Virus record (IMG/VR): IMGVR_UViG_3300037424_000442
Location: 1-54,328 of that record
Reading direction: 5' to 3' (one strand)
Source: a virus
DNA length: 54,328 nt
A program made the position numbers and the translations under genes. Every line of letters begins with the position of its first letter. Positions within the stretch are counted from its first letter, which is position 1. The notes beneath the pieces are model-generated. The model worked only from the letters and a program-made list of their open reading frames with translations, did not search any database and was not told the DNA's origin. Shown in pieces: positions 1-54,328 of this stretch.

Positions 1-127
1 TTTTTTTATGTGTCTAATCTTTTCTTCACTTGTCATTTTGCATAATCCGTTATTAAATCATATAAATTTATAACCTTATTAGACAGGTAAAATAATAATT
101 GACTGTTATACTCTCCCGTAATGTCTA
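1..127. repeat. terminal direct repeat copy 1 (identical to 54202..54328)
   Basis: First 127 bases read identically to the last 127 bases of the window. This fits a circular-assembly overlap or a short terminal redundancy. Confidence 0.95.
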
Positions 128-338
128 ATACTCTATATTGTAAATATTTATTTTTTATGTAAGTATCCTGAGACATAAACTCAACGATATCTTGCACTAA
201 ACGTTTACTCTTATCCTCTAAATAAGATATTGTTTTTTTATGCTTTCTCTTTTCTAAATATTTCATCTTATAAAAAACTATCAGATCGGACTTCGTTCTA
301 GCCAAATCACATAGCAAAAGCATAAGTTTATTTTTCAT
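33..338 (-). CDS. hypothetical protein (101 aa)
   Basis: Co-oriented ORF. Its start overlaps the stop of the upstream TerS-like gene, and its stop overlaps the next ATG (ATGA), which continues across the circular junction. Confidence 0.6.
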   Translation of the reverse strand: MKNKLMLLLCDLARTKSDLIVFYKMKYLEKRKHKKTISYLEDKSKRLVQDIVEFMSQDTYIKNKYLQYRVLDITGEYNSQLLFYLSNKVINLYDLITDYAK

Positions 339-780
339 TTTTCATTTCCTCCTGTTTTTTCTTGAATAGCTCTTTTGCCTCATCCTCCGTTAGGTTGGAA
401 TAGTCTATGTTATGCGTATTGCTTGACTTCACATTGGCATCGATCTTTTGGTAGTCTTTACGCCCCCAATCTCTAGCACGTCGTCTTGACAGGGTTTCTA
501 GTGCTAAGTTGGGGTTTGTAAGGCATCCCCCGAAAACACACGTTTCCATTGCAACAAATGATTCATTTATACCGGCTGTAACTTTCTCTACAAACTCTTT
601 TTCAGATTCCGTAAACTCATAAGTGCTGTCCTCTTTTTGATATTCAGCTTTTAGCTTATAATATACAGCTTCACATATACCAATAGAATCACAGATCACT
701 TTTACAGTACATCCTTGACTTGCTAATTCTGTGGCTTTTTTTATTTGTTCGGGAGTAAAACACCTGCTAAACTTTCTCAT
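328..780 (-). CDS. terS: terminase small subunit-like DNA-binding protein
   Basis: N-terminal HTH-like segment (TPEQIKKATELASQGCTVKVICDSIG). Motif ALETLSRRRARDWGRKD resembles the conserved LERR..E.WG segment of small terminases. A few small genes lie between it and TerL on the circular map. Confidence 0.5.
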   Translation of the reverse strand: MRKFSRCFTPEQIKKATELASQGCTVKVICDSIGICEAVYYKLKAEYQKEDSTYEFTESEKEFVEKVTAGINESFVAMETCVFGGCLTNPNLALETLSRRRARDWGRKDYQKIDANVKSSNTHNIDYSNLTEDEAKELFKKKQEEMKNEK

Positions 781-818
781 TATTTCATTTTATCCTACAC
801 TTCCCAAATAGTTTATTA

Positions 819-1058
819 TTAATTGTTTGCAAATCTATGATTATTTTTATACAGATTTATCATCTTGTCATTCTCTTTGTTTAATTTTTGAAGCAAGACT
901 TGTCTACGATCATTCTTTGCCTTATATTGATGCAACACTTCTAATAGATAGCACATTCTTTTTATTCTGCGATTAAAACCAACTCTAAATACTCTCTCAA
1001 TTTCTGTTCTTGGTTCAAGCCATATTGTTAACGATTGATATTTATTCGGATAAAGCAT
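819..1058 (-). CDS. hypothetical protein (79 aa, basic)
   Basis: Co-oriented ORF in a dense gene array; no recognisable motif. Confidence 0.5.
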   Translation of the reverse strand: MLYPNKYQSLTIWLEPRTEIERVFRVGFNRRIKRMCYLLEVLHQYKAKNDRRQVLLQKLNKENDKMINLYKNNHRFANN

Positions 1059-1078
1059 ATCTTTATATTACCCTTTTA

Positions 1079-1372
1079 CTATTTATTTGTCAATTGTTTT
1101 ATCTTGCTGTCTAGTATGTCTACTAATTCTTTATATAATAAAATTCTATTATGAGCATAATTTTCTTTTAACAGCTCCCTTATCTCTTCTTCCCGTGATT
1201 TTTCTATGTAATCTTTTAGCTTATTATTATAAAAACATCTTTTAGTGGCTTCAATATCTATTTTTGTTAGCTGACTATCAAAATCGACATAAACTACAAT
1301 ATCTTCTACACCTAATTTACTCACAATCTCTCTTGCAAACTCTTCACTTATCTTTTTTTCTTCCACATTCAC
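1079..1372 (-). CDS. hypothetical protein (97 aa)
   Basis: GTG start overlapping the stop of the upstream micro-ORF (GTGA), preceded by GAGGTG. Confidence 0.55.
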   Translation of the reverse strand: MNVEEKKISEEFAREIVSKLGVEDIVVYVDFDSQLTKIDIEATKRCFYNNKLKDYIEKSREEEIRELLKENYAHNRILLYKELVDILDSKIKQLTNK

Positions 1373-1461
1373 CTCACTAAATAAATTAAACTAACTATCA
1401 GCCCTATTATTGCTATTAAAGGGGATAGAAATATTATCCACGCTATTATTCTAAATAACAT
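1369..1461 (-). CDS. small hydrophobic protein (30 aa, one TM)
   Basis: ATG at 1461 overlaps the upstream stop (TAATG). Translation MLFRIIAWIIFLSPLIAIIGLIVSLIYLVR. Stop overlaps the next GTG start. Confidence 0.4.
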   Translation of the reverse strand: MLFRIIAWIIFLSPLIAIIGLIVSLIYLVR

Positions 1462-1592
1462 TACAATAAGTCCCAAAAATTATCATCAACTATTTTTGTA
1501 ATTTCAGGGTCTATATCTTTTAAATTACCTATGTAATCTTCTAAAGCATCTTGAAATAATTCAGCTTCTTTTTCATCATTCGTATTATCCAT
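1461..1592 (-). CDS. small acidic protein (43 aa)
   Basis: ATG at 1592 preceded by AAGGAAG at 7 nt. Translation MDNTNDEKEAELFQDALEDYIGNLKDIDPEITKIVDDNFWDLL. Below the ORF-track size cutoff. Confidence 0.5.
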   Translation of the reverse strand: MDNTNDEKEAELFQDALEDYIGNLKDIDPEITKIVDDNFWDLL

Positions 1593-1794
1593 TATAATAC
1601 TTCCTTATAATTAACGGCAACAATATATACCACACTAAAAACGCAGGTATTGCAATTAACGCAAGCAAAGGCTTATGCCACATTATTGATAGAACTATTG
1701 ATACGCCGGCACTGACCATGCAGATAGTTGTTAATGCTAGGCCTAAAGACACGTAAAATATCATTCGTAATATCTTATAAATAAATATGTTCAT
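1585..1794 (-). CDS. small membrane protein (69 aa, 2 predicted TM)
   Basis: Two long hydrophobic stretches; overlaps neighbouring genes by 4-8 nt. Confidence 0.6.
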   Translation of the reverse strand: MNIFIYKILRMIFYVSLGLALTTICMVSAGVSIVLSIMWHKPLLALIAIPAFLVWYILLPLIIRKYYNG

Positions 1795-2135
1795 ATTATA
1801 CCGTCCGCAATAGCCATCGCTGAATAACGCTCTTCTATGGTTAATTCTCTCAAATACTTCAGTCCCTTTATACAGGCGTTCTTACATCGCTTTGAGATAT
1901 CAACATCATCCGTATCATTGAGACAAAAATCTATACTATTATCGCCGAGATTCCAGTCGTCTACAACTATATGAGCTATGCCTCCACAAACGCCGTCGTC
2001 TGTTTTGTATATATTTGAAATCAATCTTGCAGCTTCTTTTGTTTTTTTGTTGATGATACTATACTCACCTTCTTTTAACCAGCATTGATAACACATACTA
2101 ACCCCTCTTTTATATAAAACTCTTATACCTACCAT
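1791..2135 (-). CDS. hypothetical protein (114 aa)
   Basis: Co-oriented ORF with coupled start/stop; no recognised motif. Confidence 0.55.
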   Translation of the reverse strand: MVGIRVLYKRGVSMCYQCWLKEGEYSIINKKTKEAARLISNIYKTDDGVCGGIAHIVVDDWNLGDNSIDFCLNDTDDVDISKRCKNACIKGLKYLRELTIEERYSAMAIADGII

Positions 2136-2337
2136 AATCTTGAACTACTTTTTTATGTGAATAATCATAGTTCTTTCTTGCATTACTTTTTTTACCCATG
2201 CAAACCTTACAATCTTTCTTCTTAATAAGTTCAACATTATATCTTAGAGCCTCTCGATAGTTTACTTCTATTTCGACACCTTCAACTACTTTAAACCATC
2301 GTGGACATCTTTCACATTCGTAATAGCCGTTTTTCAT
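2110..2337 (-). CDS. hypothetical zinc-ribbon-like protein (75 aa)
   Basis: Paired Cys motifs CERCPRW ... CKVCMGK. Confidence 0.5.
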   Translation of the reverse strand: MKNGYYECERCPRWFKVVEGVEIEVNYREALRYNVELIKKKDCKVCMGKKSNARKNYDYSHKKVVQDYGRYKSFI

Positions 2338-2345
2338 GTTATACC

Positions 2346-2468
2346 TTACTTTTTATATTTATCTTTTATATATTCTTTTATCGCTGATCTTACATATAAG
2401 AGAAAATGATGTAATCCTAATAACATCAAACCAACGATAAACAAATCTATAATTGTTATATCTTTCAT
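2346..2468 (-). CDS. small membrane protein (40 aa)
   Basis: ATG at 2468 with a weak AAGG upstream. Translation MKDITIIDLFIVGLMLLGLHHFLLYVRSAIKEYIKDKYKK. Confidence 0.35.
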   Translation of the reverse strand: MKDITIIDLFIVGLMLLGLHHFLLYVRSAIKEYIKDKYKK

Positions 2469-2571
2469 GTTAATACCTTATAAATAATAGTTGCTATCAT
2501 AATCTGCCTAGAACCGTAACGTTTTTATAAATACGGTGCCGTGAGAATAGGGATCACAATTACTTCTTAAG

Positions 2572-2811
2572 CTATAACTTCCGCGCGAAAGTGCTGCCAG
2601 ATAGCAACTTAATACATGTATATAATATACCGCCTACTGATTTAACAATTTCTATTAATTTATCATTTTCTTTTTCTATCTTTTCTACCTCTGGTAAATA
2701 TTCAAAAAACTCATTTATAGTTTGTTTTTTTAATGCATTTACTTTTCCGTAACAATCTATATCATTTTGTATACTCTTTTCAAATCTCTCTTTAATCTCA
2801 TAGCTTAACAT
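2572..2811 (-). CDS. hypothetical protein (79 aa)
   Basis: Co-oriented ORF overlapping the upstream gene by 14 nt. Confidence 0.5.
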   Translation of the reverse strand: MLSYEIKERFEKSIQNDIDCYGKVNALKKQTINEFFEYLPEVEKIEKENDKLIEIVKSVGGILYTCIKLLSGSTFARKL

Positions 2812-3112
2812 TACTTATCTCCTTAACTCCGAACTCATATGCCTCAGCCATTACGGTTAATATTGCTTTGTGCATGCTTATACTTTCATGTTTGCAGTAA
2901 TTGAAATTAAACATATCACCCTTGATCGGCAGAATTTTGAAAGTGCTTGCCAAGTAGTCTACTCCCAGTATTACTGTAATGGATTCTTTCCCACCGTTGA
3001 AGTCAATGTAGCTTCGAGTGAATAGGAACTCAGAATTGCTTTTGTCTACTGTTGTTTTTTCTGCATTTACTATGTGTTTTTTTATTTGATTTGTTGTATA
3101 GTCTTCACGCAT
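2798..3112 (-). CDS. hypothetical protein (104 aa)
   Basis: Co-oriented ORF, translationally coupled. Confidence 0.55.
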   Translation of the reverse strand: MREDYTTNQIKKHIVNAEKTTVDKSNSEFLFTRSYIDFNGGKESITVILGVDYLASTFKILPIKGDMFNFNYCKHESISMHKAILTVMAEAYEFGVKEISNVKL

Positions 3113-3287
3113 TTTGTTTAACTCCGTTAATGTAATGTTCGTAAATGGTTTTAAATTGTTCTTTTAATGTTTCATTTGGGTATAATTCATAATTGGCTTT
3201 TATAGTGTTATGCTTTCGCTTATTATCCTCTTGGATATCTAAGAGGTCTTTTTTTTCTCTATAACCGTCTGTATCTATTTTTTTCAT
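3105..3287 (-). CDS. hypothetical protein (60 aa)
   Basis: Co-oriented ORF, ATGA-type overlap with the upstream gene. Confidence 0.5.
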   Translation of the reverse strand: MKKIDTDGYREKKDLLDIQEDNKRKHNTIKANYELYPNETLKEQFKTIYEHYINGVKQNA

Positions 3288-3670
3288 TGTTTCACCTCTA
3301 GTTGATTGTTTAATATTTCAAAGGCTTTTAATATTGCTTGTCGTTTTGCTTCTTGACGAGAATTATACGATCGTGTGCAATCTATTTGATTTGTCTTAAT
3401 ATTATCTATTTTAGAAATATAATTTTGTTTGTTTTGATTTTCAATAAATCCATACCAAAAACCAGATATTAATCTAATTTCAATTATTATCCCATTATCA
3501 TCAAAGAACTTTTCAAGATCACAATAGCAAATATCTTTAACATCTCTTTTTATATATAATATATCTTCATCTTTAGCTTCATATCCTGTCCTATTTTTAT
3601 ATAACCATTTCCAAAACAATTTTTCAGATTCTGGATATTTATCTCTAATCTCTTTTAAATTTATTTCCAC
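3284..3670 (-). CDS. hypothetical protein (128 aa)
   Basis: GTG start preceded by GGGGGAAAC; follows a terminator-like hairpin. Confidence 0.55.
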   Translation of the reverse strand: MEINLKEIRDKYPESEKLFWKWLYKNRTGYEAKDEDILYIKRDVKDICYCDLEKFFDDNGIIIEIRLISGFWYGFIENQNKQNYISKIDNIKTNQIDCTRSYNSRQEAKRQAILKAFEILNNQLEVKQ

Positions 3671-3686
3671 GTTTCCCCCTTAAATA

Positions 3687-3719
3687 AAGCCCGACACTTC
3701 CCCGTGATGAATCGGGCTT
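3687..3719 (-). terminator. intrinsic terminator-like hairpin
   Basis: aagcccga (3687-3694) pairs with tcgggctt (3712-3719). On the minus strand it is followed by TATTTAA. GC-rich stem in AT-rich surroundings. Confidence 0.45.
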
Positions 3720-3734
3720 ATTAATCACAATACA

Positions 3735-3956
3735 TCATTTATCTAATCTTATTATTTTACCATCCTCATATTTCCAACTAAAATCTGTAGTATTAAGATT
3801 ATATTCTTTCTCTATATAATCCCATAATTTTTTTCTCGCTGTTTGGGATGCTATTGAAAGAAATTTAATGGTTTGGCTATATGATTTGAACTCAAAGTCT
3901 AAATCTTCTATTTTTTCTAAATCACATTTTTTAACTTTTATCTCGTTTTTTTTCAT
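3735..3956 (-). CDS. hypothetical protein (73 aa)
   Basis: Co-oriented ORF. Confidence 0.55.
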   Translation of the reverse strand: MKKNEIKVKKCDLEKIEDLDFEFKSYSQTIKFLSIASQTARKKLWDYIEKEYNLNTTDFSWKYEDGKIIRLDK

Positions 3957-3970
3957 ATTTTCTCCTTTTT

Positions 3971-4702
3971 TTATAATACATCATTGCCTAAAATACTATT
4001 TGAAAATACGTTCTGCGGAACACCATTGACTCGGTATTCAAAATCTAAATGCTTTCCAAATCCTTGAAGCCTCTCGCTTTCAGTTATCTCTCGCCATTTC
4101 GCCTGCCTAAAGTCGAAAATTAAACAATGTCCGGTATTTCCAACTATGCCTATATACTGACCTTTTTCTACTAATTGACCTTCAGTTACATCAACTCTAT
4201 CAAGATGCCCATATAATATACATTCTTTAGTTTCTTCTTTTACAATTATAATTTGATTGCCATAGTCTTCATTATTCATTATATGGCAAATACCTGTAAT
4301 ACTGGCCTTCACTCTAAGATTATCGATACATTTCAAATCGACACTCTTAATCTTGAACTTATAATCATATTTTGCATTATAGCGTATATCATTATACTCG
4401 CTAGTTATATAAGTCGTATCTTTTTTCAAAGGAAATTCAAGATCAGGGAAACGCCAGTCATATTTTTGGTTAACTCCTTTTCTATTAAGAATTACCTGAG
4501 CGTAATTTGATATTTCCCCTTCACCCCCGACACCGACTAGCATTACCGCATCGTTAAGTAGCTTAATATTTTCGTTAGCCTTTTCTAATTTCACTTTTTG
4601 GCTTATTATCTTTTGATCTTTTTGTTGAATTGTAATAGCTTGATAAGTTATGATGCTAATCACAATTGCAATTAGCAGTAAGTTTCTTGGATAGTATTTC
4701 AA
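3971..4702 (-). CDS. M23-family metallopeptidase with N-terminal transmembrane anchor
   Basis: N-terminal TM (LLLIAIVISIITY). YGHLD (HxxxD), GIVGNTGH and HLDFE resemble the M23/LytM zinc-ligand motifs. Confidence 0.65.
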   Translation of the reverse strand: MKYYPRNLLLIAIVISIITYQAITIQQKDQKIISQKVKLEKANENIKLLNDAVMLVGVGGEGEISNYAQVILNRKGVNQKYDWRFPDLEFPLKKDTTYITSEYNDIRYNAKYDYKFKIKSVDLKCIDNLRVKASITGICHIMNNEDYGNQIIIVKEETKECILYGHLDRVDVTEGQLVEKGQYIGIVGNTGHCLIFDFRQAKWREITESERLQGFGKHLDFEYRVNGVPQNVFSNSILGNDVL

Positions 4703-4720
4703 TTAAATACCTCCTATTTA

Positions 4721-4891
4721 TTATCGATTAAAATAATCTGGATCAACTTCCCCATGATCTATCATTCTTTGTTGTCTCTCTCTTCTTGATTCAGTACATT
4801 CTTGATTTCTCATAGAGTGGATCATATCCGATGGCAAAGGGCATCTATTGCCACCTGCACACCATTCATCTAATAAGTTGTCATATTTCAT
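4721..4891 (-). CDS. small Cys-containing protein (56 aa)
   Basis: ATG at 4891 preceded by AAGGGGG. Translation MKYDNLLDEWCAGGNRCPLPSDMIHSMRNQECTESRRERQQRMIDHGEVDPDYFNR. Below the ORF-track cutoff. Confidence 0.5.
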   Translation of the reverse strand: MKYDNLLDEWCAGGNRCPLPSDMIHSMRNQECTESRRERQQRMIDHGEVDPDYFNR

Positions 4892-4912
4892 CAATACCCC
4901 CTTAATAATGGA

Positions 4913-5061
4913 GCAGGGACTATCTTTCGTATGATAGAATGGTCAATACTGACCTGCCCTGCATGTAAAATAGAAAGATAGAGTCAAGCGATCAACTTGA
5001 TATCTCTTGCTAAAAGAGTGTCTACTATAACATAGTAGGGCTGAGCTTCTCTATCTTTCAT
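4913..5061 (-). ncRNA. structured intergenic RNA element (two multi-branch domains), function unknown
   Basis: No ORF present. Minus-strand RNA has an 11-bp closing stem, GAAAGAUAGAG (5061-5051) with CUCUAUCUUUC (4983-4973). It encloses three hairpins: CUACUAU/AUAGUAG, CUCUU/AAGAG and UCAAG/CUUGA. A second domain is closed by GCAGGG/CCCUGC (4962-4957 with 4918-4913) and holds two hairpins. Confidence 0.35.
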
Positions 5062-5095
5062 CATATCAAAGAGCGTGCTGTTTTCAGAGCATCGC

Positions 5096-5743
5096 TTATA
5101 TACCAATACCAATTATATAATAGTCTGCATAACCAGCAATTTTATCCCATCCTTCTGTGAGATTTTCCCAAATTTTCGGTGCACCGTTGTCGTGATACCA
5201 CTCAATCTCACCTTGATCGTTTGTAACAATTAATGCCACGTCGTCGGTTGTCATGTTCGGATTGAGTATCTCCCACGGGTCTTTTGATCCTTTTGCTCTA
5301 ACGTGAACCATAGGTGCATTAGCATTATTGCCTTGATCTAACATTGTAAATTTTACACGGATCAATAATTTTTGCTTATGACCTACAAGAGTACCAACAT
5401 CGATGTAATTCAATTGATTTTCTACGATTGAGTCGAAGCCAGAAAAGCTATTTTGACGATAGACTATTCCCTTATTGTCTAAGTCGTCGGCCGCTATAAT
5501 TGGATCAACTGCCGGATCGGCCGCATATAATTCTTGCCCAGAAACTATTTGAGAAAAAACATTAAACAGTTTTTGATTAAAAGCCATAGTAGCCTCTGCA
5601 GGATAAATTTGTTTGTTTACCCCTGTAAGCTCCCATGTTTGACCGTCTTTTATTATTGTTTTCTCAATCGTCTTTTCACCCTGTGGGACTGTACACCCAA
5701 ATACAAAAAAGACTATAACAAGTAAAATAAATAAATTTTTCAT
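5096..5743 (-). CDS. putative lipoprotein (215 aa)
   Basis: Signal peptide ending in lipobox-like VFGC (MKNLFILLVIVFFVFGCTVP). C-terminal region resembles the ORF at 26900..27316. Confidence 0.65.
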   Translation of the reverse strand: MKNLFILLVIVFFVFGCTVPQGEKTIEKTIIKDGQTWELTGVNKQIYPAEATMAFNQKLFNVFSQIVSGQELYAADPAVDPIIAADDLDNKGIVYRQNSFSGFDSIVENQLNYIDVGTLVGHKQKLLIRVKFTMLDQGNNANAPMVHVRAKGSKDPWEILNPNMTTDDVALIVTNDQGEIEWYHDNGAPKIWENLTEGWDKIAGYADYYIIGIGI

Positions 5744-5758
5744 ATAATAACCTCCTTA

Positions 5759-6028
5759 TTATTTTTCTAAAGTTACAGGAATAAATCCTACAACCGATTC
5801 TATATGCTTTCTTTCTTCATAATCCTTTTTCCCTAAATCGGTTAATAACATATTAACTCTTTTGCCAGAATCAAGATCAACTATAAGCATTACATTATCC
5901 ACATATTTTTTTGTTGTTTCGTAATACTGCTTATAGCATGTATAAGCAGGGAATAACAAGATTAAGACAAGTATCATTCCGATAGCCATACCAATTGTTA
6001 TAAACATAACCCTATTAAGATTTATCAT
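5759..6028 (-). CDS. membrane-anchored protein (89 aa)
   Basis: N-terminal TM (FITIGMAIGMILVLILLF); strong AAGGAGG upstream. Confidence 0.6.
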   Translation of the reverse strand: MINLNRVMFITIGMAIGMILVLILLFPAYTCYKQYYETTKKYVDNVMLIVDLDSGKRVNMLLTDLGKKDYEERKHIESVVGFIPVTLEK

Positions 6029-6136
6029 ATAAACCTCCTTATATGATAAGGTATAGAGGCAAGGATTTACCTAGTATATCAATGTTTTATACTCTATACC
6101 TTAATTATTATACTATAATATCAAATTAATGTCAAA

Positions 6137-6742
6137 TTACATTGATAGTAAAATTTTTCTTATATTCCAAATAAGCAAATCTTTATCGCCCATTTCAATA
6201 GCTTGTTTTTTTGTAATTTTTGACCATTCATCTTTCGTTTTTAATTGGCAACCGATCTTTATGTGTGTATCGTAAATTATAATTTCATAAGGCAGCGTGC
6301 CATTTAATCTAATTATATTTTTTGTATTTAACCCAGATATTTCTTTTACTTTTAAGTTTTCTATTTTACATAGAACTCTCTGGTCGCCTTCAACTCTCTG
6401 GTCGCCTTCAACTATCTGGTCGCCTTTAACTATCTGGTCGCCTTCAACTATCTGGTCGCCTTTAACTACCTGGTAGCCTTTAACTACCTGGTCGCCTTCA
6501 ACTATCTGGTCGCCTTCAACTATCTGGTCGCCTTCAACTATCTGGTAGCCTTCAACTATCTGGTCGCCTTCAACTATCTGGTCGCCTTCAACTCTCTGGT
6601 CGCCTTTAACTATCTGGTAGCCTTCAACTCTAAGATTTATTTTAATTTCAACATTGTCATTGATAATCAAGTCTCCATCATATTGAAACCAAAACTCATC
6701 GTATTTATTAATCCCTTTAAATTTCTCATCAATAATTATCAT
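6137..6742 (-). CDS. tandem hexapeptide (VEGDQI) repeat protein
   Basis: A 37-aa N-terminal segment, then 14 consecutive six-residue repeats [IRV]V[EK]G[DY]Q, then a unique C-terminal domain of about 80 aa. Confidence 0.7.
   Translation of the reverse strand: MIIIDEKFKGINKYDEFWFQYDGDLIINDNVEIKINLRVEGYQIVKGDQRVEGDQIVEGDQIVEGYQIVEGDQIVEGDQIVEGDQVVKGYQVVKGDQIVEGDQIVKGDQIVEGDQRVEGDQRVLCKIENLKVKEISGLNTKNIIRLNGTLPYEIIIYDTHIKIGCQLKTKDEWSKITKKQAIEMGDKDLLIWNIRKILLSM
6380..6631 (-). repeat. 18-bp in-frame tandem repeat x14 (unit ctggtcgccttcaactat on + strand)
   Basis: Near-identical 18-mers read directly from the sequence. Differences are confined to a few fixed positions in the unit. Confidence 0.9.
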
Positions 6743-6987
6743 ACCATCCTCCTTTCTATCAATTATATATCAAGTTATTTATAATACAACAATATTTAAT
6801 CATTTTTTACAAATAAAGAACAATAATTTACTTCTTTTTGATCGACGTTTATATATTTAGTTCCTTGTTTTGATATCATTTTTTTATAACAATGTTCATT
6901 AAAAGTAATGTTATTACAAGTTTTCTATCTTCTTTACGGTAAATGTCTATGTAGTTTTTGCCTGATCTTTTCTTTATATTTTGCATA

Positions 6988-7161
6988 TTACTCCTTCACC
7001 GCATAAATATAACATGGTTCACCTTTTCTAACAGAGTAAACCTCACTCAAAACGCATGCGGTTTCTAAATGAGGGAAGCTATAATATCTGCATCCGTCAT
7101 CACAAATTTTTGGCTGCTTCCCTTCTAGTATATCTAATTTTGTGCAAATTGGATGAGCCAT
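6988..7161 (-). CDS. small Cys-rich protein (57 aa)
   Basis: ATG at 7161 preceded by TTAAGGAG. Translation MAHPICTKLDILEGKQPKICDDGCRYYSFPHLETACVLSEVYSVRKGEPCYIYAVKE. Confidence 0.5.
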   Translation of the reverse strand: MAHPICTKLDILEGKQPKICDDGCRYYSFPHLETACVLSEVYSVRKGEPCYIYAVKE

Positions 7162-7195
7162 GTATTACTCCTTAATCTCTATAATTCTCTATTAG

Positions 7196-7516
7196 TCATA
7201 TAATTTTATATTCAATCTCTGGATATAGAGCCTTGAATAATTTGTATTTTAGTTTGAAGTCCGCTGTTTGCCTGCCTTTAGTTTCTTGTATTTCTTTTCG
7301 ACCGTCGTTATGCATAACTTCAAAGTCAACTATATGACTGCAAATTAAAAAGCCATTAACTCTTATTTCGTATGACACCTGAGTTTTATAATCTTTGATT
7401 GCTTTCCCACGTTTCATTAGCTCAAGTGAATTGCAATGATCTGCTTCTTTTTTGCTTTGATGATTATGGTTTTGATGGCATTTAGTCCATTTATTTCTAT
7501 ATTTATTTAACATCAT
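7196..7516 (-). CDS. DUF1064-like protein (putative PD-(D/E)XK-fold nuclease)
   Basis: Pattern NKWTKCH..HNH.SKKEA..C..LELM...G.I ... VDFEV ... ETKG resembles the phage DUF1064 family. Confidence 0.5.
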   Translation of the reverse strand: MMLNKYRNKWTKCHQNHNHQSKKEADHCNSLELMKRGKAIKDYKTQVSYEIRVNGFLICSHIVDFEVMHNDGRKEIQETKGRQTADFKLKYKLFKALYPEIEYKII

Positions 7517-7698
7517 TTAATTTTCCTGTATTTTTTCCGATCTTCAACTCTTTTGCGTTCTGTATATGCCCAATACTCAATTACGCCGGCGTTGAAACTC
7601 AACCAATCCCACTTTTTATGCTTTAGTTCTTCAAACCGCATAAGTGAATAATCCTGAGCTTCTTTTAATCTCTCACAAATTAAGTTTTTTCTACTCAT
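7513..7698 (-). CDS. hypothetical protein (61 aa)
   Basis: Co-oriented ORF with ATGA overlap. Confidence 0.5.
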   Translation of the reverse strand: MSRKNLICERLKEAQDYSLMRFEELKHKKWDWLSFNAGVIEYWAYTERKRVEDRKKYRKIK

Positions 7699-8017
7699 TT
7701 ATTATCCTTGTAATTACCTCACTTGTTAATCGTTCATTACCACGCTCTTGTACGAGATTGACTAAGCGTTTTATTTTTTCTGTTTTTATGCCTAAGTCAA
7801 AATAACTATTATGCTGGCTGCAAGATACTGTAATGTTAAAATTATGCTGTATTATTTCCCACCCATAAACTTTCTTATTGCTTGTATCTTGTTTTATTCT
7901 ATGTCCCATTGTATTTACATGCATTGTACAGTTAGGATATTGACAGACAAAATTATCTATATTCATTCTTATTTCATATTGTTTTGATTTATATTGTTTT
8001 CTTTCTTTTTCAGTCAT
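7691..8017 (-). CDS. hypothetical Cys/His-rich protein (108 aa)
   Basis: Co-oriented ORF. Contains CQYPNC...H...H and CSQH motifs, possibly metal-binding. Confidence 0.55.
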   Translation of the reverse strand: MTEKERKQYKSKQYEIRMNIDNFVCQYPNCTMHVNTMGHRIKQDTSNKKVYGWEIIQHNFNITVSCSQHNSYFDLGIKTEKIKRLVNLVQERGNERLTSEVITRIINE

Positions 8018-8183
8018 TTTTATACATCCCTTCCAGTATAATGTTTGATAGTTTGTTTATTGCGCATTCCATGTAATCAGGTCGATCTATATCGGCTTTT
8101 ATTACTTTTAGCGTTCTTTCATGCAAACCTGTTTTAACCCTGTTGAATGTTACTCTTTTTGAATAGTCTTTTTTCTTACTCAT
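8010..8183 (-). CDS. small basic protein (57 aa), possible ribbon-helix-helix
   Basis: ATG at 8183. Translation MSKKKDYSKRVTFNRVKTGLHERTLKVIKADIDRPDYMECAINKLSNIILEGMYKND. Overlaps the next gene by 8 nt. Confidence 0.4.
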   Translation of the reverse strand: MSKKKDYSKRVTFNRVKTGLHERTLKVIKADIDRPDYMECAINKLSNIILEGMYKND

Positions 8184-8403
8184 TATTTAACCCTGTTTGT
8201 TATGACTGTATTTATACATTGTTTTTATTCTCATATCCATCACAACATAATGGATAAGATGTACCTTTTATTTTAGATAACGAACATTTAAAATATCCGT
8301 AATAATGAATACACGTATAACAAATAGGCGATCCATTAGTTGTAGCAACAAAAATATTATCGTTTATTCTTTTTATCTTATCACCTCAATAAAAAAGGCT
8401 ATT

Positions 8404-8476
8404 AGCTCCCCTCAGATTCGAACTGAGACTCAAAAGTTCCTAAGACTTTCGGCTTTGCCAGTTATCCCAGAGAGCC
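8404..8476 (-). tRNA. tRNA-like gene, anticodon UAG (Leu box, CUA/CUN), class-I architecture
   Basis: 73-nt cloverleaf read by hand. Acceptor stem GGCUCUC/GGGAGCU (G1-U72 wobble). Anticodon arm AAAGU-CUUAGGA-ACUUU. 5-nt variable loop. T arm CUCAG-UUCGAAU-CUGAG. Discriminator A; CCA not encoded. Confidence 0.6.
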
Positions 8477-8479
8477 ATT

Positions 8480-8580
8480 AGACGAGGTGAGAGTCGAACT
8501 CACACTAGATAGGGCTTAAACCTATTGCCTCTGCAGATAGGGCTTAAACCTATTGCCTCTGCCAATTGCGCTACTCGTCC
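8480..8580 (-). tRNA. tRNA-like gene, anticodon UAA (Leu UUA/UUG), interrupted by a 28-nt tandem duplication of the anticodon arm
   Basis: 101 nt. Deleting one 28-nt copy leaves a canonical 73-nt cloverleaf. Acceptor stem GGACGAG/CUCGUCU, anticodon arm AUAGG-UUUAAGC-CCUAU, T arm GUGAG-UUCGACU-CUCAC, discriminator A. The D stem is weak. Confidence 0.45.
8507..8562. repeat. perfect 28-bp tandem duplication (8507-8534 = 8535-8562) inside the tRNA-like gene
   Basis: agatagggcttaaacctattgcctctgc occurs twice back to back. Confidence 0.95.
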
Positions 8581-8637
8581 ATTAAAAAAGCTACCATTAA
8601 ACACTCGGGCGGTTGACATACCCATTTTATGTGCTTA

Positions 8638-8666
8638 ATAATAGCTTTAGTTGTCAACCATTACAA
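8638..8666 (-). promoter_or_regulatory. sigma70-like promoter candidate upstream of the tRNA pair
   Basis: Minus strand reads TTGTAA, a 17-nt spacer, then TATTAT. It lies between the stop of the 8672 gene and the tRNAs. The AT-rich background weakens the call. Confidence 0.35.
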
Positions 8667-8671
8667 TCATA

Positions 8672-8920
8672 TCATTTAGGAGGTCTAAAGTCAATCCCTT
8701 TGGCTTCAAAGTCCATCAGTATATTGCTATATAGCCTTATGTCTTCTTCATAGATCATTATATTAAATAAATTATCATCTTTATTATACCCTTGATATAA
8801 TATCATGTACAATTTATTACACATGCCTTTTGTATAATACGATCTAAGTTTTCCATATTCAGAAATTAGTAGTCTATATGTTTCAATAAGTTTTTCGTTT
8901 ATATATTTTTCATCTGACAT
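8672..8920 (-). CDS. hypothetical protein (82 aa from the second ATG)
   Basis: The ORF track starts at 8932. The ATG at 8920 has a GGGGG Shine-Dalgarno 5 nt upstream and is favoured. Confidence 0.55.
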   Translation of the reverse strand: MSDEKYINEKLIETYRLLISEYGKLRSYYTKGMCNKLYMILYQGYNKDDNLFNIMIYEEDIRLYSNILMDFEAKGIDFRPPK

Positions 8921-9059
8921 ACTCGCCCCCATACAATTTATTTATTTTACCCTGAGCTTCTTTTATCTCGTTTATTTCGACAATTACCTTGTATTTAATT
9001 TCGACTATATTGCCTTTTTTGAATAGTTTACGATATCTTGTCATATCTCGTTTTGTCAT
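8910..9059 (-). CDS. small basic protein (49 aa)
   Basis: ATG at 9059 overlaps the upstream stop (ATGA). Translation MTKRDMTRYRKLFKKGNIVEIKYKVIVEINEIKEAQGKINKLYGGEYVR. Confidence 0.4.
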   Translation of the reverse strand: MTKRDMTRYRKLFKKGNIVEIKYKVIVEINEIKEAQGKINKLYGGEYVR

Positions 9060-9220
9060 TTTCCATCATCCATAAATTTATTTTGTTTGTCGATGTGTAA
9101 GTCTTCTAGATACTCACAATAGCCTATAGTAGGCTTATGGTTTCTTTCTACTATGTCAAAATAAAGTGGCTGTTTGCCTGTTAGCTCTTTGTATTGTTTT
9201 CTTAGTTCTATTCTAGTCAT
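9056..9220 (-). CDS. small protein (54 aa)
   Basis: ATG at 9220 preceded by AAAGGAG. Translation MTRIELRKQYKELTGKQPLYFDIVERNHKPTIGYCEYLEDLHIDKQNKFMDDGK. Confidence 0.5.
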   Translation of the reverse strand: MTRIELRKQYKELTGKQPLYFDIVERNHKPTIGYCEYLEDLHIDKQNKFMDDGK

Positions 9221-9232
9221 AATATAACTCCT

Positions 9233-9361
9233 TTATTCATCTTTCCAACATACACAAGGCTTATGCCCACCACAATACGGACAATAATCTTGCATAATCT
9301 CAAGTCGCTCCTCTTCAGTTAAACTGTCAATCATCTCTTTAATTTTTTCTATTCTAGTCAT
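9233..9361 (-). CDS. small Cys-rich protein (42 aa)
   Basis: ATG at 9361 overlaps the methylase stop; AGAGGT upstream. Translation MTRIEKIKEMIDSLTEEERLEIMQDYCPYCGGHKPCVCWKDE. Confidence 0.45.
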   Translation of the reverse strand: MTRIEKIKEMIDSLTEEERLEIMQDYCPYCGGHKPCVCWKDE

Positions 9362-10346
9362 TGGTTACCTCTGTTAATTCATCAAACATTGTCATGTCAT
9401 CTTCTTCTTTTTTCTTATAAAAATCTTTTGCACCCTCTAGGTTTTTTACGGATTGCTTATAGTATGATTCTTTTAACTCAATTCCTATCCCTTTTCTATC
9501 ATTAGCAACTGCACCAAAAACCTCACTCCCGACACCCATAAAAGGAGTCAATATAGTTTCACCCTCATTTGATCTTAATTGTATAATTCTGTTTATCACG
9601 TCTAATTGTAACGGGTGTACGTGTTTTTCATCGTCTTCATCTCTACCCCCAACAAAATCTAAAACCTCGTCAAGCCTTATATCATACCAAACTGAACTTG
9701 CATAATTACGCCATATCCAATGTGAATATCTATTCTCTGTTTGTTTGCCTTTATAATTTAAATATTTATGTATATCATAAGGCATTTTTTCATCGCCTGC
9801 ATAATGAGTTAATCCGAACGGGTGTGCAATCGGAGTTTCATTTATACCTTTTTTCCTAAAAATTAATAGATAATCAGCTCCAGCAACTCCACAATAAATA
9901 GAATCATCAACTACTGTCTTATGTGCTAAATTTTTCTGCATAGTCCTATTCCTTACAGTTAAAGGCTCTTTCCAAATTGCATGTCGAGATATATAATCAA
10001 ATCCTATTTTTTGGTGAAGCCTTATAATATCTCCGGGGAAGTCTTGCAAACCATCTTTGCCAGTATTACTTGTAGGGGTGTCCATACAATGGACCGCCGT
10101 GCATCTTCCTTTTTTTGTTATTCGTTCTATTTCTTTTACTACGAACTCATAATGAATAAAAAAATCTTCGTAACTATCACAATTTGATAAATCTCTATCA
10201 GAGCTTGAATATTGATATAGTCCACAGAATGGGGGGCTATATATAGATAAATGTATTGATTCTTCTGGCATCTTTGCCATTACTTCTAAGCAATCGCCAT
10301 TATAAATAGCGTAATCACTCGTAATTTTTTGTTCTTTTATAGCCAT
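9354..10346 (-). CDS. DNA methyltransferase (N6-adenine or N4-cytosine, beta-class motif order)
   Basis: Catalytic SPPF motif near the N-terminus (LSIYSPPFCG). AdoMet motif FxGxG near the C-terminus (LTPFMGVGSEVFGA). No cognate nuclease seen. Confidence 0.8.
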   Translation of the reverse strand: MAIKEQKITSDYAIYNGDCLEVMAKMPEESIHLSIYSPPFCGLYQYSSSDRDLSNCDSYEDFFIHYEFVVKEIERITKKGRCTAVHCMDTPTSNTGKDGLQDFPGDIIRLHQKIGFDYISRHAIWKEPLTVRNRTMQKNLAHKTVVDDSIYCGVAGADYLLIFRKKGINETPIAHPFGLTHYAGDEKMPYDIHKYLNYKGKQTENRYSHWIWRNYASSVWYDIRLDEVLDFVGGRDEDDEKHVHPLQLDVINRIIQLRSNEGETILTPFMGVGSEVFGAVANDRKGIGIELKESYYKQSVKNLEGAKDFYKKKEEDDMTMFDELTEVTND

Positions 10347-11713
10347 GATGGTAAGCTCTCCTCTAAGTTATATTTTTTATATCTATCAATATTGATAGAG
10401 TTATTCATTTCCTTAACTAAATGTTCAAACATTTTCTCAGCTTGTTTTTGTTTTCTCTCTAAATTATATATAACATTTTCGAATCCTTCGGAATAAATTA
10501 CATCGACGTTAACCTCTCTTTTCTGACCAAATCTCCAGCATCTTCTAATAGCTTGATAAAATTGCTCGTAAGAGTGCGTAGGAAAAAATATTACATGATT
10601 GCAATGTTGCCAATTTAAACCAAACGATCCTATTTTTGGTTTAATAATCATAACTCTTATTTTGCCATTAGAGAAATTTATTAGTTTTTCTTCTTTTGAC
10701 TCGTCGCTGTCTCTACCACTAATTTGAACCGCATCGGGGATAAGCCTATCTAATAAATCTCCCTCATCATTTAAGTTACACCATATCACAGCATATCCAT
10801 TTGTGTTGTTAACTTTATTCGCAGCTTCTTCGCATCGATCTGTTATAGTTTGCCTTATCTCTTGCCGTTCTTCTTGTAATCCAATTGCCATATATGAAAA
10901 TTCTGGAAAATAACCATCAGGGGTATATACCGATAATTTTAATAAATGGTTTTTTATGTTTAGTTTAGGCAATATAAATTTATTATCATCATATCCTAAA
11001 TCGGAGGGTTTTCTTATAGCTCTTGACCAGCTTGTTACCCATCTCCAAAAATGATCGTGGGCATGTCCTTTTAATCTCCATTTTACTTGATTCCTTGAAT
11101 TACTTTTTGTCGAACTATTGTTAGCTTCATTCTTAAAAAACTTACTTAACATATCCATATATCCAAGATATCCAAGCGCTTCGCTGGACGTGCCAAGTTC
11201 AATATAATCATTCGGGGCTGCCGTTGCGGTTGCTAACAATCTATATTTTATTTTTCTCATAAATATATTTATCTCTTGTTTATAAGCACCATCAAAGTTT
11301 TTTAAGATCGAACTTTCATCACAAACAACACCACTAAAATCATTTGCATCAAAATTATGTAAACTCTCGTAGTTAGTAATAATTAATTTTTTACTGAACT
11401 TCCCATTTTTTGAACGTTCAACATCTGGAATGTTAAACTTTTCAGCCTCTTGTAACATTTGCATTGAAACCGCTAAAGGAGTTAATAATAATACAGGATT
11501 GTTTGTGTGTTCAATAACATTTTGACACCATACTAACTCTTGAAAACTTTTTCCAAGTCCACAATCTTCAAATAATGCTGATCGGCCTTTTAACAATGAC
11601 CATTCGACCAGTTCTTTCTGAAAGTCAAAAAGATTATCCGGCATAAACAAATATTTAAAACCATGATTTTCAGATATATTTCTTTTTTTTTCTAAAAACT
11701 CTTTATATTCCAT
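10337..11713 (-). CDS. SNF2/DEAD-like superfamily 2 helicase
   Basis: Walker A DCGLGKS. Motif II VVCDESSILKN. Motif III LATATAAPN. Motif VI QAIRRCWRFGQKREV. Confidence 0.8.
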   Translation of the reverse strand: MEYKEFLEKKRNISENHGFKYLFMPDNLFDFQKELVEWSLLKGRSALFEDCGLGKSFQELVWCQNVIEHTNNPVLLLTPLAVSMQMLQEAEKFNIPDVERSKNGKFSKKLIITNYESLHNFDANDFSGVVCDESSILKNFDGAYKQEINIFMRKIKYRLLATATAAPNDYIELGTSSEALGYLGYMDMLSKFFKNEANNSSTKSNSRNQVKWRLKGHAHDHFWRWVTSWSRAIRKPSDLGYDDNKFILPKLNIKNHLLKLSVYTPDGYFPEFSYMAIGLQEERQEIRQTITDRCEEAANKVNNTNGYAVIWCNLNDEGDLLDRLIPDAVQISGRDSDESKEEKLINFSNGKIRVMIIKPKIGSFGLNWQHCNHVIFFPTHSYEQFYQAIRRCWRFGQKREVNVDVIYSEGFENVIYNLERKQKQAEKMFEHLVKEMNNSINIDRYKKYNLEESLPSWL

Positions 11714-11729
11714 ACGCGTACTATCTCAC

Positions 11730-12776
11730 TTAATCTTTGTCTACATCTATTCCGCTTATTTCAAAAAACATTTTTTTGTCAAATTCTGGCAAGGATTGAA
11801 TATAATCTATTGCTTCTCTCGGCATACCAGACCAGTCAAGGTCCTCATATCCGAAAATTTTATCACTCGGAATTTCTGAATTGTTACTAATCTCTTCTTT
11901 TAGCAGGTGATAGTTGTTGGCTTTTGGCAACCACCCGCAGAGGGAGATGTATAATTTTTCTTTTATTTTTTCAAACCTTTCTTTTGTTATTTTTTTATTA
12001 AATATCTTATATGTTTCTTTTTTATTTAAATTAAATAACTCATTTGCAATGCCATTACATTTTTTGATCCCAAAAGAATTATGAATGCCGTTCGAGCAGT
12101 TGTTGCCGTTCGAGTAGTTGTTGCCGTTCGAGAAGTTGTTGCCGTTCGAGTAGTTGTTGCCGTCCGAGTAGTTGTTGCCGTTCGAGCAGTTGTTGCCGTC
12201 CGAGTAGTTGTTGCCGTTCGAGCGGTTGTTGCCGTTCGAGCAGTTGTTGCCGTCCGAGTAGTTGTTGCCGTTCGAGAAGTTGTTGCCGTCCGAGCGGTTG
12301 TTGCCGTTCGAGCAGTTGTTGCCGTTCGAGTAGTTGTTGCCGTTCGAGCAGTTGTTGCCGTCCGAGTAGTTGTTGCCGTTCGAGCGGTTGTTGCCGTCCG
12401 AGTAGTTGTTGCCGTTCGAGCGGTTGTTGCCGTTCGAGCAGTTGTTGCCGTCCGAGCGGTTGTTGCCGTCATCAATAGATTGCTTTTTGATAATTTCAAT
12501 CATCTCTTGAAAATCAAATAATCTTATTATTTTAATTTTACTCGCACAAAATTTGTCTGTTTTTTCGCCTAAAATCTTCCCGTACAACTCAACCTCAACA
12601 AATTTATTTCTCTGGTTAGGTGCATAATAATCAAAACATCTTTGCATATAATGGCAAGCATGGAATCCCTTGTTACACAAGGATATATCAGATTCTGGCA
12701 TTTCATAAGTTTTACCAACCTCATATTGAAATTCATTACATGTAAAATCGTGATTTAAAATTTTATAAGCTCTCAT
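11730..12776 (-). CDS. tandem hexapeptide ([ND]GNN[YCRF]S) repeat protein with conserved N- and C-terminal phage domains
   Basis: 102-aa N-terminal Cys/His domain ([21 protein letters not shown]...[10 protein letters not shown]). Then 21 perfect six-residue repeats plus one degenerate repeat. C-terminal segment ends ...[26 protein letters not shown]. Confidence 0.75.
12093..12470 (-). repeat. 18-bp in-frame tandem repeat x21 (unit ccgt[tc]cgag[cta][ag]gttgttg on + strand)
   Basis: Only three nucleotide positions per 18-mer vary. Every other position, including codon third positions, is invariant across units. Confidence 0.9.
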
Positions 12777-12855
12777 TTACTTCTCCTTTTATTGACTATC
12801 TCGCTTTATTTTTTCTATGTAATAATATTTACAGTTATTTACATTTATTTGTACT

Positions 12856-13965
12856 TTAGCTTAATTTATATTTAATTACATTATCTGATTTATCACCCCT
12901 GCTAATGTACACGTTATTTATTTTTAATATTTTACTTATGTTCTCAATAAAATTATTTTCATTATCACAATATATTATATTGCCATTATAAGTAAATCTA
13001 TATTCATCTTGAATATGATCTAAGCAAGTAATAACTAAATTTTTATTATTATGGAATCTAATATATTCATCTTTATTTATTGCATATTCTAACAACGAAA
13101 CATCTAATATAGACCGTCTAAAATTGCCTTGATATTTATTTGTTTTATTGCTCTCATTTGGATTTATTTTTATATTATGAGGAAGGGTTTCATTTGTCAT
13201 ATATCCATTTCCATGTCTCGTTTGATATGCCCTTGTTACTAGATATATTTCTAATTTTTTTTTAGTAAAATGTTTTATATTATTTATGCCGATGTCTGAT
13301 CTCGTAACGTTAGGGAAAAAGCCATAAGATCGATCTAACATCAACCCTTGATTCCCCTCGTATACATGATCTGTATAGCCTTTTGGGATACCAAATCTTT
13401 TTTGAATTATACTTTTGCTTATTTTAATCTTTTCAATAGCGTCTATAAAGCCATCTAAATTGATTTGTTTTTTATAATAGGTTGAAATGTTTCTTAACTT
13501 TTCGTAGAAAACTTCTCTATAAAATATATCATTAAAAGTTAATGAATAATAATTATTTTCTCTTTCTATTGTCGTCCCAAACCCTACCCCGATACTGCCG
13601 TGATAATTTTTATTTTCTCTATTCTGATTTTCTTTTATATCATACGGAGTTGTTATAGGACAACGTTCATCTAAAAATATAAAAGGAATTATCCCTTGAC
13701 ATTGTAATACTTTTAATTCTTTTAAAAATCCAACGGGTTCAAATGTACAAAATTTACTCCAATACGTTGGAATGCCTCGAAGGCTTCCGGAGCCAAAATT
13801 AGAAAACATATGTCGTATATTTTTATATACGACAGTATGCCCTACTTGATGACCACCTGAAAACCTAATAACTAATGGGTTTTTAGACTTAGAACATATA
13901 TAATCCGTAAAGAGTCCTTTTCCCTCATCTCCAAATCCAATCCCAATAATTACTTTGTTTTTCAT
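12856..13965 (-). CDS. adenylosuccinate synthetase family protein, short form (PurA/PurZ-like)
   Basis: GFGDEGKG P-loop. RFSGGHQVGHT (compare GGHNAGHT). YEGNQGLMLD (compare EGAQG). TRAYQTRHGNG (compare KAYSTRVGAGP). Length 369 aa, versus about 430 aa as I recall for bacterial PurA. Confidence 0.8.
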   Translation of the reverse strand: MKNKVIIGIGFGDEGKGLFTDYICSKSKNPLVIRFSGGHQVGHTVVYKNIRHMFSNFGSGSLRGIPTYWSKFCTFEPVGFLKELKVLQCQGIIPFIFLDERCPITTPYDIKENQNRENKNYHGSIGVGFGTTIERENNYYSLTFNDIFYREVFYEKLRNISTYYKKQINLDGFIDAIEKIKISKSIIQKRFGIPKGYTDHVYEGNQGLMLDRSYGFFPNVTRSDIGINNIKHFTKKKLEIYLVTRAYQTRHGNGYMTNETLPHNIKINPNESNKTNKYQGNFRRSILDVSLLEYAINKDEYIRFHNNKNLVITCLDHIQDEYRFTYNGNIIYCDNENNFIENISKILKINNVYISRGDKSDNVIKYKLS

Positions 13966-14861
13966 AATATTATTTCTTCTTTCTTTTCTGTAATTTTATT
14001 TATTTGTTCTTTATTTTTTATTTTACTATTAACATTTTTAATTATTAGCTCTGGTATTACTTTGGAAATATCTTTATAGTGGTCTACTATAATAAGATTA
14101 TCTCTAAGTATTTGAGTCCATCCATCGATAACATCTTGCCTACTCCCATTGCTACCCTGTTTAATATGAAGGTGATAAACATGATATTTTTCATTTGCTT
14201 TTTCTAAAAGCGAAGCCGATGTAAAATCTTCATATTGTCCATCACCCATAATATTTTTAATCACATTCTTTGGAATATCTAGTAATGTCGGCTCATCACC
14301 AATAGAAATTAATATACCTTTCTGATTTCTTTTTTCTAGGCAATCAATAGATGTATGATACCCAGCAAAATACCAAGATAACAAATAACTTTCCCCATTA
14401 TTACCACCACCGCCACCTTCAAGAAATGTATCAGTAAGCCACTTATCAAGCATTTCATCGCTTGACTCATATTGACCTACTTGTAATGGGGATTTATCGC
14501 ATTCATGGTCACCGATAGCCAAAAAAAGCACCTGAGGATGTTTTATTCCTGACTGAATTATATTCCCCATAATAGTCGGTAATCCTTCTTTAATTAGATG
14601 ATGAGGTATCGACCCCATAGAACCAGTTACATCTAATGCAATTATTATTGCTATACTTTCCGGATGTTCGTCTGAGTCTCTTGATTCTCTAATCTTGACA
14701 TTATAAGGATTCATTGCGTTATTAACCGATCTTTGTTGAAAGGTTTCATTAATTGACATAGATTCATAGTCTATACCCTTTGACCTTAATCTAGATTCTC
14801 TTATGTTCGGGTCATAATCACCCGTAAGACTTGAAACTGAATAACTACCGCCTCCCATCAT
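13962..14861 (-). CDS. von Willebrand factor type A (vWA) domain protein
   Basis: MIDAS-like motif IIALDVTGSMGS followed by alternating hydrophobic strands. Its stop overlaps the PurA-like start (ATGA). Confidence 0.65.
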   Translation of the reverse strand: MMGGGSYSVSSLTGDYDPNIRESRLRSKGIDYESMSINETFQQRSVNNAMNPYNVKIRESRDSDEHPESIAIIIALDVTGSMGSIPHHLIKEGLPTIMGNIIQSGIKHPQVLFLAIGDHECDKSPLQVGQYESSDEMLDKWLTDTFLEGGGGGNNGESYLLSWYFAGYHTSIDCLEKRNQKGILISIGDEPTLLDIPKNVIKNIMGDGQYEDFTSASLLEKANEKYHVYHLHIKQGSNGSRQDVIDGWTQILRDNLIIVDHYKDISKVIPELIIKNVNSKIKNKEQINKITEKKEEIIL

Positions 14862-15199
14862 ACACCTCCGAATAAATATGCAAATCTTTTTTTTGCAATG
14901 TCTAATTTAATTTCTTCATTTCTGATTTTAACACCAAGCTCTAAGTCCTTAGATACATACTCATTTGCATTAAAATCACTTGCAAGTTTTAAGCTCGTGG
15001 CAGTTTCAGGCGACAGGTCAAGCATGTTCTCTTGATCTCTTTTCATACGATTAATATTCACCTCTAAGTCCTCTACTTCTCGCTTATAAAGAAGCTGAGC
15101 ATCTTCAACAATAGCTAATGCTCTGTCGTCTCTTATTTGCTTATTATTTCTTTTAAGAGACTGGAAAAATGCACCTTCATTTTTAATTTCATCACTCAT
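14858..15199 (-). CDS. hypothetical coiled-coil protein (113 aa)
   Basis: Co-oriented ORF. Its stop overlaps the vWA gene start (ATGA). Confidence 0.55.
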   Translation of the reverse strand: MSDEIKNEGAFFQSLKRNNKQIRDDRALAIVEDAQLLYKREVEDLEVNINRMKRDQENMLDLSPETATSLKLASDFNANEYVSKDLELGVKIRNEEIKLDIAKKRFAYLFGGV

Positions 15200-15230
15200 T
15201 TTATTCTCCTTTGTTCTAGTTTATATTTAT

Positions 15231-15305
15231 TCATGCATCATGTCCACGTTTTTTAAATGCTTCCCTTACTATTCCAGAAAATTCACACGCAATTAATATT
15301 CTCAA
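15231..15305 (-). pseudogene. truncated remnant resembling the N-terminus of a phage DNA methyltransferase-like family
   Basis: AAGGAG, 6 nt, then a TTG start. It encodes only (M)RILIACEFSGIVREAFKKRGHDA before a stop. From memory, the ILIACE.SG.VR.AF...GHDAWSCD N-terminus belongs to full-length phage proteins annotated as methyltransferases. Confidence 0.35.
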
Positions 15306-15355
15306 GACCTACTCCTTATAGTTAGGACATAAAAGGCTTTTGTTACTCTATACAT

Positions 15356-15670
15356 TTAGATTGACTCCATAATTATTTCTTCCCATGATTTATTGTAGTA
15401 TTTTTCGAGTAGCTCTATTTTTTCTTTATTTTGTAATAATGCAACTTGCTTATTAAAACCTACAAAAACAGCATTATTTATTGATTCTTTTATATCGTTT
15501 TTTATAAGCAAGGACATTTCTTCCTGCAATTCAGTTGCTTTTTCAAGATCGGGTAAATATTTTTCTATAATATTTATATTTGCACTTCTTGTAAAAGAAT
15601 GTATTATTTTAGACCTTTTATTTATAATTAACTCTTTTTTCATCTCTTCAATAATTTCTTTAAGCATCAT
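15356..15670 (-). CDS. hypothetical protein (104 aa)
   Basis: Co-oriented ORF with ATGA overlap to the upstream gene. Confidence 0.55.
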   Translation of the reverse strand: MMLKEIIEEMKKELIINKRSKIIHSFTRSANINIIEKYLPDLEKATELQEEMSLLIKNDIKESINNAVFVGFNKQVALLQNKEKIELLEKYYNKSWEEIIMESI

Positions 15671-16278
15671 ACTTCCCCCTTTCTCCTATCGTTTCCAGTA
15701 AGCTCTACTAGATCGGTAACATTGCTTAATCTGCTGGCTATTGCTTCCGCACTTTCAGTATTATACATAGACAACATTCTTAGCCATTCTTTTAGCGGTT
15801 TAGTAGATGTTAGATAAAGTTTTTTATGACACTTCCAACACCAATCAATTAAATTAAAATAGTAGTCTGCTAAAAACTTCATCTTGCTATCAGATATACA
15901 AAGATTATCCACAGCGTCGATGTCTTTAAAAGGCATATCATAATTAAGTTCGCCTTCCATGCAAACCGTAAACGTTTTATATCCCTGATATATTTTAGCG
16001 TTCCTTATCGCATATAGCGAATAAGTTTTACCTACCCCCTTTATACCATGAATCCAACAAAATCTTTTATCATTTTTACAAAAATTTACAATTCGGGTAT
16101 CGATGTTTTTTATATCAGCGTTTCGATATTCAAATGGCGTTGTCATGTCAATATATAATTTAGCTTGATATATTTCTTCCTGTTTACGTCGGGCTTCATA
16201 CTCAGCTATTTTTATATAATTATCAGGATCAATTTTTTTGTTCTTAATTTCGTTTATAAGTTCTAAAAAATCACTCAT
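15667..16278 (-). CDS. DnaC/IstB-like AAA ATPase (putative helicase loader)
   Basis: Walker A-like GIKGVGKT. Lies directly downstream of the replisome organizer gene. Confidence 0.5.
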   Translation of the reverse strand: MSDFLELINEIKNKKIDPDNYIKIAEYEARRKQEEIYQAKLYIDMTTPFEYRNADIKNIDTRIVNFCKNDKRFCWIHGIKGVGKTYSLYAIRNAKIYQGYKTFTVCMEGELNYDMPFKDIDAVDNLCISDSKMKFLADYYFNLIDWCWKCHKKLYLTSTKPLKEWLRMLSMYNTESAEAIASRLSNVTDLVELTGNDRRKGEV

Positions 16279-16904
16279 TATATAACCTCTAAATTAGGAT
16301 TTATTTTTTGTATGTTATCTTTATTTAACCAGCTTCTAATAACAGCGTTATGATCTTTATAGGGTGCTTTTTTCCTGTTTGGAATATATGTTGATAAACT
16401 TTCTATGTATTTATCAATTATACATTTCCCATATTCTAATATGAGAACACTATATTCTTTCTCTGTCAAACATACATTAGAGAGCACCCCATACACTAAC
16501 CTATCCTTAACTTGACTAACCTTACCTAAACTCCCCTTACCTGAGTCATCATTTTGTATACAATCTGTATACGACCCATTATCCTTTATAATTAGCTTGT
16601 TTTTTTCATCTAAATACACTGTTTCTTTATAGCGGTCTTTGGCAATATAGTTATGAATTTTCCAGTGTTTTATCACTATTATACCACTTTCAAACCCAAG
16701 TATAAATCTTTTAGAAAACAATATTTTTATGTCATCATCTGAACAGTTTACAACTTTCATTATTTTTTTTGGATTACTAACAAATCCATCATCATCGGCC
16801 CTCATACATAGATGGAAATATAAGTTTTGACTTGATGCCGGCATCTCTAAAAATGCGTCGGTGTCTACGATCTGCATAGAAAACATTCTTCTTTGAGCAC
16901 ACAT
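16278..16904 (-). CDS. phage replisome organizer / DnaD-like replication initiation protein
   Basis: N-terminus MFSMQIVDTDAFLEMPASSQNLYFHLCMRADDDGFVSNPKKI matches the conserved replisome-organizer N-terminal domain pattern. Confidence 0.65.
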   Translation of the reverse strand: MCAQRRMFSMQIVDTDAFLEMPASSQNLYFHLCMRADDDGFVSNPKKIMKVVNCSDDDIKILFSKRFILGFESGIIVIKHWKIHNYIAKDRYKETVYLDEKNKLIIKDNGSYTDCIQNDDSGKGSLGKVSQVKDRLVYGVLSNVCLTEKEYSVLILEYGKCIIDKYIESLSTYIPNRKKAPYKDHNAVIRSWLNKDNIQKINPNLEVI

Positions 16905-16913
16905 ATAGATTCC

Positions 16914-17276
16914 TTATTTTTTATGATGTTTTGAATGACAACTATGACATAAAACAATAAGATCATCATCTTTTTCTTCACCTATATTTTCATAGGTTTT
17001 ATGATGAACTTCTAAACTTTTAGATTTATTACAAAGTTGACATTTATACCCATATTTAAACAATATTTTATCCCTTGTAATTTTCCAATGTTTTGTCATT
17101 AAATAATCTTTATATTCCAAAGATTTTAAATATTTAACATATGATTCTTTAAGTTTTAATAAAACAGCTTCAAAAACATTTACCTTAAATTCTATATCTA
17201 ATTTGTGTTTAGATTCTTTTAACTCAATCCGATTGCCGTTAATTATGAGTTTAATATAATTTTTTGTAATTGACAT
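16914..17276 (-). CDS. HNH endonuclease
   Basis: CQLCNKSKSLEVHHKTYEN...LIVLCHSCHSKHH. The ATG at 17276 with a GGGGGG Shine-Dalgarno is preferred over the track's TTG at 17294. Confidence 0.75.
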   Translation of the reverse strand: MSITKNYIKLIINGNRIELKESKHKLDIEFKVNVFEAVLLKLKESYVKYLKSLEYKDYLMTKHWKITRDKILFKYGYKCQLCNKSKSLEVHHKTYENIGEEKDDDLIVLCHSCHSKHHKK

Positions 17277-17301
17277 TATTTCCCCCCGATACAAAATAAA
17301 A

Positions 17302-17363
17302 AGGCCTTATTTAAACGACTTGGCGGATCGGGGTACGCCTAAAACGCCGTTTAAATAAAGCCT
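17302..17363 (-). terminator. long-stem intrinsic terminator with branched apex
   Basis: 16-nt arms, aggccttatttaaacg and cgtttaaataaagcct, pair at 15 of 16 positions. The minus strand is followed by TTTTTATTTTGT. Confidence 0.6.
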
Positions 17364-17422
17364 CTTGATCCCCCGATAATAATTAACTTATCAAATAATA
17401 TGTAAGATGTCAAGTTTATTTT

Positions 17423-17656
17423 TTAATTATCCTTCGGCTCATGTAGTGGCATCCAATGGGTTACGTCTTTGCACATATCGACAAATTGACCATCCAGTAT
17501 TCTGTAAGTCATTACAACATCATATCCATATTTTGGGCTGTAAGTTAGTACTCTTTTATATGCTTTATAGCATTTATTATCTGATATTTTTATCCATTTC
17601 ATTTTTAAAATTTTTATCCGGCTTTTACTCTTTTCAATTAGTTGTTCTATTGTCAT
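17423..17656 (-). CDS. DUF551-like protein
   Basis: KWIKISD ... VTHWMPLHEPKD resembles the DUF551 C-terminal signature (WMPLP.P). Confidence 0.45.
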   Translation of the reverse strand: MTIEQLIEKSKSRIKILKMKWIKISDNKCYKAYKRVLTYSPKYGYDVVMTYRILDGQFVDMCKDVTHWMPLHEPKDN

Positions 17657-17769
17657 TTTATTTTCCCTTTTGATTTATAGATTGCTTTCTCTATTATTTT
17701 ATCATCTGCATATTTTTCATCAAGATATTTTACAAATTCATCAAACTCTTTGTATTCGTCTGCAGTCAT
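17653..17769 (-). CDS. small acidic protein (38 aa)
   Basis: ATG at 17769 preceded by GAGGTG. Its stop overlaps the next ATG. Confidence 0.45.
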   Translation of the reverse strand: MTADEYKEFDEFVKYLDEKYADDKIIEKAIYKSKGKIK

Positions 17770-17796
17770 ATATACACCTCGCAACAGTTTTATCTA

Positions 17797-17970
17797 TCAT
17801 CTAATTAAACCAAAAAACCATTTTAGATTTATACTCTTTTTATAGCAATGTTGAGCATCATCTTTATTATAGTAATAATATTTTAACTTTATAAAACTTA
17901 TTTTTAGAAATCGATTCCCCAAAAATAGTGTGATAAGGGTGCCTTCTTTTCCAATACCATAATATTCCAT
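17797..17970 (-). CDS. hypothetical protein (57 aa from the internal ATG)
   Basis: The ATG at 17970 is preceded by GTGAGGTGAAT. The track's upstream extension runs into a terminator hairpin. Confidence 0.45.
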   Translation of the reverse strand: MEYYGIGKEGTLITLFLGNRFLKISFIKLKYYYYNKDDAQHCYKKSINLKWFFGLIR

Positions 17971-17988
17971 ATTCACCTCACTAAAATA

Positions 17989-18023
17989 AGGGCAGGAAAG
18001 CAAGACAATCACAATCCTGCCCT
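17989..18023 (-). terminator. intrinsic terminator
   Basis: 9-bp stem, agggcagga with tcctgccct. The minus strand is followed by TATTTT. Confidence 0.6.
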
Positions 18024-18029
18024 AAAATG

Positions 18030-18134
18030 ATAGGGCATACACCCTACTCCGCACCATGTTAGTGGCTGACAGCTAACTAGGAATTCATCTGTCATTTACC
18101 GGTCGGCGTCTTCGATTTTACCGATATGCCCTAT
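18030..18134 (-). ncRNA. GC-enriched structured RNA element in the 3' region of the 18131..18436 gene, function unknown
   Basis: 10-bp closing stem, atagggcata (18030-18039) with tatgccctat (18125-18134). Internal hairpin tgacag/ctgtca. Possible pseudoknot GUUAG/CUAAC. Visibly more G+C than the flanks. Confidence 0.3.
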
Positions 18135-18436
18135 AAAAAATAAAAAGGAGTAAATCCCGTCATTTTCCACCAATAAGGCTTTGGGATTTTATTTTTAAAT
18201 TCATAATAACAACAAATGTCATCATCTCTAAAATAATCACACCTCAGCGTATCAACTGTCGGGTCAAAATAATGCTTGCAATTTCTACAGGCATATCTAG
18301 GATTTATTCTTACTTCATATCCATATTTTTTTAGGTTTTCTTCACAATCGGTATGTTTGAAATTAACCCATTCCTTTTTAGTTTTGCTAAAATACTGTAA
18401 ATCTGTGAAATTGATATTTTTTATAATTACCCCCAA
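18131..18436 (-). CDS. hypothetical Cys-rich protein (101 aa)
   Basis: Co-oriented ORF; multiple Cys pairs (CRNCKHY...CDY...CCYY). Confidence 0.55.
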   Translation of the reverse strand: MGVIIKNINFTDLQYFSKTKKEWVNFKHTDCEENLKKYGYEVRINPRYACRNCKHYFDPTVDTLRCDYFRDDDICCYYEFKNKIPKPYWWKMTGFTPFYFL

Positions 18437-18948
18437 TCATCAAACTCTGATCTCGTTATGTCAAATAAATCCGCTAACCAATTATAGCACTTTTCTTTTG
18501 CTTCATCAAATATTAGTTCGTCTAGTTCATCAAAGGCTTGACTTGCAACTCTTAAACTAACCGTGCCGTCTGGCATAGGTTTTCTGTCAAGTGGCAAAAA
18601 CTCATATTTTAATAGATATCTTAATACTTCATTTTCGCTTTTCATTTCAATAAGCAGGTTGTTTATTATTTCTTTTGGGTATAATCCTTTGTCAATGATC
18701 TTTTCAATCGCTCCATTTTCAACACACAATTGTAATCTGCGAAAAAAATCTTTATGCTTCCATAAAATCCTTATATGACTAATGGTTGCCTTGAACGTTC
18801 CCCTCCAAATCTTATTGAATACTTCAACATCTTTTTCTCGATCTGGTATAGCAACGTATATTGTCTTTTTTTCAAGACCTTTAGATTCTACTAACTTAAT
18901 AAGTTTATCCAAAGGCATTTTAATCATGTATAATGATTTATGTTTCAT
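18427..18948 (-). CDS. hypothetical protein (173 aa)
   Basis: Co-oriented ORF. Confidence 0.6.
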   Translation of the reverse strand: MKHKSLYMIKMPLDKLIKLVESKGLEKKTIYVAIPDREKDVEVFNKIWRGTFKATISHIRILWKHKDFFRRLQLCVENGAIEKIIDKGLYPKEIINNLLIEMKSENEVLRYLLKYEFLPLDRKPMPDGTVSLRVASQAFDELDELIFDEAKEKCYNWLADLFDITRSEFDDWG

Positions 18949-19195
18949 TATTGATCTCTTTTAACCGATCAGTAATTTTATTATTAAGAAACTCTAGTGC
19001 GCATTTTTCACAGATGCAATCTTGAGCTTGAGAAGCTGATATTTTTATATCAGCCGATAACTTAGTTTTGCCGAACCTTTCATAGAACGTTTTATTATAC
19101 AAATGATATTCGTTTTCTGATTTCCCATGAAACATCTTAGAATCTAAAATCTTTTCTTCACAACAATCACAAATAAAAGTTATATTCGCAGCCAT
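18938..19195 (-). CDS. hypothetical zinc-finger-like protein (85 aa)
   Basis: CDCCEEK ... CICEKC motifs. Confidence 0.55.
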   Translation of the reverse strand: MAANITFICDCCEEKILDSKMFHGKSENEYHLYNKTFYERFGKTKLSADIKISASQAQDCICEKCALEFLNNKITDRLKEINNET

Positions 19196-19197
19196 AA

Positions 19198-19569
19198 TTA
19201 AGCCTCATCCCACGGGTCTTCAAAGTTATTTGTCTGATTTTCAACTTTCCCTTTGCTATCAAGAAATTGCACTTGATTAGCATTGATAATAACTTTCGAC
19301 TTTGTTTGACCAGAGGTTTTATCCTGCCATCGTTGTTGATCGTATTCCCCACTTATTGCAACCTGACTACCTTTTTTCAAATATTGATTACATACTTCCG
19401 CTATTTTTCCCCATGTTTCAACATTGATAAAATTGACTTTCTTTTTTTCTCCATTGTCTCTATTATTAGCAATAGAAAACTTTGCGCATGGTGTACCGCT
19501 TGTAGTATAAGTTATTTCTATATCAGACGTTAATCGTCCGATAATGTTAACTTGATTTAAATCTCTCAT
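19198..19569 (-). CDS. ssb: single-stranded DNA-binding protein
   Basis: OB-fold pattern NQVNIIGRLTSD...FSIA.NR...FINVETWGK.AE....YLKKGSQV.ISG. Acidic C-terminal tail FEDPWDEA. Confidence 0.85.
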   Translation of the reverse strand: MRDLNQVNIIGRLTSDIEITYTTSGTPCAKFSIANNRDNGEKKKVNFINVETWGKIAEVCNQYLKKGSQVAISGEYDQQRWQDKTSGQTKSKVIINANQVQFLDSKGKVENQTNNFEDPWDEA

Positions 19570-20564
19570 TTTTTTGCTCCTTCAAATAACGTATTACCAT
19601 TTTTATCTCTCTTTTCGTCCGATATCGAGTATTCATCGCTTTTATTATCTTTTAAAAACTCTGGTAACTTATCATCCTCACTTGTCTGTAGTGGCTCGTC
19701 AAAGGCTTTGTTCATGCCTTTTTCTATTTTACCTATGATATTGCCGAGTAAAAGACAATCTGCTTTATGTACATCTTCTTGATAAGGTTTATTTGTAACC
19801 ATATCATTTTTAATCTGAGTAAAATGCGCGATTTCGCTTTCTGTCATTCCAGATTTATACTCGGCGGCTCTTTTTAATAATTCTTCACGCCTTTTTTTTG
19901 CAAGGTCTTTATCTGTGAAATTAATTGTCTGTTTCGGTGGCAAATCTTCTTTTTTTATGTTTTGGCTAACTTCTTTTAGGATGTTTTCAGTTTCATCCTC
20001 TTGCTTAATATCCAAGCTATCAAGATCAACTTCGCCGGTTGTAATGCCAAATACATTTTTGAATAGATATCTATTCCCATATTTTATGGTTGATCCTACA
20101 AGTTGAGTGTCTGTCATTATTCTGGTTTTTGTTGGAAATGGCAAGTCAATGCTTCTAACCTCAGAATGTCCGCATTTATGATTCACCTGTATTGATACTG
20201 AGACTCCACCCTCTATAGATTTTGAATCAAAGATATAAGAAAACCCATAATCACTAATTATATCTTTTGTTTGTCCTATTATATCTTCAATTGGGGCATA
20301 TAGAAATATAACATCGCCTTTATCAGTTTTACTACCATCTTTTGTGTTTTTTATTTCTGGCAATAACCTTTGTAACATCGATAAGTCTTTAAAATATTCC
20401 TCTCTCGCCCATTCTGATTTAAGCTCTCTCCTAACCGCTAGTAACTTTTCTACAGTTTCCATAGATCCCTTTTCTATAGCCTGAGATATTAGTTTTTCAA
20501 TATTCATGTTACCGAAATCATTTTGTTGTATCTCATTGTTTTCAGTTTTCATTATTTCACCCAT
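19566..20564 (-). CDS. ERF-family single-strand annealing protein
   Basis: FLYAPIEDII...YGFS, VNHKCGHSE and QLVGSTIKYGNRYLFKNVFGITTGE match the ERF pattern (Y.sLedv, H.sGe, Gsa.TYarRY). Flanked by SSB and an exonuclease. Confidence 0.6.
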   Translation of the reverse strand: MGEIMKTENNEIQQNDFGNMNIEKLISQAIEKGSMETVEKLLAVRRELKSEWAREEYFKDLSMLQRLLPEIKNTKDGSKTDKGDVIFLYAPIEDIIGQTKDIISDYGFSYIFDSKSIEGGVSVSIQVNHKCGHSEVRSIDLPFPTKTRIMTDTQLVGSTIKYGNRYLFKNVFGITTGEVDLDSLDIKQEDETENILKEVSQNIKKEDLPPKQTINFTDKDLAKKRREELLKRAAEYKSGMTESEIAHFTQIKNDMVTNKPYQEDVHKADCLLLGNIIGKIEKGMNKAFDEPLQTSEDDKLPEFLKDNKSDEYSISDEKRDKNGNTLFEGAKK

Positions 20565-20573
20565 AATAACTCC

Positions 20574-21473
20574 TTATAATTTTTGACAATTTTCTCTTAT
20601 GAAGTTTGATATTGCTGTTAATTTAATCTTCACCTCTGATAACAACTGATTGCTTTCTGTAGTAGACAATTCAGGCATTTGCATTGTATCAATAGAGCTT
20701 GCAAATACTAATAACTTATTTTTATCTGGCATTAACGATGCTTGCCTTTGTTTTTCTTCTGCTTCTAATTTAGCTTTCTTTTCAGCTTCTTCTTTTGCCA
20801 ACCTCTCGGCGTTTTCTTTTTCGATACGCTCTTTTTCTTTCTTAATTTCAAGCTCTCTTGCCTCAGCTTCTTTTTTTAGCCTTTCATTTTCTGCTTTGAT
20901 TTTTTCTCTTTCTTCAATTTCTGCTTTCTCTCTTGCGAGCCTTTCTTGCTCTGCTTTTTTCTCAGCTTCTATTTTATTATTATAATTTGTTTTTGAGGTT
21001 TCAAATAAAATGTTAAACGCTTCCTCTGGCATGTTGACAAGATCAAAAAAAGTACCATCAACTTCTACCTCTGCAAGTTTGTCAAACCTCTCTTGCCTAA
21101 TCTTTTCAAGTCTTGCTTGTTCTATTCTCTCGACGTATTTTTCTTTTTCAAGTAGGTCATTTTCAATCGGTTTTATCGAACCCTCTATTATATTATAACA
21201 GCCACAAATAAACCGATCTTCAATTATGATATTTTCTTTCAGTCTTCTTTTGACCTTATCGGCATTAACTCGAATGTCTTTTAATTTTAATCTAATATCC
21301 CTCGCTTCTTTCATCTTATCGGTTTGTGAAATATCAGTAATTTCAATAGATTTCGCTCTTGACTCATATCCCGATACTTGGTCGAAAAATTGATTAAATT
21401 GTTCCATTACAACCTGAGCCTTTGGCTTTTCAAGTGGAATGGATTCCGTTAATCTTACTAATTCATTATTCAT
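20574..21473 (-). CDS. coiled-coil recombination-module protein (DUF1351-like)
   Basis: About 300 aa with a long EK-rich coiled coil, sitting between the exonuclease and the annealase as in Firmicutes-type phage recombination modules. Confidence 0.4.
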   Translation of the reverse strand: MNNELVRLTESIPLEKPKAQVVMEQFNQFFDQVSGYESRAKSIEITDISQTDKMKEARDIRLKLKDIRVNADKVKRRLKENIIIEDRFICGCYNIIEGSIKPIENDLLEKEKYVERIEQARLEKIRQERFDKLAEVEVDGTFFDLVNMPEEAFNILFETSKTNYNNKIEAEKKAEQERLAREKAEIEEREKIKAENERLKKEAEARELEIKKEKERIEKENAERLAKEEAEKKAKLEAEEKQRQASLMPDKNKLLVFASSIDTMQMPELSTTESNQLLSEVKIKLTAISNFIRENCQKL

Positions 21474-21513
21474 TTTATCTATCCTTTTATTATTTCTATA
21501 ATTTAATTTATAG

Positions 21514-21543
21514 ATTATATAGTTTATTTACAATTATTTACAA
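21514..21543 (-). promoter_or_regulatory. sigma70-like promoter candidate
   Basis: Minus strand reads TTGTAA, an 18-nt spacer, then TATAAT, in the gap upstream of the 21473 gene. The TTGTAAATAA element is directly repeated. Confidence 0.3.
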
Positions 21544-21545
21544 TT

Positions 21546-21776
21546 TCATTCTGGATTTTCAATAAAACTCTCAATTGCAATGCATATTCTATCTTTTGTT
21601 TTTTCAATAATTTCTTCAAAAGACTTATCTAAAAATCTTTCTTTAACTTCATCATAAATGTTTGAACATTCATAATCTATGTCTATACCTAGATCATTAG
21701 AAACATGATCGCATAATATATCCATATCACTATTAAGAAAGTCAAGAATATTATTAAGTAATTCTTTTCTTTTCAT
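21546..21776 (-). CDS. small highly acidic protein (76 aa)
   Basis: 20 of 76 residues are D or E. Confidence 0.55.
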   Translation of the reverse strand: MKRKELLNNILDFLNSDMDILCDHVSNDLGIDIDYECSNIYDEVKERFLDKSFEEIIEKTKDRICIAIESFIENPE

Positions 21777-21798
21777 AGTTTACTCCTTTAATTTCTGC

Positions 21799-22593
21799 TT
21801 ACAAATAACTCGGTTTGTAAATAGTTTCAAGTCCCCCTTGATATACAATCTCAGGGCTTCCCTGACTTTTCCACATTAGATATTTTTTGACTGAGCCTTC
21901 ATTTTCCATCATGCCAAGATCAATATAGTCTTGACTGAGTTCGTACGCTTTTACTCCAAACGGATTTGAAAACTCGAAAGTTAAAAATATAAATATTGTT
22001 TTTTTGCCCGTTAGTTTTTGATACCCATTTGTATACCATTCCGCCTGTCTATAATATTTATATCTTTTTACACTATACTCAAAATCAAGGCAATTTTCAA
22101 CCTTTTTCAAGTCAAATAAAATGTTAAAATTATCTGATTCAAAAGCAATATCGATACGTCCTTTTTTCTGAACTATTTCTCCATCGATTTGATCTTCCCA
22201 AAAAATAGACACTTCTTTTTGTGAATTGTTAAGTATATAATCAAGAAATAAATTATCATATAGTTGATAATTTCTTATGTTTTTATCAATAGACTCTAAA
22301 ATTTCTTTATAGTCATATTTTAACAATTCCTTATCTGGTAGCTTAGCATTCAGTTCCTTATATTCTTTAGAAGCCTTTGATTTTATTGACTCTGGCATAA
22401 AATAATATTTATTCCAAAAATCAACATTTTCTAAAATATATTTGTGTGCGATAGTTCCGTCATTCATCGCCGGTGTTGGCTCTATACCTATTTTTGCATG
22501 TAGTGGGCTTCGATCAAAATTAATCAAATAGCTATTAGAAATCCCTTTGAATTCGAAATATTCATTTGCAGTCATACGTTTAATCTCGTTCAT
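21799..22593 (-). CDS. PD-(D/E)XK family exonuclease
   Basis: GTIAHKYILE, GRIDIAF...ILFDLKK (D...D/ExK) and YYRQAEWY (QxxxY) motifs. Confidence 0.7.
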   Translation of the reverse strand: MNEIKRMTANEYFEFKGISNSYLINFDRSPLHAKIGIEPTPAMNDGTIAHKYILENVDFWNKYYFMPESIKSKASKEYKELNAKLPDKELLKYDYKEILESIDKNIRNYQLYDNLFLDYILNNSQKEVSIFWEDQIDGEIVQKKGRIDIAFESDNFNILFDLKKVENCLDFEYSVKRYKYYRQAEWYTNGYQKLTGKKTIFIFLTFEFSNPFGVKAYELSQDYIDLGMMENEGSVKKYLMWKSQGSPEIVYQGGLETIYKPSYL

Positions 22594-22781
22594 CCTTTAC
22601 GCCTCATGTCCGCAATGTCGTTTAGCAATATGTCAATCCTTGCCTTCTGGACATCCTCGATTTTCCTTAGCCGTGCAATTTCTGTAATAAGTTCCATATT
22701 GATTTTCACAAAATCATGTTTGTTATCTTCACAAAGTTTATTATAGTATTTTGCGGCTTCTTCCATATAGTCTTTTTTCAT
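22590..22781 (-). CDS. hypothetical protein (63 aa from the internal ATG)
   Basis: The ATG at 22781 overlaps the stop of the upstream membrane micro-ORF (ATGA). The track's longer version overlaps that ORF. Confidence 0.5.
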   Translation of the reverse strand: MKKDYMEEAAKYYNKLCEDNKHDFVKINMELITEIARLRKIEDVQKARIDILLNDIADMRRKG

Positions 22782-22945
22782 GGCTTTATCCTCATTATAA
22801 TTGACAGTTGCATCCCTAGAAGGCAAGCGTTTACCAAGCCTATAATAAACCAATACCAAAAGGCTACATTTTCATACATGAAATATAGACTAACTCCAAT
22901 CGCTATAACATGAAACATGAGAAAAATTAGATTTATTATTTTCAT
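22778..22945 (-). CDS. small membrane protein (55 aa, 2 TM)
   Basis: ATG at 22945 overlaps the upstream stop; AGAGG upstream. Translation MKIINLIFLMFHVIAIGVSLYFMYENVAFWYWFIIGLVNACLLGMQLSIIMRIKP. Confidence 0.5.
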   Translation of the reverse strand: MKIINLIFLMFHVIAIGVSLYFMYENVAFWYWFIIGLVNACLLGMQLSIIMRIKP

Positions 22946-24366
22946 TTGGCAACCTCTTTTTTGGTCAACAATGGTGCTGAAAACTTCGCATTCTCTCTGA
23001 CATCGATAGAGCCTGAGACCTCAGATAACAATGGTGCTGAAAACTCCGCATTCTCGCTGACATCGATAGAGCCTGAGACCTCAGATAACAATGGTGCTGA
23101 AAACTCCGCATTCTCGCTGACATAGATAGAGCCTGAGACCTCAGATAACAATGGTGCTGAAAACTCCGCATTCTCTCTGACATCGATAGAGCCTGAGACC
23201 TCAGATAACAATGGTGCTGAAAACTTCGCATTCTCTCTGACATAGATAGAGCCTGACTTTTTCAACAATGGTGCTGAAAACTCCGCATTCTCGCTGACAT
23301 AGATAGAGCCTGAGACCTCAGATAACAATGGTGCTGAAAACTCCGCATTCTCGCTGACATCGATAAAGCCTGACTTTTTCAACAATGGTGCTGAAAACTT
23401 CGCATTCTCTCTGACATAGATAGAGCCTGAGACCTCAGATAACAATGGTGCTGAAAACTTCGCATTCTCTCTGACATAGATAGAGCCTGAGACCTCAGAT
23501 AACAATGGTGCTGAAAACTTCGCATTCTCTCTGACATCGATAGAGCCTGAGACCTCAGATAACAATGGTGCTGAAAACTTCGCATTCTCTCTGACACAGA
23601 TAGAGCCTGAGACCTCAGATAACAATGGTGCTGAAAACTCCGCATTCTCTCTGACATCGATAGAGCCATCAAACAATAATTTCTTTTTGCCATGAAACGC
23701 AATAACGTCATTTATTGTTGTCAATACAACAATATTAGATTTGTATTTTACAGTCTCGTTTTTCCTTATATATTTTTTTCTATATAATGTATTTTTAATA
23801 TATTTGCAAAATTTAGGCACAATATAACCTAAATTTTGCATTTCAGAATCTCTAACATTCATCCCTGACCACTCTAAAAACCTCACAACGTAATCAATGT
23901 ATTTTGGATGTATATTACCATTCCCCTTCCCTTTTATTTGTTGGTCTTTTTCAACTGTGCAATGGGGCATGTTTTCTGAATCTCGCAAGCTGTATATTTC
24001 TTTGTCTTTGCCAAAATATGAGGCTACACAATGCCTCATTAGATTACCTTCACGCTCATAATCTGCTTTACTAATTAGTTCTACAAATTTAAAACCATCC
24101 CCAAAATCTAAAATAATTTTAGTATCGTCTGTTTTAATATTCTTGTCTTTTTTTAATAGGGAATTATTCCATTTTTCAGCATTAGATTTCATTTGCTGAA
24201 AAGTTGCACGATCAAGCCTTTTTGGCCGATTGGCTGAACATAGATAATCTATAATATGCTCATTTTCTGAGATAAGATTATAATCTTTTATTCTTTTTTC
24301 AATCCATAAGAGAACATCGTCTTTTGCATTCATACCTCTTGCATAATTTATCAGTTCTTGTTTCAT
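22942..24366 (-). CDS. PcfJ-like domain protein with 12 C-terminal 20-residue tandem repeats
   Basis: EREGNLMRHCVASYFG...IYSLRD...PHCTVE resembles the PcfJ-like signature. The C-terminal 239 aa are repeats of I[DYC]V[RS]ENA[EK]FSAPLLSEVSGS. Confidence 0.7.
   Translation of the reverse strand: MKQELINYARGMNAKDDVLLWIEKRIKDYNLISENEHIIDYLCSANRPKRLDRATFQQMKSNAEKWNNSLLKKDKNIKTDDTKIILDFGDGFKFVELISKADYEREGNLMRHCVASYFGKDKEIYSLRDSENMPHCTVEKDQQIKGKGNGNIHPKYIDYVVRFLEWSGMNVRDSEMQNLGYIVPKFCKYIKNTLYRKKYIRKNETVKYKSNIVVLTTINDVIAFHGKKKLLFDGSIDVRENAEFSAPLLSEVSGSICVRENAKFSAPLLSEVSGSIDVRENAKFSAPLLSEVSGSIYVRENAKFSAPLLSEVSGSIYVRENAKFSAPLLKKSGFIDVSENAEFSAPLLSEVSGSIYVSENAEFSAPLLKKSGSIYVRENAKFSAPLLSEVSGSIDVRENAEFSAPLLSEVSGSIYVSENAEFSAPLLSEVSGSIDVSENAEFSAPLLSEVSGSIDVRENAKFSAPLLTKKEVAK
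22945..23661 (-). repeat. 60-bp (two units 57-bp) in-frame tandem repeat x12
   Basis: Near-identical units read directly from the sequence. Variation is limited to about four nucleotide positions, plus a KKSG for SEVSG variant in two units. Confidence 0.9.
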
Positions 24367-24367
24367 C

Positions 24368-24544
24368 TTATATCCCCTTTAGTTTGTTAATTTCGTCTAT
24401 ATCAATTATATCGTTTGCTTGAAAATTAGCAACGTACCTTTGTACTGCAAGCTTAATATGATCTTGTTTGCTAATTCCTGTAATTTCTTTTATCTTCTTT
24501 AGCAACTCTCCAGTTTCATCGTCAATTCTTATCGGCGTAGACAT
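24368..24544 (-). CDS. ribbon-helix-helix (CopG/Arc-like) DNA-binding protein (58 aa)
   Basis: ATG at 24544 preceded by AAGGAGG. TPIRIDDETGELLKKIKEITGISKQDHIKLAVQRYV fits a strand-helix-helix pattern. Confidence 0.5.
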   Translation of the reverse strand: MSTPIRIDDETGELLKKIKEITGISKQDHIKLAVQRYVANFQANDIIDIDEINKLKGI

Positions 24545-24739
24545 TTATACGGCCTCCTTTATTTTTCTATTTGCAAAAATTTGACATTCAAAATCCAGCA
24601 GTGCATCTTCAAGTAAATCATCTGCTTTTTTGATATCGTCGAATAATTTATCCGGAATAACATACCTATCAATTTTGTCGCGCATTATGACTAGCTTGTC
24701 TAATGCTTCAATTAGTTTTGTTTTGTCGTAGTTTTGCAT
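24545..24739 (-). CDS. hypothetical protein (64 aa)
   Basis: Co-oriented ORF. Confidence 0.5.
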   Translation of the reverse strand: MQNYDKTKLIEALDKLVIMRDKIDRYVIPDKLFDDIKKADDLLEDALLDFECQIFANRKIKEAV

Positions 24740-24753
24740 TGTTTACTCCTTTT

Positions 24754-25101
24754 TCACATATAGTCTAATTTTTTGTAATCCTCATACGGCTCTTCCGGCT
24801 CGCCGTGATCCGGTTGCCAGTTAGACATATCGAAAGTTACGTCTAATACAAGTTCGTATTTGTTTTTATTGTCTCTCGCAAAAATAACAAAGTCCGTAAT
24901 GCCTGTATAATTGCCTCGCAGTTCATCAAAGATGCCGTCGAGATTATCTTTCTCGCTTATGTCTTTTATCATTTTATACATCAAAAATGGGATTTCAATA
25001 AAACAGATAGCTCTATCATTGCCTTCATTTTCTCTTACTATTTTATCCCTGTTTTTTATTAGCCATTCATAGAAATTTTCCAGTATATTAACGTCTATCA
25101 T
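24754..25101 (-). CDS. hypothetical acidic protein (115 aa)
   Basis: Co-oriented ORF, rich in D and E. Confidence 0.55.
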   Translation of the reverse strand: MIDVNILENFYEWLIKNRDKIVRENEGNDRAICFIEIPFLMYKMIKDISEKDNLDGIFDELRGNYTGITDFVIFARDNKNKYELVLDVTFDMSNWQPDHGEPEEPYEDYKKLDYM

Positions 25102-25303
25102 TTTGCAACTCCATTTTCCTTTCTATGCAGCGAAGATCTGAAATTGCATCAAGTAGCATTTGATCTACAAAAAATATAGATTGCGACCGGTGTCTTTTTT
25201 TGATTATCGCCTCGTTGTCGATATACAAAACATGGTGATTGTTTTCGACTCTGACATCATGTTTGATGTTTTTTTCAGTAAGTTTTTTTGTTAAGTTTTT
25301 CAT
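25088..25303 (-). CDS. hypothetical protein (71 aa)
   Basis: Co-oriented ORF with AGGAGG upstream. Confidence 0.55.
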   Translation of the reverse strand: MKNLTKKLTEKNIKHDVRVENNHHVLYIDNEAIIKKRHRSQSIFFVDQMLLDAISDLRCIERKMELQNDRR

Positions 25304-25403
25304 AATAGCCTCCTATTGCTTGTGCTATAAGATTACTACTTTTTACTACACGTGTTAACAAAAATATTAAGAATTTACTAAAATTTTACATTTTTTCTGG
25401 AGT

Positions 25404-25697
25404 TTATATTTTATAATTAGTCTTATTATAAATAGGATTGATTTTATTTATATATTCTTTTTCTATATAAAATAACTGCATAAAATTATCATATTCAAGA
25501 TAATAATATTTGTTGAATTTTATTATATTGTTATTATAATGGCTTAACAATCTCCATTCAATATTTTTAGTTCTTCCAATATATATAATATTAGTATCTT
25601 GGATTAGGAAATATAGATAATGGCTTATTTTTCTTAATCTAAAAGATTTACTATATTCTTCGCTCTTGCTGATAATATAAGTTTTTAAATTTTCCAT
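25404..25697 (-). CDS. stand-alone GIY-YIG domain protein (97 aa)
   Basis: YLYFLIQDTNIIYIGRTKNIEWRLLSH ... EKEYINKINPIYN fits GIY...YIG..N...R...H...E...N. The ATG at 25697 with CAGGAGG upstream is preferred over the track start at 25820. Confidence 0.5.
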   Translation of the reverse strand: MENLKTYIISKSEEYSKSFRLRKISHYLYFLIQDTNIIYIGRTKNIEWRLLSHYNNNIIKFNKYYYLEYDNFMQLFYIEKEYINKINPIYNKTNYKI

Positions 25698-25788
25698 ATT
25701 GCCTCCTGTTGCAATTCCTGAATGAGAATAACGAAAGCAGTCAGGATAACCGCCTTTCAGGTGTACAGCCCTATCGTTATTTAAATGA

Positions 25789-25817
25789 ATAATATTATAT
25801 ATTTTATATTTTGTCAA
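25789..25817 (-). promoter_or_regulatory. sigma70-like promoter
   Basis: Minus strand reads TTGACA, a 17-nt spacer, then TATTAT, immediately after a terminator. It is followed by an untranslated leader of about 90 nt. Confidence 0.55.
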
Positions 25818-25824
25818 CAAGAAA

Positions 25825-25846
25825 AGCCCCGTATCTCTACGAGGCT
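25825..25846 (-). terminator. intrinsic terminator
   Basis: Minus strand AGCCUCG-UAGAGAUA-CGGGGCU followed by UUUUCUU, just downstream of the o-spanin-like gene. Confidence 0.55.
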
Positions 25847-25871
25847 AAAGGAGAAAACGTATGAAAAAACG

Positions 25872-26171
25872 TTATCTTAAGTCTATAATCTTGATTCGAT
25901 ATCCATCTGATATTATGATTTGCTTTCTAAGATCATCAATGTAGAATTTCATCTCTGTTATTTGTTCATTATATGCTTTCATTATTTCTAATAATTCAGT
26001 ATTATCAATCCCCTCTTTTCCATATCTATCTATAAGCTCTTGAAAGTCTATAATTTTATAATTTTGAATCCTGACCGTCATTGTCATGCAGGACGTCATG
26101 AGTAATATTAAGAAGATCAATATAATTTTTAGCTTTTTTAATCTTATCATTATACACCTCCTTCTTTTCAA
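25872..26171 (-). CDS. o-spanin-like lipoprotein candidate
   Basis: Signal sequence ending LLMTSC (imperfect lipobox). The start lies inside the 3' end of the upstream TM/coiled-coil gene in another frame (overlapped architecture). Confidence 0.4.
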   Translation of the reverse strand: MKRRRCIMIRLKKLKIILIFLILLMTSCMTMTVRIQNYKIIDFQELIDRYGKEGIDNTELLEIMKAYNEQITEMKFYIDDLRKQIIISDGYRIKIIDLR

Positions 26172-26325
26172 TTATTGTTTGTTTATATTTTTCATAGTCA
26201 ACCACCTTATCGTTATACGCGTTTATCGCTTGAACTCTTTTCCTTTTCAATAGCCAAATAAGAAATATGATTACTGCCAGTTCAACTAATATTATCGCTA
26301 TTAGAATTAGAAACGCTTGTATCAT
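26056..26325 (-). CDS. i-spanin-like protein candidate (N-terminal TM plus coiled coil)
   Basis: N-terminus MIQAFLILIAIILVELAVIIFLIWLL, followed by a charged helical region. Confidence 0.4.
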   Translation of the reverse strand: MIQAFLILIAIILVELAVIIFLIWLLKRKRVQAINAYNDKVVDYEKYKQTIIEKKEVYNDKIKKAKNYIDLLNITHDVLHDNDGQDSKL

Positions 26326-26551
26326 TTTTTATCCCCTTCATATCAATATAGTTTTTTGTAGACTTTGCTGCCCAAGTTACCGTAAAGATCGTTCCTTGCA
26401 ATAGCAGTATTTCTGAAAAACTTACATCTATTGTAGTATCTGAAAAGGAGCTTATCAAAATAGAGATTGCACCGATTATTACCAAAACTTCAGATACCCA
26501 AAACGCAACCCTACCAAGAAATTTTCCTTCACTTTTTTTTGCTTCTTCCAT
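26282..26551 (-). CDS. small membrane protein (89 aa, 2 TM), holin candidate
   Basis: Two hydrophobic helices; located in the lysis cluster. Confidence 0.4.
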   Translation of the reverse strand: MEEAKKSEGKFLGRVAFWVSEVLVIIGAISILISSFSDTTIDVSFSEILLLQGTIFTVTWAAKSTKNYIDMKGIKNDTSVSNSNSDNIS

Positions 26552-26897
26552 TTTTTACCTCTTTATCTTCACCTATTTTTTTATCAAGAAAACTATCAAT
26601 TCTATCGTATAGTTTGAATCCTAACAGGACGTAAACTATGTAGCTTAAAGCAATTACGATCATTGTTTCATATATTATTTTATTGTTATCAAAATATAAA
26701 ATTGACGTATAAATACTACTGCCAGTAATTACTATCAACGCGGTCAAGTTTTTTGCACGATCGGATTTTATGATGTTTAAAGCCCTCCCTAGTAAGTATA
26801 CAAAAAATATTCCAAATATAAAAGAAGAAGCAACCCTTAATAATCCCTTGCCGATATCGAAGCCAGTATCTTTTAGTATTTGCAATAGCTCTTTCAT
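26529..26897 (-). CDS. membrane protein (122 aa, about 3 TM, charged C-terminus), holin candidate
   Basis: Three hydrophobic segments and a KE-rich tail. Confidence 0.4.
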   Translation of the reverse strand: MKELLQILKDTGFDIGKGLLRVASSFIFGIFFVYLLGRALNIIKSDRAKNLTALIVITGSSIYTSILYFDNNKIIYETMIVIALSYIVYVLLGFKLYDRIDSFLDKKIGEDKEVKNGRSKKK

Positions 26898-26899
26898 TG

Positions 26900-27316
26900 T
26901 TAATTTATATTTAACATTATTTTTATTTGCAATGTTACAGTTTTATTTGGATCAGGGGATTCAAACCATTGTTCATAATTTGAACGCCACTCAATAAAAC
27001 CATCATCATCTGTCCAACATTCTACAACACCGATTTTATCTCTTGTAGTTTCAGGATTTTGATTATCACTGCAATATCTAGTTGACACACTAATCGGCTG
27101 AATATTTGTAGCACCTTTTGGCCTGAGATCGCAAGAAACAATCTCAGTCCCATCATCATTAATACCTACAACCTCAAAATACAATAAACATTTTCCAAGT
27201 TTATTGCTTGTGTATGCACTTAGATCAAGTTCATTCCATGTTTGAGTAGTTAGAAAACTATTGCTTCTATTCACATCTCCCGAAAAAACAATTGCATTAT
27301 TTTTGTTTATACCCAT
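26900..27316 (-). CDS. hypothetical protein (138 aa), paralogous to the C-terminus of the 5096..5743 lipoprotein
   Basis: Shared pattern: CDLRPKGA...VVECWTDDDGFIEWRS here, VHVRAKGS...ALIVTNDQGEIEWYH in the lipoprotein. Confidence 0.55.
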   Translation of the reverse strand: MGINKNNAIVFSGDVNRSNSFLTTQTWNELDLSAYTSNKLGKCLLYFEVVGINDDGTEIVSCDLRPKGATNIQPISVSTRYCSDNQNPETTRDKIGVVECWTDDDGFIEWRSNYEQWFESPDPNKTVTLQIKIMLNIN

Positions 27317-27325
27317 TTTATGCTC

Positions 27326-27733
27326 CTATTTTATTAAATTTGACAACCAGTATACAGGGATTGAAATTAACCCCCATAAGAAAAAATGTACGATATCAGT
27401 TTGACCCATTATATTAAATGGCATTGTGTATTCCCAAAGGTCAAGTTTTAGAATCCTGTTAAATAACAATCCAAATCCAAACTCTACCAGCGTGCAGACT
27501 ATTGCACCTGTCAGCATAAACAGTAGCAAATAGTCTAATAATCTAAATATCGGGATATAGGTCAATAAATATACTAACGTGCCACCCGTGCCATAGACAA
27601 CTATATTAAGCAAATATTTAAGGCTTTTTAGCTTGTCTTTAATGCCCTTAATTTTGTCTAGCTGTCTTGTAATAAAATCGACGTTAAGTCCCATACTCCC
27701 CATTAACAAAAAAACTAAAATTAACAATTTCAT
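27326..27733 (-). CDS. polytopic membrane protein
   Basis: The ATG at 27733 with GAGGGAAAT upstream is preferred over the track's TTG at 27751. Four hydrophobic segments. Confidence 0.55.
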   Translation of the reverse strand: MKLLILVFLLMGSMGLNVDFITRQLDKIKGIKDKLKSLKYLLNIVVYGTGGTLVYLLTYIPIFRLLDYLLLFMLTGAIVCTLVEFGFGLLFNRILKLDLWEYTMPFNIMGQTDIVHFFLWGLISIPVYWLSNLIK

Positions 27734-27741
27734 ATTTCCCT

Positions 27742-27924
27742 CTAAAAACAAATTAAATGTTTATTTTTTTCAACACTTATAGTCTCATGTAAAGAACATT
27801 CCTGCCATTCATGCAAGCAATCATAGCACATTAGCCATATCTCTGTTTTATGATTTATCCTTTTTTTAATAAGTTTTTTGTCCTTTGTTTTGTCAAAACA
27901 TTTCGGGCATTCAATGTAATTCAT
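27742..27924 (-). CDS. zinc-ribbon protein (60 aa)
   Basis: CPKC ... CYDC motifs. Confidence 0.5.
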   Translation of the reverse strand: MNYIECPKCFDKTKDKKLIKKRINHKTEIWLMCYDCLHEWQECSLHETISVEKNKHLICF

Positions 27925-28394
27925 ATCTCAATTTTTATAAGTTTTGTTATATCTTTATTTTGCAAGCGTTTTTCTTTGCCATATTCAACATCAAAAATTA
28001 TCCACGTGTTAGCCTCTTTTCGCAAGACATTAACATAATGACCTCCACCCGATCGATGTATGATTCTCGCAATCCAATACAATCTCGGATGATCTATATA
28101 ATCCTTATACGACAGCTCATTTATGATGCTAATATTTAATATATTTTTTAGTTTATCAAGCATCAGAAAACTAGCTCTATTTTCGGGAGTATTCGGATTG
28201 TTAAGATACTCATAGCATTTATTTTCTATTATTATGTCGTTTAATTCTTTTGGGGTCTTGTCAAGTATATTCGCAAGTGCAGTTACAAGACACCCCCACC
28301 TTTTGATATAATCCGTCCACACTCGATATTTTTCATTGCATTGAGTCATTATTTCATTGCCGTATTTTTCGTCTATTTGTGTGTTTTTTAGCAT
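27921..28394 (-). CDS. papain-like (C39-like) cysteine peptidase, endolysin candidate
   Basis: Candidate nucleophile in WGCLVTALANI and His in SGGGHYVNVL. Adjacent to the XhlA-like gene. Confidence 0.4.
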   Translation of the reverse strand: MLKNTQIDEKYGNEIMTQCNEKYRVWTDYIKRWGCLVTALANILDKTPKELNDIIIENKCYEYLNNPNTPENRASFLMLDKLKNILNISIINELSYKDYIDHPRLYWIARIIHRSGGGHYVNVLRKEANTWIIFDVEYGKEKRLQNKDITKLIKIEI

Positions 28395-28708
28395 TATTTA
28401 ACTCCAAACCATAACAGCGTTAGGATTACAGCGATAGGGAAAATCCAGCCTTTTAGAATCTCAATGAGTAGTTGACGCCCATCTTTTGAAATTTCAGCTT
28501 TCCTTCTTTCAATTCTGTCAACCCTGCCTTTCAAATCTTTTATGTCATCATCATGGCAGTTGAGTGTAGCAACTATTTTTTCAAGAGTCTTTTCTATTCT
28601 GTCCATGCTGCCCTTCAAAAGATCATGAGCGTCATCTTTAAACTGGTCTATCTTTTTATCAAGCGTCTTAATGTATGCTATCACAACGTCTATTTCTGGT
28701 TTACTCAT
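28394..28708 (-). CDS. XhlA-like lysis-associated membrane protein
   Basis: Coiled-coil N-terminal region with a single C-terminal TM (GWIFPIAVILTLLWFGV). First gene after the tail fibre module. Confidence 0.4.
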   Translation of the reverse strand: MSKPEIDVVIAYIKTLDKKIDQFKDDAHDLLKGSMDRIEKTLEKIVATLNCHDDDIKDLKGRVDRIERRKAEISKDGRQLLIEILKGWIFPIAVILTLLWFGVK

Positions 28709-28732
28709 TTTAACATTTTCCTTTCACGTTTA

Positions 28733-29233
28733 CTATATATTTTTCAATTCTTCTATTGTTTTGATCTTATCAACAGTAGCATTATAGCTTTCTAGTTCAA
28801 CTTTTGCCTCACCGTTAACCATTTTCACCGGATCGTTATTGAGTTCTACTGCTTTTAATTTTATGATATTTTCTTTTGCATCTTCTAATAGCTCAGCATC
28901 GGACTTCAATCGTGCAACTCCGTTTTCATATACAATTTCGTTTTTTGTATAGTGGTATTCAATCTCTCCGCGTTGCGAAAGAGGCAACGCCTTATACTCC
29001 GATTCTGATACTGTTTTTGTTTTACCACCGCGGTAGACCTTAATTTTTTCAGGATGCGGGAATCTATCGATCAGTTGGTCGTTAGGCAATACTTCATCAA
29101 CTATTTTTTCTTCTTTTTTTCGTATGACCTTGTATTGCAAAACGTTGCCGACGATGATATTACCGATAACTTTATCATCTTTCAATACATCAAAATATTC
29201 CCCCCCCGTTCTAATTTTTACAAATTCTGCCAT
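28733..29233 (-). CDS. hypothetical protein (166 aa), possibly fibre-associated
   Basis: Position immediately downstream of the tail fibre gene; no motif recognised. Confidence 0.5.
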   Translation of the reverse strand: MAEFVKIRTGGEYFDVLKDDKVIGNIIVGNVLQYKVIRKKEEKIVDEVLPNDQLIDRFPHPEKIKVYRGGKTKTVSESEYKALPLSQRGEIEYHYTKNEIVYENGVARLKSDAELLEDAKENIIKLKAVELNNDPVKMVNGEAKVELESYNATVDKIKTIEELKNI

Positions 29234-29243
29234 TTTTCTCTCC

Positions 29244-30620
29244 TTATTCTGTTAATTCATATAATATGTTAAAATACCAATCTTCGCCATCTAACCGTGT
29301 ATTAAGCGTGCCTGTTGCGCTCAGTATGCTTCCTGCACCAGCGTTGCCTGTTTGAATTAATATGTCGTTGTTATCGACTTCCTCAATTTGACAACCATAA
29401 TTTGCAGACTCTGAAACATATGCGTAATTAAGTTCAATTGCTCCCGTGTAGGTTGCTGTCGAATTTACTATTATCTTTTTTATTGCGCCACAATTAATAT
29501 CAATCCCCATATTATGCGTTATGTAATTATCATCATTTTTGTTTGTCGTGCCTTCGTTGACGTCGCACGTTACACCGTTTCCAAACGCAATTTGACGTCC
29601 GTCTGTGAAAATTCCTGTTCCTGTAACATAATATACCGTAAGAGTACCTGCATTACCCGACGGGGCAGAGTCAGACAATACAATACCAGTGTTGTTTGAC
29701 GTTGCCTCTGTGAATTTTTGTCCAGTGAGATCACTGCTATCTGACTGATTATCATATACGAAATTAGAAAATCCAAGATGCCTATTAGTCCAATCAGCAC
29801 AACTAATCCAGCCTGACTCGATGTGTGCGTAGTAATCTTCTACTATCCAATAAGTGCCATTATTTCTTACCGTAAGTCTGTCTCCTGAAAGGTAAAACAA
29901 CATTTTATCAAGCAAGTTGCCTTTGTATAGAATATTGCCACCTTCTTCAGAGTTGATATAGCTTAATCCATTGCCTATGTTTTGAAATGGAATAACTTTA
30001 CCCCTGTTATCAGCCAATGTCGGCAAATTACCTTCTATCAATCCAGTAAACGCAGAGTGCGAAAAATGATATACATCATATTTTTCTGTGTCTGAAATTG
30101 TAAAGGTCGTATTTGAACTTTTAACAGCGGCGTTACCCCCACTTATAATTAACCAATGATCTAATGAATTACTCCATTGCAATCTTAATCGACCAAATAC
30201 ACTCCCAATAGGAGGAACGGTATCATCTGCCATTCTAAGACTTTTTGCACCTAAATAAGTCCCTGTAGTTTGTCCGATATTAACTGTTACCGTCGTTGAT
30301 GTGTTGGCAATTGCTCTATCTATTTCTACAATAGCTCCGTTTAGTAATGTATAGCTCTCCGCAACTTGCATGCCCGAAGCACCTGTAACCGGCGTCAATT
30401 CAATACTATTTGCTATTGCCGAATTATCTTGAAATGATGCCGCCGCAACTCCGTTTATAAACAACGCCTGTGCTTGTTGATTTAACTTTATACTCGATAA
30501 AGTTTGTCCTGAATAAGTAACCCCGCCTTGAAGCTCGTTTTTATGGTCGTTATACTCAGCGGCGGTTAGCTCTCCAGTTGCGCCCGGGGTTGAATCCGCT
30601 TTATCTGTTATGTTTAACAA
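29244..30620 (-). CDS. tail fibre protein
   Basis: 458 aa, rich in G, S, T and N. Follows the baseplate genes. Confidence 0.55.
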   Translation of the reverse strand: MLNITDKADSTPGATGELTAAEYNDHKNELQGGVTYSGQTLSSIKLNQQAQALFINGVAAASFQDNSAIANSIELTPVTGASGMQVAESYTLLNGAIVEIDRAIANTSTTVTVNIGQTTGTYLGAKSLRMADDTVPPIGSVFGRLRLQWSNSLDHWLIISGGNAAVKSSNTTFTISDTEKYDVYHFSHSAFTGLIEGNLPTLADNRGKVIPFQNIGNGLSYINSEEGGNILYKGNLLDKMLFYLSGDRLTVRNNGTYWIVEDYYAHIESGWISCADWTNRHLGFSNFVYDNQSDSSDLTGQKFTEATSNNTGIVLSDSAPSGNAGTLTVYYVTGTGIFTDGRQIAFGNGVTCDVNEGTTNKNDDNYITHNMGIDINCGAIKKIIVNSTATYTGAIELNYAYVSESANYGCQIEEVDNNDILIQTGNAGAGSILSATGTLNTRLDGEDWYFNILYELTE

Positions 30621-30629
30621 TTTATCCTC

Positions 30630-31307
30630 CTATATTACCATTGTTTCATATACCCATCCACAAAAAGTGGGGAAAATATCACCTAAAACCTTATCTAGCA
30701 ACTCTATTGTTGCATCTGGAATTGCTGGATCAAAAAAACTAATAGGGAAAGGCAACGGAAATTGATTATTTGCTGCACTTCCTTCAACTCCAACTTTAAT
30801 AAAAAATAAAAAATTACGTCTACCCTCAGATATTACAAATACCATAGGGAAAGTAAACGGAAAAGCCGATGGAGAAGGCCTGTCTGTTGCTCTTTCTATT
30901 TCTATCGTTAATCCCGTCATAATATATATATAATTTTCAAATGTTGAATATTCATCAAAAGTTGTATAATCTGCTAACTGAAAAACCGGATATTTAGAAA
31001 TTTTTCTTTTTATAGCGTTTCTTCTATCATTAATATCTGTTAATCTTGGAGTCAATTCTGGTATTTTTACACTTGTTTCCCAGACTTCCAGTAATTCATT
31101 CACAGTATCTATATTTACATTTTTTGCCAAATCTTCAATTAAACCACTTACCACTCTAATAGGCAACGATAAGCACAATAACAACTTATATATCCAGCTA
31201 TCAGAATCAAATCTATTCGCAGTAAGTTTACCTTTCGGCATAGATTGAGCAAGATAGTTTTGAGATTGAGTATCATTAAATTTTTTAAAAGAGTTAAAAG
31301 TTTTCAA
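30630..31307 (-). CDS. baseplate/tail protein, Mu gp48-like (DUF2313-like)
   Basis: Position after the baseplate J-like gene. N-terminal pattern LP.GK...........LL..L...........L......D..T..ELLE.WE. Confidence 0.5.
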   Translation of the reverse strand: MKTFNSFKKFNDTQSQNYLAQSMPKGKLTANRFDSDSWIYKLLLCLSLPIRVVSGLIEDLAKNVNIDTVNELLEVWETSVKIPELTPRLTDINDRRNAIKRKISKYPVFQLADYTTFDEYSTFENYIYIMTGLTIEIERATDRPSPSAFPFTFPMVFVISEGRRNFLFFIKVGVEGSAANNQFPLPFPISFFDPAIPDATIELLDKVLGDIFPTFCGWVYETMVI

Positions 31308-32650
31308 CTAATTGTTACCGTCCCTCTTCCAAATATATCTCCGCTATCAGCCACTTGATCCGCAGCGGGTGAAGTCATTGTATAATCTGTTAAAAAAGCA
31401 CCTGTAGAATCTTGTATTTGCAATAAAAACGATTCAATAGAGCTTAACTTAACGTCTTCGCTTACATCCGCATTATCTATAAAAAATATGGCCAATTGAT
31501 CTCTAATGGCGTTCTGCATTGTTACCGTATTTGGAGTAATCGATGTAAACACAAAATCTACAGCTTCCGAGTTTGGGGCTAATACAAATAAATTATCAGA
31601 AGCCGTTAAAGAAGGCCAGTTACCATCTGCAATTATTTGAGCTTTTGTCTCAGCCAACTTAGCTGCACTTGGAATAATAGAAGCATCATTATCTCTCAAC
31701 ACATAAACAACCGTTTCACCTAAGTTGGGCAGATATCCAACCGTGCCTCTAGTACCGCCAGTTACGACAAAGCCATCGACGTCAACCTCTGGCCGTAGTA
31801 CATAAACCCTAGTATTGCCAACTACTTTTTTAGCTGAATATTTTATCATACTTTCAGTTGAAATACCCACGGTTAGCGAATGAGACTCGCCTGTACGCTC
31901 TCTATAATCTTCTATTTCTTCTTCTTCTATCCCCCCATCAATACCATCAACTCCAACATATACTGTATCATCTATATCAACAACATCAATTATTAACGTT
32001 CCCCCAGCTTCAATGTTTACGTCATCGCCAGTCTCAACACTTTCTATATCAAGTAATGCGTAATTGCTTGTATAAACGCCCGTATCTGTTGTTGCTGGAC
32101 TTGAATCGACCTCATATGTAAAGGTTTCAGAATCTAAAACAGTAATTATAAAAGTGCCGTTGTATTCCGGCTGTACTGCACCTGAAATTACAACTTCTAA
32201 GCCCGTAGATAATGTATGTTCAACATCTGTTTCGGCAGTTACTATACCCGCACTTTCAGACAAATCTACATCGCCAGTATAAGTAATTATATAAGCGTCT
32301 TGAGTTACTATATAATTCTTGCCTCTTGCCGTTAGTGGAGTATCTTGAGGCACTAATATTGCTAAAGTTCCCTCAACTGCACCAAAGCCATTTGACTTTT
32401 GAGCCTCATATCTAGTCGTTTTATCGTACTCACCTATCAACTCTAAATAATCATCATCGGCAGTTTGCCAAAACATCTGTTCTACCGCATCGTTTATACC
32501 TTCTTGAACACCCACACCTGCAATAGCGGAAGCTCCAGCTACAGCACGCCCTAAACTGGCTTCTATGGTAGGATCAATTTCAGGAAGCTCTTTATTGAAT
32601 TTACCAACAACTAAATAAAATAAATCTTTAAACGATTTAAGACTGAGCAT
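31304..32650 (-). CDS. baseplate J-like protein (Mu gp47-like)
   Basis: 448 aa; position between the gp46-like and gp48-like genes. Confidence 0.6.
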   Translation of the reverse strand: MLSLKSFKDLFYLVVGKFNKELPEIDPTIEASLGRAVAGASAIAGVGVQEGINDAVEQMFWQTADDDYLELIGEYDKTTRYEAQKSNGFGAVEGTLAILVPQDTPLTARGKNYIVTQDAYIITYTGDVDLSESAGIVTAETDVEHTLSTGLEVVISGAVQPEYNGTFIITVLDSETFTYEVDSSPATTDTGVYTSNYALLDIESVETGDDVNIEAGGTLIIDVVDIDDTVYVGVDGIDGGIEEEEIEDYRERTGESHSLTVGISTESMIKYSAKKVVGNTRVYVLRPEVDVDGFVVTGGTRGTVGYLPNLGETVVYVLRDNDASIIPSAAKLAETKAQIIADGNWPSLTASDNLFVLAPNSEAVDFVFTSITPNTVTMQNAIRDQLAIFFIDNADVSEDVKLSSIESFLLQIQDSTGAFLTDYTMTSPAADQVADSGDIFGRGTVTIS

Positions 32651-33077
32651 CTGTGCTTCTCCATAATTTACTATAACGCTTTACGTTATCCATGCTTATT
32701 TGTATTGTGCCTTCTATATTATTACCATTAACATTAGCTCTAACTTCCTGCGCGGAGTTAATAGACTTAAAATAATTTAAAGCGTCAACTGCGTATGCTG
32801 CTATTTCGTTTCTATCTGATTGAGTATCTCTTGATTGATATTTCAGATATAATAATGATCCTACTTCATACCCGTTGCCTTTTGTAATCAAATCGCCCAT
32901 CCACCCCTGTCGTTTCCTAGCACTTGATACATCGTCAGAGCTTGACCGTCTATCTATGAATAGTTGGAAATTAAAAGCTGTTTCCATGCCGTCAACTGAT
33001 TCAAATATCATATTATCTTCATCAACAGAGATATCAAATGTGCTATCATTTTTTTGGACAACTTTAAAATCTTGCAT
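32637..33077 (-). CDS. Mu gp46-like baseplate protein
   Basis: FQLFIDRRSS...RQGWMGDL...GSLLYL ... AVDALNYF matches the GP46 family pattern (SLftDrRa...GWWgd...GS.LW...eAL.Wl). Confidence 0.6.
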   Translation of the reverse strand: MQDFKVVQKNDSTFDISVDEDNMIFESVDGMETAFNFQLFIDRRSSSDDVSSARKRQGWMGDLITKGNGYEVGSLLYLKYQSRDTQSDRNEIAAYAVDALNYFKSINSAQEVRANVNGNNIEGTIQISMDNVKRYSKLWRSTDAQS

Positions 33078-33611
33078 TTAATCCTCCGCCACAGACGGCA
33101 ATTTTACTTTACTTACCTTACAATTAGTAAAATCTGCCGTTGAATTTGCTGTCGGCTTACCAACACTTCCAGAACAAGCCATGCTCTCTCCATCAATTAA
33201 AGTAAAACCCACACTTGCAGAGGTATGAACATGATTATTATGGTCGCTTTTAAGTTGGTCTAATTGTGTTTTAAGCTCATTATATCTAACTGCAAAATCT
33301 GTACTATCCGTTTGACCTACCCGTATATTTATAATGTTCCCTGTTTTAAATTTAATCCTTGCATTCTCAGTTGGCATACCAAAGGCAACCTCATTTTCTT
33401 CCAATTCGTCTATGTTAATCGGGTCCGTAGGATAGCATATTTGACTATCTTCTTTTCCATCTTGACAAAACGATATTATAAAACTTTCGTCTGGAATATT
33501 TGCCATCATCCCATAAGGCATTATTAAAAGAGCTTCCCTCTTTACTCCCAAATGTTCAAACTCAATAACGCTTGCACTTATTTTTTTAGTCTTTAGACCC
33601 ACTTTTGTCAT
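33078..33611 (-). CDS. baseplate spike/assembly protein (Mu gp45 / gpV-like)
   Basis: Size and position. MPYGMMANIPDESFIISF resembles the gp45 N-terminal OB region. Confidence 0.5.
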   Translation of the reverse strand: MTKVGLKTKKISASVIEFEHLGVKREALLIMPYGMMANIPDESFIISFCQDGKEDSQICYPTDPINIDELEENEVAFGMPTENARIKFKTGNIINIRVGQTDSTDFAVRYNELKTQLDQLKSDHNNHVHTSASVGFTLIDGESMACSGSVGKPTANSTADFTNCKVSKVKLPSVAED

Positions 33612-34801
33612 TTAATACTCCTCACTGGAATATTTACCTGCTGGTCTGGATAAATTAAGTCTGGATTTTTAATTTGTGGATTTGCCTGTATAAGTTCCTG
33701 CAATAGTACACCCTGCTCTTTTGCAATCTTATACAAAGCATCCCCTTTTACAACTGTATAAGTGTTATCTTTTGCTAAAGCTCCATAAGCATCTGGATAA
33801 GTTAGATTCATAAATGTCTTTTCGCCGTTTATGGAATAACTATAGTGAACATCTTTAATCAAAAAATCACCCTGAACACCTTTTTTTATATCTTTTACGG
33901 AAGCTAAAAGTCCATCCTCCCAAAGTTCACCATTGCCAGAAAATCCCGCAACTTCACACGAATAATTAAAGCCTCTAATTTTTCTAATATTAGCTTCTTC
34001 TTCTGCCGCCTTTTGACATTCGCTTGAGGTCATAGGGCTTTCTGCGATTTTCTCAAATATCCTAGTCGATCTTATAGTATCATCGATATACTCACCTTTA
34101 GCGTTCATGTTCTTTTTTAAATCTTTTCCATTCGTCTTACTTGATGTAAGATTGCTATTTGACCTTACTATATATTTACTAAACCTTTCTGAGATATCGT
34201 TATTATATGTGCTATTTATAATATTATTATTTTTGCCATCTTTAATTTGTAGCAACATAGTTTTTAGCTTGCCTGTTGGAGTCCTCATTATAATATCACC
34301 GTCTCCGTTAGACACAGGGAATACGCTTACTTTCCTTGCATATTTCTGCAAAAACTCACCGCACTTTTGACCTATTTCAGCACCTTTATCATCTGGGGAA
34401 AATGTCGCTCCAATTTCATCTATAACGCTTATATCCGTAATCCCTAAACCCTTTATACAAAGATTCCATAAATCAGCATACTTTAAAACACCCTTAACAA
34501 ACTTAACATTATCCGGTACGCTCGAATCAACAACATCCATTGCTTTACTTCTTGCTCTATATTCTATATCATGCGATGTATCACTCTCATTTTCTGAAAT
34601 ACTATCAGTATAACCAGTAAATGCCTTTACACTATCAAGCCAAACTTCAATTAGATCACCTTCAATAATAAAAGAGGAATCATTAACTTGTTCACTAACA
34701 ATAATACGGGTTTCTCTTAACATTTCGTCTAAAGATGTTGTCAAGTCTAATTGCTTGAATAGATTATATGTCGTCCCGTTTACACGAACATCTACACTCA
34801 T
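33608..34801 (-). CDS. baseplate hub protein (Mu gp44 / gpD-like) with C-terminal LysM domain
   Basis: C-terminus YTVVKGDALYKIAKEQGVLLQELIQANPQIKNPDLIYPDQQVNIP is a LysM motif. Position after the gp43-like gene. Confidence 0.6.
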   Translation of the reverse strand: MSVDVRVNGTTYNLFKQLDLTTSLDEMLRETRIIVSEQVNDSSFIIEGDLIEVWLDSVKAFTGYTDSISENESDTSHDIEYRARSKAMDVVDSSVPDNVKFVKGVLKYADLWNLCIKGLGITDISVIDEIGATFSPDDKGAEIGQKCGEFLQKYARKVSVFPVSNGDGDIIMRTPTGKLKTMLLQIKDGKNNNIINSTYNNDISERFSKYIVRSNSNLTSSKTNGKDLKKNMNAKGEYIDDTIRSTRIFEKIAESPMTSSECQKAAEEEANIRKIRGFNYSCEVAGFSGNGELWEDGLLASVKDIKKGVQGDFLIKDVHYSYSINGEKTFMNLTYPDAYGALAKDNTYTVVKGDALYKIAKEQGVLLQELIQANPQIKNPDLIYPDQQVNIPVRSIK

Positions 34802-36108
34802 CTTAACTCCAATACTTTTACAGTTCCTTGCATTGCATGCGCAGGTAACGATCTATTTAAACCTCTTATAAGATCACTAACAGCATTAAGTTGATCTTCG
34901 TTCTTTATATATTCTCCGTATAGTTCATATGTTAATAATTTTGACGAATAAGGTCTCTCTACATTTATTTCAACAACATTAAAAGCATTCTGTCTTTTTT
35001 TCGACAACACACTTTCTGTTAATATTTTAACCTTATCTATACTTGGTTTCATCTTGGGTACGATAATTCCAGTTATATCATTTTCTATAAGCTCGCTATA
35101 ATACAAGTCAAGTAATTTAGTTGTACTGTCAATTTCCAGAGTTGTATTATAAGTTCTTTGTGCAGCGTTTTCCATCATTGAAATTAGACCACACAATCTA
35201 AAAATATTTACAGCACAATATCTATTTATATTCCTTTGTATTCTTCTTAAAGTCTCAGTCCCCCAAATATTTATTGTTGTATCAATTTTTTTTGGATCGT
35301 AAACTCTTGCATCTGGCATAATAAAAGGTTTTGGTATATGCCCATCTCTTATCTCGTTCATAGAGTTAGGTAAATTATTCCCACAAACGGCAATTTTTCT
35401 AAAGTTATAAAACGACTTGCTCGTATTTTGCCTTGCTACTACTTGCATCAATCCAATAGGGGCAAATGGGCTTAGTAACAATGCACCCATTCCAGCGGGA
35501 CTTGTTAATCTTTTTGGTAAGTTCCTTAAAAACAAAGTTGTAGCAAAGGATAATCCTGTAATACTGTTTATTACACCTGCCAAATTAACAAAATCACTAT
35601 TCGCAACTGTGAGATTATTTATACCAGTAGGTCTTTCGTAGCTATCCTCAAAACTCGCTTGCAAATCCTCCCTTGAATCCGCACCTGCTGAGTAGACATC
35701 CTCACTCGAGGGGTCGCTTTCCGTCGGTGAAGGCTTCTCGATAGTTTCGGTAAATGTTACGGGTATTGATATTTCACCAATATTAGTTTGATCTGCGCTT
35801 GCGCTTGCCTCAATTGCTACTATATTATTGAACACCCCGAAAGTTGGTAATACTAATCTCCCGGGAGCCGGATTATTAAGTGCATTTTTAAATGCGTTAA
35901 AATCATCCCTCCATGTATCCCCTGAGAAAAAAATATCTAACGTTGTCGAAAAAGGCTTTTTACCCTGTCTCTCTACATATTGACTGCTCGTATTCGGGTA
36001 TCCGTGTATAATTGATTTTTGACCAATGCTATCAAGAGACTCTTTTCTTATTTTGAATGAGATGTTTTTATATTTTGCTGGTAACAATACTAGAGTTCTG
36101 CTTGCCAT
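34798..36108 (-). CDS. Mu gp43-like tail protein (DNA circulation N-terminal domain-like)
   Basis: LPAKYKNISFKI......G.KSIIHGYPN...YVERQGKKP resembles the DNA_circ_N pattern. Position after the tape measure gene. Confidence 0.55.
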   Translation of the reverse strand: MASRTLVLLPAKYKNISFKIRKESLDSIGQKSIIHGYPNTSSQYVERQGKKPFSTTLDIFFSGDTWRDDFNAFKNALNNPAPGRLVLPTFGVFNNIVAIEASASADQTNIGEISIPVTFTETIEKPSPTESDPSSEDVYSAGADSREDLQASFEDSYERPTGINNLTVANSDFVNLAGVINSITGLSFATTLFLRNLPKRLTSPAGMGALLLSPFAPIGLMQVVARQNTSKSFYNFRKIAVCGNNLPNSMNEIRDGHIPKPFIMPDARVYDPKKIDTTINIWGTETLRRIQRNINRYCAVNIFRLCGLISMMENAAQRTYNTTLEIDSTTKLLDLYYSELIENDITGIIVPKMKPSIDKVKILTESVLSKKRQNAFNVVEINVERPYSSKLLTYELYGEYIKNEDQLNAVSDLIRGLNRSLPAHAMQGTVKVLELR

Positions 36109-37740
36109 TTAAAACCTCACTGGATTACTACCAGACATTTGATAACCTAAATTATCTCGCTTCTTAAAAGGAGATACCTTCATATTATTTTCTGTGAATA
36201 CGCTTAAGTCAGTCTTTACATTAACCTGAGTCTTGTCTTTGCCCTTCATGCTTAATTCTTTACTCTTTGACTCGCCTATATTTAAACCTAACGTTTCCTT
36301 TATTTTGTCAAGTCCCTCAAAGGCTTTTCCGGTTATCCCTTTCATAAATGGTATTTTATCAATCAATGTAAGTAATGCTTCAATCGGGGCTATTATTCCT
36401 CGAAGTATCGCTTTACCTATTTCTAATATAGCACCTAAAATATCACCGCCTTTAAATTTTTCAATAATAATATCCCATGATGCTGCCACAGAGCGTATCA
36501 TTTCAATTGTTATTACTAAGACCGCATTTATAGGAGATAGAATCATCAATAATCCTTTTAATCTATCCCACCACTTAGTTGTAAAGGCAATAACTTGTTT
36601 ATAATAAATAATGAGTAAAATTATAGCTGCAGTTAAAGCTCCTATACCTACAATTATTAACCCTATTGGATTTGCTGTCATTGCGGCGTTTATTGCCCAT
36701 TGTGCTACTTGCCAAACTATATACGCTTTATGTGCGACCCAAATACCAGCCGCTAAAGCGAGTATAACAGGAATAAACGGCTTTACTATTTTAAAAACAG
36801 TATAAAAAACTTTCCAAAGCGTTGTTAATGTCCAGACTAATTCTTTTACATACTTATCTATTTTAGTTTTGATTAAATCTTTATTAGCCTGCACCCATTT
36901 TAATAAGTTCCCTGCAATTACAATGCCTTTTGTAACAAGTTCTTTAATATATGGCAATAACGAAGTACCAATACTTGCGGCAGTGATTGCAATGTTATCT
37001 TTAAAAGTTGACCATACACCGCTTAACGTTTTACTTGATATTTCCATCCCTTTAAAATATATGCCCCCCTGACTGGTCATCTTTTGAAACACTTTATTTA
37101 ACATTTCAGTCCCAACAGTACCTTTGGATATTTCCTTAAACATACCAGCCATGTTGTCTTTCTCATACCCCATCATATCGGCCATTTCAGTAAATATAGG
37201 CACTCCTGCCTCAGCGATCATGTTTAAAGACTCCATATCAACTTTACCTTTTAACATCGCTTTAGTAAAGCCACGTGTGATTGAATCCAGTTTTTGAGCA
37301 TTCCCTCCTGCCGTATCTCCTAGCATCCTGAAAGTATTTGCTGTTTTTTCTATGTCTCCATTCATTACGGGTAACAACTGTTTTGCTGTGGCTGCTATAT
37401 TCTCAAATTGAAAAGGAGTCGTTGCTGCCTCAATATTTAGCCTTTCAACTAACTGAGTCGCTTTCTCAGCGCCTCCCATAAGCGGCGTGAATGCTGCCAC
37501 CACATTCTCCATTTTAGAGGCCTGACTTATCATAAACCCGATGCCTGTAGTAATACCTGCTATTCCTACAATAGCAAACTTCTTTGCAGCATCTCCTATG
37601 CCTTTGGCAAATTTCTGAGCATGCATCTTCGCTTTATCTGCATCCATCTGAAATTTTTTTGTAGCAGCAGACATTTTTTTTATTGTATTTGAATACTGAT
37701 CTATGAGTTTATATACATATTCAATCGCTCTATTAGCCAT
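36109..37740 (-). CDS. tail tape measure protein
   Basis: 543 aa with helical and hydrophobic segments. QLVERLNIEAATTPFQFENIAATAKQLL resembles the TP901-type TMP core. Confidence 0.8.
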   Translation of the reverse strand: MANRAIEYVYKLIDQYSNTIKKMSAATKKFQMDADKAKMHAQKFAKGIGDAAKKFAIVGIAGITTGIGFMISQASKMENVVAAFTPLMGGAEKATQLVERLNIEAATTPFQFENIAATAKQLLPVMNGDIEKTANTFRMLGDTAGGNAQKLDSITRGFTKAMLKGKVDMESLNMIAEAGVPIFTEMADMMGYEKDNMAGMFKEISKGTVGTEMLNKVFQKMTSQGGIYFKGMEISSKTLSGVWSTFKDNIAITAASIGTSLLPYIKELVTKGIVIAGNLLKWVQANKDLIKTKIDKYVKELVWTLTTLWKVFYTVFKIVKPFIPVILALAAGIWVAHKAYIVWQVAQWAINAAMTANPIGLIIVGIGALTAAIILLIIYYKQVIAFTTKWWDRLKGLLMILSPINAVLVITIEMIRSVAASWDIIIEKFKGGDILGAILEIGKAILRGIIAPIEALLTLIDKIPFMKGITGKAFEGLDKIKETLGLNIGESKSKELSMKGKDKTQVNVKTDLSVFTENNMKVSPFKKRDNLGYQMSGSNPVRF

Positions 37741-38409
37741 CTTGTATCTCTTTACCTATCCGTTCTAATTCCCTTATTATTATTTGTCTCTCGAAAAAGG
37801 GTTTTTCCAAAAACTCTTGGTATCCGATTCCTCCGTTGGTTGCGCAAGCAACTCTTGTTGCGTTTCGCTGTCTAATGTCTCCCCTTGCTCGGACTTCGTT
37901 TCCTTTTTTGGACTTATAGCATATAGTCTCTGCAAGGGATTGACGAAAAAAGCAGAATACCAAAATATTATTTTTAACTTATCGTTTCTGTGCATAGTAT
38001 CCCATACAGGTTTTGTCATAGGAGACCCGCCATCAAGTTTAATAACCCCAGATCGCAAAATCCCATTAAACTCAATAATTATTTCACTCATCTTTACTTC
38101 TTTGCAATTCCTTATCATAAATTCTAAACCAGAAGCTCTTTCCTGTATCTCCTTATCTGAGGGACAATCTTTATCAAAAAAATCATCCTCTTCAAGCTCT
38201 CCAGACGGTACTTCTTTCTGCTTTCTGCCTGTTTCAAATATGGGTATATCTAATAATTGTTCTAAATTAAACGCTGCGAGTTCAGCACTACTGTTTATAT
38301 CATTGCATATAATAACGCTTCTTTCTTCTAATCTCCCATTGACTGCCATTTTATATGGCTTATCAGTTTTAATAATTAGAATGCCGTCTTTTCGTGAAGT
38401 TCTAGGCAT
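37733..38409 (-). CDS. tail assembly chaperone, predicted -1 frameshift fusion product
   Basis: A -1 slip at 37951..37945 joins the zero frame to the ORF ending at 37733, which overlaps the tape measure start. Confidence 0.45.
37780..38409 (-). CDS. tail assembly chaperone (zero-frame product)
   Basis: Located between the tube and tape measure genes. Contains a T_TTT_TTC slippery heptamer leading into an overlapping -1 ORF. Confidence 0.6.
   Translation of the reverse strand: MPRTSRKDGILIIKTDKPYKMAVNGRLEERSVIICNDINSSAELAAFNLEQLLDIPIFETGRKQKEVPSGELEEDDFFDKDCPSDKEIQERASGLEFMIRNCKEVKMSEIIIEFNGILRSGVIKLDGGSPMTKPVWDTMHRNDKLKIIFWYSAFFVNPLQRLYAISPKKETKSEQGETLDSETQQELLAQPTEESDTKSFWKNPFSRDK
37945..37951 (-). 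promoter_or_regulatory. -1 programmed ribosomal frameshift slippery heptamer T_TTT_TTC
   Basis: In the zero frame (GC)T TTT TTC. The -1 frame reads TTT TTT CGT and stays open for 70 more codons. Confidence 0.5.
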
Positions 38410-38421
38410 TTATTTCTCCTT

Positions 38422-38811
38422 TTAATAATTTTCGTTTAGTGGATCACCTTCAAATATAACTTCGACAGTTCCGTCCGCTGATGCTTCAAAATCAGGATCG
38501 TTTGTCATTGACATCCTCTGACCTACTTTTGGAGCGGTAACTGGTTGAGTTGCCACAATTACATTTGACTCTAGAAGTTCTTTCCATGTTGCTACTAATG
38601 ATATAGTTTCATCGGTGATATACATTTTCCAACTCATCATGCCGACTTTTTTCTCGGCATCTTCTGTATGAACTGACTCGGACGCTCCACCACCAAGTGA
38701 AGCGGCCCTTACTTTTGTTTCACCCTTACCTAATCTAAACTTAAAGGAGTTAGGCACTATCCCAATTGGAAAATTATTGACACTAATTCCGGGTACACTT
38801 AAACCTCTCAT
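38422..38811 (-). CDS. tail tube protein
   Basis: 129 aa, immediately downstream of the sheath gene. Confidence 0.6.
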   Translation of the reverse strand: MRGLSVPGISVNNFPIGIVPNSFKFRLGKGETKVRAASLGGGASESVHTEDAEKKVGMMSWKMYITDETISLVATWKELLESNVIVATQPVTAPKVGQRMSMTNDPDFEASADGTVEVIFEGDPLNENY

Positions 38812-38824
38812 ATATTAACCTCCA

Positions 38825-40396
38825 TTATGAGCTAGTTGAAAATGACATTTGGAATGTCATAATGAATTGTCTAAATTGTGTTACAATCGGCAGCTTACCA
38901 TATATTGTAACTTTACCAGTTGCTATGTCTGCTGTTACTGATAGATTCTGGAAAAAGTAAGATTCCGCATCTTTTCCAGCGACTAACAATACATAATCTG
39001 ATCCTGCAAGGCGTTTATATACACTTGAAATGTTACCTTTAATCTGGTCTTCATTTGTAATAGCTCTACCAGCTACTAGATCACCGCTTGTTAATCTGAA
39101 TTGTTTGTAATCAGATTTTAAAGTGTTGTAAATTACTTCAAGTGCTAAATAACCAGTTAAAACATAGTTGTAATATTTGAAAGATACATCGTCTTCACCG
39201 CGAGAGTTAAACTTGTACGTAGTTACAACTTCACCTGCAATCATTGAAGTACTCGATTCGTTTACTCCTATAATTGTAAACCCATCATCCTTAACATCAT
39301 CCTGCTCATCGCCTGTAAAAAGTAGTGAAGGCTCTACAATATGCGTTTGAGGTAACGGAGTATTATATAAAGCTAATGATGCTAACCCTGCGTTACCGAT
39401 TATATCTCTCTCGTTATCAACGGTTACATATTCCGAAATCGGAGCATCGTCTGTTTGTCTTAGAGCTACTATAGAAGCCAATTCAACCGCTCTAAAATCC
39501 GGTGGAGTGATTGTAACGGAAGTTGTTACAATTTGTCTATTGCCAACGTATATTAAGTTCGGAGAATTAAGCGGTGTAGCGCCGTTTACTAACGCTGTAA
39601 TAGCCGCCTGAGTTCCGTCAAAGCCAACAAAAGCTACACCATGTAGAAAGGCATTATCTATTACGTTCCTATCTTCAAGAAAATCACTCACAACAGTTGC
39701 GGTAGTCCACGGCCAGCTTATAGCGTGAAACCTCTGGGTAACAGCATTATCAAAGTAATTTGTTAATGTGGGGTCTGTTGCTCCACTCGCAAACTGTATT
39801 CTAGGGCTTCCAGTTACGGCTATTCCAGAAGGCAATCCTGTAATTTCGATTGTCCATTTATTTGGTATAGTTCCATCATCTGACGCAGTTAATGTTACCG
39901 TATCGCTAACAATGCCTGTTGTAGCTGGAAACTCTGGTATTGCCACAATCAAAGCATCGATTGCCGCTTTACAAGCAACTGCCGCATTATTTGGAGTTCC
40001 ACCAGATGCTATATCAAATGTAGTTATATACCATTCAGCATCAATAAGTTTTAGTGTAACGGTTGCCGCTGCCGCTGCGGTTGTGCCTGTAAATGCTAAA
40101 TCAGCAGTAGCATTTGTACCGGATGGTTGTGTAATTGGAATAACGTATATCGGGAAATAGCCTTGACAAATTTCTCTTGCTCTTAAAATTCTATTTGTCA
40201 ATTCTCCATTAGTACCGAATAATCCTTTTATTTCAGCCTTTGTCATGCTTTCGACGCCATCATATACGGCCTTAGATGTTGCCGTACCTGCCGTACCGAT
40301 AACACCTGTTATACATAATACAAATTGTTCAGGAGCTGCAAGTCCTCTAGCCGCTAGTAGTTGCGCCGTTCCTTTAGGTAAACTTGTTACCGACAT
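38825..40396 (-). CDS. contractile tail sheath protein
   Basis: 523 aa; size and position upstream of tube, chaperone and tape measure genes. Confidence 0.7.
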   Translation of the reverse strand: MSVTSLPKGTAQLLAARGLAAPEQFVLCITGVIGTAGTATSKAVYDGVESMTKAEIKGLFGTNGELTNRILRAREICQGYFPIYVIPITQPSGTNATADLAFTGTTAAAAATVTLKLIDAEWYITTFDIASGGTPNNAAVACKAAIDALIVAIPEFPATTGIVSDTVTLTASDDGTIPNKWTIEITGLPSGIAVTGSPRIQFASGATDPTLTNYFDNAVTQRFHAISWPWTTATVVSDFLEDRNVIDNAFLHGVAFVGFDGTQAAITALVNGATPLNSPNLIYVGNRQIVTTSVTITPPDFRAVELASIVALRQTDDAPISEYVTVDNERDIIGNAGLASLALYNTPLPQTHIVEPSLLFTGDEQDDVKDDGFTIIGVNESSTSMIAGEVVTTYKFNSRGEDDVSFKYYNYVLTGYLALEVIYNTLKSDYKQFRLTSGDLVAGRAITNEDQIKGNISSVYKRLAGSDYVLLVAGKDAESYFFQNLSVTADIATGKVTIYGKLPIVTQFRQFIMTFQMSFSTSS

Positions 40397-40405
40397 AAAT
40401 CCTCC

Positions 40406-41044
40406 TTACGATTCTATTGCCATGGGCAATAAATATCTAATTTTATTTTTATGAATAATGTTCATATTTATTTTATTATATTTTTCTCTATTTTTATTTT
40501 TTTCTAAAGGTCTAAGGTTCCTATAATTCCAACATTTCTTTTGTTCTGATTCTTTTTTTAAGTTAAATATTGAAATGGGGATTATGTGATCTATTTCCCA
40601 ATATTCCCCATAGTTATCCCAAGACATATTTAAATTAAAATTACTTTCAATGTGTTTTTTAAAATACGATATATTACACCCTAGTAATTCAGAAAATTTA
40701 TTATTCTTATATTTTCTTGTTGTCCTCCATACTTTATATCTTAATCTTTCTTTAAGTTTAAAATCGATGTCATTTTTTAATCTTTTATTTCTATATTTTC
40801 GCCTTGTTATCCTTTGTCTAACTATTTTATCTTCTTCATTTTTATATCTTGGTTTAGTTCCTACTTGTCTATTTTTACTTCTTTCCTTCTCCATCTCTCT
40901 TATATGATCGCATGATTTACAATAAGTAGAAATTCCATAATTTTTATGTTTATCCTTATAAAAACACTTCTTTTCTTTAATTTTTTTACACAAAGGACAT
41001 TTTTTATAAATAGTATTTTTATTTAGAATAAAAACACTACTCAT
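40406..41044 (-). CDS. HNH homing endonuclease
   Basis: N-terminal Cys4 (CPLCKK...CKSCD). HNH core EIDHIIPISIF...NYRNLRPLEKNKN. Very AT-rich and K-rich compared with the flanking structural genes. Confidence 0.7.
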   Translation of the reverse strand: MSSVFILNKNTIYKKCPLCKKIKEKKCFYKDKHKNYGISTYCKSCDHIREMEKERSKNRQVGTKPRYKNEEDKIVRQRITRRKYRNKRLKNDIDFKLKERLRYKVWRTTRKYKNNKFSELLGCNISYFKKHIESNFNLNMSWDNYGEYWEIDHIIPISIFNLKKESEQKKCWNYRNLRPLEKNKNREKYNKINMNIIHKNKIRYLLPMAIES

Positions 41045-41223
41045 AATTTACCGCCTTTATTTTCATATTCCATTTTTTCCATTTTATTCTCAACTTTCTT
41101 CTCAGGTTTATATGGCTTTAAACAATCACCTTCTTGAATAAGTCGTCTAATTCTCAAGCTGGAATCATTAACTATTTGTCCAACGTTTAATTTACCAACT
41201 TTTTTATCTACTATGTATTCCAT
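41041..41223 (-). CDS. hypothetical protein (60 aa)
   Basis: Co-oriented ORF with ATGA overlaps on both sides. Confidence 0.5.
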   Translation of the reverse strand: MEYIVDKKVGKLNVGQIVNDSSLRIRRLIQEGDCLKPYKPEKKVENKMEKMEYENKGGKL

Positions 41224-42323
41224 TATTCCCCCTCTAATATAATATTGCTACCATCATCTAATTCATCCTCCATAAAAGAGAACTCTATATCTCTTAACGC
41301 TCTTGTAGACATGAAAGTCGTTAAGAACGATTCTTCTATCGTTATGTCATATACGAACTCAAATTCGTATCCATGCGCATAATAAGCCCGATTATACCCA
41401 GCTTGACTATGGCTTTTTAAGCTCGCTGTATAATTAGACTTATCAAACGTATCAAATGTTTTACCCTCTAAGCAATTAAGTATCGCTGTATATATCGTTG
41501 TCCATGCCTCAGTAACCGCATTACTCCCGCCTATATCATTCTTTGTATTCCAAAAAACAACAATGTCAAAAGTATTTATTAGCTTCTTTTGTAGTTCGTT
41601 AGTTGGAGTATTCAAGGCGTATGAATCTGATTCCACATTCTGATCTTTACTCGTTATACAATCACCCATAATGACATATAGATATAGGTCATTAGTTGTT
41701 TGCTTAATGTATTTTTCTTCAACCCTATCAAAGCTCGCTGCTATATCCATTCTAAAACCATAAGATAAATATATCTGCGGTACTGCTTTTATATCAAACG
41801 TAGGTTTACCTGTAAGCGTAATATCAAACGTAGTTGCCGTTACATTGCTTATAGTATAAGTCCCATTTAATCCGGCTTCCCATATCTGTCTCATCACCTC
41901 ATTAGTATTTAATGTTGGTAAAGTCGCATAAGCTATTTCAAATGTATTTTTACTTGGCACTCCGTACAATTCATGGTATCCATTTAATCCGCTGTCAGAA
42001 AAACCTCTTAACTCCACTCCATCGGGAATATTATCATCATACCTTAAAGTCAAATCATGCTCTTGATTCGTTGTAAATCTCAATACATGAGTGTCATCGT
42101 CATCATACTCGCTAACAGAGGCAATTCCATTATCTATTTTAGTGTTTATGATAGATACCGTTTCGCCAGTTACCCTTCCATGACTAGCAAGCGTTACTCT
42201 TAGTGTCTGTGGGCTTCCTGTAATTATCAACCCACTACAAGCAACATTAGTACAAAACCTATCGGTTAATCTGGGTAAATAAGTTTGTAAATGCCTTAAA
42301 ACCGCTAACGGTGAAAACATCAT
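41223..42323 (-). CDS. virion structural protein of unknown function (366 aa)
   Basis: Position between the head-completion genes and the sheath gene. Confidence 0.45.
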   Translation of the reverse strand: MMFSPLAVLRHLQTYLPRLTDRFCTNVACSGLIITGSPQTLRVTLASHGRVTGETVSIINTKIDNGIASVSEYDDDDTHVLRFTTNQEHDLTLRYDDNIPDGVELRGFSDSGLNGYHELYGVPSKNTFEIAYATLPTLNTNEVMRQIWEAGLNGTYTISNVTATTFDITLTGKPTFDIKAVPQIYLSYGFRMDIAASFDRVEEKYIKQTTNDLYLYVIMGDCITSKDQNVESDSYALNTPTNELQKKLINTFDIVVFWNTKNDIGGSNAVTEAWTTIYTAILNCLEGKTFDTFDKSNYTASLKSHSQAGYNRAYYAHGYEFEFVYDITIEESFLTTFMSTRALRDIEFSFMEDELDDGSNIILEGE

Positions 42324-42763
42324 AATTTACACCTCAATAATTCCCCGTATAATAACGGCTCTAGCCTAATTATAGTTTTTTCAAACCACGCTCTCACTGC
42401 CATTTTTTTAGTACCCTCTTCTAAATATGATGGATATGGCTTGCCTTTATTAAACGCCGTATTAAATACTGCTAATTCCTTGCTTCTCGCCGTATAAGCG
42501 TTACTGTTTGCCAATTTACCCGATCTATTCGCCGGCGGTTCACCCGGAGCAGATGCTTGATAAACCCTTCCGTTATAAGTATACATTCTACCACTTCTTT
42601 TACCGCCTATTATAAGTCTCTGCAATGCGTCCGTTACTTTTTTGCCATGACTTGAAAAAGCACTTTTAATATGCTTGTCATGTATTATAAGTATCCGTTT
42701 AGTTGCTATTTCTTCAACGTACCTTTCACCTTTATATGCTGCCATATCACGCCCACGTTGCAT
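42320..42763 (-). CDS. HK97 gp10-like tail/neck component
   Basis: APGEPPANRSGKLANS ... YPSYLEEGTKKMAVRAWF matches the gp10 family pattern (G.PP..TG.L..S ... YA..lE.Gt....rPf). An alternative start lies at 42745. Confidence 0.55.
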   Translation of the reverse strand: MQRGRDMAAYKGERYVEEIATKRILIIHDKHIKSAFSSHGKKVTDALQRLIIGGKRSGRMYTYNGRVYQASAPGEPPANRSGKLANSNAYTARSKELAVFNTAFNKGKPYPSYLEEGTKKMAVRAWFEKTIIRLEPLLYGELLRCKL

Positions 42764-43163
42764 AATTTTCTGAGAATCCCTTGTCTACAAGATATAATAG
42801 TAGCCATTGATTACTCTCATCGTATATTTCTATTTTATCAAGTTTAAATATTCGCTCTTTACTCCCCTCTAATTTTACATACAGGCTATTTAAGTCAAGC
42901 TCATATATATCTTGCTCATACGGTATATACCAAATATGGCTTGATATCGGAGTTATTGTTACACCGTCAAATCTTACGGTCGGTCTTGTTACTTCTAATA
43001 ATCCAAAATAACTTCTTATCGTAGTCAATGTAGGCGTTGCCTGCGTACTCTCAAATCCAGTCGTCCCTGCGGTTGCCTTGACAATAGTCATATAGTCTGT
43101 CATTGCACCTGCACAGATTATTTTCTTACTATATTTTGTTTTTATCAAGCTCACATTATCCAC
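42747..43163 (-). CDS. head-tail adaptor / head closure protein
   Basis: 138 aa; position in the connector gene block. Confidence 0.45.
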   Translation of the reverse strand: MDNVSLIKTKYSKKIICAGAMTDYMTIVKATAGTTGFESTQATPTLTTIRSYFGLLEVTRPTVRFDGVTITPISSHIWYIPYEQDIYELDLNSLYVKLEGSKERIFKLDKIEIYDESNQWLLLYLVDKGFSENYATWA

Positions 43164-43836
43164 CTAATTGAGTGAATCCAAGTCTATACTTATCCAGTAT
43201 CATCTTTGCATTGCATGGTACTGAGACCCCATTAATTTCACATGGAGAATCACAATCACCTCTATTTGTGTAGAAATAAGCTGCAATCATCTTAATTGCT
43301 AATTTCAAAGAGCGTGGGATTATCAAATGTTCGAGAGTTGCGTCGGCTTCCCATCCTGCCGTAAACGTAACCCTTATTTTATACGCATAATCCCTTGTAT
43401 CAAAATCGGGTTCAGTTACAAAATATAACGTTGCCCATTTATTCCTTGTCTTTATTTCAGTTGTATTTTCATACAATCCGTCAATGGTTTTTACACCTCT
43501 TGAAAACTCAGTCCAACCGCCACTTGAGTTTAGATATTCAATCTTTGTAATATTATCTAAATCTAATATTGGTGATCTCTCAAGTTCCAATCCTAAATCA
43601 CAAATTAAGTCTAAGCTATCAACATCAAAATAAGCCTCATAGATTGTCTCTCTTATTGATAGCCATGTGTATTCCTCTACAATTTCTACAGCCGACTCTA
43701 TCAACTCAGTTAATAACGTTGTATGTGCAGTAATAGCAGAGGAAGAGAGATTAAGCCATGTCCCCATCTCAGAAACACTTACCACTAAGGTATCTTCTAT
43801 ATCTGTTTTTTCTATATATGACGGACTTATGACCAT
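43156..43836 (-). CDS. head-tail connector protein (gp6-like N-terminal region)
   Basis: TTLLTELIESAVEIVEEYTWLSIRETIYEAYFD resembles the gp6-like connector motif. Longer than typical at 226 aa. Confidence 0.45.
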   Translation of the reverse strand: MVISPSYIEKTDIEDTLVVSVSEMGTWLNLSSSAITAHTTLLTELIESAVEIVEEYTWLSIRETIYEAYFDVDSLDLICDLGLELERSPILDLDNITKIEYLNSSGGWTEFSRGVKTIDGLYENTTEIKTRNKWATLYFVTEPDFDTRDYAYKIRVTFTAGWEADATLEHLIIPRSLKLAIKMIAAYFYTNRGDCDSPCEINGVSVPCNAKMILDKYRLGFTQLGG

Positions 43837-43863
43837 CTCTCAAACCTCTTTTATTTCAAGGAG

Positions 43864-44355
43864 TTAACTTGTTCTCTTAGGATGCGTTACGATAACATCG
43901 CTAGTTGTTCCCGGAACGTTTATTTCACTTGTGGCTAACACAGACGATTGAACTTGGCCCGGAGAACTTAATGCGTCATTCAATTCATAAGTTGCATGAC
44001 ATACTAAATCTACCGTTCCGGCAGTTGCTGTTGTAATCCTTAACCTTACATATCTCTTTTTAGAAATACACCCAACTCTAATAACACCTGTTGCCGTTAC
44101 GTTAAACTGAGTATCGTAAATTAACAGTTGGCTATCATCAAGAGTTGAAGCATCTGATAAATCAGACTCATCACCTTCTTGAAATGTTACCGCCGTTATG
44201 TAACCCTGAGTTACCGCAGTTACAACTACAGCACAGACCAATGAGTTATAACCCTTTGTATCAATTATTGATCCGCTTGTAGTGGTCGCAGTAACAATGT
44301 TTGTGCTGGCAAGAGCTACTCCACTTTTACCAGTTGAAAATTTATCATTATCCAT
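43864..44355 (-). CDS. hypothetical head-associated protein (163 aa)
   Basis: Immediately downstream of the major capsid gene; rich in T, S and V. Confidence 0.45.
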   Translation of the reverse strand: MDNDKFSTGKSGVALASTNIVTATTTSGSIIDTKGYNSLVCAVVVTAVTQGYITAVTFQEGDESDLSDASTLDDSQLLIYDTQFNVTATGVIRVGCISKKRYVRLRITTATAGTVDLVCHATYELNDALSSPGQVQSSVLATSEINVPGTTSDVIVTHPKRTS

Positions 44356-44366
44356 TCCTTACCCCC

Positions 44367-45722
44367 TTATGCGTGTAGTTGTAAAATAATTCCTGCTTCT
44401 TTCATAACAGGCTGCCCGTGATTCCAAGCCATCAAGGTAAACTCAACAATAGCTTTCTTCTTTTGTGTAAGTTCATCCCTAATGACGATTATATCGGTTC
44501 TATCTGTAATTGAGTAGAACTCTCTCATATCTGCAAAAAGAATCGGCTTACCTGTGGCTGTGTCGTAATCGTCCATATCTATCATATCTGCTGAATATGG
44601 ATAGCCGTTAATGGTTGCAGGCGCACCGCTTGCAGCATCACCAAAAGCAGGATTCCAAAGATATCTGCCTACATCGTCTTGAAGTGTTCTAAGATACGCA
44701 AGAGTTCTTCTATTGAAGAAATACATCGGATTATACCCACGTTTTAACTCGCCTGTAATACCAATAAGATCATTAAAATCTAAAATGCTTGTTGCGGATG
44801 TATAAATAGGCACGTCTGAATCTTGAGTAAATCCAAGCGGTTCTTTAATGCCGTTACCTTCAATAAACTTTTCACCTTCTTTTTGTGCAAACGATTTTCT
44901 TGCAGTATTCATAATTCTTGATGAAATGTTATAGCTTGAATTATTAAGCATATCCCAAGTTATCGGCACGGTTACTGTTAGTCTATGAGGCGTAAGTGTT
45001 GTTGATGTATAATTTGGAGTTCCGTCATCGCCTTCTTCTGCTTCACCTTCATAACTTGCAGTCGGTACACCTTGTTCAATTGGCATTACAATAGATTTAC
45101 CAGATATACTCTCTACGTTTGCATATCGTCTTACTGCCGAATACTCAACAATTTGTTCTCTTAATCTATTAGACCATGACTGTTGAACTAAGTACCCGCC
45201 AAGCTCGCCGATATCAGTTCTTAATAGATCGTTTGCAGCTTTATATTGTAAAACGGAATTCTGGAAAGATTTAATTTCAGCTGGAGTGTCGTCTCCAAGA
45301 GATTTTAAAACAGTTCCCATCTCTTTCATATATATATCTGCATCCTGTGGGTGTTTTTCTGCAAACCCTGACCAATTCTTCTTAAAGATTGCGTTCATTA
45401 CAAAATGAGGGTCTTGTTTTTTCTCATCTTTGTTTCCTGCCATTGCACCGAGATTTTCAAGATGCTCAATTCTCTTTTTAAATTCAGTTTCTTCTTTTTC
45501 TTTTTCTTTAATTTGTGCTACTAAGTTTTCATGCTTCTCATCAAGAGATTTTAAGTCCTTATCAGCTTTTTCCATGTATGATTTGAACTCAGCAGATTCC
45601 GTTCCATATTTTTCTGCTACTGCACGAACTTTATTAACTATGTTAGCCATTTTTACGGCTTCGCCCTTTGTTAATGGTTCGCTAGATTTTGATTCATCAA
45701 TTTTGATATCATCTTCGTCCAT
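44367..45722 (-). CDS. major capsid protein, HK97 fold, with N-terminal coiled-coil delta domain
   Basis: 451 aa. GELGGYLVQQSWSNRLREQIVEYSAVRRYANV ... ASYEGEAEE matches the HK97-family MCP pattern. Follows the protease gene. Confidence 0.8.
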   Translation of the reverse strand: MDEDDIKIDESKSSEPLTKGEAVKMANIVNKVRAVAEKYGTESAEFKSYMEKADKDLKSLDEKHENLVAQIKEKEKEETEFKKRIEHLENLGAMAGNKDEKKQDPHFVMNAIFKKNWSGFAEKHPQDADIYMKEMGTVLKSLGDDTPAEIKSFQNSVLQYKAANDLLRTDIGELGGYLVQQSWSNRLREQIVEYSAVRRYANVESISGKSIVMPIEQGVPTASYEGEAEEGDDGTPNYTSTTLTPHRLTVTVPITWDMLNNSSYNISSRIMNTARKSFAQKEGEKFIEGNGIKEPLGFTQDSDVPIYTSATSILDFNDLIGITGELKRGYNPMYFFNRRTLAYLRTLQDDVGRYLWNPAFGDAASGAPATINGYPYSADMIDMDDYDTATGKPILFADMREFYSITDRTDIIVIRDELTQKKKAIVEFTLMAWNHGQPVMKEAGIILQLHA

Positions 45723-45731
45723 TTATATCTC

Positions 45732-46802
45732 CTATAATTTGTTAATTTTCGATTCAATTTTCTCTAAGCCTTTAAGAAAATAATCATCCTCGACCTCTTT
45801 TACTTCATTACCAAAGTTTAAGCTGTCTGCAATTTTCTTTTTCGCTTGACTCGATAGAATAATGTTATCATCGAATAGTTTCTCGTAATCTCGTTTTTCT
45901 AAACCCTCAAGGGTTTTTTTATCAATAAATGTATTGCCGTTAGATTTAAAAGGCTCTTCCCTATCCATCTTTCGATAATACATATTTATTTGTGATTTAA
46001 TTTTTTCTTTATTTGCATCTGATATGTCAACTCCACCCCTGCCCGATATAGCGCCTACTATTGCACTTAGTGCCTTTGGGATTGCCTTAAAACTTCCATC
46101 CATCCAATAAACAAATGGCATTTTATAACCAGTAAAATCATCTGTTTTTTCAGCATCATAATACATAAAGCAATTTTTATATGCCGAACTCGGTGCATCT
46201 GTGCTGTTAGTATGTTCTCTGATTTGTTTGACCGACTTTGCTTTATCCCAGCTTACATCGTCTGCAATTACATAATCTTTGAATGACGTTACGATCTTTG
46301 ATGCTTCATCTGTTTTAACTTCGTGATTTTGGAATGACTTAATCATTTCGATTCTTGCTTCCTCATTCATGGGATAAACGCACGGCGAAGTTTCTTTCAA
46401 CTGGCATCTTTTTAATCGCCTTATAGTTTTATCGTTTACAGTATCGTAACTAAATTCTTCTGGTTGATAGCCAACTGATAAACCGGTTATACTCCTTACT
46501 TTTATTTGAGGCATTATCCTACCTGTTACAAAGGTATCTTTTTTTGGCAAATACATTTTAACGAATAAATGGTCAGAGTACTCTTTAAACTCACCTCTAC
46601 CGATAGGCTCTAGTCTTTGATGAGACCACAATATAGGCCTCTCATTATTTTTGCTTATTAAATCTCCGCCAAAACAACCACTTTCAATTATATCATCCCC
46701 AAGATCAATATTGCCATATACTGCGGCTTTACCTTCCACAATATAGTTGTCATCATCTTCACTTGTTGCTTTTATCTCAAACGGAGCTATTGTATATTCC
46801 AT
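45732..46802 (-). CDS. prohead serine protease (HK97 family) with C-terminal extension
   Basis: VEGKAAVYGNIDLGDDIIESGCFG ... ILWSHQRLEPIG matches the HK97 protease N-terminal pattern. The C-terminal half of about 180 aa is charged and helical (scaffold-like). Confidence 0.7.
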   Translation of the reverse strand: MEYTIAPFEIKATSEDDDNYIVEGKAAVYGNIDLGDDIIESGCFGGDLISKNNERPILWSHQRLEPIGRGEFKEYSDHLFVKMYLPKKDTFVTGRIMPQIKVRSITGLSVGYQPEEFSYDTVNDKTIRRLKRCQLKETSPCVYPMNEEARIEMIKSFQNHEVKTDEASKIVTSFKDYVIADDVSWDKAKSVKQIREHTNSTDAPSSAYKNCFMYYDAEKTDDFTGYKMPFVYWMDGSFKAIPKALSAIVGAISGRGGVDISDANKEKIKSQINMYYRKMDREEPFKSNGNTFIDKKTLEGLEKRDYEKLFDDNIILSSQAKKKIADSLNFGNEVKEVEDDYFLKGLEKIESKINKL

Positions 46803-46821
46803 CTTTACCCCCCCCCTATAA

Positions 46822-47277
46822 TTAATTCAAACAGGCAAATTCTTTAAATATTTCTTTTGCTTTTTTATCATATTCTCTTTTAGCGTCTGATATATTATTA
46901 AAATATTTTTGAAAAACTTTTTTTCCGTTTGTTCTTATTACGGCTACATATTTATTAGTTTTTTTATTAAACCATAATCCTTTAACTCCCAAACTATTAT
47001 CTTTTCGTGTTTTTAAATTATAACAATTTTCTTGATGAGTACATATTCTTAAATTACATCTTCTGTTGTCTAAAGTATTATGATTTATATGATCCACTTC
47101 TTCATTTAGATTAGGGATCATTATTGTCCTTGCAAAACTTATATTTTTATTTTTCTTCTTTGCAATGATTCTTTTATAACCACTTTTATTTATATAAACA
47201 TACCATTTATAATCTTTGACCAAATCATAATCTTTATCGTCAATTAAAACTTTATACCCTGATATATTTAATATCAT
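46822..47277 (-). CDS. HNH endonuclease with AP2-like DNA-binding domain (homing endonuclease)
   Basis: EVDHINHNTLDNRRCNLRICTHQEN (HNH). GVKGLWFNKKTNKYVAVIRTNGKKVFQKYFNNISDAKREYDKKAKE (AP2-like). AT-rich insert between structural genes. Confidence 0.8.
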   Translation of the reverse strand: MILNISGYKVLIDDKDYDLVKDYKWYVYINKSGYKRIIAKKKNKNISFARTIMIPNLNEEVDHINHNTLDNRRCNLRICTHQENCYNLKTRKDNSLGVKGLWFNKKTNKYVAVIRTNGKKVFQKYFNNISDAKREYDKKAKEIFKEFACLN

Positions 47278-47300
47278 TGTTTCTCCTTAAAACAAAAAAA

Positions 47301-47341
47301 AGGCTTGTTATTTGATAGTTCCCCTATCAAATAACAAGCCT
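47301..47341 (-). terminator. strong intrinsic terminator (perfect 18-bp stem)
   Basis: aggcttgttatttgatag, loop ttccc, then ctatcaaataacaagcct. The minus strand is followed by TTTTTTTGTT. A-run and T-run flanks make it potentially bidirectional. Confidence 0.75.
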
Positions 47342-47373
47342 TTTCATCGTCTATTGTTATTCTAAATTAAATA

Positions 47374-47529
47374 CTATAAATTATGTTCTGTCTTAACCGT
47401 ATAATTATCACGGGCTTCGTTGCCGTCAATTGTAACTTTTATACTGTTTACGTTAAGACCTTTTTCCCTCAACTCCCATACTAATTTCTTAGTAATGTTT
47501 ATATATTTATCTTCAATCTCTTTTAGCAT
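47374..47529 (-). CDS. possible small protein (51 aa)
   Basis: ATG at 47529 with only a weak SD. Translation MLKEIEDKYINITKKLVWELREKGLNVNSIKVTIDGNEARDNYTVKTEHNL. The ATG overlaps a -10-like hexamer, so the region may instead be a small RNA. Confidence 0.3.
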   Translation of the reverse strand: MLKEIEDKYINITKKLVWELREKGLNVNSIKVTIDGNEARDNYTVKTEHNL

Positions 47530-47556
47530 TTTACAACCATTATGACATTAAGTCAA
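47528..47556 (-). promoter_or_regulatory. sigma70-like promoter candidate
   Basis: Minus strand reads TTGACT, a 17-nt spacer, then TAAAAT, directly after the MuF-like gene stop. Confidence 0.4.
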
Positions 47557-47564
47557 CAATTATT

Positions 47565-48524
47565 TTATAAATACACTACACTACATCTACAATATACAAT
47601 ATTTTTTGCACTTCCATTCGGATCACCCGGATATTGTAACATTTCACCCATTACCATAAAAGCCATTGTTACCGCCACAGTTTGTCCGTTAGCTTCTTGA
47701 TGCCACCGACGTACTTTTAAATCACCCATAGTAAGCCATTGCTTCATGGCAAGAGCAATTAAAGCAAATAACACTCTATTATCCTGTCTAGGCTTTTCCA
47801 AGCTATCGGCAATCTGCATGTGAGTATAAGACTCGGTTAAATCTGCAATTTCTCTTGCTCTTGAGCGGTTACCCTCGACGATTACATCCGTCAATTCATT
47901 ATTTGCATTTTGCACTAACGAAGCCCTTAACGCTTCATACATACCTTGAGTTTCAGTCGTTGCGATGCCTTGTATTCTACCCTGCACTCGATTTAAAAAA
48001 ATCTTAGCTGCAATCATGTATAATACAGCTTGGCTCGGACTGAAATTCCCCTCATTAGCAAGTTGTTCTCTTGCCATGTTTACGGAATTTTCTATTTCTT
48101 CATTAGTCGTTCCGTCTATTATTCCGGACTGCTTTTTTATTTTACTTTCGATAAGCATTTTTACCGTATCATCAAGGCTTTGCTGTTTTATCTCTTTACC
48201 TACAATCTTCTTAGCGACATTCATGTAATGAACTTCAAGACAAGGCTGTATTGTCAATATATTAGGCTCTTTTTTTTTGATTAAAGCCATTTGCTTTTTA
48301 AAGTATTGCTTTAACTCAGGAATAAACGCTCTTTCGAGTTCCAACTTTTGCCTTAAATGTTTAACGCCTTGCTGTGCAATAAAATCACGCTTACTAACAA
48401 CCCTTTTTATTTCATTATGTCTAAGAGCTTCAATTACAAAGTCATAATCTTTTAATGACTTTGGATTGACTTCTATATTTATAAGATTATCAAAGTTGTA
48501 ATCTTTTATTTCATATTTAATCAT
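47565..48524 (-). CDS. head morphogenesis protein (SPP1 gp7 / Mu F-like)
   Basis: C-terminal region MGDLKVRRWHQEANGQTV ... YPGDPNGSAKNIVYCRCS fits the MuF-like motif (D.rvR..H...dG). Position after the portal gene. Confidence 0.6.
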   Translation of the reverse strand: MIKYEIKDYNFDNLINIEVNPKSLKDYDFVIEALRHNEIKRVVSKRDFIAQQGVKHLRQKLELERAFIPELKQYFKKQMALIKKKEPNILTIQPCLEVHYMNVAKKIVGKEIKQQSLDDTVKMLIESKIKKQSGIIDGTTNEEIENSVNMAREQLANEGNFSPSQAVLYMIAAKIFLNRVQGRIQGIATTETQGMYEALRASLVQNANNELTDVIVEGNRSRAREIADLTESYTHMQIADSLEKPRQDNRVLFALIALAMKQWLTMGDLKVRRWHQEANGQTVAVTMAFMVMGEMLQYPGDPNGSAKNIVYCRCSVVYL

Positions 48525-48783
48525 CTAGATCATTTATTAAATTATCAATATTCTCTTTTAAATAATGTGTTACTTTTTTATAGCCTTCATCAATTGATTT
48601 TTCATCAAAGCCTCTAAATTTAACACGGGCAGGGTAGACTTCTTTAATAATTCCATCGTCTGTATTTTTTTCGTAGCTTTCAAAATCAATTACTATTGCC
48701 CACCCAAAAACATGAAGTATTTGATTTATAAAAAACAACAATCCTGATTTTCTAAATTCTCGCCATGTTTTCTTCTCAACCAT
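48517..48783 (-). CDS. hypothetical protein (88 aa)
   Basis: Co-oriented ORF between the portal and MuF-like genes. Confidence 0.55.
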   Translation of the reverse strand: MVEKKTWREFRKSGLLFFINQILHVFGWAIVIDFESYEKNTDDGIIKEVYPARVKFRGFDEKSIDEGYKKVTHYLKENIDNLINDLDD

Positions 48784-48785
48784 AA

Positions 48786-50057
48786 CTAGCTCCTTCTGTT
48801 GTCATCTGTATAGGTATCTTCTCCAATCGGTGTAAGCATTGCCGGTTTATAGATGGCGTCCCCGCCTTCATAGGCCTCATATCCTGCCTCAGTTCTAATT
48901 TCATTATCGCTGAATACATTTGATTGAGCCATCGACTTGGCTCTCTCCATCATTCTTTCTTTCAACGCCGATATATCACGTTCATCAATCGACATTACAA
49001 ATCTATCGCCGTCTTTATAACGAGGTAATATAAATCTGCCCATCTCACCAAATAAATACTTACCAACTGGCATTACTGCAAAGTCATAAAAAGCTAATAC
49101 TGAATTTGCATAATTATTAAGTGTCATTGTCTTAGTTACAACTAATGGCAAAGGTATTTTATATTGTCCGTATATTTCAACTCGGCTTGATTCAATTAGA
49201 TTGACAAAATCCATGTCTCTTGGATTAAGTAAAAAATTCTCATATTTTATCGGCTGTGGAGCAACTACATCTTTGCCTGCGCTATATGCCCCTTGAAAAT
49301 TAGCGACTTCTTCTTTAAACTTTTCGTATTGATCTTGACTTAGACTAGCGTTTGCAGGACTCCATAGACCGCCCGGGCGCGAGGCGTTCTTTAACAGTCC
49401 TGTATTGTGAATATTCCCGTAATATTTTGTCATTGCTTGATAATATATACGCTCTAGCTTAGACTGACCTCTATTGCCGTAATTTCTGCTAGACCCTTTT
49501 ATCATTATCGTCTCTGCGAGATCGTTTTCTCTTTGATAGACAAGCATACCGCGCTTATAATTGGTCTCGCGTTTATATGTTCCCATATCATTTAATGCTG
49601 AAAAAATAATGTCAAGTATATATCCGTCCTCACCATCAACAGGTGAAGCATTACAAGCATAAACTTGATACATTCCTGAAGGCTCATAATTTACATTGCC
49701 TGTTAGAACAGGGTAACATTCACCGCTCGCCAAGAACGAAACGGCAAGTTCTCTCTTTAGCCTGCCTCCAGACGCTCCAAATTGTGGAATCTCAATCAAG
49801 TCAATAGCGGGATGATCTTGTGTTATCTCTTTAGTTTTTTTATCTATTAAAACAGGTCTAATTTGTGCAAAGTCGTCTGCAATACGGTCAATCGCATCAC
49901 CGACGCTATCGCTCTTTGCCCATAGCCAAAAAGCAGTTTGAGGCGACAACCCAGTATCAAACATTTGTCTTAGATCGGCTATTGCTACTCTTGCCTCAGT
50001 AGAACTTGTTTTTTTCTCATATCCAGCCCATGAGGCAACTTTATCTAATATTTTCAT
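48786..50057 (-). CDS. portal protein (HK97 family-like)
   Basis: 423 aa; position downstream of TerL and upstream of the MuF-like protein, protease and MCP. Confidence 0.75.
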   Translation of the reverse strand: MKILDKVASWAGYEKKTSSTEARVAIADLRQMFDTGLSPQTAFWLWAKSDSVGDAIDRIADDFAQIRPVLIDKKTKEITQDHPAIDLIEIPQFGASGGRLKRELAVSFLASGECYPVLTGNVNYEPSGMYQVYACNASPVDGEDGYILDIIFSALNDMGTYKRETNYKRGMLVYQRENDLAETIMIKGSSRNYGNRGQSKLERIYYQAMTKYYGNIHNTGLLKNASRPGGLWSPANASLSQDQYEKFKEEVANFQGAYSAGKDVVAPQPIKYENFLLNPRDMDFVNLIESSRVEIYGQYKIPLPLVVTKTMTLNNYANSVLAFYDFAVMPVGKYLFGEMGRFILPRYKDGDRFVMSIDERDISALKERMMERAKSMAQSNVFSDNEIRTEAGYEAYEGGDAIYKPAMLTPIGEDTYTDDNRRS

Positions 50058-50082
50058 TTATTCACCTTATTTACTTAATAAA

Positions 50083-50101
50083 GCCCTCTAAACAAGAGGG
50101 C
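50083..50101 (-). terminator. intrinsic terminator-like hairpin
   Basis: Minus strand GCCCUC-UUGUUUA-GAGGGC followed by UUUAUU, between the beta-helix gene and the portal gene. Confidence 0.45.
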
Positions 50102-50117
50102 AATATAAAATAAATAA

Positions 50118-51065
50118 TTATAAAGTTGTACATTCACCGCCTGCGCCTGTTGCTGCTGCTGCCGGAGAGTTATTAAATATAATAGCTCTAGCATCGCTAC
50201 ACCATACTCCTGTATCTCCGTGTGTCAAATACGAACATTTATCAAGAACAATTTCGCCTTGAACAATTGCAGGTATGCTAAATACCTGTGTTTGTGAAAC
50301 GGCTCTATTGGTTGAATCTGTCATAAATAAACAATTCTGGAAAATTAAAGATCGATCTATTCCTGTACCATCTGCAATAGTAACACTTGCAAATCCTGCT
50401 GCTGAAATGTATGACTTAATTATACAATTTCTAAACGTGTTTCTAGTTGCTGCACTATCTAAAAGTATTTCAGTTGCGTCTGCGTCTCTTTCAATTGTAT
50501 CAAGACCGATAACACAATCTGTAAATAAGTTCTCTGCCCCTCCGTCAATCTTTAAAGATGCTGATCCAGCTGCGCTCTGTGTTGCATTGCCTATGCCTGC
50601 AAACTCACAATTTTTAAACCTATTCCTTATTCCTGATACAAGAACGTTCACAAGACTTGTCGCATCTGCTACGCCCTGATTGATTCTAATATTTGCAAAA
50701 ATGTTATTAGCCCCACTAACTGTTAATAGAGTTGCCCCTGTTAAAGTTGATAGCTGTGTAATTCTACAGCGCTTACCCTCTAATACATCTGCACAATAAC
50801 CGAGTAAATGCGTTGCATTCTTTGCCCATGTAAAGCCGGCTGTAAGCTCTTGCTTACTTGAATCGTTTTTGCCAATCCATACGATACAGTCATTTTTTTC
50901 TGTAGTACATGCTGCATAAGCTGCGGCTAAAGTCTTATATGGCTTTTGTAACGTGCCATCACCTGTCGTATATCCATCAACTGGATCAAGAAAAAATACA
51001 TTATTTGGAACTATGCCGTGCTGTTTTACGATATCCGCTGTAATAGCGTCTACTAATCTACCCAT
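50118..51065 (-). CDS. right-handed parallel beta-helix (pectate-lyase-fold) protein
   Basis: Repeated N.F.NC.I-type rungs: NIFANIRINQG, NRFKNCEFAG, NLFTDCVIGL, NTFRNCIIKS, LIFQNCLFMT. N-terminus has GDGTLQKPYKTLAAAYAAC. Confidence 0.65.
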   Translation of the reverse strand: MGRLVDAITADIVKQHGIVPNNVFFLDPVDGYTTGDGTLQKPYKTLAAAYAACTTEKNDCIVWIGKNDSSKQELTAGFTWAKNATHLLGYCADVLEGKRCRITQLSTLTGATLLTVSGANNIFANIRINQGVADATSLVNVLVSGIRNRFKNCEFAGIGNATQSAAGSASLKIDGGAENLFTDCVIGLDTIERDADATEILLDSAATRNTFRNCIIKSYISAAGFASVTIADGTGIDRSLIFQNCLFMTDSTNRAVSQTQVFSIPAIVQGEIVLDKCSYLTHGDTGVWCSDARAIIFNNSPAAAATGAGGECTTL

Positions 51066-51128
51066 TTTTTACCTACTTATTTTATTCGGATTTTTAAAGT
51101 GTATGTCAAACAAACTTACACTTTTTTT

Positions 51129-51157
51129 AATATAAACTATAAGTAAGTCAATGTCAA
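51129..51157 (-). promoter_or_regulatory. sigma70-like promoter
   Basis: Minus strand reads TTGACA, a 17-nt spacer, then TATATT, immediately downstream of the TerL stop and upstream of the beta-helix gene. Confidence 0.5.
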
Positions 51158-51165
51158 ATAAAAAG

Positions 51166-52758
51166 TTATAATATTGACCAATTTATCCATTCTTCCTCAA
51201 CATCGGCTAGGCAAATTTGTAAGCTGTCAAACAAGTTAGGTGATTTAGCACCCTTTGGCTTCTTGTCAATTATGATCTTGCCTGATAATGACAACTTATG
51301 CTGAGGCTGTGATATTTCCCTCACAAACTTATTAAATAATATATTATCAGAAAAGTTTTTAAATGATAGTATTTTACGCTTATCATGGTCTTCATTATTC
51401 ATGTATTTGTGTGTATTCATAAACATTGTTCTTAGCTTAAAGCAAACCTGAGCCTTTATATTTTCAAATAGTTCTTTATTAGTTTTATCCCCGTATTCTA
51501 TGCCATCGGGATTAAGAGGTCTACTCCCAGCGTTAAACCCCTTAATTTTCATGTTAGCAATTATGTTTACTCGTTTTAATTCTTTTGTTAATTTTTCAAT
51601 CTCTTCTTTTTGATCTTCTTTAAGTTCCTTTAGCTTAGAGTTAATTTCTTTCTGCTTTACTTTAAATGGATCTTGTAGGTCTCTTATTATCCCTTTCGTC
51701 CCTGCGCCCAAACCAATACAGTCATATTGCATTACTTCAACTTCTAACTCAACACATTTCCAAAATGCCTTTTTTGCAGTTTCAACTACATCTAAATTAG
51801 ACCACTCATCAAGATAAAAAAGCTCATTGCCATCCATAACACAAAGAGCGTTTGTATCCTGACCTTCATCTGCAATATCAAGACCCGCTCGCCTTAATCC
51901 AGTTTCTACATAATCACACTTTCTAACACTAATCACATATTCGTTCGGGAAAACCACGTTTTCAATAGATGCCATAGGGTTACGATCAATTTCTCTTGCA
52001 AATACATGAAGCATACCCTCTGCTTGAGCTATTGCTTTTTTCTTATCATATAGTTCTTTTGTGTGTAATGGATTGTCAAGCCATTCAAAAATAAAAATCG
52101 GTATAGCACCTGAAGTAACCTTGTTATAGAAAATTGTATTAGTTCCGGCATGTGTTGAAACATCGATTATACAATCTGCAAACTCAGACAATGCAGCTTC
52201 TACTTTCTCAGCTTGTTCGTAGAACGCACTTTCATCTTTTAGTAAAACTGACGCCCTTCCACCTCTGGGTTCATCGCCGCATAGACCAGATATAGCAGCA
52301 TCACCTCTACGAATAAGCATATAAGTAGAAATAACGCCTTTTATCATTTCGGCAGGCAAATATTTTAATATAAAGTTTACTTTTCCGAAAAGAGAGTTCA
52401 TATCTCCTTTACGGTCCACCGCATCCGCTTTATAGCTGTATAAGTTTATTGATCTATTTTGGAATAAAAACATCCATACTGAAAATGCTAAAAAACACCA
52501 CGTCGCACCAACATCTCTCGCCTTATCTATCGCACCCTTATCTTTGTCAATGTAAAGTTTCCATAACCACCTAATAAGCTCCTCTTGTTTTGGGAATAAC
52601 TCAAAGGGAATGTTTTGTTCTTGCTTTCTAGGGTCATATGTAAACACAAACCGATTTATAAAATCGATACATGACTCTGCGGTGGGGATTGAATAAAGCT
52701 CTATATATTTATTTACCTCTTTAAGGCTTTTTAGCCTGTCCGTGTAGCTTATTTTCAT
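51166..52758 (-). CDS. terL: terminase large subunit
   Basis: ATPase-like motifs KARDVGATW and VLLKDESAF. Nuclease-domain motif GLDIADEGQDTNALCV. 530 aa; upstream of the portal gene. Confidence 0.85.
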   Translation of the reverse strand: MKISYTDRLKSLKEVNKYIELYSIPTAESCIDFINRFVFTYDPRKQEQNIPFELFPKQEELIRWLWKLYIDKDKGAIDKARDVGATWCFLAFSVWMFLFQNRSINLYSYKADAVDRKGDMNSLFGKVNFILKYLPAEMIKGVISTYMLIRRGDAAISGLCGDEPRGGRASVLLKDESAFYEQAEKVEAALSEFADCIIDVSTHAGTNTIFYNKVTSGAIPIFIFEWLDNPLHTKELYDKKKAIAQAEGMLHVFAREIDRNPMASIENVVFPNEYVISVRKCDYVETGLRRAGLDIADEGQDTNALCVMDGNELFYLDEWSNLDVVETAKKAFWKCVELEVEVMQYDCIGLGAGTKGIIRDLQDPFKVKQKEINSKLKELKEDQKEEIEKLTKELKRVNIIANMKIKGFNAGSRPLNPDGIEYGDKTNKELFENIKAQVCFKLRTMFMNTHKYMNNEDHDKRKILSFKNFSDNILFNKFVREISQPQHKLSLSGKIIIDKKPKGAKSPNLFDSLQICLADVEEEWINWSIL

Positions 52759-52927
52759 TAAATCGGATCCCCATTTTATACAATATAATTCCTATAATAC
52801 ATCCTATCCAATACATTTTCCATTTATAAGACTTCCAGATTATTATTACTTGACTCGGCTTTACTTTGTTGTATTCTGGGATTGATTTACAATACTCGTT
52901 AAAAGCATTTAGTTTTGTATAGTTCAT
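52721..52927 (-). CDS. small membrane protein (68 aa)
   Basis: Hydrophobic segment MYWIGCIIGIILY. Overlaps the TerL start. Confidence 0.45.
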   Translation of the reverse strand: MNYTKLNAFNEYCKSIPEYNKVKPSQVIIIWKSYKWKMYWIGCIIGIILYKMGIRFNENKLHGQAKKP

Positions 52928-53100
52928 TTTATTTCCTTAACATGCAATATCTGGCTAAGGATTAAATATTTTCTTGCATTTTCAAAACCAAGCTTAAACT
53001 CAAAAATACCATTATTTTCTAATAGGATATCATCGTCATTGGCGTTAAAATTATCTATAATTTGATCCCCAATTATTAACTGCTTAATTTCATATTTCAA
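52924..53100 (-). CDS. small protein (58 aa, TTG start)
   Basis: AAAGGAGAG, 5 nt, then TTG. Translation (M)KYEIKQLIIGDQIIDNFNANDDDILLENNGIFEFKLGFENARKYLILSQILHVKEIK. Its stop overlaps the next ATG. Confidence 0.45.
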   Translation of the reverse strand: MKYEIKQLIIGDQIIDNFNANDDDILLENNGIFEFKLGFENARKYLILSQILHVKEIK

Positions 53101-53188
53101 GGGTCTCTCCTTTTAGAATACTTCCAGAAAAGGAAGCCGTTTTTATCATCTATGTTTATTGTGTTGTTACACTCTTTGCATTTATACA

Positions 53189-53455
53189 TCATAAATTATG
53201 AAACTCTATGAATTCCTTTTTTGTCACCCACTTATCCCTCAATAAAACTAAATCCAGTTTATTATCAAATGTTACTCCACATTCAGGGCATTCATATATA
53301 TTATTATCGAACGTAATAAACCGTACCCTCTTTAGCATAAGCTCCGCATATCTCAATCCATTAAGTATACATAGTGTAGACTCTGAGATATCGCCATTAT
53401 AAAGTTTCATTGAGTCGTTATACTCTGCTTGACAATACGGGCATTTAATATACAT
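53189..53455 (-). CDS. zinc-ribbon protein (88 aa)
   Basis: CPYC ... CPEC motifs. The ATG at 53455 is preferred over the track's TTG at 53458. Confidence 0.55.
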   Translation of the reverse strand: MYIKCPYCQAEYNDSMKLYNGDISESTLCILNGLRYAELMLKRVRFITFDNNIYECPECGVTFDNKLDLVLLRDKWVTKKEFIEFHNL

Positions 53456-53583
53456 CAAATGAAATCCCTAATATCTGTATATTTTAGCAATATAAACTTA
53501 TTCAACGCACTAAATACAGCATAGTCTAAAATAAAATATAGAATCCATAATAATATAAAGCAAATTATGTGTGTTAAAATCAT
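53455..53583 (-). CDS. small membrane protein (42 aa)
   Basis: The ATG overlaps the upstream stop (ATGA), and the stop overlaps the next ATG (TGATG). Translation MILTHIICFILLWILYFILDYAVFSALNKFILLKYTDIRDFI. Confidence 0.4.
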   Translation of the reverse strand: MILTHIICFILLWILYFILDYAVFSALNKFILLKYTDIRDFI

Positions 53584-54086
53584 TTGTAAAATATCACTCC
53601 AAAGTGATTGTATAGGTTAATCTCTAATTCTTGCAACTGGTAGTTTTTAATCCGTTCATCATTATAAAACAATTCTTGTATTTTTTCAAGTGTATTCTGC
53701 TTAAAGTCTATCTTACTTATAAGCTCAATTAGCATTTCTTTTTCATTCGGCAAAAAAGCCCTATTCCTGTCAACAAAGTAAATGTCTTTATCGGGTGTTT
53801 CAACTAAATCAATATTGTAAGTTCTCCAAAACCTTAACTGTACTTTACCTTTACTTACTTCCAACTTAACACATTTTGGGTAATACTCATATTTAATAAA
53901 CTGGTTAGTAGTTACATAGTTTATTTTAGTTATCTTTTTAATTGGTCTTAATATGCTAGCAAAATCAGTTACATTAAATTCATCGCAGTAAACAAATATA
54001 CGCTTATTATCCGGCTCGACTTCAATCAAAAGCCTCATTTTGTTTTGATAGGCATAGTCAACAGCCTGCTGTATTGTATTATACAC
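53580..54086 (-). CDS. hypothetical protein (168 aa, GTG start)
   Basis: Co-oriented ORF. Confidence 0.55.
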   Translation of the reverse strand: MYNTIQQAVDYAYQNKMRLLIEVEPDNKRIFVYCDEFNVTDFASILRPIKKITKINYVTTNQFIKYEYYPKCVKLEVSKGKVQLRFWRTYNIDLVETPDKDIYFVDRNRAFLPNEKEMLIELISKIDFKQNTLEKIQELFYNDERIKNYQLQELEINLYNHFGVIFYK

Positions 54087-54237
54087 CTAAATCATCCATT
54101 TTAATTTTTTCTGCTATATAAACCTTTGCATCAAGCGTCTTAGCCTTTGCAATGCGGTCTATCCAGTATTGTTTTTTTTTAATGTGTAAGTAGGACATGA
54201 CTTTTTTTATGTGTCTAATCTTTTCTTCACTTGTCAT
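54079..54237 (-). CDS. small basic protein (52 aa)
   Basis: The ATG at 54237 corresponds to position 36 of the terminal repeat and overlaps the stop of the 33..338 gene across the circular junction. Translation MTSEEKIRHIKKVMSYLHIKKKQYWIDRIAKAKTLDAKVYIAEKIKMDDLGV. Confidence 0.45.
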   Translation of the reverse strand: MTSEEKIRHIKKVMSYLHIKKKQYWIDRIAKAKTLDAKVYIAEKIKMDDLGV

Positions 54238-54328
54238 TTTGCATAATCCGTTATTAAATCATATAAATTTATAACCTTATTAGACAGGTAAAATAATAAT
54301 TGACTGTTATACTCTCCCGTAATGTCTA
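54202..54328. repeat. terminal direct repeat copy 2 (identical to 1..127)
   Basis: Exact 127-bp match to the window start. Confidence 0.95.

Follow-up and report, generated by a model that had tools for sequence, protein, structure and literature searches.

The closest described relatives of the enzyme considered here are adenylosuccinate synthetase (PurA; EC 6.3.4.4, PF00709) and the phage enzymes PurZ and PurZ0, which are shortened members of the same superfamily. In the H. pylori synthetase (AdSS), IMP is contacted by Asp12, Asn37, Gly119, Thr121, Thr230, Val264, and Arg294, as well as by Arg135 of the second subunit, and activity depends on the dimer (PMC11571797). Phage PurZ and PurZ0 carry Ser in place of PurA Asp13 (G-S-x-G-K-G) in 100% of cases (147/147), and a Ser-to-Asp change abolishes their selectivity (PMC12884076; bioRxiv 10.1101/2025.10.22.683976). 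PurZ travels with DatZ and MazZ/DUF550, PurZ0 with DutZ/DmtZ, often together with DpoZ, and aspartate-using PurZ/PurZ0 retain the TT...K/R-R stretch of the aspartate loop. Two further systems are built around von Willebrand factor A (vWA) proteins with a MIDAS motif. The TerY-P triad combines such a protein with a protein kinase and a PP2C phosphatase, while the MoxR-vWA pairs (NorQ-NorD, CbbQ-CbbO, and CoxD-CoxE) use a vWA/MIDAS protein as an adaptor for one partner enzyme and include an AAA+ MoxR gene.

The window analysed here, that is, the whole stretch of 54,328 nucleotides of IMG/VR record IMGVR_UViG_3300037424_000442, represents a complete 54-kb myovirus; its completeness, claimed in an earlier note made from the sequence, is backed by an exact terminal repeat of 127 bp. 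The three open reading frames singled out in that note were recovered at 15199..14858, 14861..13962, and 13965..12856, all on the minus strand, and form one operon with the following features:

15206..15211, minus strand, Shine-Dalgarno sequence AAGGAG 5' of gene 1
14858..15199, minus strand, gene 1, a conserved helical/charged protein of 113 aa (the "coiled-coil protein" of the earlier note), the variable third component of the module
14856..14869, minus strand, gene 1/gene 2 junction, with the Shine-Dalgarno sequence GGAGGTG (14869-14863) inside the end of gene 1
13962..14861, minus strand, gene 2, a stand-alone vWA/MIDAS protein of 299 aa (probable true start 14858, 298 aa)
14610..14633, minus strand, MIDAS motif DVTGSMGS of the vWA protein
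13962..13965, minus strand, ATGA overlap of the vWA stop and the PurA-like start (putative translational coupling)
12856..13965, minus strand, gene 3, a divergent PurA-family enzyme of 369 aa (PF00709, AF2 fold)
13915..13932, minus strand, P-loop GDEGKG, which keeps the catalytic Asp (PurZ has Ser)

The operon likely starts in the 156-nt gap between gene 1 and the upstream ORF (15356-15670); a promoter and terminator scan of the module region returned matches no commoner than in shuffled sequence. Both 4-nt overlaps reported previously are ATGA on the coding strand (TCAT on the plus strand, 13962-13965 and 14858-14861). At the first junction, GGAGGTG is followed by ATGATG, which is overlapped by the gene 1 stop TGA. 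Because homologues of the vWA protein, whose ORF begins with this ATGATG, start with MGGG and the identical database protein has 298 aa, its true start probably lies at 14858, and the overlap with gene 1 is therefore the 1-nt TGATG type, the commonest arrangement among relatives (29/68). Nearly all gene 1/vWA junctions in relatives (64/68) overlap or are at most 15 nt apart. For the vWA/PurA-like pair, 37 of 143 relatives show overlapping genes and 27 more have spacers of at most 15 nt, which suggests translational coupling, while about one locus in three has more than 100 nt between them.

The remainder of the genome encodes DnaD/DnaC-like loaders, SSB, Erf, an exonuclease, a methyltransferase, a SNF2 helicase, and myovirus structural genes, as judged by PHROG matches. 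The absence of DatZ, MazZ, and DpoZ noted earlier was borne out, since PHROG scans of the 55 ORFs returned no HD or MazG protein and no DNA polymerase of the phage's own. No DNA-level relatives were found in phage GenBank, and the capsid protein shows at most 29% identity to that of any isolate.

Membership of gene 3 in the PurA superfamily, together with its short length, was confirmed. PF00709 matches aa 5-331 (E 5e-38) and phrog_1211 matches with E 6e-45, both far beyond chance, and the hallmark motifs GDEGKG (aa 12-17), GGHQVGHT (aa 37-44), EGNQG (aa 203-207), and TRHGNG (aa 249-254) are all present. However, none of the NCBIfam PurA equivalog cutoffs, which range from 368 to 700 bits, was reached: NF002223, TIGR00184, NF010355, and NF003295 scored 104, 95, 95, and 70 bits against 402, 396, 445, and 368, respectively. 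The protein is also approximately 60 residues shorter than PurA. Its AF2 model (pLDDT 91.6) finds its best Foldseek matches in bacterial PurA from H. pylori, B. anthracis, and E. coli, with E 8e-23 and TM 0.77 to 6zxq. Bacterial and eukaryotic PurA are closer in fold (TM 0.77-0.79) than archaeal PurA, PurZ0, and PurZ (TM 0.61-0.67), so the proposed likeness to the archaeal-PurA/PurZ size class is one of length only.

A residue table was built from 153 unique relatives, aligned in PurA numbering at 18-28% identity to solved PurA. The residues that PurA uses for GTP binding and for phosphorylation of the hypoxanthine O6 (the P-loop, Asp13, Lys16, His41, Gln224, Thr239, and the guanine-specificity residues Asp333 and Ser414) are kept, and all the catalytic and GTP residues among them are present in the protein of the window. 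G12, D13, K16, H41, Q224, and T239 are near-universal among the relatives, and R305, D333, and S414 are largely conserved (S414 in about 80%); at position 13, 151 relatives have Asp, two have alignment gaps, and none has a substitution. The sites for the other two substrates are altered throughout the family. Of the IMP contacts Asn38, Thr129, Thr239, Val273, Arg303, and Arg143 (from the second subunit), only Thr239 is kept, and the 5'-phosphate holders Asn38, Thr129, and Arg143 are replaced. The L-aspartate holders Arg131, Thr300, Thr301, Arg303, Arg304, and Val273 are likewise replaced, the first five reading V, Y, Q, N, and F in the window. R131, R303, and R304 are the three aspartate-site arginines reported from E. 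coli mutagenesis, and T300/T301 belong to that site as well. The replacements follow a pattern: N38 to Q, V273 to H, and T301 to Q occur in approximately 100% of relatives and K331 to C in about 97%, so that Q38, H273, Q301, and C331 are family-specific invariants in place of IMP 5'-phosphate/aspartate contacts. T129 becomes I, C, or V, R131 becomes V, L, or M, T300 an aromatic residue, and R304 becomes F, Q, or L, while positions 143 and 303 vary. The alignment thus indicates a protein that is not an ordinary PurA. Further invariants of the family (Arg135, Arg222, His251, and Gln279 in window numbering) could rebuild the IMP/aspartate site in another way and so give ordinary adenylosuccinate synthesis.

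The vWA protein contains DVTGSMGS at aa 77-84, as described before, and matches phrog_2971 (E 2e-40) but no Pfam family. The vWA assignment was corroborated by its AF2 model (pLDDT 82.4), which Foldseek relates with probability 1.0 to Rpn10, NorD, integrin I domains, and vWF A3, with target-normalised TM up to 0.62. NorD, a member of the MoxR-vWA pairs, is thus among the best structural matches, yet no MoxR gene occurs in the window or among the conserved neighbours of 168 loci. The predicted metal site, D77-V-T79-G-S81, T170, and G188-D189-E190, in which the second MIDAS position is Thr rather than Ser, shows conservation of at least 95% across 143 relatives. All partners (143/143), although as little as 25% identical otherwise, share the invariant N-terminus M-G-x-[GSTA]-x-[YWF]-S, which is flexible in the AF2 model. 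No vWA domain fusion, vWA-PurA included, occurs in the best 150 of 1904 vWA representatives, and no sequence-level PDB relatives were found for this protein or for the 113-aa protein.

The 113-aa protein has no Pfam, PHROG, or PADLOC match either. In 75/168 loci the vWA gene is directly preceded by the gene of a homologue with 53-69% identity; these homologues share the invariant motifs GAFxxSLxRNN..IRxDRA, LDLSP, and IR..EI.L....R..LF. Elsewhere (54 loci, including gp270-gp271 of mycobacteriophage I3) the third gene encodes a J-domain (HPD) protein with a kinase-like part, which recalls the vWA-kinase pairing of the TerY-P triad. Unlike the TerY-P kinase, this partner carries a J domain and lacks the catalytic Asp of the HRD motif, making it a pseudokinase, and the vWA and PurA-like loci, relatives included, have no phosphatase. 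The window, in which neither a kinase nor a phosphatase was found, departs further from TerY-P in having a small protein in place of the kinase, a PurA-like third enzyme, and no match to the PADLOC TerY model. By analogy with the MoxR-vWA pairs, the J domain of these relatives may bring the DnaK chaperone in place of MoxR. An hhalign comparison of the small protein with the J-domain/kinase partner aligned a 19-residue motif only and was not significant (E 0.09, probability 0.6%). The 113-aa protein is an interchangeable third part, and the conserved unit is the vWA and PurA-like pair. A ubiquitin- or Pup-like tag formed by the C-terminal LFGG-x of the small protein was considered and rejected, because the relatives end in LFEN, LFQN, or LFGEV and the codons for GG overlap the ribosome-binding site (GGAGG) that serves gene 2.

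To assess how far this gene neighbourhood is conserved, loci were compared across GTDB genomes, IMG/VR contigs, phages of Rhizobium and Vibrio, and about 200 mycobacteriophages of cluster C. In 140/146 informative loci the gene immediately upstream of the PurA-like one encodes the vWA protein, which sets the family apart from PurA; where enough upstream sequence was available, it was found on the same strand in 73/75 viral and 67/71 genomic loci. Phages of Rhizobium, Vibrio, and Mycobacterium keep the pairing although identity drops to 32-38%; organism counts for the two proteins in isolated phages nearly coincide (Mycobacterium 200 vs 201, Rhizobium 10 vs 10, and Vibrio 6 vs 6), and pairwise identities of the two proteins are correlated (r = 0.81, 143 loci). 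Carriers of the pair number over 500 among IMG/VR phage contigs, over 200 among bacterial species, and approximately 217 among isolated phages, which include all cluster-C mycobacteriophages, for example Bxz1 and I3. The module is widespread and mobile; its invariant core consists of a stand-alone vWA protein of the MIDAS type and, encoded behind it, a divergent member of the PurA family. Of the options raised in the earlier note, the uncharacterised three-gene module is the one backed by this evidence; its assignment to the PurA superfamily and the absence of Z accessory genes also stood, and the refuting case that the note named, neighbours lacking conservation in related phages, did not arise, whereas its PurZ-like reading failed.

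The surroundings of the module vary. In cable bacteria it occupies a fixed site beside psd and ilvBN, and a Desulfamplus copy lies among toxin-antitoxin and BrxC/BrxD-type genes. Genes for TROVE, NADAR, HAD_SAK, R2K ATP-grasp, a ligase, and PNK appear sporadically as neighbours, and no regulator or pathway gene is consistently linked to it. An obligatory link to Ro60/TROVE RNA repair was rejected: TROVE lies nearby in locus L005 and in phiKT1024, yet in only 6/80 viral and 1/80 genomic loci overall. No riboswitch or other RNA element was found upstream of bacterial copies in 16 loci, the two c-di-GMP riboswitches detected being more than 4 kb away. By record title, bacterial carriers appear to be mostly filamentous or multicellular (cable bacteria, Crenothrix/Methylococcales, and Saprospiraceae), an impression rather than a statistic. 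A full-text literature search found no paper on the module.

Several explanations of the pair can be weighed against these data. In a minimal PurZ pathway, the enzyme would convert dGMP into the dZ precursor with the help of host enzymes and give rise to a 2-aminoadenine genome. The shortness of the protein and the label "2-aminooxy adenylosuccinate synthetase" that PHROG and RefSeq attach to its clade speak for such a role, but there is next to no chance that it is correct: Asp13 is kept, the PurZ model NF038379 (amino_Aden_PurZ) scores 23.6 bits against a cutoff of 300 with a match limited to aa 4-49, Foldseek places PurZ last among the family matches, and the TT...K/R-R stretch has been lost from the vWA-linked family. 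The phage moreover lacks the accessory genes with which PurZ and PurZ0 travel, as well as a polymerase of its own, and the same module also occurs in bacterial chromosomes. Residue 13, the HMM score, the fold ranking, and the missing accessory genes effectively refute the pathway; the label that annotation pipelines produce is almost certainly an error and will make Z-genome phages look more numerous than they are. An ordinary auxiliary metabolic PurA, making adenylosuccinate from IMP, GTP, and L-aspartate for more AMP/dATP while the vWA and small proteins regulate or stabilise it, is unlikely. It would fit the PF00709 match, the bacterial PurA enzymes as best structural neighbours, the intact catalytic and GTP residues, and the Arg-rich loop, in which two residues, R305 and the R/K after it, have been retained. 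It fits poorly with a best equivalog score of 104 bits against cutoffs of about 400, the family-wide replacement of R131, R303, R304, and T300/T301, and the loss of N38, T129, and the trans-acting R143. In module-carrying bacteria, the gene is kept as a putative extra, tightly vWA-linked paralogue, and we know of no need of plain PurA for a vWA partner. The AMP/ATP-pool repair role suggested earlier is possible.

A conflict system (defence, superinfection exclusion, or counter-defence) would have the vWA protein and its pseudokinase or small partner sense a trigger, with the PurA-like enzyme as the effector, depleting GTP/IMP, producing a signalling nucleotide, or clearing (d)IMP/(d)ITP that arise from host adenosine-deaminase defences. 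The mobility of a cassette common to very different phages and bacteria, the TerY-P-like pairing of vWA and kinase, the Desulfamplus surroundings, the sporadic neighbours listed above, and the impression of filamentous or multicellular hosts are compatible with this idea, which is likewise unlikely. None of the three proteins is matched by a PADLOC model, so that a known defence system was rejected; the fixed psd/ilvBN site looks vertically inherited, unlike a defence island; phage and bacterial copies are 53-65% identical, which indicates a target that is universal and slow to evolve; TROVE is rare, in 6/80 viral loci; and the kinase-like partner lacks its catalytic Asp. A macromolecular substrate, with a purine nucleotide joined to the N-terminal glycine of the vWA partner or inosine re-aminated within RNA or DNA, is a long shot. 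PurA chemistry uses an alpha-amine, and the invariant N-terminus of divergent vWA partners, modelled as flexible, would offer one; the carboxylate-binding arginines have given way to aromatic residues, His, and Gln, the 5'-phosphate contacts have changed, and RNA-repair-type genes are occasional neighbours. Against this, the reading is purely inferential, the N-terminal conservation could reflect interface or translation-initiation constraints, and we know of no precedent for a PurA-family protein ligase. In chemical terms, there is a slim chance of either an "N-terminal purinylation", in which a GTP-activated hypoxanthine nucleotide would be linked through its C6 to the alpha-amine of the vWA glycine, or a re-amination of (d)IMP/inosine by ammonia. 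Either would be a reaction type unknown for the PurA superfamily: the former would yield a covalent protein-nucleotide conjugate without use of free aspartate, and the latter would convert inosine/(d)IMP directly to adenine, reversing adenosine-deaminase attacks in one step.

The best reading, held tentatively and at a little short of an even chance, is that gene 3 encodes a vWA-partnered, GTP-dependent enzyme that aminates 6-oxopurine nucleotides with an amine other than aspartate. PurA-type chemistry would persist, in that a 6-phosphoryl purine nucleotide would be formed at the expense of GTP and then displaced by an amine, presumably something other than free L-aspartate. The enzyme may form a complex with the vWA protein and act in this state instead of as the canonical homodimer, and the small protein, or the J-domain protein by recruiting DnaK, may serve as an adaptor or regulator. 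No 2-aminoadenine DNA would be made. We infer the substrate from the alignment alone, at 18-28% identity to solved PurA, and for its role in the cell we can only guess that it remodels the pool of purine nucleotides (IMP/dIMP-type) in infection or stress.

This widespread vWA and PurA-like pair has no described function. A new amine or a macromolecular acceptor, if true, would represent a new reaction in purine biochemistry, and a new activity would give phages and filamentous bacteria a new route for manipulating nucleotide pools. Even if the enzyme is only a regulated PurA, it would clearly illustrate how metabolic enzymes can come to have an obligate vWA partner. The module is conserved, of small size, and carried by mycobacteriophages that are genetically tractable.

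The three ORFs of the module proposed in the earlier note are real; they are encoded on the minus strand, as is every other gene of the window. An ATGA reads on the coding strand at both gene junctions, as had been claimed, and all the motifs quoted there were found in the translated proteins at the positions determined here:

15199→14858, minus strand, gene 1, 113-aa ORF
14861→13962, minus strand, gene 2, vWA protein, 299-aa ORF
13965→12856, minus strand, gene 3, PurA-like protein, 369-aa ORF

The vWA ORF opens with ATGATG; because its homologues begin with MGGG and an identical database entry has 298 aa, the true start is probably 14858, which would reduce the overlap between genes 1 and 2 to 1 nt (TGATG), the most frequent arrangement at this junction in relatives. 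Strong ribosome-binding sites precede gene 1 (AAGGAG) and gene 2 (GGAGGTG), whereas gene 3 has only the overlap at its start.

The main result is that the vWA and PurA-like genes are paired. No Pfam model matches the 299-aa protein; it matches phrog_2971 and adopts a vWA fold (AF2 pLDDT 82; Foldseek matches to Rpn10, NorD and integrin I domains at probability 1.0), with MIDAS residues conserved among relatives. The pair recurs in Rhizobium phage RHph_TM30 (gp018/gp019), Vibrio phage phiKT1024 and Mycobacterium phage I3 (gp271/gp273), whose vWA proteins share merely 32-38% identity with that of the window, and also on an Electrothrix chromosome (61% identity). When 80 of 234 GTDB loci and 80 of more than 533 IMG/VR loci were sampled, the vWA gene immediately preceded the PurA-like gene on the same strand in 67/71 and 73/75, respectively, of those with enough upstream sequence, so that the neighbour conservation on which the earlier note had made its proposal depend is borne out. 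Among isolated phages, organism counts for the vWA and PurA-like genes match, with 200 and 201 for Mycobacterium, 10 and 10 for Rhizobium, and 6 and 6 for Vibrio; the PurA/PurZ homologues of Listeria, Staphylococcus, Salmonella and Acinetobacter phages come without a vWA gene. Across 143 loci, the pairwise identities of one protein track those of the other (r = 0.81), and in 64/143 the two genes overlap or are separated by ≤15 nt. Some of the large spacers are due to a GIY-YIG/NUMOD1 homing endonuclease inserted between them, as at 9039-9944 of viral locus L157 and in eight other viral loci. Clustering at 50% identity divides the vWA family into 1904 clusters; among the best 150 of these, lengths are all about 185-410 aa, mostly 280-330, and no domain fusions occur.

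In Mycobacterium phage Sauce, gp259 (L173:3184-4971; NC_054722.1 151683-153470), annotated as an "HNH endonuclease", is an interrupted vWA partner. Its insertion of about 255 aa bears intein hallmarks (Cys first, SN last followed by Cys, and a weak Hint match) and sits exactly before the IFIGDE strand carrying the MIDAS Asp; the same split vWA match appears in several other cluster-C phages.

The third module gene is interchangeable. The 113-aa protein is present in 75/168 loci (53-69% identity among relatives), which form the subfamily nearest the window and comprise many phage contigs, cable bacteria, Desulfamplus, Methylococcales/Crenothrix and some Bacteroidales. Another 54 loci, among them those of Saprospiraceae, Lewinellaceae, Haliscomenobacter, many phage contigs and mycobacteriophages (gp270 "kinase"), encode instead a protein of about 295 aa in which a J domain with an HPD motif is fused to a protein-kinase fold lacking the HRD aspartate, for example:

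L045:6086-6988, J-domain/kinase-fold gene
L116:8181-9062, J-domain/kinase-fold gene
L008:1469-2599, J-domain/kinase-fold gene (I3 gp270)

At least 16 further loci have the pair alone. The C-terminal helix of the small protein (eI.LeIA..Ry.yLFG; window 14858-14920) resembles iDLELcKr.a.yLLGD at residues 224-242 of the L116 protein, and could be a docking helix shared with the J-domain/pseudokinase partner; the hhalign comparison of the two was not significant (E 0.09).

No gene beyond the third partner is consistently linked across the 168 loci. Phage copies have sporadic neighbours (TROVE, NADAR, PNK, HAD_SAK, R2K ATP-grasp, ligase and MazG-nucleotidyltransferase), of which the TROVE link is weak because it is present in just 6/80 viral loci. 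Examples only a few genes away from the module (TROVE/Ro60, NADAR and MazG-nucleotidyltransferase) are:

L005:2613-4061
L007:7397-8905
L007:1032-1676
L172:7757-8665

In cable bacteria the module occupies a fixed site beside psd, opposite a large DnaJ-domain protein, and in Desulfamplus it is surrounded by toxin-antitoxin and BrxC/D-like genes.

The 369-aa protein is a member of the PurA superfamily (PF00709, E 5e-38; phrog_1211, E 6e-45). Its length fits the short archaeal-PurA/phage-PurZ class to which it had been likened, but its fold does not: the AF2 model (pLDDT 91.6) matches adenylosuccinate synthetases of bacteria and eukaryotes most closely (TM 0.77-0.79), while archaeal PurA, PurZ0 and PurZ give a poorer fit (TM 0.61-0.67). 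It does not appear to be a standard PurA, because it scores 104 bits against NCBIfam PurA equivalog models with cutoffs of about 400. The suggested PurZ-like identity is contradicted by a score of 23.6 bits against an NCBIfam PurZ cutoff of 300, by a GDEGKG P-loop that retains Asp13, a position occupied by Ser in all phage PurZ/PurZ0 sequences (PMC12884076), and by the lack of Z-cluster partner genes in the window; PurZ is an extremely improbable identity for this enzyme. The label "2-aminooxy adenylosuccinate synthetase" given to the vWA-linked Asp13 clade in phrog_1211 and in RefSeq NC_067270.1, NC_054722.1 and NC_070966.1 is probably an over-annotation; the clade is also publicly labelled "PurA-like adenylosuccinate synthetase".

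Alignment of 153 unique relatives with E. coli PurA, whose numbering is used here, revealed that G12, D13, E14, K16, H41, T42, G127, Q224, T239, R305, D333 and S414 are kept. N38→Q, V273→H and T301→Q occur in about 100% of relatives and K331→C in about 97%; T129→C/V, R131→V/L/M, T300→Y/F/W and R304→F/Q/L are also family-wide, while R143 and R303 vary. R131, R303 and R304 are the arginines of the aspartate site according to E. coli mutagenesis. The TT...K/R-R loop is retained in the aspartate-using PurZ and PurZ0. In H. pylori AdSS, IMP is contacted by the equivalents of D13, N38, G127, T129, T239, V273 and R303, and by that of R143 from the other subunit, making the dimer obligatory (PMC11571797). 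This residue pattern suggests that the machinery for GTP-dependent 6-oxopurine activation is intact, but that the pockets for the nucleotide 5'-phosphate and for aspartate have both been rebuilt, as has the trans-acting arginine.

Gene order, co-variation and the residue pattern are observed directly; the chemistry of the module, the formation of a complex and a biological role, if any, are inferred. In the best reading, which as a whole is held tentatively at somewhat under even odds, an active PurA-like enzyme would use GTP to convert a hypoxanthine nucleotide into a 6-phosphoryl purine nucleotide and hand this intermediate on to some amine that is not free aspartate, working with the vWA protein instead of as a homodimer, and the small protein or J-domain pseudokinase would serve as adaptor or regulator. 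A plain PurA regulated by the vWA protein, to be set beside the low equivalog score, is unlikely, and a conflict system with the enzyme as effector or counter-effector is equally so. Still less probable is a macromolecular acceptor such as the N-terminal glycine of the vWA partner, which begins with M-G-x-[GSTA]-x-[YWF]-S without exception in 143/143 sequences.

Full-text literature searches returned no published description of the module, although an earlier mention may exist in work on RNA-repair systems; the module is also absent from the Aravind-lab jumbo-phage survey. The PurA enzyme superfamily is known; the very widespread partnership and the rebuilt substrate site appear to be undescribed.

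An exact repeat at both ends supports the earlier claim that the genome is complete and points to a circular assembly of about 54.2 kb (54,201 bp without the redundant copy):

1-127 and 54202-54328, terminal direct repeat, 127 bp, exact by sequence identity

PHROG scans of 55 ORFs identified a myovirus structural module (sheath, baseplate, tape measure, capsid, portal and TerL) and a host-dependent replication module (DnaD-like and DnaC-like loaders, SSB, Erf, exonuclease, resolvase, methyltransferase and SNF2 helicase). They detected no DNA polymerase, HD phosphohydrolase or MazG protein, in agreement with the reported lack of DatZ, MazZ and DpoZ. No close relative was found among isolate phages.

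Directly downstream of the module lies an ORF (11730-12776, minus strand) whose DUF7666 N-domain precedes about 21 copies of an 18-bp repeat (12086-12469) that encode NGNN[RCYF]S[ND] hexapeptides; just beyond it, a DNA methyltransferase (330 aa) and an SNF2-like helicase (458 aa) share a 10-nt overlap (9354-11713, minus strand). A 102-nt match to the Rfam tRNA model (43.6 bits; 8479-8580, minus strand) adjoins the ARAGORN tRNA-Leu at 8402-8477; ARAGORN does not call it, so this tRNA may be unusual or contain an intron. An endonuclease VII-like ORF (40406-41044, minus strand), flanked by the tail-sheath and head genes, may be a mobile nuclease.
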